From NCBI GenBank assembly GCA_051047955.1, contig JBPGPT010000007.1, positions 434,001 to 498,000 of the forward strand: a stretch of DNA of 64,000 bases, written 5' to 3'. Shown in pieces: positions 1 to 64,000 of this stretch. Each line of letters begins with the position of its first letter. Positions within the stretch are counted from its first letter, which is position 1. Source of the stretch: Cystobasidiomycetes sp. EMM_F5. Taxonomy: Eukaryota. A program made the position numbers and the translations under genes. Under the pieces are notes generated by a model that had not been told where the DNA came from, ran no database searches, and was given only the letters and a program-made list of their open reading frames with translations.

Positions 1-1826
1 CGTGTTCGTTTCCGCGTATCGATTGTCCGCCCTCCAAATCCGTCAGTTCAGGTGGTGAGAGCATTCCCAACTCCTCTTCGACCTCCTCCTCCGGTGACCG
101 AATACTAACGACCCAAACTCCCGCCAGGAGAACTACGATGCCAAGCACCATCAAGCCAATCTGCAAAGGCGACAGCTGATTCCACTGATTATAATACACT
201 AACCGAAGTGGGCGGTCAGAGGAGCACGAGCTTAAACCGCAGGGCGACACTCACTAAGACCATTGAAGATTGAACTGAGATTATAGAAACAGAACGCTAG
301 CGGACAGATAAGGGTGGGGCCAACGAGGCGCAAACTTTTGTTGAGATACCATAGCTGATGCAACAGTCGAGTCAACTCCTGCTGAGGCAGCGCACATATG
401 TCAAGCGACGCACCTGCAGCAATGCACACAGTAAAAGGGCCAACACAATCATCCAAGATTGCCACTTTGTAAATTGGTTATGTCCGACCACAGTGAGGAT
501 CAATAGTTCAACGCCTGTCTTGGCGAAGAGCAGGCATAGTCCACTTAGTGTACCGCTAGCAGAACCGTATGCGATGCCTAGCCATAAGCGGATACTGTCG
601 GCCTTATCCTGCGGTAGCATCGGTCGAATAGACGACTCATCGCCATTCCGCAAACCGCGCTTGTAGAAGCTGCCGTGTTGTTCTTTGGCAATACCAGATC
701 GAAAGCCGGTCTCCGGTGTAAAACTGGTGTCGGTCAAGAGTGATGCGGCCGTTTGGTACGAATTGCCACCAAACGTGACTTTTCGACTATGTAGCAGGCC
801 ATTCGCTTTCCGTGAAGTCTCAATCTGGGGCAGCTCGGAGTGATTGACAGAGTTTTGTGGGTGTGACGCATTTTCAGCGCCATCGAGAGGCTCAACGTTT
901 AGGGCCAGGTATGCGGGAGGCGTACTCCATCTCCGATTTCTGCGAGAGGTGTTGCGGAGTATAGCCTGTTGACCGTTTCGATTGCCTTGCTGTGTGGGCG
1001 GCGTCGAAGGCTGGCTGTTTGCATCCTCGTCCTCGTCATCTGTAGTCGGTAGAGCGATGTACAAGCTCTGTAGACGTTTCTCCAGCGTCGCCTCGGACCA
1101 GTGTGCTGATCCTAGAATGAGAAGGAGAATAGCAGCCTGCAGGGAAGTCCAGATGATGAAGGCCGGACGCGAGTACAGCTCGAGCAAGTCTTCAAGGGTA
1201 TGAGTCGTCTCTGGGACGACGCCAAATATGGCTATGAGCACTGCGCCACCAGCGACCAGGATTGTGCCTATGAACCGAGTCAGACGTGAATGGTCTACTC
1301 GATGCAACTCGCTGCGCACCGACGATGAGATAGCGAGAAAAGACATCGCCGAGCAGGAATCTTGCAAACAGCGCGTTCCACAACAAGGATACCTATCGGA
1401 CGTGATGGAATGAGGCTTCAAGAGCCGTAATAGAAGGCGGGGTTGATGTGGTGGACTCACAGCACCCAGAGGAGCCAGGATGACGATAGGCAGAGCACCA
1501 ATCTGAAAGACGGATCCAAGAATGTTGCTCGTGATGAAAATGACGAAACCGACTAGCCAAAGTGACCGTTTCCAGTCGCTCTTTCTCGCCGAAGCTGGCA
1601 GTGCTTCATTCTGCAGATGCGACTTGCGCTGTATCGTCAGACCTGCCGAGCAATAATCGTCTGTCAGTTCGCGCCCAGCTGTCCATCAAACACAGCCGTG
1701 CATACCGAGCGACTGCACAAACGACGCGGCGAGGGCTACGATGATTCCTGTCGCTATCGATATGCTGGCGGGGGCATCCTGGGCTGCGTCTGAGGCTGAA
1801 GTGCCCAGCAAGCGAGCTTCAACCAT
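1..1826 (-). CDS. NIPA/DUF803 Mg2+-transporter-like membrane protein (spliced; 3' end runs off the window)
   Basis: Spliced reading MVEARLL...GIIVALAASFVQSLG|LTIQRKSH...LWLVGFVIFITSNILGSVFQIGALPIVILAPLGA, followed by multiple TM segments and YLNKSLRLVGPTLICPLAFCFYN, which is typical of NIPA-family proteins. Confidence 0.8.
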
Positions 1827-2286
1827 CTTTCGATATGGCCGACTACCGAGCTATGTCGAGTCTGACGGGCATGTATGGGCGTGTATATGAGTGTCCGATA
1901 TCCAAGACTACCCAGCTGTGTCGCCAGTCTGCCGCTGGAATGCTGAGCCTTTGATCAACAAGCCGGGGTTACGGGCAGCTATCTTATGCTGGCGAGCTGG
2001 CTTGGAACAGCTCCAAGTGAACGTCGTGCAGGTCTGGTGTCGGTGCAGTGGATGGCCCGTCAGAGTGGGCAGTGAGTTGCAGCATCGCCCATCAGTCAAG
2101 CGACAACGTTGACGCGATATGGAAACCCCGACTTCAAGACTGCTGGTATTGTGACAGATGCTCATCGACTACACTGTACTGCATGCTCTACCGCCTGACT
2201 ACCGACACTATGTGAATGTACTCTGGATGCTGAAAGGAGAATGAGTATACTCGAAAATGAATGTGGTGTTGTGGCAGCCTGAGGAG

Positions 2287-5200
2287 TCACACCCCGTGTA
2301 TAGACTGGAGGACGCCAGCCGCAGTCAACGCATGCACAGCATAGTTGTTGCCGACTCGCTCCGCAAAGAAGCTGACTTCTCCGGACTTGGTAAGATACGT
2401 TACATCGCGGAGGTAGCCTTCTTCATACTCTCGTCCAGCGAAAGCAGTATCGTTGGCTTTGGATTTCGCACGTCTTTTGGCCGCGTCGAGCGGAATGACT
2501 TCTGTGCTGGCGTGGTGCTGGCCGCCAAGCTCAAGAGCACGGATGCAGCATGGTCCGAATGCAACCAGACAGACACGAGACCGGTTGAAGGTCAATAGTA
2601 TCTCTAGCCGGGTAAAGATGTCGAGATTGACATGTCTCTCCGCGTTACTGGGTGACGCCGTGTCAATCCACTCTAGAGGTTTCTTCATGACTGATCGACC
2701 ATCGCTGTCCTGCAGGGCGAAGACGACCCATATCAGCTGGACGGCATTTGCCAAAACGACACTGCAATCACACTTACGACTATATTCGTAACCTTGCTGC
2801 CTTTGCTGACAAAGAACAAGCCAGGTGGTCCAGCCAACTTGGCTGTCGGATTCGACAAGAGCGAGACTGGGCTGAGCAGAGGCATCTCAATATCGTCTAC
2901 ATGCAGCGTGTCGTGCCCTGTGTGAGATTCTGAACTCGTCGATGGGGCAAGAGATGTACTCGCTTTATTTTGCCGGTATGGCCTCGGAGGAGGTTCGAAG
3001 CCGTTTTGAGCTGGTGCTGGAGAAGCCGATAGCACAGCATTGTACGTAGGAGGATTGATGTAGGAGATTCCCAGTACCGAGGGTGGGACACTAGGCAAGT
3101 ATTCGAGCTGCTGAAACATTGTATAAGGTATTGTCGGAACAGACGGTGTGGCTCCATTTTGATTCTGCTGTATTGGTGCGGTTTCGTTATCAAGGATATT
3201 GCCATTTGCTGGTTCTATCGTCGGGGAAGGTGGGTGTGACGGAGTGGTACTCGGCAAGTCGAGCCTACTAGAGGTCGTCGCAGCCGTTTCGCCGGGGATA
3301 GTACGCGAACCTCTACGAATCGCGCCATCTTCATCTTGCGATTCCGGTGCTCTCGCATCGCTGTCTCCATCGGTAGCAGCATTCGCAATCGGATCCCTCA
3401 CAGGCGCTTCAGATCTGCCGCCATGTAGCGTGACGGCTTCCCTTGCAATCTGATCACGCTCGCGTCTAGCTTGTCTTCGCTCATTTCGCTGAATGCCTAC
3501 TTCTCGCACTCGGACTGTCGACGGCTCCAGTGCAAAGATAGCAGAGTCGTAAATCAGATACAGATCCAGGAGGTCTTCACCCTGCAGCTGAAACTCGATG
3601 CTGTATCAGAAAAGAGGATGAAAATTCAGCATGCTTCGTAACAATATCACAGGGTAATTCCAACTGACGTTCTAGGCGTCTCGGGCAGTACAAAAGTCCG
3701 GTTTAGCGAAAGCGAGACGTTTCGAGACCCCTGAAAAGGAAGCGCTCGTCAATATCACATATTACTAAAATGGTCGAGAAAAGGTGACTCACAGTGAACA
3801 GCTCAATACGTTCACCCTGTTCGCCACACAACACAGCGAGATACGTGCGTTTGCTCGTTTCGCTAGCTCGAATAAATCTGCAGCCTTTGGTGCGAGCAAG
3901 TTTCACATATTCAAGCGGCATATTCGTTTGCGAGCTATGCGCTGGGTAGCTACCAGACAGCGCTCCAGCCAGCGGAGTATTATCGGCCGCTGCTCGTCCA
4001 ACATGCGTATGACGGCCTCCCGGTCCTGTCGAGACATTGGCACTCCGCGTAAATGTGATGGTCGCACCTTCCGGGTTCGTAGATTCAGGAGAAACAGTGC
4101 CAGTAAGATCCGGAGTAAGATTGTTGAAGGGCGGACTTTCATCGTCGATTGGTAATGGGCGGACTTTAAGGACGGGAGGAGACACCGTGCTGCCGGCTTG
4201 AGGCAGCAGAGGCGTCGTTCGCAGAGCCGACAACGAAGTGCCGTCAGTCTGAACAGCTAGCGGGTCTATAGCAGCAGAACCGCGGTTCGACGAGGGGTTG
4301 GTAGAATTTTGGGAATGGCTACGCATGCGAGATAAGGATGGCGAAGTAGACGCAGAGTGGGTACTCATGCTGGATGCGGATCTGCTTGACGCCCGACCAG
4401 CCAGCTGTTCGGAGGAAGCAGTCGATGATCCAGGCTGAGGGGAGCGGAGATTTGCCAGTAATGACCAGCGTTTCCTGCCCTCTGTCTGCTGGACCCGCTC
4501 AATAGCGGTAGGAGACACAACTCTTCCATTGTTCTCGCTGCCAGTCGCCGTAGCACTTCGTGCCAAACTTGGCGATGTCGCACTGCTGCTGGGCGTCTGC
4601 GTCGGACCAGGTTCGGCCACGAGCATCTCTTGCAGCGAGAATGATCGTGGCATATCTCCGCTTCTGTGATGCGGCCCTAGAGGTATTTGTGATTGAAATG
4701 CCGTCGTGTCACGCGATGTCGGACCCCGTGGCAAGAGAGAGTACCTTTTCGGATGCTGCAATCCGTCTGCTTCGATGTTATAAAGCGAGGGCGATCGATC
4801 AGCGCTGTGCGGCTGAGGCTGCGACACGGTACGTTGTCTTAGGCCAAGCGATCTTTGTGGCCTGGAAACGGTATGCGGTACCTCTGACACTGGCGGAGTC
4901 ACATTTGCAGCCTGTAGGGCGTCGCTTACGGTGACCAAGCTCTTCTGTCTTGTAAGGTCCGCAGGTTTTGTCAGTTTCCGAGGTCTCCTGTCTCCCGTCG
5001 ACTGAGTTTGTGAAAGAGTCCGTTGAAGCAAGGTATCGCGTCGAGTACCGGCAACCTCATCCGACGTCGTGAATTCAGAACTGGTACTGTCACTTCTGTT
5101 TACTTGTACGGGGACCGGACTCGGCGGACCAGCACGCATGATATCAATCAGAGACGGGCCGTCCGTTTCCGAGTCGGTTTGTTTGTACATGACGGGCGAA

Positions 5201-8200
5201 CGAGGCTGTAGGCGCGGTGCAGGCCTAGCGGTCGAGATTGAGCTGGCATTGGAAGGGTGGACTGACTGGCTGAGTGATCGAGTAGGGCTAACGGGAATAG
5301 CAGAAGCGGGTATGGTGGTCGTCACGCTTCGTGTGGGGGCAACACTGATTGCTGATTGCGTTTCATCGAGCGGACCATCTCTCAAAAAATCGGCAAGCGC
5401 GTCAAGATTGCTGGTAGTGACTGTAGCTTCACGAGGCAGAAGTCTGCCGATATTTGCAGGCGAAGCGGACGGAACTCCATTTGACATAGACGACGAGTTT
5501 GATCCCTGTTCCGTAATTTGCTGGTCAGCGTGCGGCGGCCGTTCGTTAAGCATCTGAGCAAGGGATATTCTTCTTGCGCTCTTGATCACTCTATTCGTCT
5601 TGGTTGTATCTCCTGCCATTTCCTCTTGCTGTTCTGCCGGACCAGCATCGATATATTGCTCATTCGGTTCACGCTCTTCCTCCTCTTCCTCCTCCTCTAC
5701 TTCGTGCTGCACAATCGGTGAACGTGGCAGCATTCTAATCCTCCTACTTGACGAACTCCACGCTGACCCTGCTCTACTTGTCGTCAGAGGGGCCGTTCTG
5801 AACCCTTGTAGCTGGACATTTGTCGAAGACGACGGCGACGGGCGTACCGCGTACTGATGTGCAGATGAAGTAGTATTCGTAGGCGATTCCGGCGCATCAA
5901 TCCATTCTCCCTCTTCATCCCCATCCGCACCAACACCATCCTTGAGCGTTTCCTGCTCATTCTCCCCTTGCGCGCGTATGGCATGAGAAGTAGAAGTAGA
6001 AGCAAGAGGTGAAGCGAATGGAGAGTCGTCAGAGGACGAAGGACTTGAATACTCGACAACTCCAATAATTCCTCTTCTCCTGCTCTCACTACTGCTTGGC
6101 GCGCCTTCCACGCCCTCGGGTACAAATGCTGAACTACCCTTGCGGCGTACTGATAATTGTGCGTCATGTTGTGCTGCGCTTGAAGGAGAAGTACGATGAT
6201 GTTGCCTGTGAGTAAGGGAGTTGACGGTAGACGGTGTGATGGTCGCTGCTGAACCTCTGCGGGCTGCAGATATACTGTGGGAAGCGTGAGACGCGATATA
6301 CGACGACGAGGGAGAAGGCGCAAGGGATCCTCGTCGACTTCGGCTGGGTACCGCAATACCAGACAAGGCGTTGGTGGCGTCTTTACTTTTCCGCCTTTTT
6401 ACGCTGCGGATAGAAGCAGACGACGGCGTTGTGGGGGGAAGGGAAGGTAGCGGCGTAGACGAAGGCGACTGTGGAGCAGAAGTAGAATGAGAGGGCGACA
6501 TGGCAGGCGATGATACATCCCCTGCATGATGGTCTGCATCCGATTGTGAACGTTGTACAAAAGGAGCAGTGAGCGTCTGGAGAGAGGAACTTCGACGCGT
6601 TCGTGCGTAGCGGGGTGTCGGAGGGCCAGAATAAGCTGATGCAGAAGACCGACGTCGAGGAACAGAAGGTTGCGACGAGGCTGATGGTTGTGAGCGCGTG
6701 AATGGAGGAGGAAACGAGTATGCAGGCGGAGGGGAAACCTTGGTTGGATCTTGGTCGTCTGTAAAATTATGACGAGCATCGGTCCCGGTACTCACGCTTG
6801 TCGATGAGTTATGCAATCTTAGCGGCGCAGGGGGACCAAGTACTCTGCCTTTCCCTTTGAGGTTTGCTGGAGCAGTCGGGACTGGTGGAGGCGCTACAGA
6901 TTTCGCTATACTCGCCGCCAGAGTCCTCGCCGCGAGCGCTCTCTCCGCCGCCTGTCTTTTTCGTAAAATGCTATTCCACCCTTCCTTTTCATCAATCTCC
7001 GCCATCTTCTTCCGAATGAGCATGCGTAACGCATCGAGTGCATACACTCTCACATGATCGTTACGTCCCGCTACCGCCAAGAGTACATTACTTCTATCTC
7101 CCAGAATGACGAGCTGCTTGAACCTCGTCTTTTTGATGAGTGGAATGGGTTTTCTCGTTTTGTGCGATGTGGTTGTAGAGGATAGTGATGGGGATGTAGA
7201 CATTGCGCCGTACCCACTATCTCCGGCACTGTTGCCCGCAAGATTTAGACGCTCCAGTAGTCCACCACGTAATGACCTGTTACCTGGTCTGTGGAGAGGA
7301 AGAAAGTCTAGACCTGTGGTTGTTCCAATCAAGAGAAACTTGTCGTCGAGAACTGCACCGCACAGAGGGACACCGTACCGGGATAATGCCATGTTTGGCG
7401 TCATTTGAAGCAACTCCAAGCCGAGAGTGGGTAGGTCTGGTGCGGTCTCTATAGCCTCACGCGCAGACTGCTTGCCTTTGTGTGAGGCGTGTGTGGGGGT
7501 GGAGGGAGTACTGACATTGCGGGATGTGGAGGACGTAGACGGCGTGACTGTAGAGTATACTATGAGACTGCTGGGGTGAGGGAGGAAAACAACGACGCAC
7601 CTGTACGATGCAGTCTCGAGCTGTCTTGTCGTTGAATGCCGGGGGAGGACGGCGTGACTGTAGAGTATACTATGAGACTGCTGCGGTGAGGGAGGAAAAC
7701 AACGACGCACCTGTCCGATGCAGTCTCGAGCTGTCTTGTCGTTGAATGCCAGGGGAGGACAGACTATCCGTCCGATACAGTCTGGAACTATTCTGTCGTT
7801 GTACAACAGGGGAAGATGTGGCAGAGGTGGAGTACGAGGTCGTCGAGGCAGAGGCGGAGGAGGAGGTATATGCAAGTGGAGCACTACTCTCTGTTTCGTT
7901 GATGCCCGATTGTCGCGGCGACCCACTCACACCCGACCCACTCATACCCGACCCACTCACACCCGACCCACTCATACCCAACTGACGGGGTGACCACCAC
8001 GATGAACTGCTCGTCCTGCTCGTAGACGGTCTCATCCCACCAGACTGGGGTGAGGATGACACTCCCCCATCGTGCGAAAACACGCCATCAATAGGCCTCG
8101 GTGCATTTGTCACTCCAATTCCCAGGCCGTGTCTGTGTCCGTGTGTCGTACTCTCCGACAAGCCCAGACTGGACGTGGATGTAGACAGTGATTGGGAGTG

Positions 8201-8734
8201 TGATATAGGACTACTCGACGAGTGCAGAGTAGGCGGATTCGACGAGTGCCTCGAGTGGTTGACTGCATGATTGATGGCCGGCATGGACGACGACGAGGGG
8301 AGCATAGATGAGGACGAATGGGACACAGTCGACCCATTATAATTGGACGAATGAGACACAGTCGACCCATTATAACTACTCGCCCCCTCTCCGTGCACCA
8401 CATGCCTCCCACTCATCGACGCCGACCTCGACAGGAGACTTGCGAGGAATCCCCTCTTTGCCGTCGCGGTGGTCGACGGTATTGAAGTAGTCGCTGTTGA
8501 TGTGCAACTACTCCCTGCTGTGTTGATGGTCGACACGTACATTCTCTCTCCCTCATTCACCACACCCAGTGATGCATCGTCCACTTCGGCAGAGACGTAC
8601 ACCCGGTCTCCAGAGTATGGATCCTGCAGCCTGACGGCGTTATTGATGGGAGTGTAGTTTTGCATGTTGCTGCCTGTAATCGTGCTCGTCTGTCTGCTAT
8701 TTGAATTGTTGTACGTGTCTGTGTCTGTGTCCAT
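2287..8734 (-). CDS. Large CNH (citron-homology)-domain protein with long S/P/R-rich insertions (spliced)
   Basis: CNH-like blocks LCGAVLDDKFLLIGTTTGLDFL, KTRFKQLVILGDRSNVLLAVAGRNDHVRVYALDAL and EYVKLARTKGCRFIRASE. ORFs 7670-8875, 3703-7926, 2733-3509 and 2287-2754 can be joined by GT-AG introns. Start ATG 8734 is a prediction. Confidence 0.7.
7538..7760. repeat. 110-bp direct tandem duplication (53-nt intron + 57-nt exon unit)
   Basis: Copies start at 7538 and 7648 and differ at 3 positions by eye. Confidence 0.95.
7920..7982. repeat. 15-bp coding tandem repeat x4 (SGSG[MV])
   Basis: acccactca(c/t)acccg is repeated four times. Confidence 0.9.
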
Positions 8735-8775
8735 ATTTGAATTGTTGTCTGTGTTACTCCATGTCGACTGTGGAT

Positions 8776-8811
8776 GGGTGGTGTGTGTGTGTGTGGTGTG
8801 TGTGTGTGTGT
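8776..8811. repeat. Imperfect (GT)n microsatellite upstream of the CNH gene
   Basis: gggtggtgtgtgtgtgtgtggtgtgtgtgtgtgtgt. Confidence 0.9.
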
Positions 8812-9071
8812 ACAAGTATATCGCGTGTGTGGTGGATGTCTCAATGAATGGTCGCCTGCCAACAATAATGACCATTCAAATCATCCAAGTAATTATAAAG
8901 GTAGCCTATTCGGGACATTTATATTGTACGAGTAGTCAATTGCAAACAGCTGCATTACCACCGACACTATTACATTGTATATACGCAGTCTACAGATTAA
9001 TAATATCCACTCTTGTATACTAATAATGATCACTCTGCCATTCCTCGCTCCTTTACTTGAACCCACCCAAC

Positions 9072-12000
9072 ATGTCGAGCGATACTACTACCACCTCCAG
9101 CCAGGCTATGAGCGAGAGAGTGCACGAGCTGAGCGAGCAGGCGAGGGGGGAGAGTGAGAGGGTGGGTGAGCTGAGAAGGGAGGTGGATGAGCGGAGGAGG
9201 AGGAGACAATTGAATATGAAGGGTGTCGATGAGAAGGACAATGTCCATCATTCCACAGTCACCGTCAGTGATGATCCTCAGAATACAATCCCCTCTCCAT
9301 CCACCGTCAAGAATACAATCCACCCCACCTCCACGTCCTTTCCAGTCTCCGCCGGAGTAATACACAAGATTAATGGAAACACCTCCCTCGCCCACTTTAT
9401 CGGAGGGTCGACGAGGGTGAACGGGCCAGTACTCAATAGAGTGCGGGGGAATGAAAGCGAGGGGATGGAGACGGATGATCTGAATAGACCGACGGGTACT
9501 TTTCTATCGAGGTTGGTCAACGTCGAGGGGAGTAATAGTGGGGGAGGTGGAAGGGTCGCCATGCCGGGGATGGTCAAGCCGGTCGTGTCGAGTGGGCCAT
9601 CGACGTCGATGGATGGCCCATCAGACTCCCATCCCTCCCTCACTCGTCTGAAAGGGTCGAGTATAGTAAAGGATAGGCTAAAGTGGGGAGAAGAGCAGGC
9701 AAAGGAGAAGAGTGGACCTCCATCCTCCTTCTCCTCTCCATCTCCAGCAGCAGCTATATCGTCAAATACAGGAAAAGTATCCTCCTTCTCCTCTCCATCT
9801 CCAGCACCCGCTTCCTCTTCCACGCCAAGCACGCCAAAACCCGAGTCCAGTACATCACACGTTGTCATCTCGTCAAAGCGAAACAGCGTGCTTGACAGGT
9901 GGGGCAGGGATACGCCAGACCAGGGTAAAACGACATCGACTGCGCAGTCTCCTTCTCTGCCCTCTGCAACAACGACAGGGAATAGGATTCTAGGCGTAGG
10001 AGACGGGCCGTTGCGAGCAAATTCCACACCCATCGTCACGTCTACTGCTTCAAGTATCGGAGCGACCAAGCCTGCCATTGCAAAGAAGCCTTCTCTGCCA
10101 CCGACGCTGCAGCAGTCTCGTGAGCCAGAGAGTATTGCACACGCACCGTCCAACTCGGTACTAGACGGCATACAGCCCGTCTCTGTTGGTTTGGCCAAGC
10201 TCGATATCGCGCAGCTGGAACAACAGTCACTCCCTGGAGACGGAAAAGCAACATCTCCACAAGTCCAGTCGTCTCCTTCCTCATTCTCTAGCTTCAACGA
10301 GCCCAACAGGGACGATAAACCTGCGGCAATTCAACCCACTCGTTCTCCGAACGTTTCGAACGCCCCGTCGTGGAATCGACCAGTACCATCTCCTAAACCT
10401 TCACTTTCTACCAGCACTGGGCTAGATCGATTTGGCGGTCCGAAAGCCGGTAATATTCCGATCAGCGTCTCGCCAGCTCCCTACGCGAAGAGTAGTCCTT
10501 CTCCGTCATCTCCCAAGTACTCGTCGAGCTCATCGGCCTTTGGCAGCGGTGCTGGCAGCGCAAGCAGATTCCAACCGTCATCGACTTCATTTCCCGTTTC
10601 CCTCGGCTTGGCTCCAACACATGGTAGACCGACGTCGCTCGCTCACTTTATGGGCGGTAGTCAGAGAGTAGCTGGTCCGGTGCTGAACAAAGTAAGGCCA
10701 GAGACGATGGACGGGAGCGGAATGGAGACGGACGATACGACAAGACCGACAGAGACGTTCTTGAGCAAGAACAAGGAGGAATTGATGAAGGGATTGCAAG
10801 GACATGCTTTTAATCGAGGAAACACAAAAGGCATCGCCATGCCGGGCATGGTAAAACAGCCAGCCAATACCGCAGTACACGAGGAGAAGAGTAACAACCC
10901 TGAAGACGGCGCTGGTGACGAGGATCAACGTCAGGCTTCCAGCTTGAAGAGTCCGCAGAATGACGCCACACTTCAACCTCGCCATGCAGCTTCGTTGCCT
11001 CTACCAGGAACAAAGCTAATTCTGCCACTACCAGGTCAGAGCGCATCGTTGGACGTCGAGTCCGGCATGTCGGCCACTAGCACAGGTGAGCGGAATTTCT
11101 CACCGTCAGTCGCCATCCCCACACATCCTTCTTCTACGTCTACGGCATCGTCGGTGCTGTCGTACTCTCCCCGCACGAGATCACCACGACCTCTCCCCTC
11201 GCCGCTGTCACAGGCGCAAAGCACATTCTTACAACCGGATGTGGTGCAGCCGGGTCAGACACATACTCACACTGCGTCATCTGCTTCCCAGCCGACGCGG
11301 ATAACACCAACGACAACGACGCCGCCCCAAAGGAGTGAGTCGTCCGAGAGTGTGCCGCGAGCGCTTGTCGATTCTGAAGCGGATAACCAAAATGATGATG
11401 AAGATGACGGCACCAAGACAGTACGTCAGTCGGCAGTCAAAAGTGGCAGCAGTACATCCCAGGAAGTGGAAGAGCCTGCTGAATATGTACCCCCTCCTCT
11501 TGCTCGGAAAATCAAACCGACAGCTATGGCCATTTCGAAGGAGTTTGCGAGCAGAAATGCCGCATCCGATATCCGGGCGCAGATGCAGTCGACGACCTCT
11601 TCGACTTATGCATCACTGATGGCGCACAGTAATGCACGCGATACGGACGCACAAGCAGCCAGAGAAAAGGCTCAAGCTATAATGACCAAATTCTCGGGTG
11701 AGGACAGTGCAAAAGGTTCTGTAGGCGCCATGGGTGGGAATACAGAAGATGGATTGGATTGGCAGAATACAGTCAGGAATTGGTCAAACCCGGTCAGAAG
11801 AGCGCCTGTTCCGCCACAGGAGGCCAGCACGGCACACGTACCAGCCAAGAAGGCGACAAGGGTCTTCACAGTGCCTAGTGAGTCCCGCGCTGACACATGA
11901 GTCAATCGGATCGTCCTGTATCTGATCGTGTATATTGTCAGATCCAGCAATTGGGCCATTGCCGCCGGTCGACATGAGCGTCTTTAATCAAAACCGTACT

Positions 12001-13350
12001 CCTCCCAAGCCGTCGCGATATCTGTCCGTTGACGTGCTCAGCATTCGCGGCAATTATGCAGTGACGCTCAAGCCTGCTGAAAGCGGTATCTTCTACTCGA
12101 CCGAGTTGCTCTGTATCGTCACGCGATCGAAGCAGGGCGGACTGGTAGAAACGCAACTGACGATATGGCGCGGCAAACACTCAGTGCCTCGCCTCCAGGA
12201 TAGCGAGGAGGAAGCTAAGATTGATGAGCTGAAGAGGCGGTACCGCACATCCTGCACCACCGTGGTTCAAGGGTGCGAGGGAGATGCGCTTGTTCATGCA
12301 CTTGGTGGAAGACTGGTCATCCGCCATGGCACGCGTGCAGCGTTTGATATTCTCAATACCACCCTGTATCGCGTACAAAGTGTGCCAAACGACGGTGTGA
12401 TCATCGACGAAGTGGACCTGGTAGGTCTGATCAGAGGGCATAAGCACTTGACTGAGACTGAGAACCGTCCTCTACGTAGCAAACAAGCTCGCTGTGTTCA
12501 GCTTACTCATACGTAGCTTCAGTATACGAAGATCTTTTTGTGTGGCATGGTCGAGGAGCGACGCAGCGGGAGCGAAATGCAGCTCTTCATCTGACTATGG
12601 AGCTGGCTCAGGATAGCGAGAGCGGGACTCGAGATATATCCGAAATTGACGAAGGCAACGAGCCCGCCTTTTTCAGGGAAATTTTAGGAGAAGGTGATTA
12701 CGCCTCAGCAAACGTGGGTTCGGACTGCCGATTCGAACAGCGTTTGTGGGGAAGCCTGATGTGTCATCTGCAGCACTGGCGTTTCCGTAGAGCCAGCGGA
12801 AGTCCGCAGAGCACTCACTTGTATACGGTCGTTGCCGATTCTGTTCCTATAATTTGCTACGCAGGTGACCAGACATTGGAGCATTTGCCGAAGGACTCAA
12901 TCATCCTGATCCGCGCGCCGCTCGAGCTCTACATCATTGTCCCGCCAAATATGCGCCACGATCGGACAAGCATCGCGCTTGCCCTAAATGTGGCCTCAAG
13001 ATTGTCACATAGACTACAAGACGCCGGTGCCCCATTTCGTCCGCCCATGCATGCTCTTGTCATGCCCAGTCTTGTTCCATGCGATCTTGCAGCTTGTTTC
13101 AGATCGTCAATTCTGCAGGAAGCAGTACGTAGAATACTTTTGAATGACAAGTATGGCAGGCTCACTAAAGATCATTAAGCAGAATCATATGCCTGGATCA
13201 TTCACTATGAACACGCAGCCGCCATCAACAATGAATGTCATGGACCTGGAGACAGGACAGCTACACCTCGCTCGTACGACCTTCGAACACGAAGAAGTGG
13301 AAGACATCGACCTTCTTCCACTCGGTATCGCTCCTCACATGCTTTCGTGA
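9072..13350 (+). CDS. Protein with a long S/P-rich N-terminus and C-terminal gelsolin/villin-like repeats (spliced)
   Basis: 947-aa ORF plus downstream exons with gelsolin-like motifs LTIWRGK, TTVVQGCE, WHGRGATQRER and IDEGNEPAFF. GT-AG introns link the ORFs. Confidence 0.7.
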
Positions 13351-13530
13351 CCTCCCCTGATTCTGACTGACACGCTTGCGGGCCGGTCTCAGTCCGCTTT
13401 CCATCCGTCAACTGCGAGCAACAAAGAATCTGGCGACGGAGGGTTAGCAGGCCACTAACAGCCCGGCATACCAGTATAACGACCATTGAGGACGTCACTG
13501 GATGCCGAAATCGGTGTCGCACTTCCCGAC

Positions 13531-15760
13531 ATGAGTATGGCACACCGTCCCTGGCGGACAATTCTATCGCCATGGCTACTGTTCGCCGCCGCATTAGTGC
13601 CTGATGCATTGGCGGCCCCCGCCGAGTGTACTGCAGACGGATTTAAGTGGTAAGTCAATGTCTAAATGCGGACGATGTTTCGCGTGAATCAGCTGAATGG
13701 TTCCACAGGTCATATAACGCTCAGGGGCAATCGCCGTGTGCAGTCGCATCAGCTTTAAACGAAGTCTGCGGTGATGCAGCTTGGGGTACTCTACCGCCAG
13801 GGGCGTTGATGTTTGGTGAGATGAATTGTAAATCACGGTGGCATGACTAAACATGGCTTTTCGGTGTTGTCTGGTATGCACAGGCGGTCCAACCAAGCAA
13901 GATGACTGCCAGTGCAATCTGGTACATTACAATCTTCTGCGGGTGAGTCATCACTGCGAGATCAGTTTTGCAAGAAGCTCAATTTGAGAGTGGATGTAGG
14001 TTTGCGCAATGTGTCAGGGCAATCCTACCAACAACATTAACATCGAGAACTTCAAAAATTGGGCAGTCCACTGCAATTCCCAGACTGTGGTCAATTTTCC
14101 GAAGCCCCTGCCAGGCGGAACTTCAATCCCAGGATGGGCCAACAAGGGTGACGCAAATGGCGACTTCGACTTCGACGCAGCCAAAGGTGCAGGCTCTCCA
14201 CCTCCTGTCTCTTCTGCTGCCTCGTCCGCGGCACCTGCAAGCAAGGCTCCTCCAGCCCCGACCACTCAGCACCCAACTTCCGTCGCTCAAGTTCACATCA
14301 GCCAACCGCAGGTTGTCAAGTCTTCAGCAAATGCGCCTTTGTCAATCACGTCAGCCTCCACGTCATTTTCATCGTCGTCGAAATCGGCTCCTGCCTTGAC
14401 CTCCTCCTCCTCCTTCTCATCATCATCATCATCATCATCATCATCAGTCCGCACCACGACGGAAGCTGACAAGACAGCATTGGAAGGAACGAGCACAACA
14501 CTTGAAAACGATAAGGACTCCAGCACCACGCGTACTCGTCAGCAAAGTAGTGCGACAGAAACAGATTCCAGCCTAGTATCAACTTCGACACAGCCTGACA
14601 GTGCATCCCAGACAAGCACTTCCATAGGCGATGACGATGACAATGAAGGTAGAACCACATTGAGTGACGGTGCTGCAATCACCACAGAGATGGCGGATGG
14701 AAGTGTCGTCACCGCTGCGGATGGCTCGCTGCCATTTCAGACACTGCCATCGGACGCAACGAAGACTACCACTTCGACTTCAAATGCCACTAGCACCAAG
14801 TCGGCGACGTCCACAACCGACAAGAATGGTGCACCTATGCCATCTCTTACCGGCGGGTTCGATCTGTTGCACCCTGGAGATCCACTTCCCAGCGAGGTTG
14901 TGGCAGCCCTGCCTGAGGAGGCCAAGCACATTGCAACAATTGCCGGAGGAGTCTGCGGCGCTGTGGCGGCTATCGGAATTTTGGCAGGGCTTGGGTTTTG
15001 GTACAGGAGGAAACAAGTGCGGGGGGATGGCGAATCATTTATACAGATGCCAGAGAAGGAGCAGGACGAGTTCCGCGGTATTCCTCCGGTACAGGAAGCG
15101 AGCAGCTTGATCAATCCGTTCGCCAAATTAGGCGCCGTAGGCAATGTGAGTCACATCTGAAATGGCATGGGTCCGAGCGCAGCTAATGTGGGCAACCGGT
15201 TTTAGCAAATACTCGCGAAAGTCAGAAGGCCAAAGACAATTATGTCATTCTTCGGCGCTGCGCGAGAGTCCTCAATGCCACCACTGCCTCCTGTTCCGCA
15301 GCAGTTTATAGATGAGAATGAGATCCCGGCTGCTGCCAATACAGCCAACTATCTCACTGACGCCGATCATGCTCATGAAGAGCTGTACTTTGATGAAGAC
15401 GCACATGTTCCGGCGGATGCGAGGGAAATGCATGCGGCATCGTACTACTCCGATGCCGCTGCGAATGGGTCAATTTACCCGCGTGATCTCGAGGATGATG
15501 CACAATCGCGATACGTTTACGATGAGGACGCTCAATCTCAGTTTCCTCCTCAAAGTTTCTTAGCCAGCGATCCATATGCCGGCGGTAATTCAGCGTATGG
15601 CGCAAGTTACGCCTCGCAGGAATTCCCTCCTCCGCCTGACAGCGGCATACCCATACACTTCACGCTATCTCGCAATGCTGGTCCGCTCAAGGGATTCCAG
15701 CCCCCGTCTGGGAGGGCATCGGTCGCGACCACAGTCATGCGAAAGAAAGACTGGATATAA
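13531..15760 (+). CDS. Type I membrane protein: signal peptide, Cys-rich domain, S/T-rich stalk, TM helix, cytoplasmic tail (spliced)
   Basis: Signal-like WLLFAAALVPDALA; Cys-rich ECTADGFKW|SYNAQGQSPCAVASALNEVC...DCQCNLVHYNLL...CAMCQ...WAVHC; S/T-rich stalk; TM IAGGVCGAVAAIGILAGLGFWYRRK. Confidence 0.75.
14417..14446. repeat. (TCA)n coding microsatellite (poly-Ser)
   Basis: About ten TCA units in the S/T stalk. Confidence 0.9.
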
Positions 15761-16081
15761 TGTTCTTACTGTTGTCCATGCTATGACTTCCGTTGAGTGC
15801 GGCTTTAATGACATGCATGCGGCGTCATTTCGAAAGTTCGATCTCTGACGTTCTGTCCCCACGTCGTAAAGAAGGTCCGCCCGCAATACTCGGTGGAGAT
15901 GAAGATCGAACGGCATTCGGCCGCACATCCCCTTGTCTAACCAAAATGTCACTACACAGTGCTGACCTTTGTCGAAATCCGCTTGATAGCCGGTCGTACC
16001 TCGAGTACAGTACACCGACAAACCTCAATTGAGGGGTTTCTACTCTTTGCATAGTAAGCTTGATCACGTCTGGGACTGGCC

Positions 16082-17325
16082 ATGCGCTTGGCATCAAAGC
16101 ATACTCTCGCTCATTTTAGGTATACCAAACGTCGGATACTGCATGGATTGGGCATATACCGGAAGCGCCAGTCGTCCTCGTCATCCTCCTCATCGTCGAG
16201 CAATGCTCAGCTGCCCGCCGACAAAGATGCAGCGAAGGATGCGGCGTACGTGACTTGCGCTCGTACCCCATCGGACCCGTTCGCTGACCCTATTGACACA
16301 GTGACAATGTGGATGTGTCTACAGTCAATGTCGTGACCACAATCGTTTCTGTCCCTTCTTCAGACAACCGCTCATCCTCCACATCTTCATCGTCCGACTC
16401 CGATGACTCGTCAACTTCAGACCCACTTAGACCATCTGCATCATCTGCACCTGACTCCGATTCCGAAACCTCCAGCACTAGCTCTTCCACATCATCTAGT
16501 ACCGACTTGGATTCCACCTCGTCAACAAGCTCATCAACCTCTACCGGCAAGCCATCAACTTCGATGAGCTCGGACGATCCCGCTAATCCAACACGCACGA
16601 GATCAACACGTCCTCTTAGCATGACGCATGGGCCGACGAGAACGAAAGGCTTTGCTGGACCGTCATCAACCGCTTCCGTTGCAGACGACAACTCCGTCGG
16701 AGGACCGTCGAAAGCAGGTAAAATCGCAGGCATCGTCATAGGTGTCGTAGGAGCCTGTCTTCTAGTCATGGTAATCTCGGCCTACGTACGTCGATGGCGC
16801 AATAGAAAGATGCTTAGAGATTCAGAGACATCCGCTCTCAAGGCACCACCTTCCGAGTTTGGTGATTCTGCTCCACCTACTGCCGTCCCATCTGTGCGTG
16901 GCTCTGTTGATGAAGGGAAGTCTGGTCCAGTGTGGCAGAATCAGCCCCTTGTACCGCCGCTCCCCGCAGCATATCAGAACAGCAGAAGCGCCACTCCACC
17001 CGTAACATTCCCGCAACCAGCGCATGCCTCATTGAGGCATAACTCTCGTCCCCACAGTCTCGACGATATACCTCCAGCAGTGAGTCGCAATATGGCTCCA
17101 ACAGCCATCGAGATGCGTGGAGGCGACAGGACCTTTTCACGTCCGTCCTCCGAGATGATATTGAATGCAGGGCCCGGCGATGATCCTACCAGAGCGTCAG
17201 TGTATTATGATGGACAGGGATTGGGAGGCCGGAAACCCATGCCGGCTCGTCACAACTCGTACGCATCGACAAAATATGAAGCACTTCAGGAGACTACAGA
17301 AGGAAGGAATTATTCATACATATGA
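16082..17325 (+). CDS. S/T-rich single-pass membrane protein (Mid2/mucin-like; one intron at ~16246-16301)
   Basis: ORF 16082 joins ORF 16309 via gtacgt...gctgac...acag in frame. It has an S/T stalk and TM IAGIVIGVVGACLLVMVISAYVRRWR. Confidence 0.7.
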
Positions 17326-17432
17326 TGCAGATACTACAAATGACTGAATACGGTAATTAGTGCTGGACCTTTGCTGCGCGATTCCCCGTTGTTTACTTCG
17401 TCTGCCCTGCATCGTCGCAGGGTCACTATCAT

Positions 17433-20400
17433 TTATAGAAAGCCACTATCCTCCACTGCATCTTCCGTGAGAGCGTATTGTGACGCGAGGAGATGATAGT
17501 GTCGATTCATCATATTTCGGGTGTCAGAGAATCCTTGAATACAGGCTGCAAGCTCCAAGGCAGTTTCACACCAATCTACGCAAAACGTTAGCAAGGCTAT
17601 TTTGGGTCACTGAGGCGGACACTGACAGGCAGCGGCAGACGGCTCGAAAGGAAATATGTCCACGCCGACGTTCCAGCAGCTCGTCGCCAGCCACTCGACC
17701 TCTGCGCGTGGATATACCTTTCGAGTAGACTGTCAGACCTACGTATTTCTGAACCAGCAGTAGTATGCCCACCTTTCCGACCTTGCGGATGTAACTCAAA
17801 GCCGAGTTGACGTGTTCAGCCGCGTGCTCTCGATCTCCCCGGTCCAAACTCGATCTAGACGACACGACGTTCGCAATAATTCCGTAGGCGCCCTGTCAGA
17901 AGAGGTCACTCACGCAACTATGGCCCGAACAAACTTCGAGATCTTTGTTCTGCGTAGTTGCTAGTCAGCGTTGGAAGCAGCATTCCGTCTGATACGACAC
18001 ACGGGTCTGCAGCAGTACTTTGCATGCGCTCCATTACTGCCTGTGTCATCTGATTGGTCAGCTCGCCATGAACAGAAATGGCAATGTGCTCACCTCCAGA
18101 GCCTTTGTCACGACTGGTCTCAGCGTGGCATCTGTCAGTGCAGTATCCTCTCTCAGCTCGTTAGCAGCACTCTCGTACCGCTAGATGGGCAGGCCGCCTT
18201 TTTGCAAGCTGCGTCAGCCGCTTTCTGGAAGAACGCCAGAGCTGTGCCGCCTTCCATGCCGGCAGCAAGCAAAGACTCTGCTTCATTCCAATCCTCAAGA
18301 CGAAGCGATATTTCGAAACATGCGGCCATACAAGCCGCCTCTATCTCGCACAAATCATTTGAACTGTGCGCATGCCGTATGCGTACAAGCAGCTCCTTGG
18401 CATCCAGCATAAGCGAGTTTTGAACTTCGGGACCCTGTTTGTGTTACAGCCGATTATCATTGTGTGAATACCGTGCTGTTGGAATCACGCACCCGCGAAT
18501 CACTCGTACTGATCTGATGCATCAGAGTAGCGACCTTTATGACGATTACATCGTTTTCGCTGGGAAAGTCGGCACGGTAATGATGATCGGCGCACTTCCC
18601 GTATGCTGAGGTCGCCTCAGCAATGTCTGCTGCAATGCTATGCGCCCTGCAAATTCTGGTAGCGTCGTTGATCCCAAATTCTGACAAGCAGAACTTGATC
18701 GCTGGCCAGTCGATCAGCTATAGAGCCATCAATGTATAGAGCGAGAGTCGGGCTTACCGTGCCTGTAGATCCATAATACATCAGCAGCCTGGCTAGCGTC
18801 GTAGACCATACCATTAATGATCCTCTGTGCGCTGGCGAAGTGATCTAGTACGATATCGAAAGCTGCATGCGCGCTTTCGTTTCCTGCAGGTTGATATTCA
18901 TCGATGGCTATTCTCAATAGCGAGCTGTGAACACGTTTCAGCCTATGTGACATGTTGTGTGAGCTAAGTAACGGTACCGCAAAATAATGCAGCTCCCCAA
19001 CCGCTCTGATTCGCTACTTTGCCTTTCGCCGAATCGCAACGTTTCCGTCAGTACGTAAATCACCAGACCGGTCAATCCTAGTTCTTGAGCTTGCTTTGCA
19101 GCCCATAGCAGCATTTCGATAGCAAAGTCAGGGGAGGATACCATGGCTCTTATCGCACGTTTCGCTAAGATCGCAATGTGAATGATATGAGCGTATGACG
19201 CATACCGTACACGCGATGACCGACCTTCGTTGTCAGCGCCTTCTTGGTGCAGGGCACAAAGGTAGAGTACGTAATGATCGCTCGCGCTGTTGTTGACATG
19301 TCGGTGAAGTAACTGCTGTGCTTCAATAACGTTGTGTGCACGAAGAAGACAGAGCGCAGCTTTACGGCGAGCCTTCGAAAAATTGGATTTACCCAACGCT
19401 GCAAAAGCAGCGTCTGTCGATGTGATATACCACCTTGCAGCGGCTTGGAAGTCGCCTGCGACGTAAGTGGTATCGCCATATTTCCAGATTAGACTCTGGC
19501 AGACGAACGCCGCTTCAGGTGCCAGCTGTATTTCGTCAGCTGAAGGTGTGGTCTTAGATAGATCGATCGGTCGCGTCCGATGCGATTTTTAGCAGACCTA
19601 CGGGCTTCATCCAGCGTGCGCAGGATATCGACAAGTATATCAAGATCCTGAGAAGATGGGGCGAGCCGCTGACAAATGGCTACTAAGCACAGATAAACCC
19701 AAGATTGTCCGCCATCTTGGCTACGAAGTAGCAGATGCTTCACGGTGTGTTTAAGGCAAGCCAGCAAGGATGCCTTCCTGTAACATTCCATAAGCTAATG
19801 ACTGCAGGTCTCGGTGGCCATGCCTACCTCGTTACCGGCAGTTGCAGAAGCTCCTTCAAGATGCCTGCTACTCCTGCTTCTGTGAGCTCGATGTCTTTCA
19901 TGCACGTTGCGATATCTGCCAAACAATGTTATCTTGCGCCAACCGAACCAGTAAGATTTGTCCTTACTAGAAATCAAGTCTGACTCAGTGGCATTGCGCT
20001 TGACCAGAAGCCTCATCTTGGTACGCCATAATTTGGAGTCATTCTCTTGCTTGAGTACTTCATTGATAGCCGCCTCAGCTTTCCTGAACGAATCTGATTG
20101 CGGGCGACTATCGATTTCGAGGTATGTTTGAGCTGTATGCATCATTGAAAATACAATCAATGGGATACGACGTCTAAAGAAGTATGGCGCTGACCTGTGG
20201 CCTTGATGGACTTGACCTGCTCCGTACCAACGTCAGCAAGCGAAATCAGGGATATATCATGGATGCCCACATAGAGAGTTTTGCATCTACCATGGGCTGG
20301 ACCCGGCAGGCGGCCGGGGAGAGGCTCAAGTATATCTTCCCGCTCGAGAAGGATAACAGCGCGTCTGAGCCATTCGCAAGCTCTTTGGGAACGAATTATG

Positions 20401-21567
20401 TGAGCACTGTCTTTCGGGTGCTCGACTGTGTTTGTAGCTGCTCCAGTCACACGAGAGCGGACACTCGACTTCTGAGCAGCCTCAGGCGCCTCATCCACAG
20501 CTTTGAAAGTACCCGTCGGCGAGTTACCCAAGATAGCCACGGCCACGCTGTAACATTCACTCGCGATATGCTCGATGTCACGCGCTGAGCAATCGAGTAG
20601 AAAAGTCTCCTCTGCAGTCGGTTATGTTATACATCTAATAGTGTTTTGCACATTGACGCACTCACTTGTGGCCTCTTTGATCATAAAGTCCGCCATCTGA
20701 TGATTCTGCTGTTTTTCCGCCTGAAAGTTGTGGTCAGGACGATCTCGCCTTCAATGACACCTTTATGTGAACAACCACTTGCCAACCTGACTCTGCAGAG
20801 ATAGTAATTTACAGAGAGTCTAGACCTTGCCGTCAAAGCGCCCGAGGCGATATCGTCCACGTTAGCTGGTTTGAGCTGCTGGAAGAGGACAGCTGCAAGC
20901 TCGCATGCCTCCTGCGCGTCTTTCAAGGAACTAGAAGCTGCATTACGCGCGAATATGTTAGGAGTGTTGTTATTAGCCAAATCTCAGCCCGACAGACCGC
21001 AAAGATCCTGAGTGGCCTTTATATACAGCTCGAGCAGGCGGGCACAATCTAACGATGAAGACCTCAGAAAGTCTGTCACGGCCACTATACTGTGCTTTGT
21101 CGCTGACCGAGGTTGTCGTCCCGACTTTCGGTTCCCAGATCAACGAGTCGGGCTGCAGCGAAACGTGCTGCAGAGGAGCCCTGCTCGTCAGAAGGGGCAC
21201 GCGCCGTGCTGACTCTCATATCCTTACTGATACCGACTAGGAGCAATTTATCGTCGTTCCCAGCTGTCTCATTAGTGTCGCTATTTTGTGTGAAGTACGC
21301 TTGCTTTAACGCAGTTGAGCGATTCCACAGCATGACCCCCTCTCGGTCCATACGATCCCTGTGTTGCTGAGATGATGAGCGCGTATCGTCATTGCTGAAA
21401 GGAGATGTATCGCGGCTCTCGGACCCCGCAACGGTCTTATTTGGTGGCAAAGACAACGCCTTTGCCGCAATTTCGTATGTGGATATTCTCTGCAAAAGTG
21501 TTCGGAGATGGTGAATGGAATCTGTATGCATCGGATACACGTATAGCGAATCAGCAGCAGCGGACAT
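17433..21567 (-). CDS. SPO22: Meiosis-specific TPR protein SPO22/ZIP4 (TEX11 family; many introns)
   Basis: N-terminal DREGVMLWNRST, helical TPR-like exons, and C-terminal YPRAEVEWLATSCWNVGVD...WCETALEL, all characteristic of Zip4/Tex11. Confidence 0.75.
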
Positions 21568-21959
21568 CAGCCCGATTCTGATAAGTCTGAAAAGTCTCAC
21601 CGCGAATAGTCGCATGGTCCGGTACGGCGGTGTGAATATGTGCGACTGCCTCGAGGCCCGCGAGCAGTTGCGTATAGGCTTCCTTGCCAGCTTCTACCTT
21701 CTTGTGTTTGTTCTTGTCGCGCTTCATGGCTGCCTTGCGAAGATTTGTGGTTTTGGTCAGTCGACACGGAGGAAAGACATGTTTCGCCACCGGTACCACA
21801 AACAAGAGATGGGGAGGAAGATTAGATGTAGTCAGTCAACGTGGGTACAAGTAGAATGAGGGTTGACACGTTCGCACGACGTGATGACGAGCAGTCGGAT
21901 CCACGTTAGAGCGCGATAACCTGGCAAAATACAGATACAACACCTTGTGACGACTTTGT

Positions 21960-24399
21960 CTAATCTATTTGCGTAAATTGAGCACCCGCACTGACCAGCG
22001 GAGGAATGTTACCTGGAACCGCGATACTCCTCGGTGGCATTCCCGACCGATACGATCCTTCTGCGCCGTTTGTCATCATGCCCATCGCTCGCAGTCTGTC
22101 AACTTCGCTTTGAGCGACTTGCTCGCCTGCTCCTACGCGTCGACTAAGACCAGCAACTGCATCCAACTGCTTTTCGACACCTAGTCGCTCCATCTGTAGC
22201 ATCTGTTTAGCCATTTCAATTTGCCGTCGTTCAGCGTCCAGGCCGGCCTCTAGCGATTCAAACTGCTGCATCTTGAGTGTAAGCTTACTAACTTGCATCG
22301 AAACGAGAGCATGTATCTGCGAAGTGAGTTCGGTCGAAGTTTGTTGTGCGAGCAGGTGTGCTTTCGCCGCAGCGCTGGCAAGCGCAATCCCAGCTGAACG
22401 GTGTAGCTCCGATGATGATTTGGACGTAGATACTTCATTATTTGTATCTACAGCCATGCCGTTGACTTCGCCGTTGCTCAAATTTGGGTCACTCGCCGCG
22501 CCCGTTGTTGGATCGGTCGGTTCGCGGGCCTCATCTGCTTTCCGCTTCAGGTTATCGGTGAGCTCCTTTATACTATCATTTGCAGCCCTCGCGGCGACCT
22601 CGGGATCGACTACGCTTGCCAGGAAAGCGACAACGCTCAAAACCGGATGATCAGGTTGCGAGAATGGCAGTCGATCGACGCGACCGAGCAGCTGCGAAGG
22701 TCCCGGATGACCATTCGCGGAGCCACTAGACACGCCGCCTTCTGATACGAGGTACTGATCCTCTATTGGTAGTTGGAGAAAGTGAGATACGCATTCCTCG
22801 CGAGTACGGGTACCGACGTGTTCTGAGATCCGGTCCCAGTCGTCATTGAACAATTCCAATCCTTCTAGCAGTAAGAGGGTCTCTTGATCTTTCCAGGCCG
22901 CGCCATCTGCCACTGATCGCTTGTAAGCGGATCCATGCATCAAACGCACAAAGTCACCAGAGAAAAGATTTGAAGGGAAGCGTCCTTCTGAGTAGCAGTT
23001 CTGACAAATGTCGAAGCCATTGCTGTCGTCGCTAGATCGGCTGCGCCGAATAGTGTGATATCTGACGTCGGTACATTCTACTCCGCAAGTGTCACAAGAA
23101 TATCGCAGTGGCTCTGATCCAGATGCCATCGCTTGATCGACTCCGGATTGCGCCGTATCTGCTCCGTTCGTAGACGGCTTCGTCAAAGCATCTAGGGCGG
23201 CTTGCACACCATCTGTCTCGGAGATCGCCTTGACTGCTTTACCATCCGGACCAGACTGATATACGTCTTTTCTGATGGACAGATTAACAGAATCTGCCCG
23301 CTGGTGACTAGAAGAGCCAGGCATCGAAGAAAGCTGAGCCTTCAAAGCCTTCGTGCCGGGATGTAAGGGCTGCAGACCGCGTGGAGAATCTAGTAGCACG
23401 CGGAAGTGACCAGTGAAAGGAGGCCCCAGAGCCGACGGTCTAGTGTCTGCATCAATCTGCTTGCAACGTTAGCCGAGGCACATATGAATAATGTCGTGGG
23501 TTTACCTGATAATTGATCAATCCCCATTGCTCGAGGAAAGCGTGTACGCGCATTATGGCACAAACGTCACCAGCTAGATTTCGCCTACATGCCGTTACTG
23601 TGAGATATTCGGTGGGGTTTAAGCGATATGTATTGAGCATGAAGTCTCGGTATTCTTTGTATATTGTTGGCGTTTTCGACTTGTTCTTGCCGCTGAAGAA
23701 TTCTGGCAAGCTCTTTCGTTCGATTGTAGCAATCTTTGCAAAGTCGAACCAGGCAGAGTATGAGGGGATGATGACGGGATAGGTCTGCGCTGCAAGATAC
23801 CGCCGAGCCTCTTCTTCCACACGTCGCCTGGGGTCAATGCGATCTTTCATCACTATTTGAGGAGGGTTGGGCGGGAATGGCACAGCAGAGGGCGCTGTCT
23901 GCATTGATCCTGACCCGCTGGCTACTGCATTATTGGTTGATGAGTCTTCAGGCGCTTGAGACTTGCGAGCCGGAAAGCCTGGTGCAGCTTCTGTCGCCAA
24001 CGGAAGCTGCATGGACGAAGCTGAAGGTGTTGCATTTGATGTTTGCTCTACGGTATTTGAAGGTAACGACGCGCCTGCTATTGCATTATTGTTGGCTGCT
24101 TCGGCTGCTGCAGCGGCCTCGAGGTGGTCGTAGTTTACGAGCTCGCCCTTTTCGCGCCGCACGTCGTCTCCAGAGATGCCCACGACGTCCATTCCCGGTA
24201 TGTCGCCCGTTGGTACGTCCATTCTCTGCCGTTTCGCCTCAAACGGCAGTGATTCTGGCATAGCTGCAGCTGGCACTTCGACGCCCAGCTGTGGTGATGC
24301 GGACCGCTTTCGGCTGCCCTCAGCGCCGTAGAAGGACGCTGTAGGGGTCGGCATTGCTGGTGCGCCGGGCATTCCAGCAAAGGTCCGGCCATCTGCCAT
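21960..24399 (-). CDS. RSC8: SWI/SNF-RSC chromatin remodelling subunit (SWIRM + ZZ zinc finger + SANT)
   Basis: [14 protein letters not shown]...[51 protein letters not shown]...[24 protein letters not shown]...FLQLPIED. Confidence 0.93.
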
Positions 24400-24487
24400 C
24401 TTTGGTGTCGCGATATCCGATTGATGCGCTCCCAAGTTGCGCTCCAAACGTTGCTTTCGCTCAAACAGCCTGCATAATCAGCCCATC

Positions 24488-24961
24488 ATGGCAGCAGGTG
24501 CTCACTCTGGAGCAGCGGGCAGCTTCAGACCGAGCTTGCCAGGCGAGTCGCTGGGAATGCCGCTTCGTTGGGTCCCGGAGCGTCAAGCTGACCTGGCGTA
24601 TCACTGCAGGAGCGGGTCACAGATACCTCGCAAAGGCCCTAGGTACGCAGACGAGCACGAAAAGGCTACATGGCTGAATGCTAGCTGACTGCGTCCTTTC
24701 AGGCGCCTCTATGTGGTTCTTTAGTTCGTGCCGGACAAGGGCATTGCGGGACTTCCTCAGCTGACATGCTCATACCCTTACAGTCTTCTACAGAATGCGA
24801 AAGGACGGTCCCGCACTCATTGGGTTACGGTGCGCGAGCGATAACCTTGCATTTCCGCTCGTCTCGGCTCACATGTTTCGCTTGGTTGGAGCAGGCATCC
24901 ATGGGAAGGACACGGACACGCTGGAGGACACGGCGACGCGCATGGAGACAGTCATCATTGA
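24488..24961 (+). CDS. NDUFB2: Complex I accessory subunit NDUFB2 (AGGG)-like, 5 exons, ~73 aa; absent from the ORF track
   Basis: Exons 24488-24542, 24610-24642, 24703-24723, 24784-24829 and 24895-24961 give MAAGAHSGAAGSFRPSLPGAGHRYLAKALGASMWFFIFYRMRKDGPALIGLRHPWEGHGH...HH*, matching the fungal LGASMWFFIFYR..KDG..L.G.RHPW pattern. Confidence 0.85.
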
Positions 24962-26722
24962 GATTTGCGTAAGTGCAGACTGACCACCAAGATCTGCATC
25001 GCAGCTGACTCGTCTTACTGGCAGACCTGGCATAGTGTACTATACTTGTAACAACGCAGAAGAGGGGGCATGCCTGTTCACATTGGTACAATTTAACGAA
25101 GGAGAGCGTATTCCATGCACACATCTGCTTACTCTTCGGGCTTCCACCTGCTCTGCCATGATTGACTCACCAGACCACGCTAAGAACTCCATATGACCGC
25201 TGGCTGACAGAGACATGCGTGTAGGTCTGCGTAAATGTAATAGCTAAATGCACTGGTCATCTCGTCTCGGTTCGAGATACTTGATACCGCCGGTTGCCGT
25301 CTGCTGTGATACTGGAATTCACCATCCTCGATAGTACTCCCTTTGGAATGGTCCGCAGTGACACTTGAAGCGTTCGCATATGCTCAAGCCATCTCTAATC
25401 ATCGCGTTACGGGCTGCGGACAGTCTCATTATGTTCTTCGTTTGCACCCATCCAAGTTCGGCTAGGACAATCCACCCCAGTCAGGGTGAGATTGTCGCGC
25501 AGCGTTAGCATGCAAACCACGATCTTTCTAAGGAGGCGTCCCGGCCTGTTCGATGACGATGTTATGCTAAACGTCTCCGCTATATTGACGCTCCGATCGA
25601 CCGACATCTGCGTGTAGCAAGAGCTGGTCGTGGTGACCCACTCATAAAGCTCTCGTATGGCACGGAAAATGTTACGGTGTAGCCTTACAGCCGCTAGTGC
25701 GTCAGCTTGGGTTCGTCTCCGCAAAGGTACTGGCTGGCAACAATCTGATCAGAATAGAGGCAGCTTTGCAATAGCCGTGACATTGACGGTAAGGACACAA
25801 CAAAGCACGGTAATTTGATGTAAGGCAGTTCTGACGCTTCCTAGATTACTGAAGCGAAATGTAGTATTCCAAAATCCAGCAAGCTCTTTTATCTGCCTGG
25901 GTTGCACCATGACGCACGAATGCGACACGGCGCGGTGCTCTTCGCTTGTTGTATGCCCAGAATCCCTGCATCGTCGTAAGTGCTAAACCCAGTAAGCTGG
26001 ATTTGCGACATGAAGCAGGACTGTCTATGTAGGGAGCGGTCTTTTTTGCGGGATACTACAGCCATTCTGGACTGATATTAGTGGATTTGTAGGTATGTCG
26101 CGATGCACGAGTTCTGGAGGTATGGAGCATTGGTCGCATGTAGTATTTCGGCATGATCCGGCCAAGCAGATCCATTGAAACCGGAGAATGGCCTGATGAC
26201 GGATTGACGACCACAGCAAGCATACATCTGACAAGGCCGAGGTTTGCGGTAGCTTACGAAGCTTGCCTACGAGCCCTTTCCCTCTTTTCTTTCTCTCTTT
26301 CCTTCCCTCGAGCCCGATCGAGGGGAAAAATCTGAGTCTCAGCCGCAAGCCCTAGAAGAGCTTGCCGTGCCCAGCATAGACCGTCAACGCCAAACGACGG
26401 ATACTGTGAAGTGAGCATACATGTTCTGGACGGCGCCGGGTACGACGAGCGAGCGGACGAGCGGGCTGGGACGAGAGAAGAAATGGGCATGTCGCAAGAT
26501 GGAGGAAACATATCGCTATGCGGATATTATGAGGACGACGTGCAATATTATGCTGGAGGAGTCTTTACAGGAGACGAAGGACAAAAGACTTCATACCGCC
26601 CGGAAGAATCCACACTCGACACCATGCCGCTCGCTCGTCGCTCGTCTACCGGTGGAAACGATGAATTATTGCACAAACGGCCAGCTGACTTCTTCTTACT
26701 GCCGTCTGCCAGGTCATAAACG

Positions 26723-27601
26723 ATGGCGACAATCAGCTCGTATGTCGAATTCATCACTGCTACCTCCAAAGGCAAAACTGACTGTCTGCTAATTTGCAGA
26801 GCACCCATCGTGGTTGATGCCAAGGGTGAGGCACACAAGTCGCAAGAGCGCTACTAGTGACAGATAGGACGCAAGGAAGCTAAAAGCGGTTTTCTCCTCC
26901 TTTAGGCCATCTCCTCGGTCGATTGGCGAGCATTCTGGCCAAGCAAGCTCTCAACGGCCAAAAGGTTGTCGTTGTGAGATGCGAGGAGCTGCAAGTGTCT
27001 GGTAGCTTCTTCCGGATGAAGCTCCGCTACCACAACTTTTTGCACAAGCGCCACCTTGTCAACCCAAAGAAATCTGGTCCCTTCCACTTCCGCGCTCCTT
27101 CCAAGATTCTCTACCGCGCCATCCGGGGCATGATTCCCCACAAGACTGCGAGAGGTGCCGCTGCTCTGCAAAGGCTCAAGCTCTTTGAGGGCGTCCCACC
27201 CCCGTATGACAAGAAGAAGAAGCAGGTCGTGCCTTCCGCTCTCCGCGTTCTCCGATTGAAGCCAGGTCGCAAATACTGCACGATCAAGGTCGGTCGATGC
27301 GTTTCGTACGCGCCCGTGTGCAACCAAGTGCTGACCAGTGCTCCTGTTTGTCTACAGCGTCTGTCGCACGAAGTTGGCTGGGGATACAAGGATGTTGTCG
27401 ACCGCTTGGAGGAGAAGCGAAAAACAAAAGCGCAAGCCTTCTACGAGCGCAAGGTGGGTTTTGACATCTTTTACATAGCTCAAGAGCAGTCATACTTATT
27501 TTGCACAACCTCCGTTACAGACTGCTTCGACAAAGACACGCGCAACTGCAACGGCAGCGCAATCAGAAGTCAACGACAAGCTCGCTGCTCTCGGCTACTA
27601 G
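26723..27601 (+). CDS. RPL16: 60S ribosomal protein uL13 (L16/L13a), spliced
   Basis: [42 protein letters not shown]...[11 protein letters not shown]...[13 protein letters not shown]...LAALGY*. Confidence 0.97.
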
Positions 27602-28448
27602 GTGTGGTCATGATGCAGATTTCCCACACTGTTGTTCCACTCTGTTGCGCAACTTCCTGTTGCTTACACCGTTGTCAGTCTTTTTCGGACGGGTTTTGCG
27701 TAATGCAGAAGGTGCTTTGCCTGAAATTTTTGCGTATGCGGGCTACCGGGCTGTTTTGACTCTGTGGATGTTGCCATCGCTGAATCCAAAAATAGTCTTG
27801 CTAGGACACAAAGACTGGACGACACGATTTTTTATGTAGTGTCAATGGCAATCGCGTAGTCCGTGCATCAAGCATGCCCGCAGCAAGGATCAGCTAGAAC
27901 AAGCCAGGTATAATTTGCGTTGCTAGTCTTCGCATTCCCCATCATCTAGACTGCACATCTATGAAAGGTGTCGGTGACCATTCACAGTATCAAACCGCCC
28001 AGCCCCCTGATGTCATCTTCGATTCACCAAACCCTTTCCTTGAGAGAAAGTGAGGACTCAGTTTGAACGTACAGGCTAACCCTTCGCCCAAAGATTGAAG
28101 CAATTGCGATGTCCGTGCTCGACACTATCGCTTCTGAGAATGGAAGTGCGCCAATCGCATCTTGCAGATACGGACTGTACCAATACGAGTTACATCGCGT
28201 AATTGGGCTTCCAGCGTCCGACACAAACAGTAGAATGTTCGTCAACGATACATTCCCACCGTCGCCAGCGGACACTTATTTGCAAACGTGTCTCGCGTGA
28301 TTGTGATTTCGTCAACGCCTTGCCCATGCCCCCAGTCCGTTTGTTTCATTGCTCGGGAAGTGACACATGGTGGGCGTCCTGCATAGGATTCCAGAGCGGG
28401 GATGCCAACATGTGGCCATGTGGAAGAAACCATGCGAGAAAGGCGGCT

Positions 28449-29436
28449 CTACCGCAAACCAGCTGCGAACTCGACTAGCATATCCGTAAATCTTTGCATT
28501 TCGGCCTCTTGTGTGATGGAATGGTCTGCGCCAGGGGCCACATGGCATTGTACGAGCGAACCTTTCGAATCTTTTGCTGATGGCGTCAACGCTTGAGCAA
28601 ACCGCTCGAGCAGTCTGTGCTTGTCAATCCCGGAAGGAACGTATTCGTCCTTTTCAGACATGATGAGTAACACTGGAACAGACGCTTTACGTAGCCCGCT
28701 AAAAGCTTGGTCCAATTGCTCGTCCGTCAAGTCGGAGCTGAAGAAATCCTCTTTGCCTCGTCCTCCAGGTGAAGTTAGTGACAGCCAGCGGTCCGCACAT
28801 ACGGGGGATAGGCCAAATGCGTGTGCGATAACCTCTAAAGCTTCTTTGGGCAAAGGATACTTGGCTCTGCCGGCCTTTTGCTCTTCGCTAGCGATATCCA
28901 GCAGTCTGTGCAGGACTGTGGGAGGGAGCACGTCTTCCCAATGTTGCCTATCGCTGACGGGAGCTTGCAGGACAGCCGCACTGTAAGTCGTCTCGGGGTA
29001 CATCTGGAAGAAGCGGACGATGTCCTGACAGCCTGTATGTTTGGACTACTCAAGTTGGCAAGACAGGCGGTGTGCACAATCGTCATTACGCACCCGTGCT
29101 GTGTCCTAATAGCACAAGCTTGCCAGTCTTGCCAGCAATGTCACGAAGGTGCATTTCCATAGCATGCAAGTCTTCGGCGTCCTGGTCTACACTTCCCATT
29201 GCCCAACCAGAATAGCTCGAACGGGTCAGTACTTGAATCAAGCTCCAGTCTCCGATGTTCGACAGAGCTGCAGACAGCTGAGAAAGTACGGGGATTGCTG
29301 CGAGTCCATCACCCAGTCCGCCGACAAAGATGACGCTGTTGTTAGCTCCAGAGATCCCGCTTTCGAAGTAAGACAGGCGTAGGGCATTGTTGTAAACGTT
29401 CAAGGAGCCATTCAGTGCAATGGACGAGGCTATCAT
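28449..29436 (-). CDS. DUF1749 (UPF0613) alpha/beta hydrolase
   Basis: VIFVGGLGDGL, spliced nucleophile elbow GHSTG|CQD, LQAPVSDR, EDFFSSDL, EKDEYVP and GADH. Confidence 0.88.
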
Positions 29437-29565
29437 GGGTACTGCTGTCAGCTGAATGATGCGTCAAAGCCAGACTTTATTCGCTTTGATCGGCCAAACG
29501 AATGAAGGGCTCCACAAACTTGCAAGCCTTGGATCCTGCCAATCAGTCAATCCTGCTCCATCATC

Positions 29566-30138
29566 ATGGTCGTCAAAATGAGGCTTGCGCCGTCACGGCT
29601 GGTGTCGACGCTACCCAATAAAATGTTCAATATCGTGATTGCCAATGGTCGAAGAGCGCGCGACAGCAAACCATTAGAAACGCTTGGGTTGTATGATCCG
29701 ACACCGCGGCGTGTTGCAACGGTACCGCGGATACAACGGAGTCTCATCGACGAAGGCAAACCCCTGCACATGGAATGGGTCAAGCGCATAGAATGGGACT
29801 CCGAAAGAATCAAATATTGGCTAAGCGTGGGCGCCCAGCCTACGAAGCGAGTAGCTTGGTTATTACACAAGGTGGGTGCATGCTCATCTCTATCCGTGAC
29901 TGACTGCATGCTGACGATGCCCCTTGCTGCAGCAAAACCTGAGTAAGATTGTTGACTATCGACACCGTAGCAATGACCTGACTGATCGTAATGCATGTCA
30001 GTTCCAAGAGGAAAGTCTTTTGAGGGTTATAGTGGACCTCCGAAAATCAAAAAGGGTGCGAAAGTGGTCAAGCAAGCTACCTTGGGCAACCCACCTCAGC
30101 AGCCATCTCACACGCAACATCCGGCACAGTCTCCGTAA
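29566..30138 (+). CDS. MRPS16: Mitochondrial ribosomal protein bS16m (spliced, with a 10-nt micro-exon)
   Basis: MVVKMRLA...FNIVIANGRRARDSKPLETLGLYDP...RIKYWLSVGAQPTKRVAWLL. Confidence 0.92.
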
Positions 30139-30923
30139 CGTAACGTAAAGCGACGTCAGCAGTGTTCACGAGAGGTTACTCGAAGTATGTTATTTACTCT
30201 AGTTCCCGCTGACCCTGCTTTTGTTCAGCAGTTTCATCGTTGTGGTAAAAACACTCGCATATACAGGACTCGTCTACAGTCAGACATGTCTAGCCGTCTC
30301 AGCACCTGTTATTTCATCAAGCATGCATATGCTACGCGATACCGCTACGGTATGCGGAAGACCTAACAAACGCTATCCCGATGGGGATTCCGGCGCCAAA
30401 ACCTATGCCAATACGGCAGCTTTCGAGCATGACCCGCAGTGAGAGCGTGGATTTGTGAGATGCTAAGAAACATTAGACGAAGGAATGGAGGTCACGGCAA
30501 TCGCGGAACAGCATCGCGTTTCTCCGCACTGACCCTCGGAGATTCGTTTGATACATTGTACAAAGACGTGTATCCAGCTTGCTTTCACCGCAACTCGCGT
30601 ACAAGTCAGCATCCTGTTTCTGTATGGATTCTGATACACTGCCCGCAGCTTTCCTTGCCAATCTGTCTGCTATTGCAATGTTTCGCACCAGCACTGACGG
30701 TCAACGGTCTCATCCTGAGGCTTCTGGATTTTGTCGCGGAGCACGTCGGGCGGTCAAGCGGGCCAGGATATCCAAGGCTAACGATAGTCTGCTGCGATGG
30801 CGCGCTGATGGCTTTGCTCTGCTCACGTCTGCTGATTACTCCGATATCCTAACATCCCCCACCGTGACTGCTCGTCAAGGTGCAAAATCTGATACGGTGA
30901 CGAGGTCCAGGGCATCCGTCAAA

Positions 30924-33900
30924 ATGAGCAACGGAGTGTTCAGCGCCGGTGAAGCTGATACCGCTGCTTCGAGGCGTATTCCCGCTCCGTCTCCAGCTGG
31001 ATCCAACACGGTTGACAGAAACACCCCATCGCCACTTTACGCGAAATTTGCAAAGTCATCCCCACTGCCGTCCCCGCATACTTCAGATGTGCAGACAGGA
31101 GCGGAGACCAGACCGCTGCTGCCAGCGGAGCCAACTGCGCAGCATCCCGTCAACAGTCCTCAGACCAAATCGCTGAAGAGCGTTGGTGTCGATGAAACGA
31201 AGCAAGAGACGGAAATTCACCTCGACAGATCGCACAGTAGGGATCCGTAAGTGGTTTCGTTTCCTGATCACCAAGCCGTCTCAGCGTCTAATCGGTTGGC
31301 CATTAACATGCAGACTGTACCAGCCAGCTCCCGACTACACCGCGGCAACGAAGGAGACCGCTAAAACTGCCGAAGCTCTTCCGGTTGTATCCTCACTCGC
31401 TAATCGTATCATGTCCGTACCCCGTCCAACGCCTACCGTCCAGACACAGACTACTGTTCCTGATGACATGCGCAACAAGCCTCCAGCTAAACCTACTGGA
31501 GAATCTCTTTCACGCATACTACCCGTTGCAACCACCGCTCCTTTGTCCTTTGACTACACTCGTGTTCCCAGCACAGGCAAGCCTGATGCAGGCATGCACT
31601 CGCCATCGAGTGCGCGCAGCTTTCGGACGGCTGACGAACATGTCGCGGACAAGAGCGACGATGTTGTTCCGGCAATACCCGAGTCTGCACGACTTCATGA
31701 TGCTGAAGAAGTATTCGGGTCGCCTCGCTTCTCGAATGACTGTCCCCCAACGACATCCCCAAAAGCCCTGGATAGGCTCGTAGGCTTGCCCACTACTTCG
31801 CCAAAGGCCATATCTACGCTGACAGGTAAGTCTCGGGTGACGGGTTCCATGAAATATGGCAGCGCGACTAATACATCAGGGCTTCGTTGTAGGCGTCCAA
31901 CTTGCAAGGCGCAAAGCAAACGAAGCTGCCCCTATTCCAGGTGTGCAAGGTCAGGCATACTCACAGTCTCGCTTCAACTGAACACACACTAACTATGGCA
32001 AACCGGGTATCCAACCAGGTATCCAACTTGCCTTGGCCAAGCAATCTGAAACAGAGGAGATGACAAACACCGCAAGGAGAGTGCGCGAGTCTGTAGTGTC
32101 GGTTCATTCTGAGTTCAGTAATCCTTCGAATCGCGACGGCGATGATTCCGATCTTGACACGACAGCTCACAGTAATGTAGAGTTCGTCAGCCATCCTTCG
32201 TCGACTAGCTCTTATGCCGGTGCTCCTCTTCTGCCACAAAAGGACAAAGAAGTACGCAACCCCGCTAGTACACAAGCATCCCCGCGGGCCAGCAGGAGAA
32301 ATGACGGCGGAGAAGACGGTCGCAGATCGCACAGACCCTCTTCGGCTTCATCGGCGGGCTCAGCATACAACGTACCTCCGACGTTCACTTTAGCTCCTCC
32401 AGTACCCTCACTGCCAATTGTACCGTCAAGAATCCTAGCAAGTGGTCCACAGACCATAGCGGCTAAGAGACATGCCCCACTCATGCAGCAAGTGCACAGC
32501 CTGACACAACATTCGCCCAGCCGATCTAGGTCTGGCTCGGCAACTCAAAACGAAGGTGGTCCAGCCTCTCTTGTCAGTAAATCGCTAGCACCTGTCGAAT
32601 ACAAGAAAGGCTCGAAAGCCGTCAGTGACACCGGCTCAGTGGCATCCTACGTCACAGCTAGAAGCGGGCGCGAAGAGAACCGCAAGACGTTGGCATGCGT
32701 CTACATGGTAGCTGGCTTGCCCAAAGACCCTGCTAATTGGACATTTGCCGATCCCGAAACCGAACCTGCTCACGTTGAGAACGCTGTACCCCGTTTTTAT
32801 CGCGGTGAACTATTGAACACCATGGTCGCCGGCGGAACAGAGCCAGTCATGGATGCACTTGATGCAGAGTCTGGATCCAAAGCCGCAAAGAAGCGTAGTG
32901 TGCCTCCTAAAACGAAGTCGAGGTCGTTGAAGTACGCTGGCGGAGCTATGCCGTCAATATCAGAGCAGCCTGTATTGACAAAAGAGGAATCAGCAAAAAT
33001 CCAAGCCAAGGCAATCAAGCTATCACTACCACGCGATGTGGAGGTCATCGCGGCGCCGACAGCTCCAACGACTACCTGCCATACTTTCAGTTTCACCATA
33101 AAGGCAGAAGACCCTGCAAGCACTTCGTATGGATCCAACCCACTAAAAGGCGGTATCGCCGCGTCTTGGGATATGTCCCTGGCACAAGTTGCTAGATCTT
33201 CGATCCAGCGGGCTGAAGACGTAACCTACTATGGCGCTACCCTAATTGTCTGGACACATGCAGACAAGACAAGAACAGAGGCTATACGATCTGCTATCGA
33301 AAGCGGTTCAAAGAGTCGTACACTAGCAATCGCCAAGGCTGCAAAGGCAGCGGCTGCCGGTCGCCGCTTCGGCAAGAAAATCACAAAGACTGCGCAAGCA
33401 CCAAGTGGAGGAAGCGGGGCCGAGACTGAAATGGACACTGAAGCTTTCTTCAGCGAGACTGACTGGGAAGCTGGGGGCGCACCGCTGAATGTGTCCACAT
33501 CTGCCTTACCATTCTTGCAATCCTCATCGTTCTGGCTTCCATATGCGTTGACATTGGTCAGCAAGTACCCCATCTACAATCTTCTCGTAGACACGCTCAA
33601 GCTGAGCTGGGCTAGGTAAGTGATCTTCGTCGCGTTGTGGGACAATCGGTTGATTGGCGACTCTAGGTATCATCTGCAAGTTGCCCGACATTCCTTGACG
33701 ATGCGCAAACTGCTTGAATTTCCGGCTCCCCAGCCGCATGAATACTTCAAAGTGCCGGTCGATCCACTTGTCGACGCAGAAGGGGCATTTACCTTACAAA
33801 TGCCTGGAAAGGTGTCTATCATAAGCGGCAGGCCAGGCATCAACTTCCAGATCTGGCCGTTGATCCGCTGTCTGGACGCAAACAATATCCTGACTATCTC

Positions 33901-35872
33901 CGAAGTAAGGCACAAGTGCTTTTCGTGACGAGCGAAGCTAAGGGGACTATCAGATTGCCTTGGCTCCCTTCGGAAGGGTAATCTTCGTATGCCGACATCT
34001 CCATATGCTCAATCTGGCTGTTCAGACATTTGAGTACCTCCTGGCTCCGCATGGCGTGAATGGTGTATCAGCTCAAAATATGTCAAGTTGCTGACTGCAG
34101 TGTACTTCCAGTGGGCTGGAATTGTGCATGGTATTGTGCACGCTCGCGACATCTCTGTTTTGACGGAAGATCCTGGTCCGTTCTTGATGGGAGTTGATGC
34201 TCGGTGTTTGCATCTGCTTCATCGTATATCGCCAGAAATCTGCGTCGTAGATCTCGAAACTAATTCAGTTCGATGCGAGAAGCTGCCGCCGTTTGCTCTT
34301 TCAGCCGGGGGAATTAGAGAACGCAATGTCAAACGCCTATCGGCAACAATGGGTCATGGCATTCAATTGTAAGTTTTAACTGGCTGTGAAGGTCGCCATC
34401 TACTTACATGCTTCAAGCGGTGTACCAATTGAAGTAGTGGACGCCTTTCCCGCCAGTCGTTTCCGGCCATTCTCCAATGTTGAAGTCGTAAGCGGATCAA
34501 CTGTAATAGTGGACAGCACCTGTAACTAACACTCTATCGACAGAATGGTCAGGTCGCTCCAGCAGAACAACTTCTGCCTCCTAAAGGCTGGGACTTCAGT
34601 GCGGACAGCTTCTTGAACTCATTGGACGAGATACTCAATGTGGAGCCGCAATCGACTGGTATACGACGCCTGCTTCGACTGAAGCCACAAAAGCGCAAGA
34701 AGACTGGTCTTGACAGTAATGCGGTGCACATCCAGCAGATCGTGCGTAACCAGTCTGCCAATTTCGTCGACAAGCGCGACCTTATGGAAAGTATGTCTGT
34801 ACATTTTGCGATGCGTGCCGCATCTGGCTGACTAATGGCATGCACCATAGCAAAAATGTTCAGAATGAACCGCCGATTAGCTCTGCTTATGCAAGAAAGC
34901 CAATCTTGGAACGCACAGTTCTCGCAATTCGAGCTTTTTGCAGACAAGCTCAACACAGAATCTCGCGATCTACGAATCAAGCTGGACAAGCAACGCAAGG
35001 ATGCTAAGCGGCTTACCGCGGCCATCTCGGAATCTCGGGAGCAGAATGACTACCTACAAGGTAGACTTTCGAAGGCAGAGCAAGGTCGCGAGGAAGCTGC
35101 CGCAGAGTTGGAGCGTATCGATGAGATCAGCAAAGAGTTACAGGAGCAGGTATGTCAGCTTTGCACTTAGACAGTCAGAAATTGTGACTGACAAACGCAC
35201 AGCGGGACATGATGATGGCCGAACTGAGAAAGCTTGCTGCACAAGTGGATGATGCTGAGATGGTCGATGAAATAGCCAACCGCGTCGAGGAGCACAAGGA
35301 AACTATGTCCCTGCAAGATTCGGGTGCCGGCTTGCGACGACTGTCGGCCGGATTTGCTGGTTCTCGCAGCGCTTCTGCTACTCCTACTTCCGGCAGTCAT
35401 CGCAGGACCCGTACTGTCAGCTTCCCTGCGAAATCGCTCCATCCCAGAGACGACTCTGCTGTTTACTTTGAAGAGGAGGAACATGAATCTGAGCTGAATG
35501 CAGACAAGCAAAGACGGGTGCGTCGCAGGTCAGACGCATCACTCATGTCTGCATTATCGACTGAGGTTTTCCCTTCAGATAATTGTGGAAGCAATGAAGT
35601 CCATACAGGAGCGACTTCATAGTGCATTGGATTCAGCTCAAACAAGAGCTCGTGTCGCGCACCTGGATACCAAATCTGCGACGTCACTTCGGCGGGTGCC
35701 CAGCGATGTTGGTACGCCCAGACTGTCACAGTCAAACGACCATCTCAAGGACAGGAAGCCAAGCGTAAAGCCAAAGAGCTCGCTTCGAAAGACTCATCGT
35801 CCTGGCTCGAAGGAAGCTCGTTCTGACCGCGTGCCCCAGCCAGCCGTGGCCAACGAAGACAGCAGTAATTAG
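30924..35872 (+). CDS. DENN-domain (Rab GEF-like) protein with a C-terminal coiled coil (spliced; start uncertain)
   Basis: CVYMVAGLP, YYGATLIVW, FWLPYALTLVSKYPIYNLL, IWPLIRCLDANNILTI, W.GI...PGPFLMGV and ICVVDLE follow the uDENN/cDENN pattern; heptad-rich E/K/Q/L tail. Confidence 0.72.
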
Positions 35873-36438
35873 CCGGGCATCACAGATTATCATTGCAAGC
35901 ACAATTAGCGAACGTCAATAATAATGTGGCTGATCGAGTTTCGCCGCCTAAAAAAGAGAGGTTGCAAACGTCGACTCGTTCTTCCTTGTATGCTTTATTG
36001 GATAACGTTGAATCGCCCAATGCAGCCAAGTAGTAGTACTTCTACTGACGATGACAGCTGAAGCTTCTTACCATCAGAGGATTTCATTTCCCGGCGCCCG
36101 GCCCAGATGTTCGATCATCGGCTTTGCTAGCCGGTCGCGCCCGCGCGACTACTATTGAAGCAAAATCCGCACATGATGCTTGTTTCTCTCTCTCTCACCA
36201 GCCCGTCTCCTCGTTGAGCGTGCAGTAAAGCTCGACATCTTCATTGATTGTCTGAGCGCACCCAAACCCACAATCTCAGAATTCTGCACCTCTGCGATAC
36301 AGCGACCTTGGCGATAGTCATTCATCGCTCGACAAGTCCATGACCATGACGAACGCGTGCAATACTGGCACAAAGTCGTCTGTCTGGATGCTTAGAGCAA
36401 TGGCCGGTGCCGCAGTATCTGGAGACGAGACGTACGGA

Positions 36439-37500
36439 ATGTGTCCGTCAAGCAGCAGGAGCACAGCTGGAACGGTGTCGGGTATAACCACCACAACAAA
36501 AAGCTGTCACCGCTGGACACATTTCCCGCTGGCAACATCATTCCTTTTCATCTTGCTCGTGCAGAGCTTGATTAATCAGTCGTCCGCTTCAATGCCGTGT
36601 ACGGTATGTGGGGCAGCACTCACAATACAAGAAAAGGCTTGGCTAAATGGTCAGGCTTCAGACTGATCCCGATTGCACTGTCAAAGGTGATGGCAATTGT
36701 AAAGTATTTCTGAACGGAGAACGGGCATGCTGTAAGTGCAAGCAAGCCGTATCTAGTTCCGATCAAGCCCTGCTAATTATCCCACACTACAGCCTATGCT
36801 TCATGCGCGGCCGGCTACTACGGAGCTTCAGCTAGTTACACCGACTGTCATGCTTGCCCAGAAGGCACGACTTCACTGGCTGGAAAGGCTTTCTATGCGT
36901 CAGATTGCTTCTTGGAGTGTGGGATGGTTGGTCTTATTGCCATACAAGCTTCAGTTCAATGGCTGATGGTTCTGTTCTGCAGTCGCGGTGCTACATACCG
37001 GACGGTGGATCTGCAGAATGTGAGGCGGCGTCAGTCGCAAGCCTGAGCGTATGTGCACAGTACTGTGACGAGACAGGGTAAGTCACATCGTAGTACCCAA
37101 GGGTCTCCACATCATCTTACAGGGTAGACACCCCAGCTACACTATCAAGAACCCGACCAAGCCATACGCGACCTGCGTTCTTGGTAGCAAACAACCCATT
37201 ACCAAGTCCAGCCCAGGCCGAGCAGTTTTCAGGGATAGGTCGCAGCAAGACATGCCAGCAGCAATGCTCAATCGAGCATACAAGCGCTTCCCAGACCTTA
37301 TCGAGGCACTGCCCATAGTTGCTCGCGATGGTCCTGCAGATCAGGTCCAGCCAGAGGAGGTGCAACAGTCGAAAGTGCCTTTGAAGGCTAAGGTAACAAA
37401 AGGTCGGAGGATCAGAAAGACCGCAGACTTGCACGCCGGTCCAGCCGTGGCAATGCTTGAGAATGCTGGCAGGGATCCCTTGGCATTAGTGTCTAAATAA
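36439..37500 (+). CDS. Putative secreted Cys-rich protein with a GCC2/GCC3 (TNFR/ephrin-receptor-like) repeat (spliced; start uncertain)
   Basis: Hydrophobic FLFILLVQSLINQSSA, then spliced MPCT|TDPDC...C...C|YASCAAGYYGASASYTDCHACPEGTTSLAGKAFYASDC|SRCY...C|...CVLG, joining ORF 37252-37500. Confidence 0.55.
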
Positions 37501-37691
37501 GCAATTTTACAATTTGCGGGGCTTGTAGCTAGACTTACTTGATTCATGCGTAGAGGGAATGGTCAACGAATCAATGCAATATTGTATGTGGAGTATGCGG
37601 GAGCCAGTGTAAATTGATCATTGCTTGATTGCACCGGAGCTGACAATGATAGAGTCAATGGCGGGTAACGGAGCCCAGAAAATTTCGCTCA

Positions 37692-39283
37692 CTAGGCGTT
37701 AAAATCGTATTCCGTACAGGGAATATCGCTGCCAAGTACTGAAGCTTTCCCCTGACCACCGAAAGATGGCTCGCCGTCTATCTCGACCTTGAAGGTCGGT
37801 TGACCTACCCCTAAAGGAATTGTCAATAGTGTCATGCCAGGCTGAGCACGGGTCTCATTAGTCGCTCCAGCCTGTGAAACAGTGAATCTGGCTGGACTCT
37901 TTAACAGCGCTACAGCAAAAATGAGGTCTGATTGTAACTCCGCGCCAGTCGGGATCGGTAAAGCATCACTGCAGAGCGCTGCTTTTGAACGCCGGCGATA
38001 CCAGTAGATGATCATATTTCTCTGCGTGCTTGCGTCAGACCGGTTCTCCTTTCGAAATACATTCATCACCTTGATGACGGGGCCAGTTTCATGCCGCTTC
38101 CAGGCTTCGGCGTAGACTTTGTTTAGCTCCAGGAACCCTCCGTGAAAGTGGTTTGCAACCCAACCTTCCGAACCAGCGGGGTAGAGGTTGGGTACAGACG
38201 CATGCAATCTGCCTATGTAGCTTGACTCGCCATAATCATTCCATGTGAGCACTTCGACGAGATCAGCATGAACACGGTCTGAGAGAAGCATATTCCATCT
38301 GTCAATCAGAAGAGTACCGCTGTCGTATACCCTGTTCTTGTCCGCAAAATGTGTAGAGAACCACGGCGAGACGGCGGCCATGTATGCTATGCCAGCCTCT
38401 TGCGTGGATGTTTCAAAGGCGACGTCTTGTCCGTCAGTAAGGGGACCGCTGATAGGCTCGTTATTCTGAGTAGGCCACTGTGCCCGTCAACAATCTCTCG
38501 TCAAACTTGAGACACGTCCTTACTGGTTCATGACTTACTGCATTCCAATTGAAGAGCCCGCTTATACCAGGCAGTTTGGCTTGATCTGCGGCCAGCATCC
38601 CGATCTTTCGGCAAACAACGTCAGCTGTAGTAGCGGTCATAATGAAAGCATCAACAACCGACCACTGCCAAGTCCGTCTGGACACCCTGAGCTGCCAACG
38701 CATTTTCGAGGTTCTGCCAGTCGTAGCTCGCTGCAGCCTGGTCAAAGTTGCTGACGATGGGTTTTCCCTGCCATTTTGCAGCTGCGGGGTGTACAGCGTA
38801 CGTAGACAGCAGATCTACAATGCTGTTTTGGCCACCTGCCGCAAAGTCGAAGGAGAGGAAAGCCGTGAAGCCCACTTGACTGGCTGCAGCGTATGCTAAA
38901 GCTAGTTGTTGAGCTGTGTATGCGTCACCGCCGACATTGACTATCGAGGCAGATTTCAGGAGTGCACTCATCGCACGCTGTACATGCGTGACACTCACGA
39001 GCAAAGCCGTCGATGCCGTGTCGCTTTGCCAGCCTCATGTCTTTGACCCACTCTCGTTGAGTGTAGCTTGCAACGACTGCAGCTCAAGTCAGCTCGAAGC
39101 CGTGCGGAACGTGTAGCATGTCAACCCACCTCCAACCATGAAGTGCGCATAGACTCTACGGTCATCAGCATATGCAGGCAGATTAGGAACGTCATCGACA
39201 CTTCTGTATGCTTCCGCCTGTCCCCCGCTCAGCAGCAGAAGCGAGGTCAGCAGCGTTCGTAAACGTAGCAAGATCGATTTCAT
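37692..39283 (-). CDS. Glycoside hydrolase family 71 (alpha-1,3-glucanase), secreted, spliced
   Basis: Signal peptide, VYAHFMVG, GIDGFA, FLSFDF, YMAAVSPWFSTHF, VEVLTWNDYGESSYIG, IIYWYR and YDFNA. Confidence 0.92.
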
Positions 39284-40092
39284 CGTGTACAGATGAGTCG
39301 CATCAGTGCAGACTCTAGCACAAAGCGGCTCGTGAGAGTATGCGTGTCAGCGGGTGTCTCAAACTGAGCTGCGTCGGGACATACAGCCAATATTGTGTGC
39401 ACAAGCAAGCACAGCCTGACACAGAGGCGATTACACGTTGAAGGGCTTCCTCCCGGCATCGAGCCGGAGATTGCATAAACCATCGACACGCAGCTGCGAG
39501 GCAGGCGACTGCGGGATCCAGACACGTAAGCTTGTCTGGAGGATTTCCGTATAAAGTCGATTGGCCTAAACCTCGCTAGAGAAGATTCAAGCCTGCAGGC
39601 AGCGCTCGAAGTCTCTTCTGCAAAGGAAAACGTCAGTGTAGACCAGTGTCATTATCATAATGATCCAGTCCTGGTATATGCTTGCGAGCTCATCAAGAAG
39701 CCCTTTGGGAATGACACAGCTTGCGACGCGGTAGCTACCAGTCCATATCATCGCAAGGGCTATGGCTGAAGGGAGATAAGACGTGCATACGAGATTTCCG
39801 ACGCGTCGTTGCTCTCTACGCGACCTAGTGCAGGACCTTGATCAGCTTCCTTCCCAGAATGGCAGTCGTATTCATGCAGGATTTTTGGGTCAGTAGCTTG
39901 AGCGAGTCGACAGGAGTTAACGAGGAGCCTCTGGCCTTTCCCAACCCACTGCACAGTCCCGAGCTCATTGCTTCTGACTTGCCTGCCTTCTTCCAACCTG
40001 TCGCCGTCTCCGCCACTCCCGCGACTACTTTGCTGTCGGGCCGTTGCAACGGCTTCTGACTCTGCGACCAAGGACAATACCTACCTCGAGCA

Positions 40093-41028
40093 ATGCAGGC
40101 GGACGCAGGAGGAGCGGTAGTCGAGGACTTTAGCGCGCAGAATGTGAGCATGCACACTACAAATAGCCAGCCAGCCAGCCAGACTCTGACGATTCGATTC
40201 CATCTGCCAGGCCCAACTCCGACTCGCTTTCCGCAGAAAGACCAACGCTGCAGCTTCGGCAGACGCTGTCCAAGTCCGCAGCCGCTTCAGCGAGACGTGG
40301 GCAGACGGCATTCAGCGCACCTTTGATCTCGTCCACAACACGGAGCTCCAGGTATTTGGAGTCCGAGAGACCGAGGGGATGATTGCGGATTTCCCGCGAG
40401 CACTGCGGGCAAAGCGGGGCGCACCGACAGAGGAGAACGATATTCGCATCCACCACGCTGGCAACTATGCGGACCGCGATATCGACGATGTGCCAGACGT
40501 CGATGAAGGCCAACTTCGAGCAAGTCGACGTCGCAGAGTCGCACAGCCAGCGGCAGAGGGAGAGACGGCATCAGCAGCACCTCTGGCTGGTCCTGCCAGT
40601 GACGACGCAAGAGAGCGGCTGCATGCCAACATCAACATCTGGCGAGGTCGCACACGCAACTCGACTGTACCGCCAGTAGAAGCGTCTGCTCCCCGCAAAA
40701 AGAAGTCGGCTCGCAAATCTGCACCGACTGGCAACGGGACACCTCGCAGATCCAAAGGAACGCGCCGTGCTTCTGCAGGTGGACCCGATACGCCTGCTGC
40801 GCCTGCTCGAGTCCCCGTCGTCAAGGCGGAAATTGACAGCGTCAATGACCTCTTCAGCGGTATTGAGCTGGCGTCCCTCGCAGGTTCGGGTGAGCGACTG
40901 TCACATCTCGTACGCGCATACGTTTCTGACAATAATTGCACCTTTTAGAATCGACTCGAATCTTCTCTCGCGCAAGCTCGGAAGCCACCACAACCGCCGA
41001 AGGACATCGTGCTGCTCGCATGATGTAG
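40093..41028 (+). CDS. Hypothetical protein with a basic, low-complexity C-terminal half (spliced; model tentative)
   Basis: GT-AG introns link the 40093 exon to a long open frame (KTNAAAS...GMIADFPRALR...PRKKKSARKS). No family was recognised. Confidence 0.45.
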
Positions 41029-41353
41029 TGCGGGCAGGTATGATCCGTAGGGCTCAGTATGACTAGCAAGAGAATGAAAACGAAACCTCCGCAAATTCAC
41101 CAGGCGTCTCCCGCACGAACTTTACGCCGCAGCAGCAAGGAGCGCCGACGACAGACCGCCAAATCATGTATCTTTAACTTTCTCGCGCGTACGGCGCTCA
41201 TCAACAGCCCCGAGCTGTCGCATGTTTCCAACCAGCTAAATCATAGCCTATACAACAACGTTACCTTATTGATGCCATTGTTTCGACGTACTGCAACGTC
41301 CATACTTCTTTGTATTTATACATCACTTGTAGCGAAAGCCTTTTTATTCTAGA

Positions 41354-44300
41354 TTAGAATTGCGCATGAATGTCGCTCGCGAGGGTTTGCAGCTTTTGTC
41401 GGACCTCCTTGTCTGCGCTGGCGAGATCTATAAAGCGCTCCACAGACCTGCTAACATTGTTGGCAGGAAATGCGCCTTGCCGCGAGCTGGAAGTCCCGCC
41501 GGAGAGGGACAACTCTTGTAGCCAAGAGCTCACTATATTGGCGGCAGCAGCCAACAAGAAGGATAGGTTTTGACGATCGTGCCAGGGTGTTTGCTGGGCA
41601 GAAGACACGGTATCAGGATGAGAATGAATCATGCCGAAGAACGTGTGCAGACTTACGCTAATATCGATGATTTCATCGTATGCCTCGAAAATGACTTCCC
41701 AAGGGATACCGCCATCATGGAATGCGTTCGGGACCCAAGCATCCTCCAGAACTTGCGAAGCTGATCGTCCTTCGGTGTGGTCGAGGGAGAAGCGTTCCAG
41801 AAGATCGATAACAATAGCTAGACACAGACACATCGCTGTCACTCAGCTTCTGCTGCTGTAATGTGCACATATTGGAATACTCACGTATGGGCATCGCCAC
41901 GTCTGACGGGTAGAATCGTCGACCCAGTGATGACACTTTGCTTGCCAGTACCGCTACTGCATCGCTGCCACGCTCTCGGACGACTGGAGAGAAGTCTCGC
42001 AGTATCAGCCCGTGATGCACGGGTAATGCAGCTCAAATCCGTACCTTGGTCGATGAGATCCGTCCATGTCTCGATGACCCGCTCAGTGTCTCGATAATCT
42101 GACACGTGGTAGATAAGCAGCATCATGTCGTATAACCGGAAGGGCTCTGCAAAGTCCGAATAGAGCTGAACCGTGCAAGCACCGGCATCAGTGACGTTTC
42201 TTCGGACGTATGATCTCGTGAGACTGACCTCGCTTATGCTGAACAGACGGTGTTGCAGCTGGGCTACAGCTTCACGATGCCCATCCGCTTCAATATCGCT
42301 CTGCAGGTGGCCGCAAATTTCGACTTGTACGCCGGCGACCTCGATCTTTTCCTCTACTTCCGTCAAGAAGGTAATGAGATCTTGACGGAGTGCTGCATTC
42401 GGGAATTGCGATTTTGCATTACTGGACGCAAGCGAGAGGTATTCCAACCGTTTCTCGAGGGAGAGATCAAAGTCGTTACTGTCTGCTAACGTAGCTAACA
42501 CTGATGCAGCCTTAGAGTGTTGCGCTTGTCGAGCATAGTACTGCCATAATAGATCATATCGTTCGAGCGTGGCTGGCTCTTGCAAAAGGAATACTTCGAG
42601 GTACGGTGTTCGAGTGTCTAGTAATTGATCGCTCAAACCGCGCTTGAGATGCCACTCGTATAAGCGATGATGAAATGCCTCATCCTGGGACGCGAGCGCT
42701 CTGCTGTATGCATTAGACCTAATGTTTTTGGCCTCGTTCTCTGCCGTGCTGTTGCGCGGAGCGTTCTGCACAGCCTTGTTGAGCAGCGCATCAGCGCTTT
42801 CGAGGGCTTCTAGCGCTTTGTCATAGCAGTAGCTCCGAGGTTCCCAGCTCGGTGCTCGGCTGTCGTGCTGTTGCTGACCGTCCCTCCACCAAGACAGGCC
42901 TCTGTCATCGCGATCCCAGGCCGAAGCGCACGCGAACGCCAAATCAATTGATCCCGTCTGAAAGCTGAGGGCATTGAACTCTGACAGCACTTCTGACAGT
43001 TTGCCAGAGGAGAGATGCGAGGCGGCTTTGATGAAAAATCGCAAAGATTCCCTCAGATTAGCCATCTTCTCAGAAGGAGGGCCCGACTTTGCTTTCCTGA
43101 TATTTTCGATGGCCTGCGGAACCATACTCAGCTAAATCGCGACTCATGCGATTGATGGTATTCACCTTGTAGAGAAGGACATCATCGGCGGAGCAGAAAC
43201 TGCCACACCTTTGCTGAAGCACATCACTGATAGCATCGATGCTCAAGCTTTGGCCAAGCTGGATATTAATGATGGCATTGACCAGACTCCTTGCAGCGTC
43301 TCGTCCTTTTGAGCTGGCCAGCAAATCAGCCCAAGTCATCTCCAGGATAGATCGTGCAACTTCGGGAGGGCATCTGCATATCACAGATTATCAGTCGGAT
43401 TTTTTGCAAAATAAGGAGAGTGACACGTACGCTTGCACGACTTGCGGCAGCTTGTAGTCGATAAGAAGCAGGACGAAGGATATAGCCTCGACAGTTTGGG
43501 TAAGTAATAAGCGCATATTGTGCACGGACTTTTGTTCCTCCTGCAGACGAGACAGTTCCGGTCAACAAATCTCGTCATGTATGGAAAGTGTCAATGAGGC
43601 CTACTGTATACGCCATGACGGCATCCGGTCCACTATACTGGTCACCCACCATCGAGAAGAGGTGCGTATTCGCATCAAGGAAATTGCGGAGGCTATTAAG
43701 GTCCCGCTGCGTTGCCATCAATTGACGGTCTGACACTGCCGAATCCATTACTTGCGGGCCGGGGCTGGAGGTTTGCACTCAATGCGCCGTTCGACCTGTT
43801 CGACTGAATGAACAAGATACTCACACTTGAACGATAATTTTGCGCTCAATCAGCGGCTCCACCAATCGAGCAAAATACCAAGCAAGTCCTTCATGTCGAG
43901 GTGACAGCAGGACTTTCCCTTCGGCCGTCGTCTGTATCGCTTGACTGACGGGCAAGCCTCGCTGGACTGCCGTCGGTCGACCGCCGATATCAAGACTTGC
44001 CAGCGCCTGCTTTGCTGCAAAGGCAATCTCTGACGTGACTGCAGCTCCAGAAGCTGTGAAAGCCGAAGACTCCGCTAGTAGAGCAATCAGCATTGCGCAA
44101 GTCTGATCCTGTCCGTACGCGTTTGCGAACGCTCCGACTCCGCCGTCTCGCGGACTCGTGCCAGATGCAACAGAGTCTTCCAGGAGGGCATGCAGTGTAT
44201 CGATTGGTCGTTGCCGTGAGACGACGTGCATGCCCATGTTTGTCAAAAAGAGCCATTCTCTACGCGTTCGCGACGTAATTTGCGATTGGAGCTCGTTTCG

Positions 44301-46066
44301 TTGATACCGCAGGCCCGGTAGAGCCGATGTATGAGCCTCTGCAATTGCCCAGGCTCGACCTTCCACACGCACACGACTGGCATATTCAATAAATGCCGCT
44401 CGGGTGCCTTGAAGTGCTGATTGTGCTATCCGTCCGATATCTGGTGCACACAGAAGCAGCAAATCGTCATCATCGTTGATTGGGCTTGCGGACAGAAAGA
44501 AGCCTCCTCCATTCGACGGTATCGTTGATCGACTGAGGTCAAAGGCCGGTGCATCGCGGGGCATCTGAGGTGGTAGTCGGACATGAACCAGCTCCAAGCC
44601 AGTCGGGGCAGTAGCTACGTTGTTGTATGACCGGAGTCCGCCTCGCTGGTAGCTGAAATATAGTCGGACACCGGTACTTGCGACTGCAATCAAGCCGATA
44701 TTTTTGCCTTCGCTCAGGTTGACAATCTCCATCCCGACAACCACCAACGGCGGGGCGTTCGGTCCATGAAACAATGGATGTCCTTGACAGAATGATCCAG
44801 CCAGTCGATGTAAATCTCTCAAGCTCGCTACACGGTCTGATTTCCCTTGTTGGAGGTTCCACAATTCGATGGTGTTTTTGGATGTGCGGGTATACAGCAA
44901 GTCGCGTTCGTGATCCAGTACGACTTGCTCAACAGCGTCGGTGCTCCCTTCTCCTCGCAGAAAAGTTGGAAGTATCCACGATGCAGATGCTGCTGATCCT
45001 CCCGTTGTCAGATTACTCAGATATGCTCTTTTGCTAAACAAGCCCTCTTTTGCATTGTAGACGAGTTCGTACAAGTCGCCAGACCCTGGACCGGCTACGA
45101 CTCCGGACGCACTGGCGGTCGAGCATCCGAATATACGACCTGATCGCGTCCCGACGATGCTAGTCAATGCTCGACCTTCGCCCGTAGAAACGCTCAAATC
45201 GAGGAGGTAGAGCTGGAAAGGCGGATACCCAGGCTGCCGTTCCTGAGGTGGGATTGGAGACAGACCTATAAGATGGACGGCGGTTGTGGTTGACAGGACT
45301 AGAAGATGGCTGATGGTGTCTATGAGGATGCCTGGATGCTCGGATTTGTCAGTGACCATGCTACTTCTGGTATGGCTCAACAGGTAGGGTACCTGGTTTG
45401 GGCTTGACGAGGGCTACTGCCAGTATGACTTCTTGGACTTCCTCAAAGGAAGTGAAGCCGGATCTGTGGAGCATGATGAGGACGCGCTGGGCGTGGGAGC
45501 GTGACTCTGCCTACCCATCCTTGTAATCCCATAGGAATAGCCGGTGATCTACGGTAAGCCAAGCGCGTTCGATTTCTGGGAGAAGTCCCATGTTGAAGTG
45601 GGACTGTACGACTGCGTGTGGACATTGCTCATGAGTCCTTGATTCATCTCGCCGAAACACCATCCACTCACGGTCATACTTCTCAAACAGCTCGTCTGGG
45701 AGGTTTACTGTTCTCGTCTTTCGAAAGGGCGACCAGGCTTCTATGTGTGGATCAATGTAGTCGCCTGAAGCGGGGCTTCCAGCTGCGGATTCCGTTGCAA
45801 ATACCCAAATCAGCTTTCCATTCAAACGTCCATCAATTGAAATCCCCCTCACCGCCAAACGCCTCGGCCAAGCTGCAGACCTGTTCAATCTTTCTGTCGA
45901 GCTCCAACCTTGCACTCAGCGTCCTGCTCGCTTCCTGCAGACGGGCAAAGTGCGGGTCGGTCGCCTGGCTGGTATTGGATTGCTGCTGGGAATGGCCAGC
46001 ATTATTGATGGTATTGCTGTTGTTGTTATTGCTGCCAGACTGCTGCAGCTGGCCCTGCTGTGCCAT
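41354..46066 (-). CDS. NUP170: Nucleoporin Nup170/Nup157 (Nup155 family), spliced
   Basis: MGLLPEIERAWLTVDHRLFLWDY, LLSPRHEGLAWYFARL, QRCGSFCSADDVLLYK, LEKRLEYLSLA and LYSDFAEP. Confidence 0.93.
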
Positions 46067-46221
46067 GAATTAAACAAGAATACTCTTGTCCAGGTTTTGA
46101 TTCATTCAAGTCCAACCATTTGTAAATTGTTTGATATCCTCCAACTCGATAAAACCATCAACAACCAGCACAAGCTCGGTTGCCAATAGCGCATTAGCAT
46201 CACAGCACCCAGCACTCAACA

Positions 46222-47778
46222 ATGCCCCCCGGCAGGTCGCAGGCTCGCGTCTATCCTGGAGTAAACGACAAGTTTGGACGGTCATGGTGGGACTATGGTG
46301 GGCTGGAGCGATGGGGGGTGTGGTGTGAGGGGACAGCGTAGCGATGGCTGATGATATCTTGCCATTCCCAGACAACCTCATGGTGTCCTGGGGGTGAGTC
46401 TGGTCACATTCTAAGATCCAGTCCAACAGGCATCGCGACATGGCATACGACGACGCTGCGTTGTCGATGGGTGCAAGATTATCATACTGACTCATTGACC
46501 CGCCTTCCAGCTCCCAAGACAACTACGAGATTCTGCGAAAGGTCGGCCGAGGAAAGTACTCTGAAGTCTTTGAAGGCATAAACGTCCTCAACGACGACAA
46601 GTGCGTCATCAAGGTACTCAAACCCGTAAAGAAGAAGAAGATTAAGCGGGAAATCAAGATATTGCAAAACTTGGCAGGCGGTCCAAACATTGTCGCACTG
46701 TTGGACGTAGTCCGGGATCCGCAGGTGAGGTGGCCATTCACTCGCAGCAATCGCAGGATATTCACAGTATATGCCTCCCACAGTCCAAAACACCCTCCAT
46801 CATCTTCGAATACGTCAACAATACAGACTTCAAAGTCCTATACCCCAAATTCACAGATTACGACGTGCGGTACTACATCTTTGAATTGCTCAAAGCACTC
46901 GACTTTTGTCACTCTCGGGGTATCATGCATCGAGATGTCAAGCCGCACAATGTCATGATTGATCACGAGCAGCGCATGGTGAGTGTGCTGTTGGCAGTAT
47001 CAAGCTGTCACTCCGAATCCATTCTCACGAGACTCGTCAACAGCTACGACTCATCGACTGGGGTCTGGCTGAATTCTACCACCCCAATACCGAATACAAC
47101 GTCCGTGTAGCATCACGCTACTTCAAAGGCCCGGAACTGCTCGTCGATTTCCAAGAATACGACTACTCGCTCGACATGTGGAGTTTGGGATGCATGTTTG
47201 CTTCAATGGTGAGGCTCTTCACATCCAAGCAAGCACAAAGTCCCTCTAACAGCCATCCTACTTGTCACGTCACAGATCTTCCGAAAGGAACCCTTCTTTC
47301 ATGGTCACGATAATTACGACCAGCTCGTCAAGATTACAAAGGTGTTGGGGACGGACGAACTGTACGCATACCTGGAGAAGTACGATATCGACCTCGATGC
47401 GCAATACGACGATATACTGGGCCGATACCAACGGAAACCGTGGAGCAGGTTCATCACGAGCGGTATGTAGTAATCCGCTGAATCAGCTCATGTCGGCCCT
47501 TCTGACGCAGACATTGTAGAAAATCAACGCTTCATCTCAAACGAAGCTGTCGACTTTTTGGACAAGCTGCTGCGATACGACCATCAAGAGCGTCTAACGG
47601 CGCAGGAAGCCATGAATCATCCATACTTTGGCAAGTTGCTCCGCACAGTCTGTGGATCGTCTTCATTGCTGATGCTGCTGCGCGCGTAGACCCAGTCAAG
47701 CGGCAAGAACAGTCTGGAGCAGGTAGTGCCTCGAGCAACCCGGTCTCGCCATCGTCTGGCGAGCAAGTTCAGGAATAG
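46222..47778 (+). CDS. CKA1: Casein kinase II catalytic subunit alpha, spliced
   Basis: SQARVY...[61 protein letters not shown] and HPYF. Confidence 0.97.
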
Positions 47779-48113
47779 GAATAGACGAGGCTTCTCCTGC
47801 GTCTCGCTTCACGGGCAGACTCCTATAATTACGAACCTCACCGCTGTACCATACAGTCAAATGTGCTTAATCTGAATATCGGGCTGTTGTGTCATGTAGA
47901 CTAATAAGCAAGCGGGGTATTCATGGCAATTATTGTTTGTCATGTCTGTGGCTCCCGTCAAAGTCGGTCTCGTAGCTTCAGATGCGCATTGTCATAATTG
48001 GACATTGACAATAATCTTTCTGGCTTACGTCTGCTCACGGCTCTTTTGCGCTCCAAGCACAATTCGGATGCTTCACTCCCAATAATGTTGCCGTATCGTC
48101 AAGATCCACAGCC

Positions 48114-49483
48114 ATGTCCACTGACCCTATCTCTGGTTCCTCAAGAGCAGCTGCGGTAGCTGTCGACAACAATGTTGCAGCGATTGTGGCAAACACCGAG
48201 GATAGGAAGAAGAAGAAGAAAGCAAAAAACAACACGTCTGGTATCGAGCGAGCAAAAGGGTTCGCAGCTGGGACAGCATCGGGTCTCACTAAATTGATAA
48301 TTGGACATCCGTTCGATACGATAAAGACAAGGGTACAATGCTCTCCTATGGGGACCTACGCAGGTCCGCTGCACTGCCTGAAAAATGTAGTCTCGATTGA
48401 GGGTCCGCGGGCATTGTACAAGGGTGCTAGTCCTCCAGGTGAATCTGCAGTCTCACTGTCACAAGCGGGAGCTTCTTTGCTGATGGCGATCCTGTGACGC
48501 AGCTGTTGGCTGGGCTATCACGGATGCTGTGTTGCTTGGATCTCTAGTGAATATTTCATCCGGCCTTCTGAATCCAGCGACACTGCTGACGTATGTCCTT
48601 TCAGCATAATTATCGCTTGTTGCTAGCTCAACATACAAATTTGACGCGACCGCCAGACTTTAAAGATGCTCCTGGTTCTACCGCCAAATTGACGGTTGCG
48701 GGCCATGCTGTGCGCATACCTATTTGTATTATAGTCTGCATCCTAACACGCCATCTTCCTAGGTTGCGGGCGCCTTGGCAGGCTTCACTGTCGCGCTTGC
48801 AGCAACTCCTGTGGAGCTCGTCAAAGTGCAGCTCCAGATGCAGCTCAACAGCACTGCAGTTCTCTCCTCTCACTTGCCCCCAGGAACATATACTTCTCCA
48901 CTGGGATTCGCAAAGCAGATCTACAACCATCATGGCGTGTTCGGCTTCTGGCATGGCGTTGGCGCGACAATGCTGCAGAGAATGTGGTTTGGTGCCATGT
49001 ACGCAATGCTTCTTGCCTTTTCGCGTGTTAGACGCCAGCTGACTGTTGAAAGTGCAGGTTTGGGTCATATGATATTATGATGCGCTTCTTCCGGCAGAAT
49101 GTAGAGCACAAGGACGGCTCATTCAGGCCAAGGCTCAACGAAGGCACGGCGAATTTCGTATCCGGGGGCATGTCTAGTAACTTTTTCTGGATATTTGCTT
49201 ATCCATTTGACAACGTCAAGGTATGCATTTCTTGAACAAACGCTGTGAAATTTTCGTCTGAACGCAGATATTGTCACAGAACCGCTTGATGTCTGATTCG
49301 ATAGCGGATCGCAAGTACCCAACGTGGGTTTCTGCTGCAAGAGCTATATGGAGCGAGGGCGGGATGAAAGCCGTCTATAGAGGCTTCGTGCCTGCATTTC
49401 TGCGAGCATTCCCGACCAACGGTGCCGCGCTGGCTGTATGGGAATTTTCTATGCGATTTATGAGCGCCGAGAAGGTGCGGTAG
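48114..49483 (+). CDS. Mitochondrial carrier family protein (YMC/carnitine-ornithine carrier-like), spliced
   Basis: Three Px[DE]xx[KR] signatures (HPFDTIKTR, TPVELVKVQ, YPFDNVK) and YRGFVPAFLRAFPTNGAAL. Confidence 0.9.
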
Positions 49484-49649
49484 TGGGCTCAGATGTTTGG
49501 ATCTGTAGAGTCGCCAATAGATAGTCGGCATCACGCCGACAGTACCCTAATTTAGTCTAAATGTCCAAGTTTTAGGTAGTAGAAGAGACTATATTGAAGA
49601 AGATGCTGGGGAATATGCAGAGATTGTCATAATAATCTACAGTTGCTGA

Positions 49650-51126
49650 CTACAACAATGCGTCACTGACAGCGCCCTTGCCTTGTCCGGTCATATCGCC
49701 GTGGAAGTAGCTCTTCGCCTGCTTGCACGTCTCGTTTGTGCATCCCGGACATCTCAACATGAGCTGTTTCGAGACTGCTTGACCGCTCTTAAGATGGTTT
49801 GCAGCAATGTCTGCCAATGCTCTGATGAATACTGGGGAGCCATTCAATGACTCTGATCGCTTTACGCCTGTCAATCCCATCTCTTTGGCTTCCTCCAGGT
49901 ACTCGAGGTCAAGCTCAAAGAGTGTCTCGATGTGATCGCTCGTGAACGCTATCGGAACCAAAAGCATGTTGTTGTGCCCTTTCTTGCCCAGGCCCTTAAT
50001 GGCATCACTCGTTTGTGGACCCAACCACGCAGACGGGCCAACTTGCGATTGCCATACCAATCTATATGGATTTGACCAGCCTAAGCGGGACATGACTGCA
50101 TTGACCGTCGCAGCGACTTCTGCAGGGTATGGATCTCCTCTATTCACCACGCTCATCGGAAGAGAATGTGCAGAGAAGAGCAAAACTGTCGAGTTGCGTT
50201 CGGAATCAGGATAAGTCGCCAATGACTTTTCGATATTCTGGGCGATAGCTTCGACAAGACCAGGGTGAGTTGGCCATCTGTCGATGACTGACCACTCTAT
50301 ACTTGATTCCTCGCCTTGCTTCTTGAGCTGTCGCCACATCTCATTCAAGCTTGATCCTGTCGTAGAACACGAGTATTGCGGATATTGTGTGAATGCAATG
50401 GCTCGCTTGACCCCGTCTCGTTTCATTTCGGCGATGCAGTCCTCGGTCAGTGGGTTGGCGTATCGGAAAGCGACGTAAGGTTTATGCGGTGCAGTTTCTG
50501 GGGATAACTCGTCGAGAATCTTGACCATTCCTGCTCCTTGTTCCCTCGTCCACTTCAGGATGGGAGATCCTCCTCCTATCTTCTCATACTGCTTTTCAAT
50601 CTTTGGTGTCCGCCTTCGTGCGATGAGCGGTGCAATAGTCGATTGAAACGGTAGAGGAATGAGATCGCCGTCGTGAAAGAGTCGCGACAGGAAATCGCCA
50701 GTATCTGCGACCTGTGTTTCGTAATGTCAGTGTCACAGTGGCAAACATCCAGTATTGCTGTACGCACCTTCTCCGGACCGCCCATGTTCATGAAGACGAC
50801 GGCTGTCAATGCAAGATTAGCTTTGATCCATTAACTTGTCATGTCTAAGACTGCACACCTGTCGGGCTGTATATGATGAAGTCGAAACATCAGCGTCATG
50901 GCTTTCGGTGATCATTAAAGCAATGCTTCAGCACTCACCCTCTACTGTCAGCAGCCGTAGCCAGCGAACGTCTGAGGTATGGCAAGGAGCTTGACAAGGA
51001 ATCACAGATCAGACGAGATTGTGTGCCACTTGGGCCACTTTTTGGCTGCAATGCGTTTGCTCACCATCGTTGCCCTTGGACAGACCTGGCTGCACAGATG
51101 CTTTGGAACAGAGTATGTTTCATCAT
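49650..51126 (-). CDS. HEM15: Ferrochelatase, mitochondrial, with C-terminal [2Fe-2S]-type Cys (RCPGC...C), spliced
   Basis: [53 protein letters not shown] and [13 protein letters not shown]. Confidence 0.96.
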
Positions 51127-51406
51127 GTTTTGTTGGTTGAAAGAGCCTGCAGGTAGTGATTGGAAGAACGGAATGGCCGGCAGCAACCAATGGCAAGAAT
51201 GTCAATTCGACGCAGTGGCGACAGACGGTAATTGTAAACGATGATTTGGATTGCAACAGCCTATTTCCCTTCTATTGATACAGTGAACGGTGTCGGAATC
51301 AAGATCCTCTCCCGTAAAAGCTTGGTCTGGTTACTTTGCAGCTCGGCTGTCGTAAACAAGCCATAGCTACTCTTGTTTTTCGTACTGTGTCAATAATAGA
51401 CTATAG

Positions 51407-52281
51407 TTACTTCTTGGACTTCTTGGCGACTGGTTTCTCTGCCTCAGCTGAAGAAGTGGATGCCTTCATGTTGTTGCTCTTGTCTGAGGAGTCGCCTTCG
51501 TCGTCAGGATCAGTGTAAGGTCCAGAGACAACGTAGAAGGGTACTGGATGACAAGCGAAAAGTCAGCGAGGTTGAGGTACATGAGCTTGAAGTCGATTAT
51601 TACGTACGACAAGTCTTCTTGTGTGTATTGAGGTTGGTGATGACAACAAACGGTTCCTTCTTGGTTGCATTCTGGGGAGATAATGCCAGAAGAAGTATGT
51701 CAGTGTCGGTGAGAGACTGTAGATCTACGCCCACATTACTCACCGCCGTGACATTGGCCCACTTGCCTTTTGCAGGAGATTCGAGGATGTCTGCAATCTC
51801 GCCATTGGAGAACCTGGTGATTTGGTATGTGAGCATTCGGTGCGGAAAGAGGAACGAACCGAGCGAAAGAGTGACCCACTTGATGTTGTCTCCCTCGAGA
51901 TCCTTATTGTCCTTGTAGCCCTTGTAGCAGTAGACAACCTATGGCAGGATGTTTGTCCGAGTCAGCACAATGAATATAATGAATGCTGGTCTACTCGATA
52001 CACGATACACTGACCTTGTCTCCAACCTGCCAAGGGTGTAAGTGCAATACACAACACAATGCACATTACGTTGAGGCCAACAAACAATCGACGAGGAGAT
52101 GGGAAACAGCATCGGATGACGATACGTCACAGTCCATTACATCAGTGAGGAGAGGGATTCAAGATTTCGCATCCATCAGTCCACGTCAAAACATTGTCGC
52201 GAAAACAGTCGAGAGGGTCTGTGCGCTCAGCGCGAGTGAAGGAAATGGACGAGCAGCCTGGTCGCTCACAGAGTAGCCCAT
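51407..52281 (-). CDS. Small Hva1/TUDOR-like (DUF2945-like) protein, 6 exons, ~117 aa; not captured intact by the ORF track
   Basis: Manual splice: MGYS|VGDK|VVYCYKGYKDNKDLEGDNIK|FSNGEIADILESPAKGKWANVTA|NATKKEPFVVITNLNTHKKTC|LPFYVV...KKSKK*. It resembles the Y.VGD.V.Y...G.I..I...NA...EP...I.N.NT.K.T pattern. Confidence 0.65.
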
Positions 52282-53194
52282 TGCTGTCAATGTAAGAGTT
52301 GTGAGTTGTTTGTGGAGTTCTGAGAATGTTGTTCGGATGTCTGCGAATTGGAAGGGAGGAAAGAGAGGAGCAGCCAGAGTGACGCCTATTTGAAGAGTCG
52401 ACCGCCACTCATAAAGCAGTATGGGATTGTCAAACTAAAGCAGCTGCGAGCACAGAGCGTTGCTTTCAGTGTCTTATCCTGGTTGCTGTGCATTGAACGA
52501 GCTTGCTATTGTCGATGTATAGAGCACCTGTCTTTGCGGTGGTCAACGTCCACGACGCGTCAAGTGCGACTGAAGGACGCGACTGATATTGGGTCAATGA
52601 GCAAATGGAAGTCTGCGAGTGAGTATTGCGGGAGAGGAGTCGCGAGTATACTTTATTGTACAAAGCACACTGCTCGCGACTTTGACACCGTCATACTCAT
52701 CCTCGAAAGACGCCAGCATCGGCCATTGTCGTTCATCTCGCCCTCCCCGGAAGCAGTGATGATTTACCTTGCACGCGGAATTCCGTACTTTGATACAGCA
52801 CGGGAGAACTTCCTGGAGGGCCTCGGTATACCTTGATAGCGGAGAAGAGGTCTGTGCGCGATGATGCGACAGCGCTATTCAGATAAAGTAAACAGGAAGA
52901 GAGTCGTCAACGAGTAGTACATGACCCTGTGAAGGCTGCCTGCCTTGCAGACCCACCGGATATTCAGCCCTTCGTCGGACACAACGCAGCCCGCCAGATC
53001 TTGTAAATTTGAGCCCTGGTCAGCCAGTCAATCAGTCGTCGCGCAAGGGATCAGCACCGTCAGCCTCGACAGCTCGTTATAATGGAGTCTTGCTTCGTTA
53101 TCTGCATTCCAGCTGCCATCGAATCTCGACATTCCCCGCCGGATCCCGTCAAAGCTTGCCTCCAGACGCTGCTAATATTTGATATTTTGCGACC

Positions 53195-55570
53195 ATGGGC
53201 CAGAACGGGCAGTACTACCAGGGAGGCTCGTACCCACAGCAGCAGCAATTTCAGCCGCCGCCGCCCCAGCAGTATCAGCAGCAGCCGTACTATCCTCAGC
53301 CAGGCCAAGCAAACTGGAATGCCGGTGTCCCGCCCAATGGCATGCAGGCTGCGCCGTATCCCAATGCGCCTATGCCACAGCAGCCCGTCCCGCAGCAGCC
53401 AAACTACGGTGCCAAACCATCAGAGTGAGCCGATGTTTATTCCAAGTTGGTATGTTTGTGTGTTGATCGTCAGAACCCAGGCAAGATGAAATGTTCAAGC
53501 CAGCGAAACCAAAGTGGAATGATCTGTTCTTCTTCCTCCTCTTCTGGGCTCACTTCGCGGGCTTCATTGCGATATCCGTACTCACCCTCAGGCAGGTTGC
53601 AGGCGATGGCGGATCAATTACTGGAAATGCGTCACGGGGAGTTACTGTGGGTTTCTATTCTGCTAGGTCAAAACGGCTCGTTGAAGCTGTTTACCTTTCC
53701 AGCTCAACCTCAATACTGCATACCTGTTGGCATTGATCGCGGCAGCCGGCTTTGTCGTTTCGATTGTGTTCTTGCTAATTACAAAGACATTTACCAAGAT
53801 CGTGAGTCGCACAACGTCAACTTGACCCGTCAACAGCATCATACTGACTTTTGGTTGTGACATCAAAAGATTCTCGAGATAACGCTGGCACTCAGCGTTA
53901 TTTTTTCAGTCGGGTATGCAATCTACTTGTGGATTGAGAAGTTCTGGGTACGTCGTAACAAGTCGAGAGCGCCGCTGCCGATACTGATGTACGGCATTCA
54001 GTCCGGAGCTGCTATCTTCACCGTATTGTGAGCCATATTAGAGGCGAGTATCTGAGACCTTCGACTAAATGTGCCACGTCCCGACAGCGCGATTCTTTCC
54101 ATCATCGCGGTAGGCGCTGCCACAAAAAAGGTGTTTCGCAGAATGCTGATTGGTCTCGCTCGCTCAGTATCCTTTTATGCGACGCCGGATCCCTCTCAGC
54201 AAATTGCTCCTGCAATTTGTCTTCAAGATTGCGAGTGCGTAATGCGCTAGGAGACAGCGTGACTTGGCGATTGATTTGCATAAACTCATTCAGATCAGCA
54301 CAAATCTGTCTATTTCATTGCTATTATGACCACTCTCCTACAAGCTTCCTACTCTATCTGGTATGCATGTTCTCCTAGAACATACAGCCGGTGTTACCTA
54401 ACCCTCGCTTTTGCTATCAAGGTGGTCATTTACTGTCGTAGCCATCTACCAGAAATACTCTCCTGGTGCCTCTGGGGCATGCAATTCGAGTGGTGGGTCC
54501 TGCAGTAATGCGACAGTCATCGGCCTAGTGGTATTCTCCGTCTTCTCCTTCTAGTGGGTCGATTCCACAATCAAGAGTCACGTAGGCTAACGACCCTACT
54601 TCGTACAGCTGGACGACTCAGGTCATTTCTAACGTCGCGCTCACCACGATTGCCGGCATATTCGGCTCATTCTACTTCTCCATGCCAAACGCGAAAGCTG
54701 TACATGTCGCGCGAGGGTCCTTCAAACGAGCAATGACGTACTCGTTCGGGTCTATAGCTGAAGGCAGTTTGATTGTGGCGTTGCTCGACGTGCTTCGTGC
54801 GGCTCTCAACATCATCTATCAGCAAGAAGCTGCTTCTGGCGATATGTTTGGTGCCATCATCGCTTGCTGCGCTCAATGCTGTGTTGGATGCATTCGAGGT
54901 CTTGTAGACTACTTCAATCGAGTCAGTCCGTGTACTCGAAGCTTCCGAGTCCACGCTAAATTATTGATCTTCATAGTATGCCTACATCGAAATTGCCATG
55001 TTTGGTAAAAGCTACATCAACGCGGCGAAAGATGCCTGGAGGCTCCTGAAGGATCGCGGCATCGATGCTCTAATCAACGACAGTCTAGGTAGGCGGCATG
55101 AGCCCCGTGCAGAAGTTCCTGCTGACATCGAGTCTACCGAAAGTCAACAACATCTGGACTTTTGGCAGCTACGCTTGTGGCTGTTTATGCTCCTTCTTCG
55201 CGTAAGCCGGCCTTTCGTACAGACAACGTCCACCTTCCTGACTGCCCGTTATGCTATGCAGCTATATTTACTTGCACCAAATTCGTCCATCCTACATTCA
55301 GAACAACACGAATCTTTATGCAGTAATACTGCTTTATGGTCAGTCCTTGATATTTGATGATCAGAAATGCACTCACTTATGCATCTACTCCCGTTAGCCT
55401 TCATCATCGGTTTCCAGATCTGCCATTCTCTAGGTTACATTGCGCTTTCGGCCGGGGTGTCGACAATCTTTGTCGCTCTTGGCGAGGCACCCATGGCACT
55501 TGCGGAGAAAGATCCTGCGCTGTTTGAGCATATCCGGGCAGCGTATCCCAAGGTTGTTCAACCGGTTTAG
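53195..55570 (+). CDS. PNS1: Plasma-membrane choline transporter-like protein PNS1 (CTL/SLC44 family), many introns
   Basis: Q/P/Y-rich N-terminus, FKPAKPKWNDLFF, RAMTYSFGSI, YFNRYAYIEIAMFGKSYINAAKDAWRLLKDRGIDALINDSL. Confidence 0.9.
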
Positions 55571-55784
55571 GCTCTGTGAAAATCAGATTAGCATACTCTA
55601 GTCTTTCAGTCCTCTTGGAGTGAGACGGTCATTAGTGTCCTGCACGCGACATGTTATTACATTTTGGCATCAATCATTAATCTAATCGTTCGCCGTTTAT
55701 GACATGGCAGATTGTGCAACAACAGGACGGACTAGCTGACTACTGACGATGGTACTGCTTGTAAGACGAAAATGCAGAGAGCGA

Positions 55785-58700
55785 TCAAGAAGAAGGTGAA
55801 GCGGTAGGTGTCCGTCTCTTTTGCGCGAGCCCGCGTATCGATATAGACCGACCTGAGTTGGATGCTGCGCTTGGAGACCCTGCTGGGGTTGCTAAGAAAG
55901 ATGCAGCGACAGAGGTTGCTGGCGATGCGGGCTCCAGGTACCGCGCGCCTGTTCGAGCTTTTGGACTAGAAGTGTCTTTTGGAGTGGAAGGCGGCGTCCC
56001 GCGTCCGGTATGAGCCGCATCATCAAAGCTGAAGGTCACTCTGCGCGCGTAGGCGGCCTGACCTTCGACCTCAGCAGAGACTTTTGGCTTGTAGCTCGCC
56101 CACGAGTCCGCTAGCTCGCCAGTGGCAGCAGGTAGTGTCGACTGCCTAACGGATCCGCTCGCGACAGGGCTAGGTGTGCGCATGTATGATTGACCCGCAG
56201 ACATATGCGTGCGACGAACATATGCAGCTTTGACGCCGCTATCTGCCGAAGTGCTGGGAGCATTGTAGCCCTCAGACGAGGGACGACTCGCTGAGTTCGG
56301 CGTTGAGATAGATCTAGATTGTTCGTCATTTTGTCTCAGTCTTGCGTAATCAGAATCCCTTGAAGGAGGTCCCTGGGTCATAGCTGCGCGGCGCGCCCAA
56401 GCTGCCTGTCCTTCGGCGTCCGCAGATTTCGCAGGCCTGTAGCTATCCCAAGAGTCTTCATGCGAGTCTGCCTGAACTAGGCTGCGCGAAACGGAAGTGT
56501 CAACGTCCTGTTGCCAACCATTTCTCACAGTTGTGGGACTTCGCGTCCGCCCGTCACCATGTCTCGACGAGTGACCGGAAATTTCAGATTCCGTCATTTG
56601 GACACGCGGTCCATTTCGCGGCTGCCAGCCTTGTCCATTTGGCATACTCGTTTGCAATGAAGTATTCCCTCGCGTAGCCCATCCCGCAACTTCTGATGGC
56701 GCTGGTGCATCACGATTATGCATCGTCCCCTTGTCTCGGCCCAATGAGGCCCTGCGCCTGTAAGCATCTTCGCCGCCGCTAGTGCTACTTTGCGGCTGCC
56801 AAGTGTCCCAAGACGTGTCCGCAGACACGCTGGGAACCGATTGATTGGATTGATCATCGTTTCTCGGAGTGCGTGAGGCATTGGAACCAGCTGCGTCTGT
56901 GCTATCGTAAGCGGGTGTGTAAGCATCCCCTCGGTGTCGATTGGTGCGCGCAACTGCACATCTTCCAAGAGGTGGATCGTAATGCTTCCACCCGGTAGTT
57001 CTCGCACCCGGGAGAGGCTCGGGTAACCTGAGCTCTGGTATGGAAGGGTTTATGTCAAGCCTGGAGAACTTATACGACATGTCCCAGCCATCGTCCGCAT
57101 CGGCCACCGGCGATGCTATCCCTGGCTTAGAACTGCCATCCGCAGGTTCATCACGCGTGCCCTGGGTGCCCTTTGATTGCGGCGATTCCGGGCGAAGCGC
57201 AGGCTGGTGCTTGTCACCCCAATTCATAGAAGCACGCTTTGCATAGGCGTCATTTTCCGACTTGATTGGTGTGTAGCTAGCCCACTCATCGTTAACGTCT
57301 CTGCGACGCTCGCTAGAGGAGTGGCTAGCATGGTCATCCTTTGGAGCATCCTCGCCAGATGGCTGATGAGTCGCACTGGCGGCGGCTACGCCATTATGAG
57401 CAGGTGGTGCTGCTGGAGTTGTGCCATCCAACGCAACTCTTCCGGAGGTCATGCTCTTCCGCAGCTCGTATGCATTGTTGGTCGACGTACTAGCTTTCCA
57501 TCCGGCCCACTCGTCACCCGACGAGCCATCTGCTGGTTGTACAGCCAAGTTCGTGGCTATAATGCCATTTGTCACACTGTCTATCGCAGCTCTCGTCGTA
57601 CCGGCAGCTCCGCGTATGCTTACAGCTGCCTTGGCCGAGGCTGTGTAAAGGGGAGCTTCATGAGCAGTAGGGATACGAGCGATAGTGCTATAGGCTGGTA
57701 GATTCTGCTCCGCCGCATGCAGACGAAGAACGTTGATGATACCTTCAGACAGATGATCGAGATCGTGGAGCTCGTCTTCGCCAAGCTTGCCATCGGAACG
57801 GGACCAGTCGTCGCCCGTGTAGCCGCTTCTACAAAGTGGAATGTCAGTGTCTTAACGATGGCAATGTGGATGTAATATAATCACCCCCATGGTTCGCTGT
57901 CGTCAGCGCGACTTGGCGGATCAGAACTGTGGCCCTTGCTACTCATAGCAACGCTTAAGCCCTCATATAAGCGAAATAAGCAGGATTCGAATGTATTTTT
58001 GAGACTTTGCACCGCGCTTAGCAAAGCATGTGATCCCGTCAACGGCAGCCAACCATCGCATGTGTATCTGGATTTGGTCAGTATATATGCAATGTAGTCC
58101 AAATATCTCGGCAATTTTTAGCTCACTTTGAAGACGCCATCGACAGCTTGTGAGCTCCGAAGAGCAGTAGAACGAATGGGTCGATAATGGAAACACCTCG
58201 AAGGAACGAGCCGTGCTTCTGGGTGCCTTCGCCAATTTCTTTATTGGTAGTGGCATCACTGTAGGCATACAACTATATAAAATGTTAGTATGCCATATTC
58301 GTGCTCTATAGACCGGAACTCACTTCTTTCATGTTCGCGGCTGCGCCCTTCTCGCTTCTCTTTGCTGGCGCAAGTACCGAGTTGGGACTGATGACAGCAG
58401 ACTACGCGCGCCCGACTTAGCTCAAGCCAATGTACCGGAAGTGTTCTGCTCGACTCACAGCATCCTGCCTTGTGTGCGTCGTCATGAGGCTCTTACGCAC
58501 AGCAAATCTTGGAGCTACAGCGGCGGCGATGAGAGCAGCAAGCATCGGTAGACACTCGCCGTTCGAGTTCAACGCGGAAGGAATGATTGTCTGGCCAGAC
58601 CAATCGCGAACCAGTGATGTTTGGCGGTCTCGCATCGCTACCTTAAGGACTCCGGCGCGGTCGAGGCTGTTCATAATCTGCTCTTTGACCTTCTGCATCG

Positions 58701-61700
58701 TGCGAAGACTATTCCTTGCGAGGAAATTTTCGTCGCAAAAACGATCTCTCTCATAGCCAACAGGAATGTCTTCCCATTCATTGTAAGCCTTGAGAACAGT
58801 AAGAGTGTCTGAAACGTAGCCGTTCGGTGAGAATCGACGTTTGGCAGCATCTGCCAACGCCTGCGCTACGTTAGTACAATGCAGCATACTCACACGCATC
58901 GCGACTGACTCTTTTTTCGATGGGTGATACGAAAGGATCGCGCTCCGACAGAATGGCTGCAATAGTCACGGCTTGGTCTGAATCGCAGTCAGTAGGAACA
59001 GTACTGATAATGACAGAAGACCCAAACCTACCGAGACATCTGAAAAAACACCCTAACAGGCAGAGCCGCCCAATTGCTGCATCGACAGGCAGCTGGAGGA
59101 GAACTTGTCCGAGCGGGGTCAGGTGCTTGACCGCATCCAGTGCACCGATGGTTGTGAGTGTATTTATGGCAGCAACGACGCGCCGGTTGTCAGGTGGTTC
59201 AATGCAAGCTGCCAAGACTTCTTCCGGTTCCATAGGCAGGCCTAGACCTTTGATATGCATAACTCTGTACGGGAGATAATGAGCTCATGAAACACCTTGG
59301 TAAGTATTGTTTACGTACACATTACTCAGGTCTAAGCGTTTCATTTCGACCACTTGGTGATCAGGCAAGCAAGCCATCCTTTGAGCAGAAACCAAGGAGT
59401 AACATTGGCCTGGCCGGTGACGACCGGCGCGTCCAGCGCGCTGGGCCATATTTGATCGCCCAGTGAAAGAGCAGATCATTGATGACAGATGCCGCATTGG
59501 ATCGAAGCACTTCTGCTTGGAAGTGCCAGCGTCCACGACATACACGACATCGGGTATGGTAACGCTGGAAAGGAACGTACAACAGTATGCTTTAGCCAAA
59601 AGTGTCACAACAATACGCAGTGTCACTCACGATGTTTCGGCAATGTTGGTTGCCAAGATAATCCTTTGACATCCAGGCGGCGCCCGTGTCATCACAGCTT
59701 GCTGGTCCGCAAGTGGGACTGCCGAGTGCAGAATATGGAGTTCGTATTGCGTGAAATCGAGATCGAAAAAGGATTTGTGGTTGTCGAGGAGCTGACGTTG
59801 AACTTGCCTAATCTCCTCGAAACCTGGCAAGAATACGAGAATGTGTCCATCTCGGGTAGCCGATGTCGCAAGACAAACGTGCGCAATGACCAGTGCGATC
59901 AACGCAGTCGGCTGTTTCAGTGGTTCCTTGGTGGCATCATCGGCGGAGATGGGCGTGTACAGCTCTCGATCAAGATACACCTTTGAGAAAGGGTCTTCGA
60001 AGACCCAGCCGCTGCGAGGATCTGTTACACATCGCTTACGCAAGTCTGTAACGGTGTCATCGAGACCGTGTTTTGTTACTGGAAAGGCGCGGCCTGGTAT
60101 GCTGATCACCGGCGCTGGCTGTCGAGTGTGGGGATCTTCCAAGTAACGCTGGAAAAGCGATGGGTCAACGGTAGCTGACATGAGTACGATCTTGAAGGGT
60201 AAGCGGCCGCTTGTCACGCGTCGGCGCGACTCCCGGCGCAAGACGTATAACAGAAGGTCCACATCGACATCGCGCTCATGGACTTCGTCCACTAATATGT
60301 GCGTGACTTCATCGAGGATAGAGACGTCTGCGTCTTGTCCATCCTGTCTCGGCTGCAAGCGTTTCAAGAAGGTACCCGTCGTACAGAATGTGATAGATCC
60401 GTATCTTTCAGGGAGGACAGCTTCGAAGCGTACGTTGTAACCGACGCTCGAACCCACTTTTTCGCCTCTTTCCGAAGCAATACGTTGGGCGACACTGATA
60501 GCTGCCAATCTGCGAGGTTGAGTACAGATAATATTACACTGGCCTCCTATACCGCGCATAGCATGGTCATCCAGGATGATCTGAGGTATCTGGGTAGTCT
60601 TTCCACTACCCGTCGCAGCCGACTGGGATCGGTGTAAAGTCAGAATGACAAGAACGGGCAGGTTTCTTGCAGCTTACAACAATCAAGACCGGGTTCGCGT
60701 CAATCGAAGCTAGCAGCTTCTCTGCGCTTGCAAACACTGGAAGATCTTCTCGTAGGCGCCGCATCTGCTCCATTCGATGATCCTCTCGGTAGTCTCGATA
60801 CTGTTCTCGCAGAGTGTATGACCGTCGCAAAATCGCCTCGTTCATATACTCATCGCTTCCGTAGCCATTCGTAGACTGCGCCGACATCCGAGTACTGGTG
60901 TGCGGCGCGGAAGATAGGCCTTGACTGCGCTTTGCTTCTAGCTCCGTGGCGCGCTTGAACAGCTCCGTCGACTTTGCTCGCGACACAACGTCCCGTATCT
61001 CATTTTCGAGCCTCTCACTCGCCTTGACGGCTACAGAAGGTATCGTTGATGCATTCAGTGCCATGGCAGCCCCTCGAGACTTGACCGTCTCTTTAAAATT
61101 CTTGAAAGCCTTATATCGGGCCCACAATGCCGGGTCACTTGCAGCCAGCCAGCTGCATGCATCCACAAAGGCGGTGTCGGTCGACGACACCTTGGTTGTA
61201 GCGCTGCCAGCGCCGATTCTCTGCTTGTTGACAGAGAGTATCGTAGTCCAGCACTGCCGCCCATGAATATTGGATTGCTCGTGCACAAACTCTGGAGTCC
61301 CGTACCCAAACTGTTTGCAGTAATAGTCGAAAAAGTCGCGAGACGTTATGGAATCGATCAAGACTCCGTTAGAATGACCGGGAACGATCGGCAACGATAT
61401 ACCTTGAGCTATTTGCGCAGGACCAGGTAATATGACAAAAGGCGCGGTCGGTAATGTTTTGGCAGGTTGCTCTGCAGAAGCTACATTGACATTAACGCTC
61501 GAGTTTGAGGTGTGTATTGGTGCCGTCGAGGAAACATCTGCTTCTATACCTCCACTTGCTGGGATATCGTGGTCAACATGTCCATTTCCCTCGTGGGCAG
61601 GTTCATTTGTTGATGCTGTTTCGGAGAGTCCATCGTTGCTGATCGGTTCATCTATTGGAATTTGCGAAGGTTCATTTGTTGATGCTGTTTCTGAGTGTTC

Positions 61701-62546
61701 ATGCTTGCTGACCGGTTCATCTATTGGAATTTGCGAACCGTCGTCGCAGTGTAAGATAGGTCTGCCTGTCGGGCATGAATTGAGCGGAACGACTGGTTGC
61801 GGTTCGCCTGGAGGTGGGGCCAAAATCATCGGAGGTCGATAACTAACATCGTCGGCATGGTCGTTAGTATCCTCGACACATTCGTCGTCTCCGCTGCTGA
61901 TGTCTTCTTCTCCTGGCCGTTGAGGCTGGCCTTTGCGGCTAATCAGATCCCCTTCAATGAGCCAGAGAATGGCGTGAAGTGCAGCCAGACTTTGCGCCCT
62001 GTCGGACGATGCGTCATCTCCGATACCGACAATATCGAGATGCGGGTCAGCCTCTACAAACGCGCTGCGGTATGTCAACTTTAGCTGCGTATGCTAATGT
62101 CTCTGCTACTTTGGGGGCAACAAACCGTTTGATGATCGACTCTTCGCCCTGCGTATCATCCAGATACTCTTTTACGATGTACTCTGGACCCTAGATTGAC
62201 GTGTGCGGTAAGATTAGGCAGCAGTAATAGTGTACGGACAGCATTCTTACATATCCAGTCAATTCGCGGACGAAAATGTCCAGAACGTCCTGTTGACCAG
62301 ACGAGGCTCGCAGTGTAAACATGTGCAGAGACAGACCATCTGAATGAGATATACGACTACCTTTGGATTGAGTATAAACGACGTCGGATACGTCTGACGA
62401 GCATTCTTTGCCGCCTGGACGTGACTTCGCACGATGAATTTCTGGTCATTGAGCGGCAGGGGGAGACGTGGGATTGTGGAGATGTCCAGCGGTGCTTCCT
62501 GTGCCAACTCGCTGTCATTGTCGTCATCTATCCTAGCTTCCGACAT
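55785..62546 (-). CDS. DEAH/RHA-family ATP-dependent RNA helicase with an N-terminal dsRBD-like segment, HA2 domain and a long repetitive disordered C-terminal tail
   Basis: ATGSGKTTQIPQ, CTQPRRLAA, DEVHER, MSAT, LVFLPG, ATNIAETS|VTIPDV, QRAGRAGR and HA2 LTPLGQVLLQLPVD. The last exon (55785-57828) is in frame with the 596-aa ORF. Confidence 0.9.
61600..61737. repeat. 69-bp coding tandem duplication (SQIPIDEP...SETASTNEP x2) in the helicase N-terminal linker
   Basis: ggttcatttgttgatgctgtt occurs at 61600 and 61669. Confidence 0.9.
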
Positions 62547-62851
62547 TGTTGCCAGTCGCTGGACCCAGACACGCAGCGGGACAGCCGTCTTCCGCTTGTT
62601 CCATCATGGACAATGTAGCAGCATGGCAGCGGGTATGTTGTTGCAGATGAAAGCAGAACAACTAGTTTGCGACCGTATTGCATGACTTCGGCAACGTGAT
62701 CGATGTCTCAAATGCTCGCATGGCTTTGCGACTGACCGACCTGATATCCGACAGCTGTTCGCAGAGCTACACGTCTTCTGCAATCTACTCTGCTGGTCTG
62801 CTGCTCGCTGTCGTTGGATCCACGTTCTCGTCTCATTATTATATCTCGCGC

Positions 62852-64000
62852 ATGGAACTGCCGTCATACGATGGCTCGGAAGCCTCTGCGTCGGTTTCAG
62901 TATCAGCGTCCGATACTTATGGTACAGCCCTGCCAGCTCTCCTGAACCTCGTGCCAGAGCCCGGCGAAGTCTCGTTCCAGCAGGGCTACCTCGGGTACTC
63001 GAGCACGTCCATCCGAGGCAGCCTTCAGATCAAATTCACTGGACAGGACCCGTCGTATCGCACCAACGTAGACAGGATAGAAGTCGAGTTTGTCGGGACG
63101 GAGTGCATACAAGGTGAAGGCAGCGAGCATGTGGACCTCATTCGCGATACAAGAGTACTCTGGAAGCGAGGCACGCTAGATTCCGTAGAGGCCGGGACGA
63201 GCGATGGTCGAGTTAGTACGAGCGGACCGCCTGGGAATCTCGACTTCACATTCCCCTTGACCGACGACCTTCCGCACTGCTGTCACATCGGGTCTGGCAA
63301 GATTGCGTATACACTCAAGGCTCAGATGTTTGACAGTCGTACCGGAAAAGCACTGTGTATATCGACGCCTGTTCATCTGTCGCGCTCCTCGCCTCCTCAT
63401 ATCCTCAACCCATCAACAGCCTCGCCAGAGGTCTATACTTCAACGCATCCAACCGAAATAGCCGTCTTCTTCCCACACGGCACATCCAGATTACGTAGAT
63501 CTCAAGCCATCGAGCTGCGCGTCCGTATACCCCCTCCGGATAGTACGCTCGTCGAGGACAAGGGTCTAAAGCTTCGCAGTGTCAGCGCAGAGCTGATTAG
63601 GTCAATCACGATTCACTCTAGCGATGTGGATCAAGGGGACGGAGACAACGATATACAGGCACTAGTAGAGAAGCCAGTTCTTACAACCGTCATATCGCAT
63701 TCCGGGAAAGCAGCCGCCTTTTCCTCTTCACGAAGCGTCTTTCTCTATATATGGCTACAACCGGTACCTCCAGACTCATGCGAATCAGTGACACAGTCGA
63801 CAATCTTTCACGACGTCAAGTTTATGGTTCGCGTCATGGCAGCTTTTGTCGGAAAACAGGGGGATCGACAGGATGTACTTGTTCTAAACAAGGTCGTCAA
63901 CGTCGTCCCAGATTTTCCACCCGCCTCACCCGCCGACCTCGGCTTGTCAGATCATGTGCAGACGCCAGGTGTGGTCAAGCTTCCTCAAGAAGCGAGTAGT
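62852..64000 (+). CDS. Arrestin-fold (alpha-arrestin-like) protein, 3'-truncated by the window edge
   Basis: Open frame from ATG 62852 to the window end (missing from the ORF track because there is no stop): MELPSY...IRGSLQIKF...IEVEFVGTE...LW...DFTFPLTDDLPHC...GKIAYTLKA; LPSY is a PY-type motif. Confidence 0.7.
   Translation, partial: MELPSYDGSEASASVSVSASDTYGTALPALLNLVPEPGEVSFQQGYLGYSSTSIRGSLQIKFTGQDPSYRTNVDRIEVEFVGTECIQGEGSEHVDLIRDTRVLWKRGTLDSVEAGTSDGRVSTSGPPGNLDFTFPLTDDLPHCCHIGSGKIAYTLKAQMFDSRTGKALCISTPVHLSRSSPPHILNPSTASPEVYTSTHPTEIAVFFPHGTSRLRRSQAIELRVRIPPPDSTLVEDKGLKLRSVSAELIRSITIHSSDVDQGDGDNDIQALVEKPVLTTVISHSGKAAAFSSSRSVFLYIWLQPVPPDSCESVTQSTIFHDVKFMVRVMAAFVGKQGDRQDVLVLNKVVNVVPDFPPASPADLGLSDHVQTPGVVKLPQEASS

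Follow-up and report, generated by a model that had tools for sequence, protein, structure and literature searches.

A candidate docking array of conserved tryptophan-arginine units in the C-terminal tail predicted for a fungal DHX9/DHX36-clade DEAH helicase

The minus strand of the window, as we call the whole 64-kb stretch of DNA analysed here, carries a gene modelled by hand with 11 exons and a coding sequence of 5985 nt for 1994 amino acids, which has zero internal stops and whose introns are all of the GT..AG type. Exons 1 to 10 and their introns occupy positions 57885..62546 and code for a DEAH helicase part of ~1313 amino acids; in this part of the model the first exon and the first intron (276 nt) remain tentative. 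A last intron of 56 nt (57829..57884) leads to the final exon 11 (55785..57828), which holds 681 codons and a stop codon at 55785-55787. This exon, whose assignment is based on its open frame, its acceptor and the four homologues P0003 to P0006, codes for the whole of a C-terminal tail. All features described below lie on the same strand.

The spliced helicase contains the sequences GSGKTTQ, DEVH, SAT, TNIAETS and QRAGRAGR, so that motifs I (GxGKT), II (DExH), III (SAT) and VI (QRxGRxGR) of DEAH/RHA helicases are all present. Pfam matches in this part are DEAD (29 bits), Helicase_C, HA2_N (29.3 bits) and HA2_C (21.8 bits), the two HA2 scores exceeding their cut-offs. Sixty-four DEAH helicases from the PDB match at E<=1e-5, among them DHX9 (1.3e-53), MLE (4.5e-53) and DHX36 (9e-52), and the alignment of exon 7 to DHX8 (ratchet) begins at the first residue of the exon. 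By its sequence the protein is a member of the DHX9/DHX36 clade of DEAH RNA helicases. A Pfam dsrm match of 22.4 bits, just under the cut-off of 23, indicates a possible dsRBD at the amino terminus, while the N-terminal exon has no match to PDB sequences at E<=0.01. A second, split dsRBD-like stretch near the amino terminus was seen by eye only. A putative OB fold, split across exons 8 to 10, was likewise read by eye from sequence, and exon 10 gave no meaningful match to PDB sequences.

Exon 10 ends in ...SEPWG plus two leftover bases GG at the boundary 57885. The A at 57828 fills this split glycine codon, giving an in-frame G-SGYTGDDW across the junction. The acceptor of the last intron is TTTGTAG|A (57829/57828), and a branch-like CTGAC lies 15 nt before the end of the intron. 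Its donor, GTGATT, is the sole one lacking G at position 5 in the set of nine short introns, of 49-66 nt, that the model contains; the donor of the tentative first intron, GTAGTC, likewise lacks it. GTGATT ranks among the weakest donors of the model. An in-frame stop codon TGA (57883-57881) lies inside the last intron, and intron retention would yield a helicase devoid of tail. Downstream, the 596-codon ORF starting at a GTG (55785..57575) was confirmed, and its frame is open upstream as far as 57851, for a stop-to-stop length of 688 codons. The reading from GSGYTGDDW through this ORF, proposed earlier from the sequence alone, is thus borne out, the 56-nt GT..AG intron joining the exons in frame. 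The earliest ATG in the frame of the tail exon is codon 134 (57452), located downstream of a conserved helix and of the first motif unit described below; these two elements cannot initiate translation in the tail exon because the first in-frame ATG comes after both. It is likely that helicase and tail form a single fused protein, their joining in the transcript being deduced from the in-frame geometry of donor, branch site and acceptor together with the late first ATG.

The tail opens with a leading segment LGEDELHDLDHLSEGIINVLRLHA...IARIPT... (P0001 residues 23-71; 57639..57785) that shows 35-51% identity to each of the four homologues across 49 residues. AlphaFold2 (AF2) predicts a helix at its residues 25-48 with pLDDT 83-92, which may be the counterpart of the helix that ends DHX36-type helicases. 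Over the whole tail the mean pLDDT is 41 and 585 of 688 residues score below 50, so the disorder supposed earlier for the linkers is reproduced, with local helices at the units. The tail is a low-complexity sequence, with 13.8% S and 13.5% A, and neutral in charge (79 D+E for 77 K+R), and the 681 residues contain 0 RGG and 5 RG. As modelled, the tail is one confident helix followed by a disordered, tryptophan-rich and charge-neutral region with short conserved elements.

Most of these elements are copies of a bipartite unit. Its consensus is acidic-W-x2-[YW], a spacer of 7-12 residues and A-[YWF]-x-R-R-x-x-[MLIF], of which the tail has five complete copies and a degenerate sixth. In the fuller form the two halves read D/E-x-W-x2-[YW](-x-P) and (N-D)-A-[YWF]-x-R-R-x-x-[MLIF]-[ST]-x-G, for a unit length of ~22-26 residues, with cap-like residues flanking the helix (N/D before, G after). 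Unit 1, GDEWAGWKASTSTNNAYELRKSMTSGR (57438..57518; helix 126-135), aligns with units that occupy the corresponding place in P0004 and P0006. Unit 2, NDEWASYTPIKSENDAYAKRASMNWGD (57213..57293; helix 201-208), unit 3, DTSWDTWQPQSSTSGGEDAYRRRASLGRDK (56730..56819; helix 360-372), and the long-spacer unit 4, EDSWDSYRPAKSADAEGQAAWARRAAMTQGP (56367..56459; helix 477-492, pLDDT 73-86), are also found in the homologue alignment. Unit 5 (56190..56282) is degenerate (EGYNAP...): it retains the helix half AAYVRRTHM, has lost the Trp half and is without an aligned unit in P0004 or P0006. The long-spacer unit 6, ADSWASYKPKVSAEVEGQAAYARRVTFSFDD (56019..56111; helix 593-607), aligns with SDWAAYKPKIAAEVEGSQAHQRRAAM of P0006. 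The AF2 helices coincide with the second half of units 1 to 4 and 6. Six copies of W..[YW]...A[YW]xRRxS had been announced by the sequence-only reading. The six tail peptides it quoted are all present letter for letter and all six helix halves stand, but W-x2-[YW] occurs in five units only, unit 5 having no Trp. The RRxS end is narrower than claimed, R-R-x-[ST] being strict in two of the six units (RRAS, RRVT) and loose in two others (K-R-A-S, R-K-S).

Two further conserved elements are not repeats. Between units 2 and 3 the motifs DDGWDMSY..R....PSIPEL and then TTGWKHY (56976..57092) are conserved in P0004 and P0006, with 16 and 17 identical residues out of 39, respectively. Close to the carboxyl terminus lies (R)SISIRGLAQKRR (55812..55853), a conserved motif read by eye and unscored. 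Its counterparts are RQISIRGLAKR in P0004, LEIAIKGRAQRR in P0003, KGISIKGNFQR in P0005 and TLNIVGSEARER in P0006; they were matched by eye, and MAFFT alignments sometimes placed them apart.

When the tail was shuffled 5000 times with its composition kept, no shuffle attained the observed count for any of six motif patterns, which were picked after the data were seen; A[YW].[RKL][RK]..[MLF], for example, was observed 6 times for a shuffle mean of 0.004. In a six-frame scan of the 64-kb window the full motif occurs five times, always in the tail frame and nowhere else. TRF found no tandem repeat at the DNA level in the tail (0 rows), and the units are therefore old and diverged. A profile made from the six window units only placed 18 units of the four homologues above the best score of a shuffled-homologue control (1000 sequences, 1052 domain scores, best 9.8 bits). 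Units are collinear with those of P0004 and P0006. The comparison of motifs with linkers, set beforehand as a test that could refute the repeat, came out in its favour, with 40-49% identity for motifs and 24-30% for linkers. Residues facing alignment gaps are 76 in linkers versus 2 in motifs against P0004, and 57 versus 25 against P0006, where the motif ones fall at degenerate P0006 units. Aligned Trp residues are identical in 8/13 and 9/14 cases versus 28-29% for all residues, a difference inflated by BLOSUM favouring W-W pairs. Altogether 29 units were counted, 6 in the window and 23 in homologues; 12 of the 29 come from a recently amplified array in P0003 and inflate the per-position statistics. 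On a helical wheel the invariant residues A0, Y1, R3, R4 and M7 share one face, these being the positions (0, 1, 3, 4 and 7) fixed by the regular expression used for the per-position unit counts.

The family is small. Among 1.84 billion representative proteins searched, only four other clusters came up, P0003 to P0006, five in all. Their members are all tail-only ORF calls of 633-863 amino acids, none including a helicase, that start within ~35 residues of the conserved helix and have in common the motif, the leading helix and, in part, the sequence in which the units follow one another. Between 3 and 12 copies occur per homologue, and P0003 includes 'half units', a helix without Trp. No annotated full-length protein with helicase and tail was found in protein homology searches, three of which carry little weight: the tail gave no match among longer proteins and only the window's own ORF P0002 among those of near length, and the N-terminal exon gave none among longer proteins. 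The impression that the repeat is of an unrecognised type holds against Pfam (no family at E<=0.1 with the tail as query), PDB sequences (0 matches of the repeat profile at E<=10, DHX36 included) and the ESM Atlas (no usable match). The four homologues had only sub-threshold chance matches in Pfam (VCPO_2nd, 16.8 bits for a cut-off of 27; Stb3, E 0.52), the whole-tail profile one chance match among PDB sequences (E 2.9), and the first 62 residues of the tail nothing meaningful there. A metagenome scan started from an alignment gave 59 pattern matches, none of which was confirmed as a relative. The literature search, which included a text search for motif strings whose five hits were unrelated words, returned no account of the motif, nor of a tail of this kind on any fungal DHX9-like helicase. 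Judged against Pfam-A and PDB sequences, the unit motif appears to be previously undescribed.

We propose, with a probability of about one half, that the tail is a multivalent docking array of conserved units attached to a DHX9/DHX36-clade helicase through its last exon, both the docking and the partner being deduced from the form of the units. The last exon would add ~680 residues after the OB-fold region. Each unit might be an element whose folding is coupled to binding (MoRF), and jointly the units could form a multivalent array. The aromatic pair would insert into hydrophobic pockets and the Arg-Arg/Met face would rest on an acidic-hydrophobic groove. In this way the array could recruit several copies of a partner protein, or else anchor the helicase in an assembly where that partner abounds. 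The helix half may resemble an aromatic-x-basic-basic-x-x-Met stretch that precedes the G-patch of SPF45/DRT111. It may also resemble the eIF4E-binding YxxxxL-hydrophobic helix, but has Ala at the Leu position. Other possible resemblances are to LIR motifs, to Sin3-interaction helices and to the C-terminal helicase-binding box of ALYREF.

The most concrete partner class, put forward tentatively, would be Trp-pocket proteins of RNA silencing and decay, Argonaute first. In its specific form, which we hold to be rather unlikely, the tail would be an Argonaute-binding platform resembling Ago hooks that couples the helicase to the small-RNA machinery, as SDE3 does in plants. Tryptophan makes up 1.3-2.2% of the tail residues in the family and is flanked by G, S, D and E in a disordered region. 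Trp adjoining Gly is enriched in four of the five tails (7/15, 5/13, 7/15 and 5/13, reached by 18-65 of 5000 shuffles). In the window tail the 7 of 15 Trp residues beside Gly are reached by 23 of 5000 shuffles, and 13 of 15 have small or polar residues on both sides (0/5000). Several WG/GW amid a disordered, small and hydrophilic context, as in Ago hooks, are thus present. According to the excerpts available of the respective sources, WG/GW platforms are often on separate 3' exons (PMC2910046), DHX9 is tabulated with Dicer, TRBP and Ago-2 as its partners (PMC5173168), and the C-terminal disordered region of a helicase, SDE3, binds AGO1 (10.1101/2025.10.18.683247). Against this, conservation in classical Ago hooks extends to W/G and composition alone by the excerpt of PMC2910046, while here the helix half with its two Arg residues is conserved to the same degree as Trp, unlike the hooks described there, and is not accounted for by that model. 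The tail departs from the stricter definition, in which WG/GW and composition are all that is kept, as A-[YWF]-x-R-R-x-x-[MLIF], N-D and G are conserved too. P0003 also has half units made of the helix only, and shows no GW enrichment (717/5000 shuffles reach its count).

The same features bear on whether the units bind nucleic acid instead, as a functional replacement of an RGG box or as a stacking helix of the kind by which DHX36 binds G-quadruplexes. DHX36 has a G-quadruplex-binding aromatic and basic helix, and the helicase core is equally close to DHX36 and DHX9. Every unit has aromatic residues and the Arg pair on one helix face, and the tail occupies the place of the single-strand-binding RGG box of DHX9, as given in part of PMC5173168. 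However, the tail is neutral and lacks RGG, and acidic residues are built into the units (D/E before W, N-D before the helix). Docking is preferred over nucleic-acid binding because of this neutrality, the 0 RGG and the acidic residues beside Trp. Nor does the repeat profile find DHX36, or indeed any PDB sequence, at E<=10, and nucleic-acid binding is regarded as improbable. Still more doubtful is the earlier suggestion of phospho-switchable motifs, based on the PKA consensus R-R-x-S/T-hydrophobic. S/T is found at the site in four of the six window units, two of which are strict matches including the hydrophobic residue (RRASL, RRVTF) and two looser. This does not extend to the homologues, where S/T occupies the site in 3 of 23 units and Ala in 14 of 23 and the phospho-acceptor is therefore not conserved. 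The site points to 240 degrees on the helical wheel, opposite the conserved face, and the residue kept after R-R-x-x is hydrophobic, not Ser. The suggestion is thus not upheld as a description of the units; PKA-type phosphorylation would lie outside the conserved motif and be at most a lineage-specific overlay. It is scarcely credible that the tail is low-complexity sequence drifting without function, with its motif a by-product of an old internal duplication. The low-complexity composition and a copy number of 3 to 12 between homologues agree with it, yet the same residues are kept at matching positions where linkers are only 24-30% identical, in the absence of any repeat at the DNA level.

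A separate question is whether the tail is always, or at all, part of the helicase. Translation may stop at the TGA 57883-57881 by intron retention, or a tail-only product may arise from an internal promoter through the in-frame ATG of exon 10 (57946-57944) and the same intron. The weak donor GTGATT would favour this, as would the fact that all database relatives are tail-only and no fused protein appeared in any search. But the tail-only ORFs look like stop-bounded calls, the window's own P0002 starting at a GTG within the exon, and are therefore uninformative on splicing. The tail exon has no ATG ahead of codon 134, yet the 110 codons before that point are conserved; the junction keeps the reading frame, and branch site and acceptor are good. 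On balance we see a separate tail as a lesser possibility and keep to a docking array fused to the helicase. A bolder and quite speculative extension of this proposal would see in the unit a Trp-pocket ligand of a new class, which joins a GW-like hook to a capped Arg-Arg helix. In a narrow fungal lineage it would couple a DHX9-like dsRNA helicase to several molecules of Argonaute or of a deadenylase complex at once, as a helicase-borne counterpart of GW182, and whether the array is included could depend on how the weak last intron is spliced.

Accessory tails set where DExH helicases act, by a mechanism that is poorly understood outside animals. A countable, conserved peptide motif offers a direct experimental handle on the partner of a fungal DHX9-like enzyme. 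Should the partner be Argonaute or a CCR4-NOT subunit, the 'hook' concept would reach past bare GW dipeptides and dsRNA unwinding would be linked to silencing in fungi; without any partner the tail would be an ordinary lineage-specific disordered extension. In present databases the family is a very small one, five clusters out of 1.84 billion representatives, and its reach is limited.

The closest known systems are DHX9 and its Drosophila counterpart MLE, which share with the present protein the best match of the DEAH core, the HA2 domain and the possible N-terminal dsRBD. A repetitive accessory tail beyond the OB fold would also be common to both, its length varying between species in DHX9 according to part of PMC5173168. 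The same excerpt (PMC5173168) describes an NLS and a variable RGG box of ~120 residues beyond the OB fold of DHX9, so that the general statement that DEAH/RHA helicases end soon after HA2/OB was too strong. Relative to the DHX9 tail as described there, the present one is much longer (~680 versus ~120 residues), neutral, Trp-rich and made of a defined bipartite motif. A Gly-rich or RGG C-terminal box as in DHX9/MLE was not found in it (0 RGG, 5 RG). Arabidopsis SDE3 (UPF1/MOV10-like) belongs to another helicase superfamily. It has in common a C-terminal disordered region with functional Trp residues in acidic surroundings, as reported in the available section of 10.1101/2025.10.18.683247. Its hook is defined by GW dipeptides only, while the tail studied here adds an equally conserved, capped Arg-Arg helix. 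The WG/GW Ago hooks of GW182/TNRC6, NRPE1 and SPT5-like proteins, in the portion of PMC2910046 concerned, similarly present multiple Trp amid small hydrophilic residues, a separate 3' exon and a varying copy number. In comparison with that portion, the units conserve 8-10 further positions, and about half of the Trp residues of the tail are not beside Gly. From a different field, several short di-aromatic motifs spread over a disordered region also occur in a peroxisomal receptor. This receptor, PEX5, carries an array of WxxxF/Y motifs, each copy of which docks the same partner. The aromatics are spaced i, i+3 in the present units and i, i+4 in PEX5, and the array described here differs further by its additional helical half with an Arg pair and by its place on an RNA helicase.

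The minus strand between 62546 and 55785 carries an intron-containing gene of fungal type, in which the parts of a DEAH helicase are spread over stop-to-stop ORFs in three frames. A gene model built by hand from a three-frame print-out has 11 exons and a CDS of 5985 nt (1994 amino acids) with no internal stops, every intron being bounded by GT..AG. Nine introns measure 49-66 nt while the first, tentative one (62085-62360, minus, 276 nt) is much longer. Within it, an open frame of 47 codons (62047-62190, ...EYIVKEYLDDTQGEES...) may be a missed exon, which makes the amino-terminal part of the model uncertain. For exon 7, an alignment to DHX8 beginning at the first residue of the exon speaks for the acceptor chosen. 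The spliced model features a complete set of helicase motifs. Pfam families DEAD, Helicase_C, HA2_N and HA2_C match the helicase, and dsrm scores 22.4 bits, just below its threshold of 23. Among PDB sequences the core exon hits DHX9 (1.3e-53), MLE (4.5e-53) and DHX36 (9e-52). Its sequence places the protein among the DEAH/RHA enzymes, in the DHX9/DHX36 clade. Assignment to the DHX9/MLE subfamily proper is not proven because the dsRBD evidence is borderline and an RGG box is absent (no RGG occurs in the tail).

In the HA2 region, the intron 58978-59031 (minus) is 54 nt long, divisible by three and free of in-frame stops, and its retention would add 18 residues instead of truncating the protein. 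The amino-terminal linker of the helicase has a tandem duplication of ~23 residues at about 61590-61745 (minus; ...SQIPIDEP...SETASTNEP twice, model residues 181 and 204). The neighbour genes are ordinary housekeeping ones, coding ferrochelatase, a Nup155-type nucleoporin, a SWIRM/Myb protein and GH71. Next to the helicase gene and divergent from it, a frame of 445 amino acids (62666-64000, plus) stays open past the window end and gave no Pfam match at E<=1e-4.

Exon 10 ends with ...SEPWG and two spare bases. The last intron follows (57884-57829, minus, 56 nt); its donor is GTGATT, its acceptor TAG, and a branch-like CTGAC stands 15 nt before its 3' end. With the A at 57828 a Gly codon is completed, after which 681 codons (SGYTGDDW...) lie in frame up to the stop at 55785-55787, exactly the in-frame passage from helicase to tail that the sequence-only reading had described. 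The earliest in-frame ATG of the tail exon is codon 134 of the tail reading frame P0001 (at 57452), and the most conserved stretch of the tail falls within the 110 codons ahead of it. Translation of these codons must therefore begin in an upstream exon, and on the minus strand only the helicase supplies coding exons upstream of them. From the sequence itself, this is the strongest argument for the fusion, which as a gene model is likely (probability of about 0.8). A tail-only product could in principle start at the in-frame ATG of exon 10 (57946-57944) and use the same last intron. The donor of this intron is the only one among the nine short introns that lacks G at position 5, as does that of the tentative first intron (GTAGTC), and upon retention the TGA at 57883-57881 would terminate a tail-less helicase. 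Tail inclusion could thus be regulated, via this weak donor or via the exon 10 ATG.

A HMMER search of 1.84 billion representative proteins (E<=0.001) returned five proteins, including the window's own ORF, and the tail family is tiny in current data. The four homologues, P0003 (3.6e-29), P0004 (6.8e-19), P0005 (6.5e-8) and P0006 (8.5e-8), are 633-863 amino acids long, tail-only, and start no more than ~35 residues from one shared conserved segment. They seem to be ORFs called from stop to stop on eukaryotic contigs that carry no annotation, a suspicion raised by the window's own entry, which begins at an internal GTG; as such they are neutral on the presence of an upstream helicase. The leading segment (consensus L-x-E-x-E-[IL]-x-D-L-x-x-L-S-x-x-[IV]-[IV]-x-V-L-x-L-H-A...I-A-R-x-P-T) shows 35-51% identity to each of the four homologues over 49 residues. 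P0003, P0005 and P0006 share W-D-[TA]-W-G (GWDTWG, VWDAWGG, AWDTWG) 20-60 residues past the leading helix, with no counterpart in the window tail or P0004.

The six peptides quoted in the sequence-only reading are present in the tail and, with the junction frame, confirm its observation. Five of the six units have both halves, an acidic W-x2-[YW] and a helix half A-[YWF]-x-R-R-x-x-[MLIF], while the Trp half is missing from unit 5. The tail frame holds 5 full motifs, the rest of the six frames of the 64-kb window none, and not one of 5000 tail shuffles matched the observed counts for six motif patterns, which were chosen post hoc. No DNA-level repeat was found in the tail region. A regular expression anchored on the helix half counts 29 units (window 6, P0003 12, P0004 3, P0005 4, P0006 4). 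The W-x2-[YW] lies 7-12 residues upstream in 24 of them, and positions left free are still conserved: N at -2 (20/29), D at -1 (20/29) and G at +10 (19/29). These counts are inflated by the 12 units from the nearly identical P0003 repeats. As an independent check, a profile from the six window units only found 18 units in the four homologues; each scores above 9.8 bits, the highest of the 1052 domain scores that 1000 shuffles of homologue sequences produced.

The window units align collinearly with the P0004 and P0006 units and fall into two subtypes, one with a short spacer ending N-D-A-Y and one with a long spacer S-A-E-x-E-G-x-x-A-[YWH]. Outside the units, conservation extends to a central non-repeat motif pair ([DG]WDMSY...PS[IV]P.L with TGW.[YP]Y) and, at the C-terminus, to a motif like I-S-I-[RK]-G. 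Motifs are 40-49% identical against 24-30% for linkers, so the equal conservation that would speak against the earlier proposal is not seen. Gaps relative to P0004 are mostly in linkers; relative to P0006, 25 motif residues also stand opposite gaps, where its units are degenerate. Trp is identical at 8/13 and 9/14 aligned positions, under a scoring matrix that favours W-W pairs. Residues about 170-770 of P0003 form a recently amplified super-repeat of ~94 residues, each copy combining a full unit with a half unit that has the helix only (DPLKKNDAY.RR...); the near-identity of the copies shows that arrays of the motif can expand quickly.

Eight of the 18 [ST]-P dipeptides of the tail lie in its last 80 residues (55788-56027, minus), adjoining the conserved SISIRGLAQKRR motif, and may mark a proline-directed kinase cluster or NLS region. 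RVxF is a PP1-docking motif type; the C-terminal R-R-V-T-F of unit 6 (56019-56111) fits this pattern as well as a PKA-like one, a fit confined to this window unit and missing at the matching P0006 unit.

AF2 modelling of the tail from the five-sequence alignment gave a mean pLDDT of 41 and pTM of 0.20, with 585 of 688 residues below 50. The leading segment is predicted to form a helix at 25-48 (pLDDT 83-92), and short predicted helices fall exactly on the helix half of units 1-4 and 6, that at 477-492 being the best (pLDDT 73-86). On a helical wheel (100 degrees per residue) the conserved A0, Y1, R3, R4, M7 and S8 occupy one face (300-100 degrees), with the variable positions (2, 5, 6, 9) at 140-240 degrees. 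The N-D ahead of the helix and the G behind it look like caps. Helices conserved on one face, variable linker lengths and a copy number ranging from 3 to 12 between homologues support the short-linear-motif array proposed earlier. The pattern agrees with a multivalent array of elements whose folding is coupled to binding, each of which would be a short helix conserved on one face and preceded by an exposed acidic di-aromatic hook.

The sequence-only reading had also suggested a possible PKA-type phospho-switch at RRxS. The Ser, at position +6, is S, S, S, A, H and T in the window units, while in homologues this position is Ala in 14/23 units and S/T in only 3/23; it also points away from the conserved side. 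The switch is therefore no family feature, the conserved trait after R-R-x-x being a hydrophobic residue, and is unlikely even as a local overlay. The neutral charge of the tail (K+R 77, D+E 79) and the acidic residues built into the motif argue for a protein partner rather than nucleic acid. Trp makes up 2.2% of the tail, high for a disordered region, and Trp adjoining Gly is enriched in 4/5 tails. By analogy, Trp-pocket proteins are the most concrete candidate class: the plant helicase SDE3 is reported to bind AGO1 through Trp in its C-terminal disordered region (10.1101/2025.10.18.683247), and Dicer, TRBP and Ago-2 are listed with DHX9 (PMC5173168). WG/GW platforms are described as typically encoded by separate 3' exons that alternative splicing can affect (PMC2910046). 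The units might then be plain Ago hooks; however, conservation of the helix half equals that of the Trp, and half units with only the helix occur in P0003.

The unit matched no Pfam family, PDB sequence or ESM Atlas cluster and no description was found in the literature; it went unrecognised at first reading and is, judged from these sources, provisionally undescribed. The premise that DEAH/RHA helicases end soon after HA2/OB was too strong, since DHX9 normally carries a repetitive accessory tail after its OB fold (PMC5173168). That tail and the one in the window differ in length, chemistry and motif; the protein falls into a known kind, DExH helicases whose accessory tail is disordered and bears motifs.
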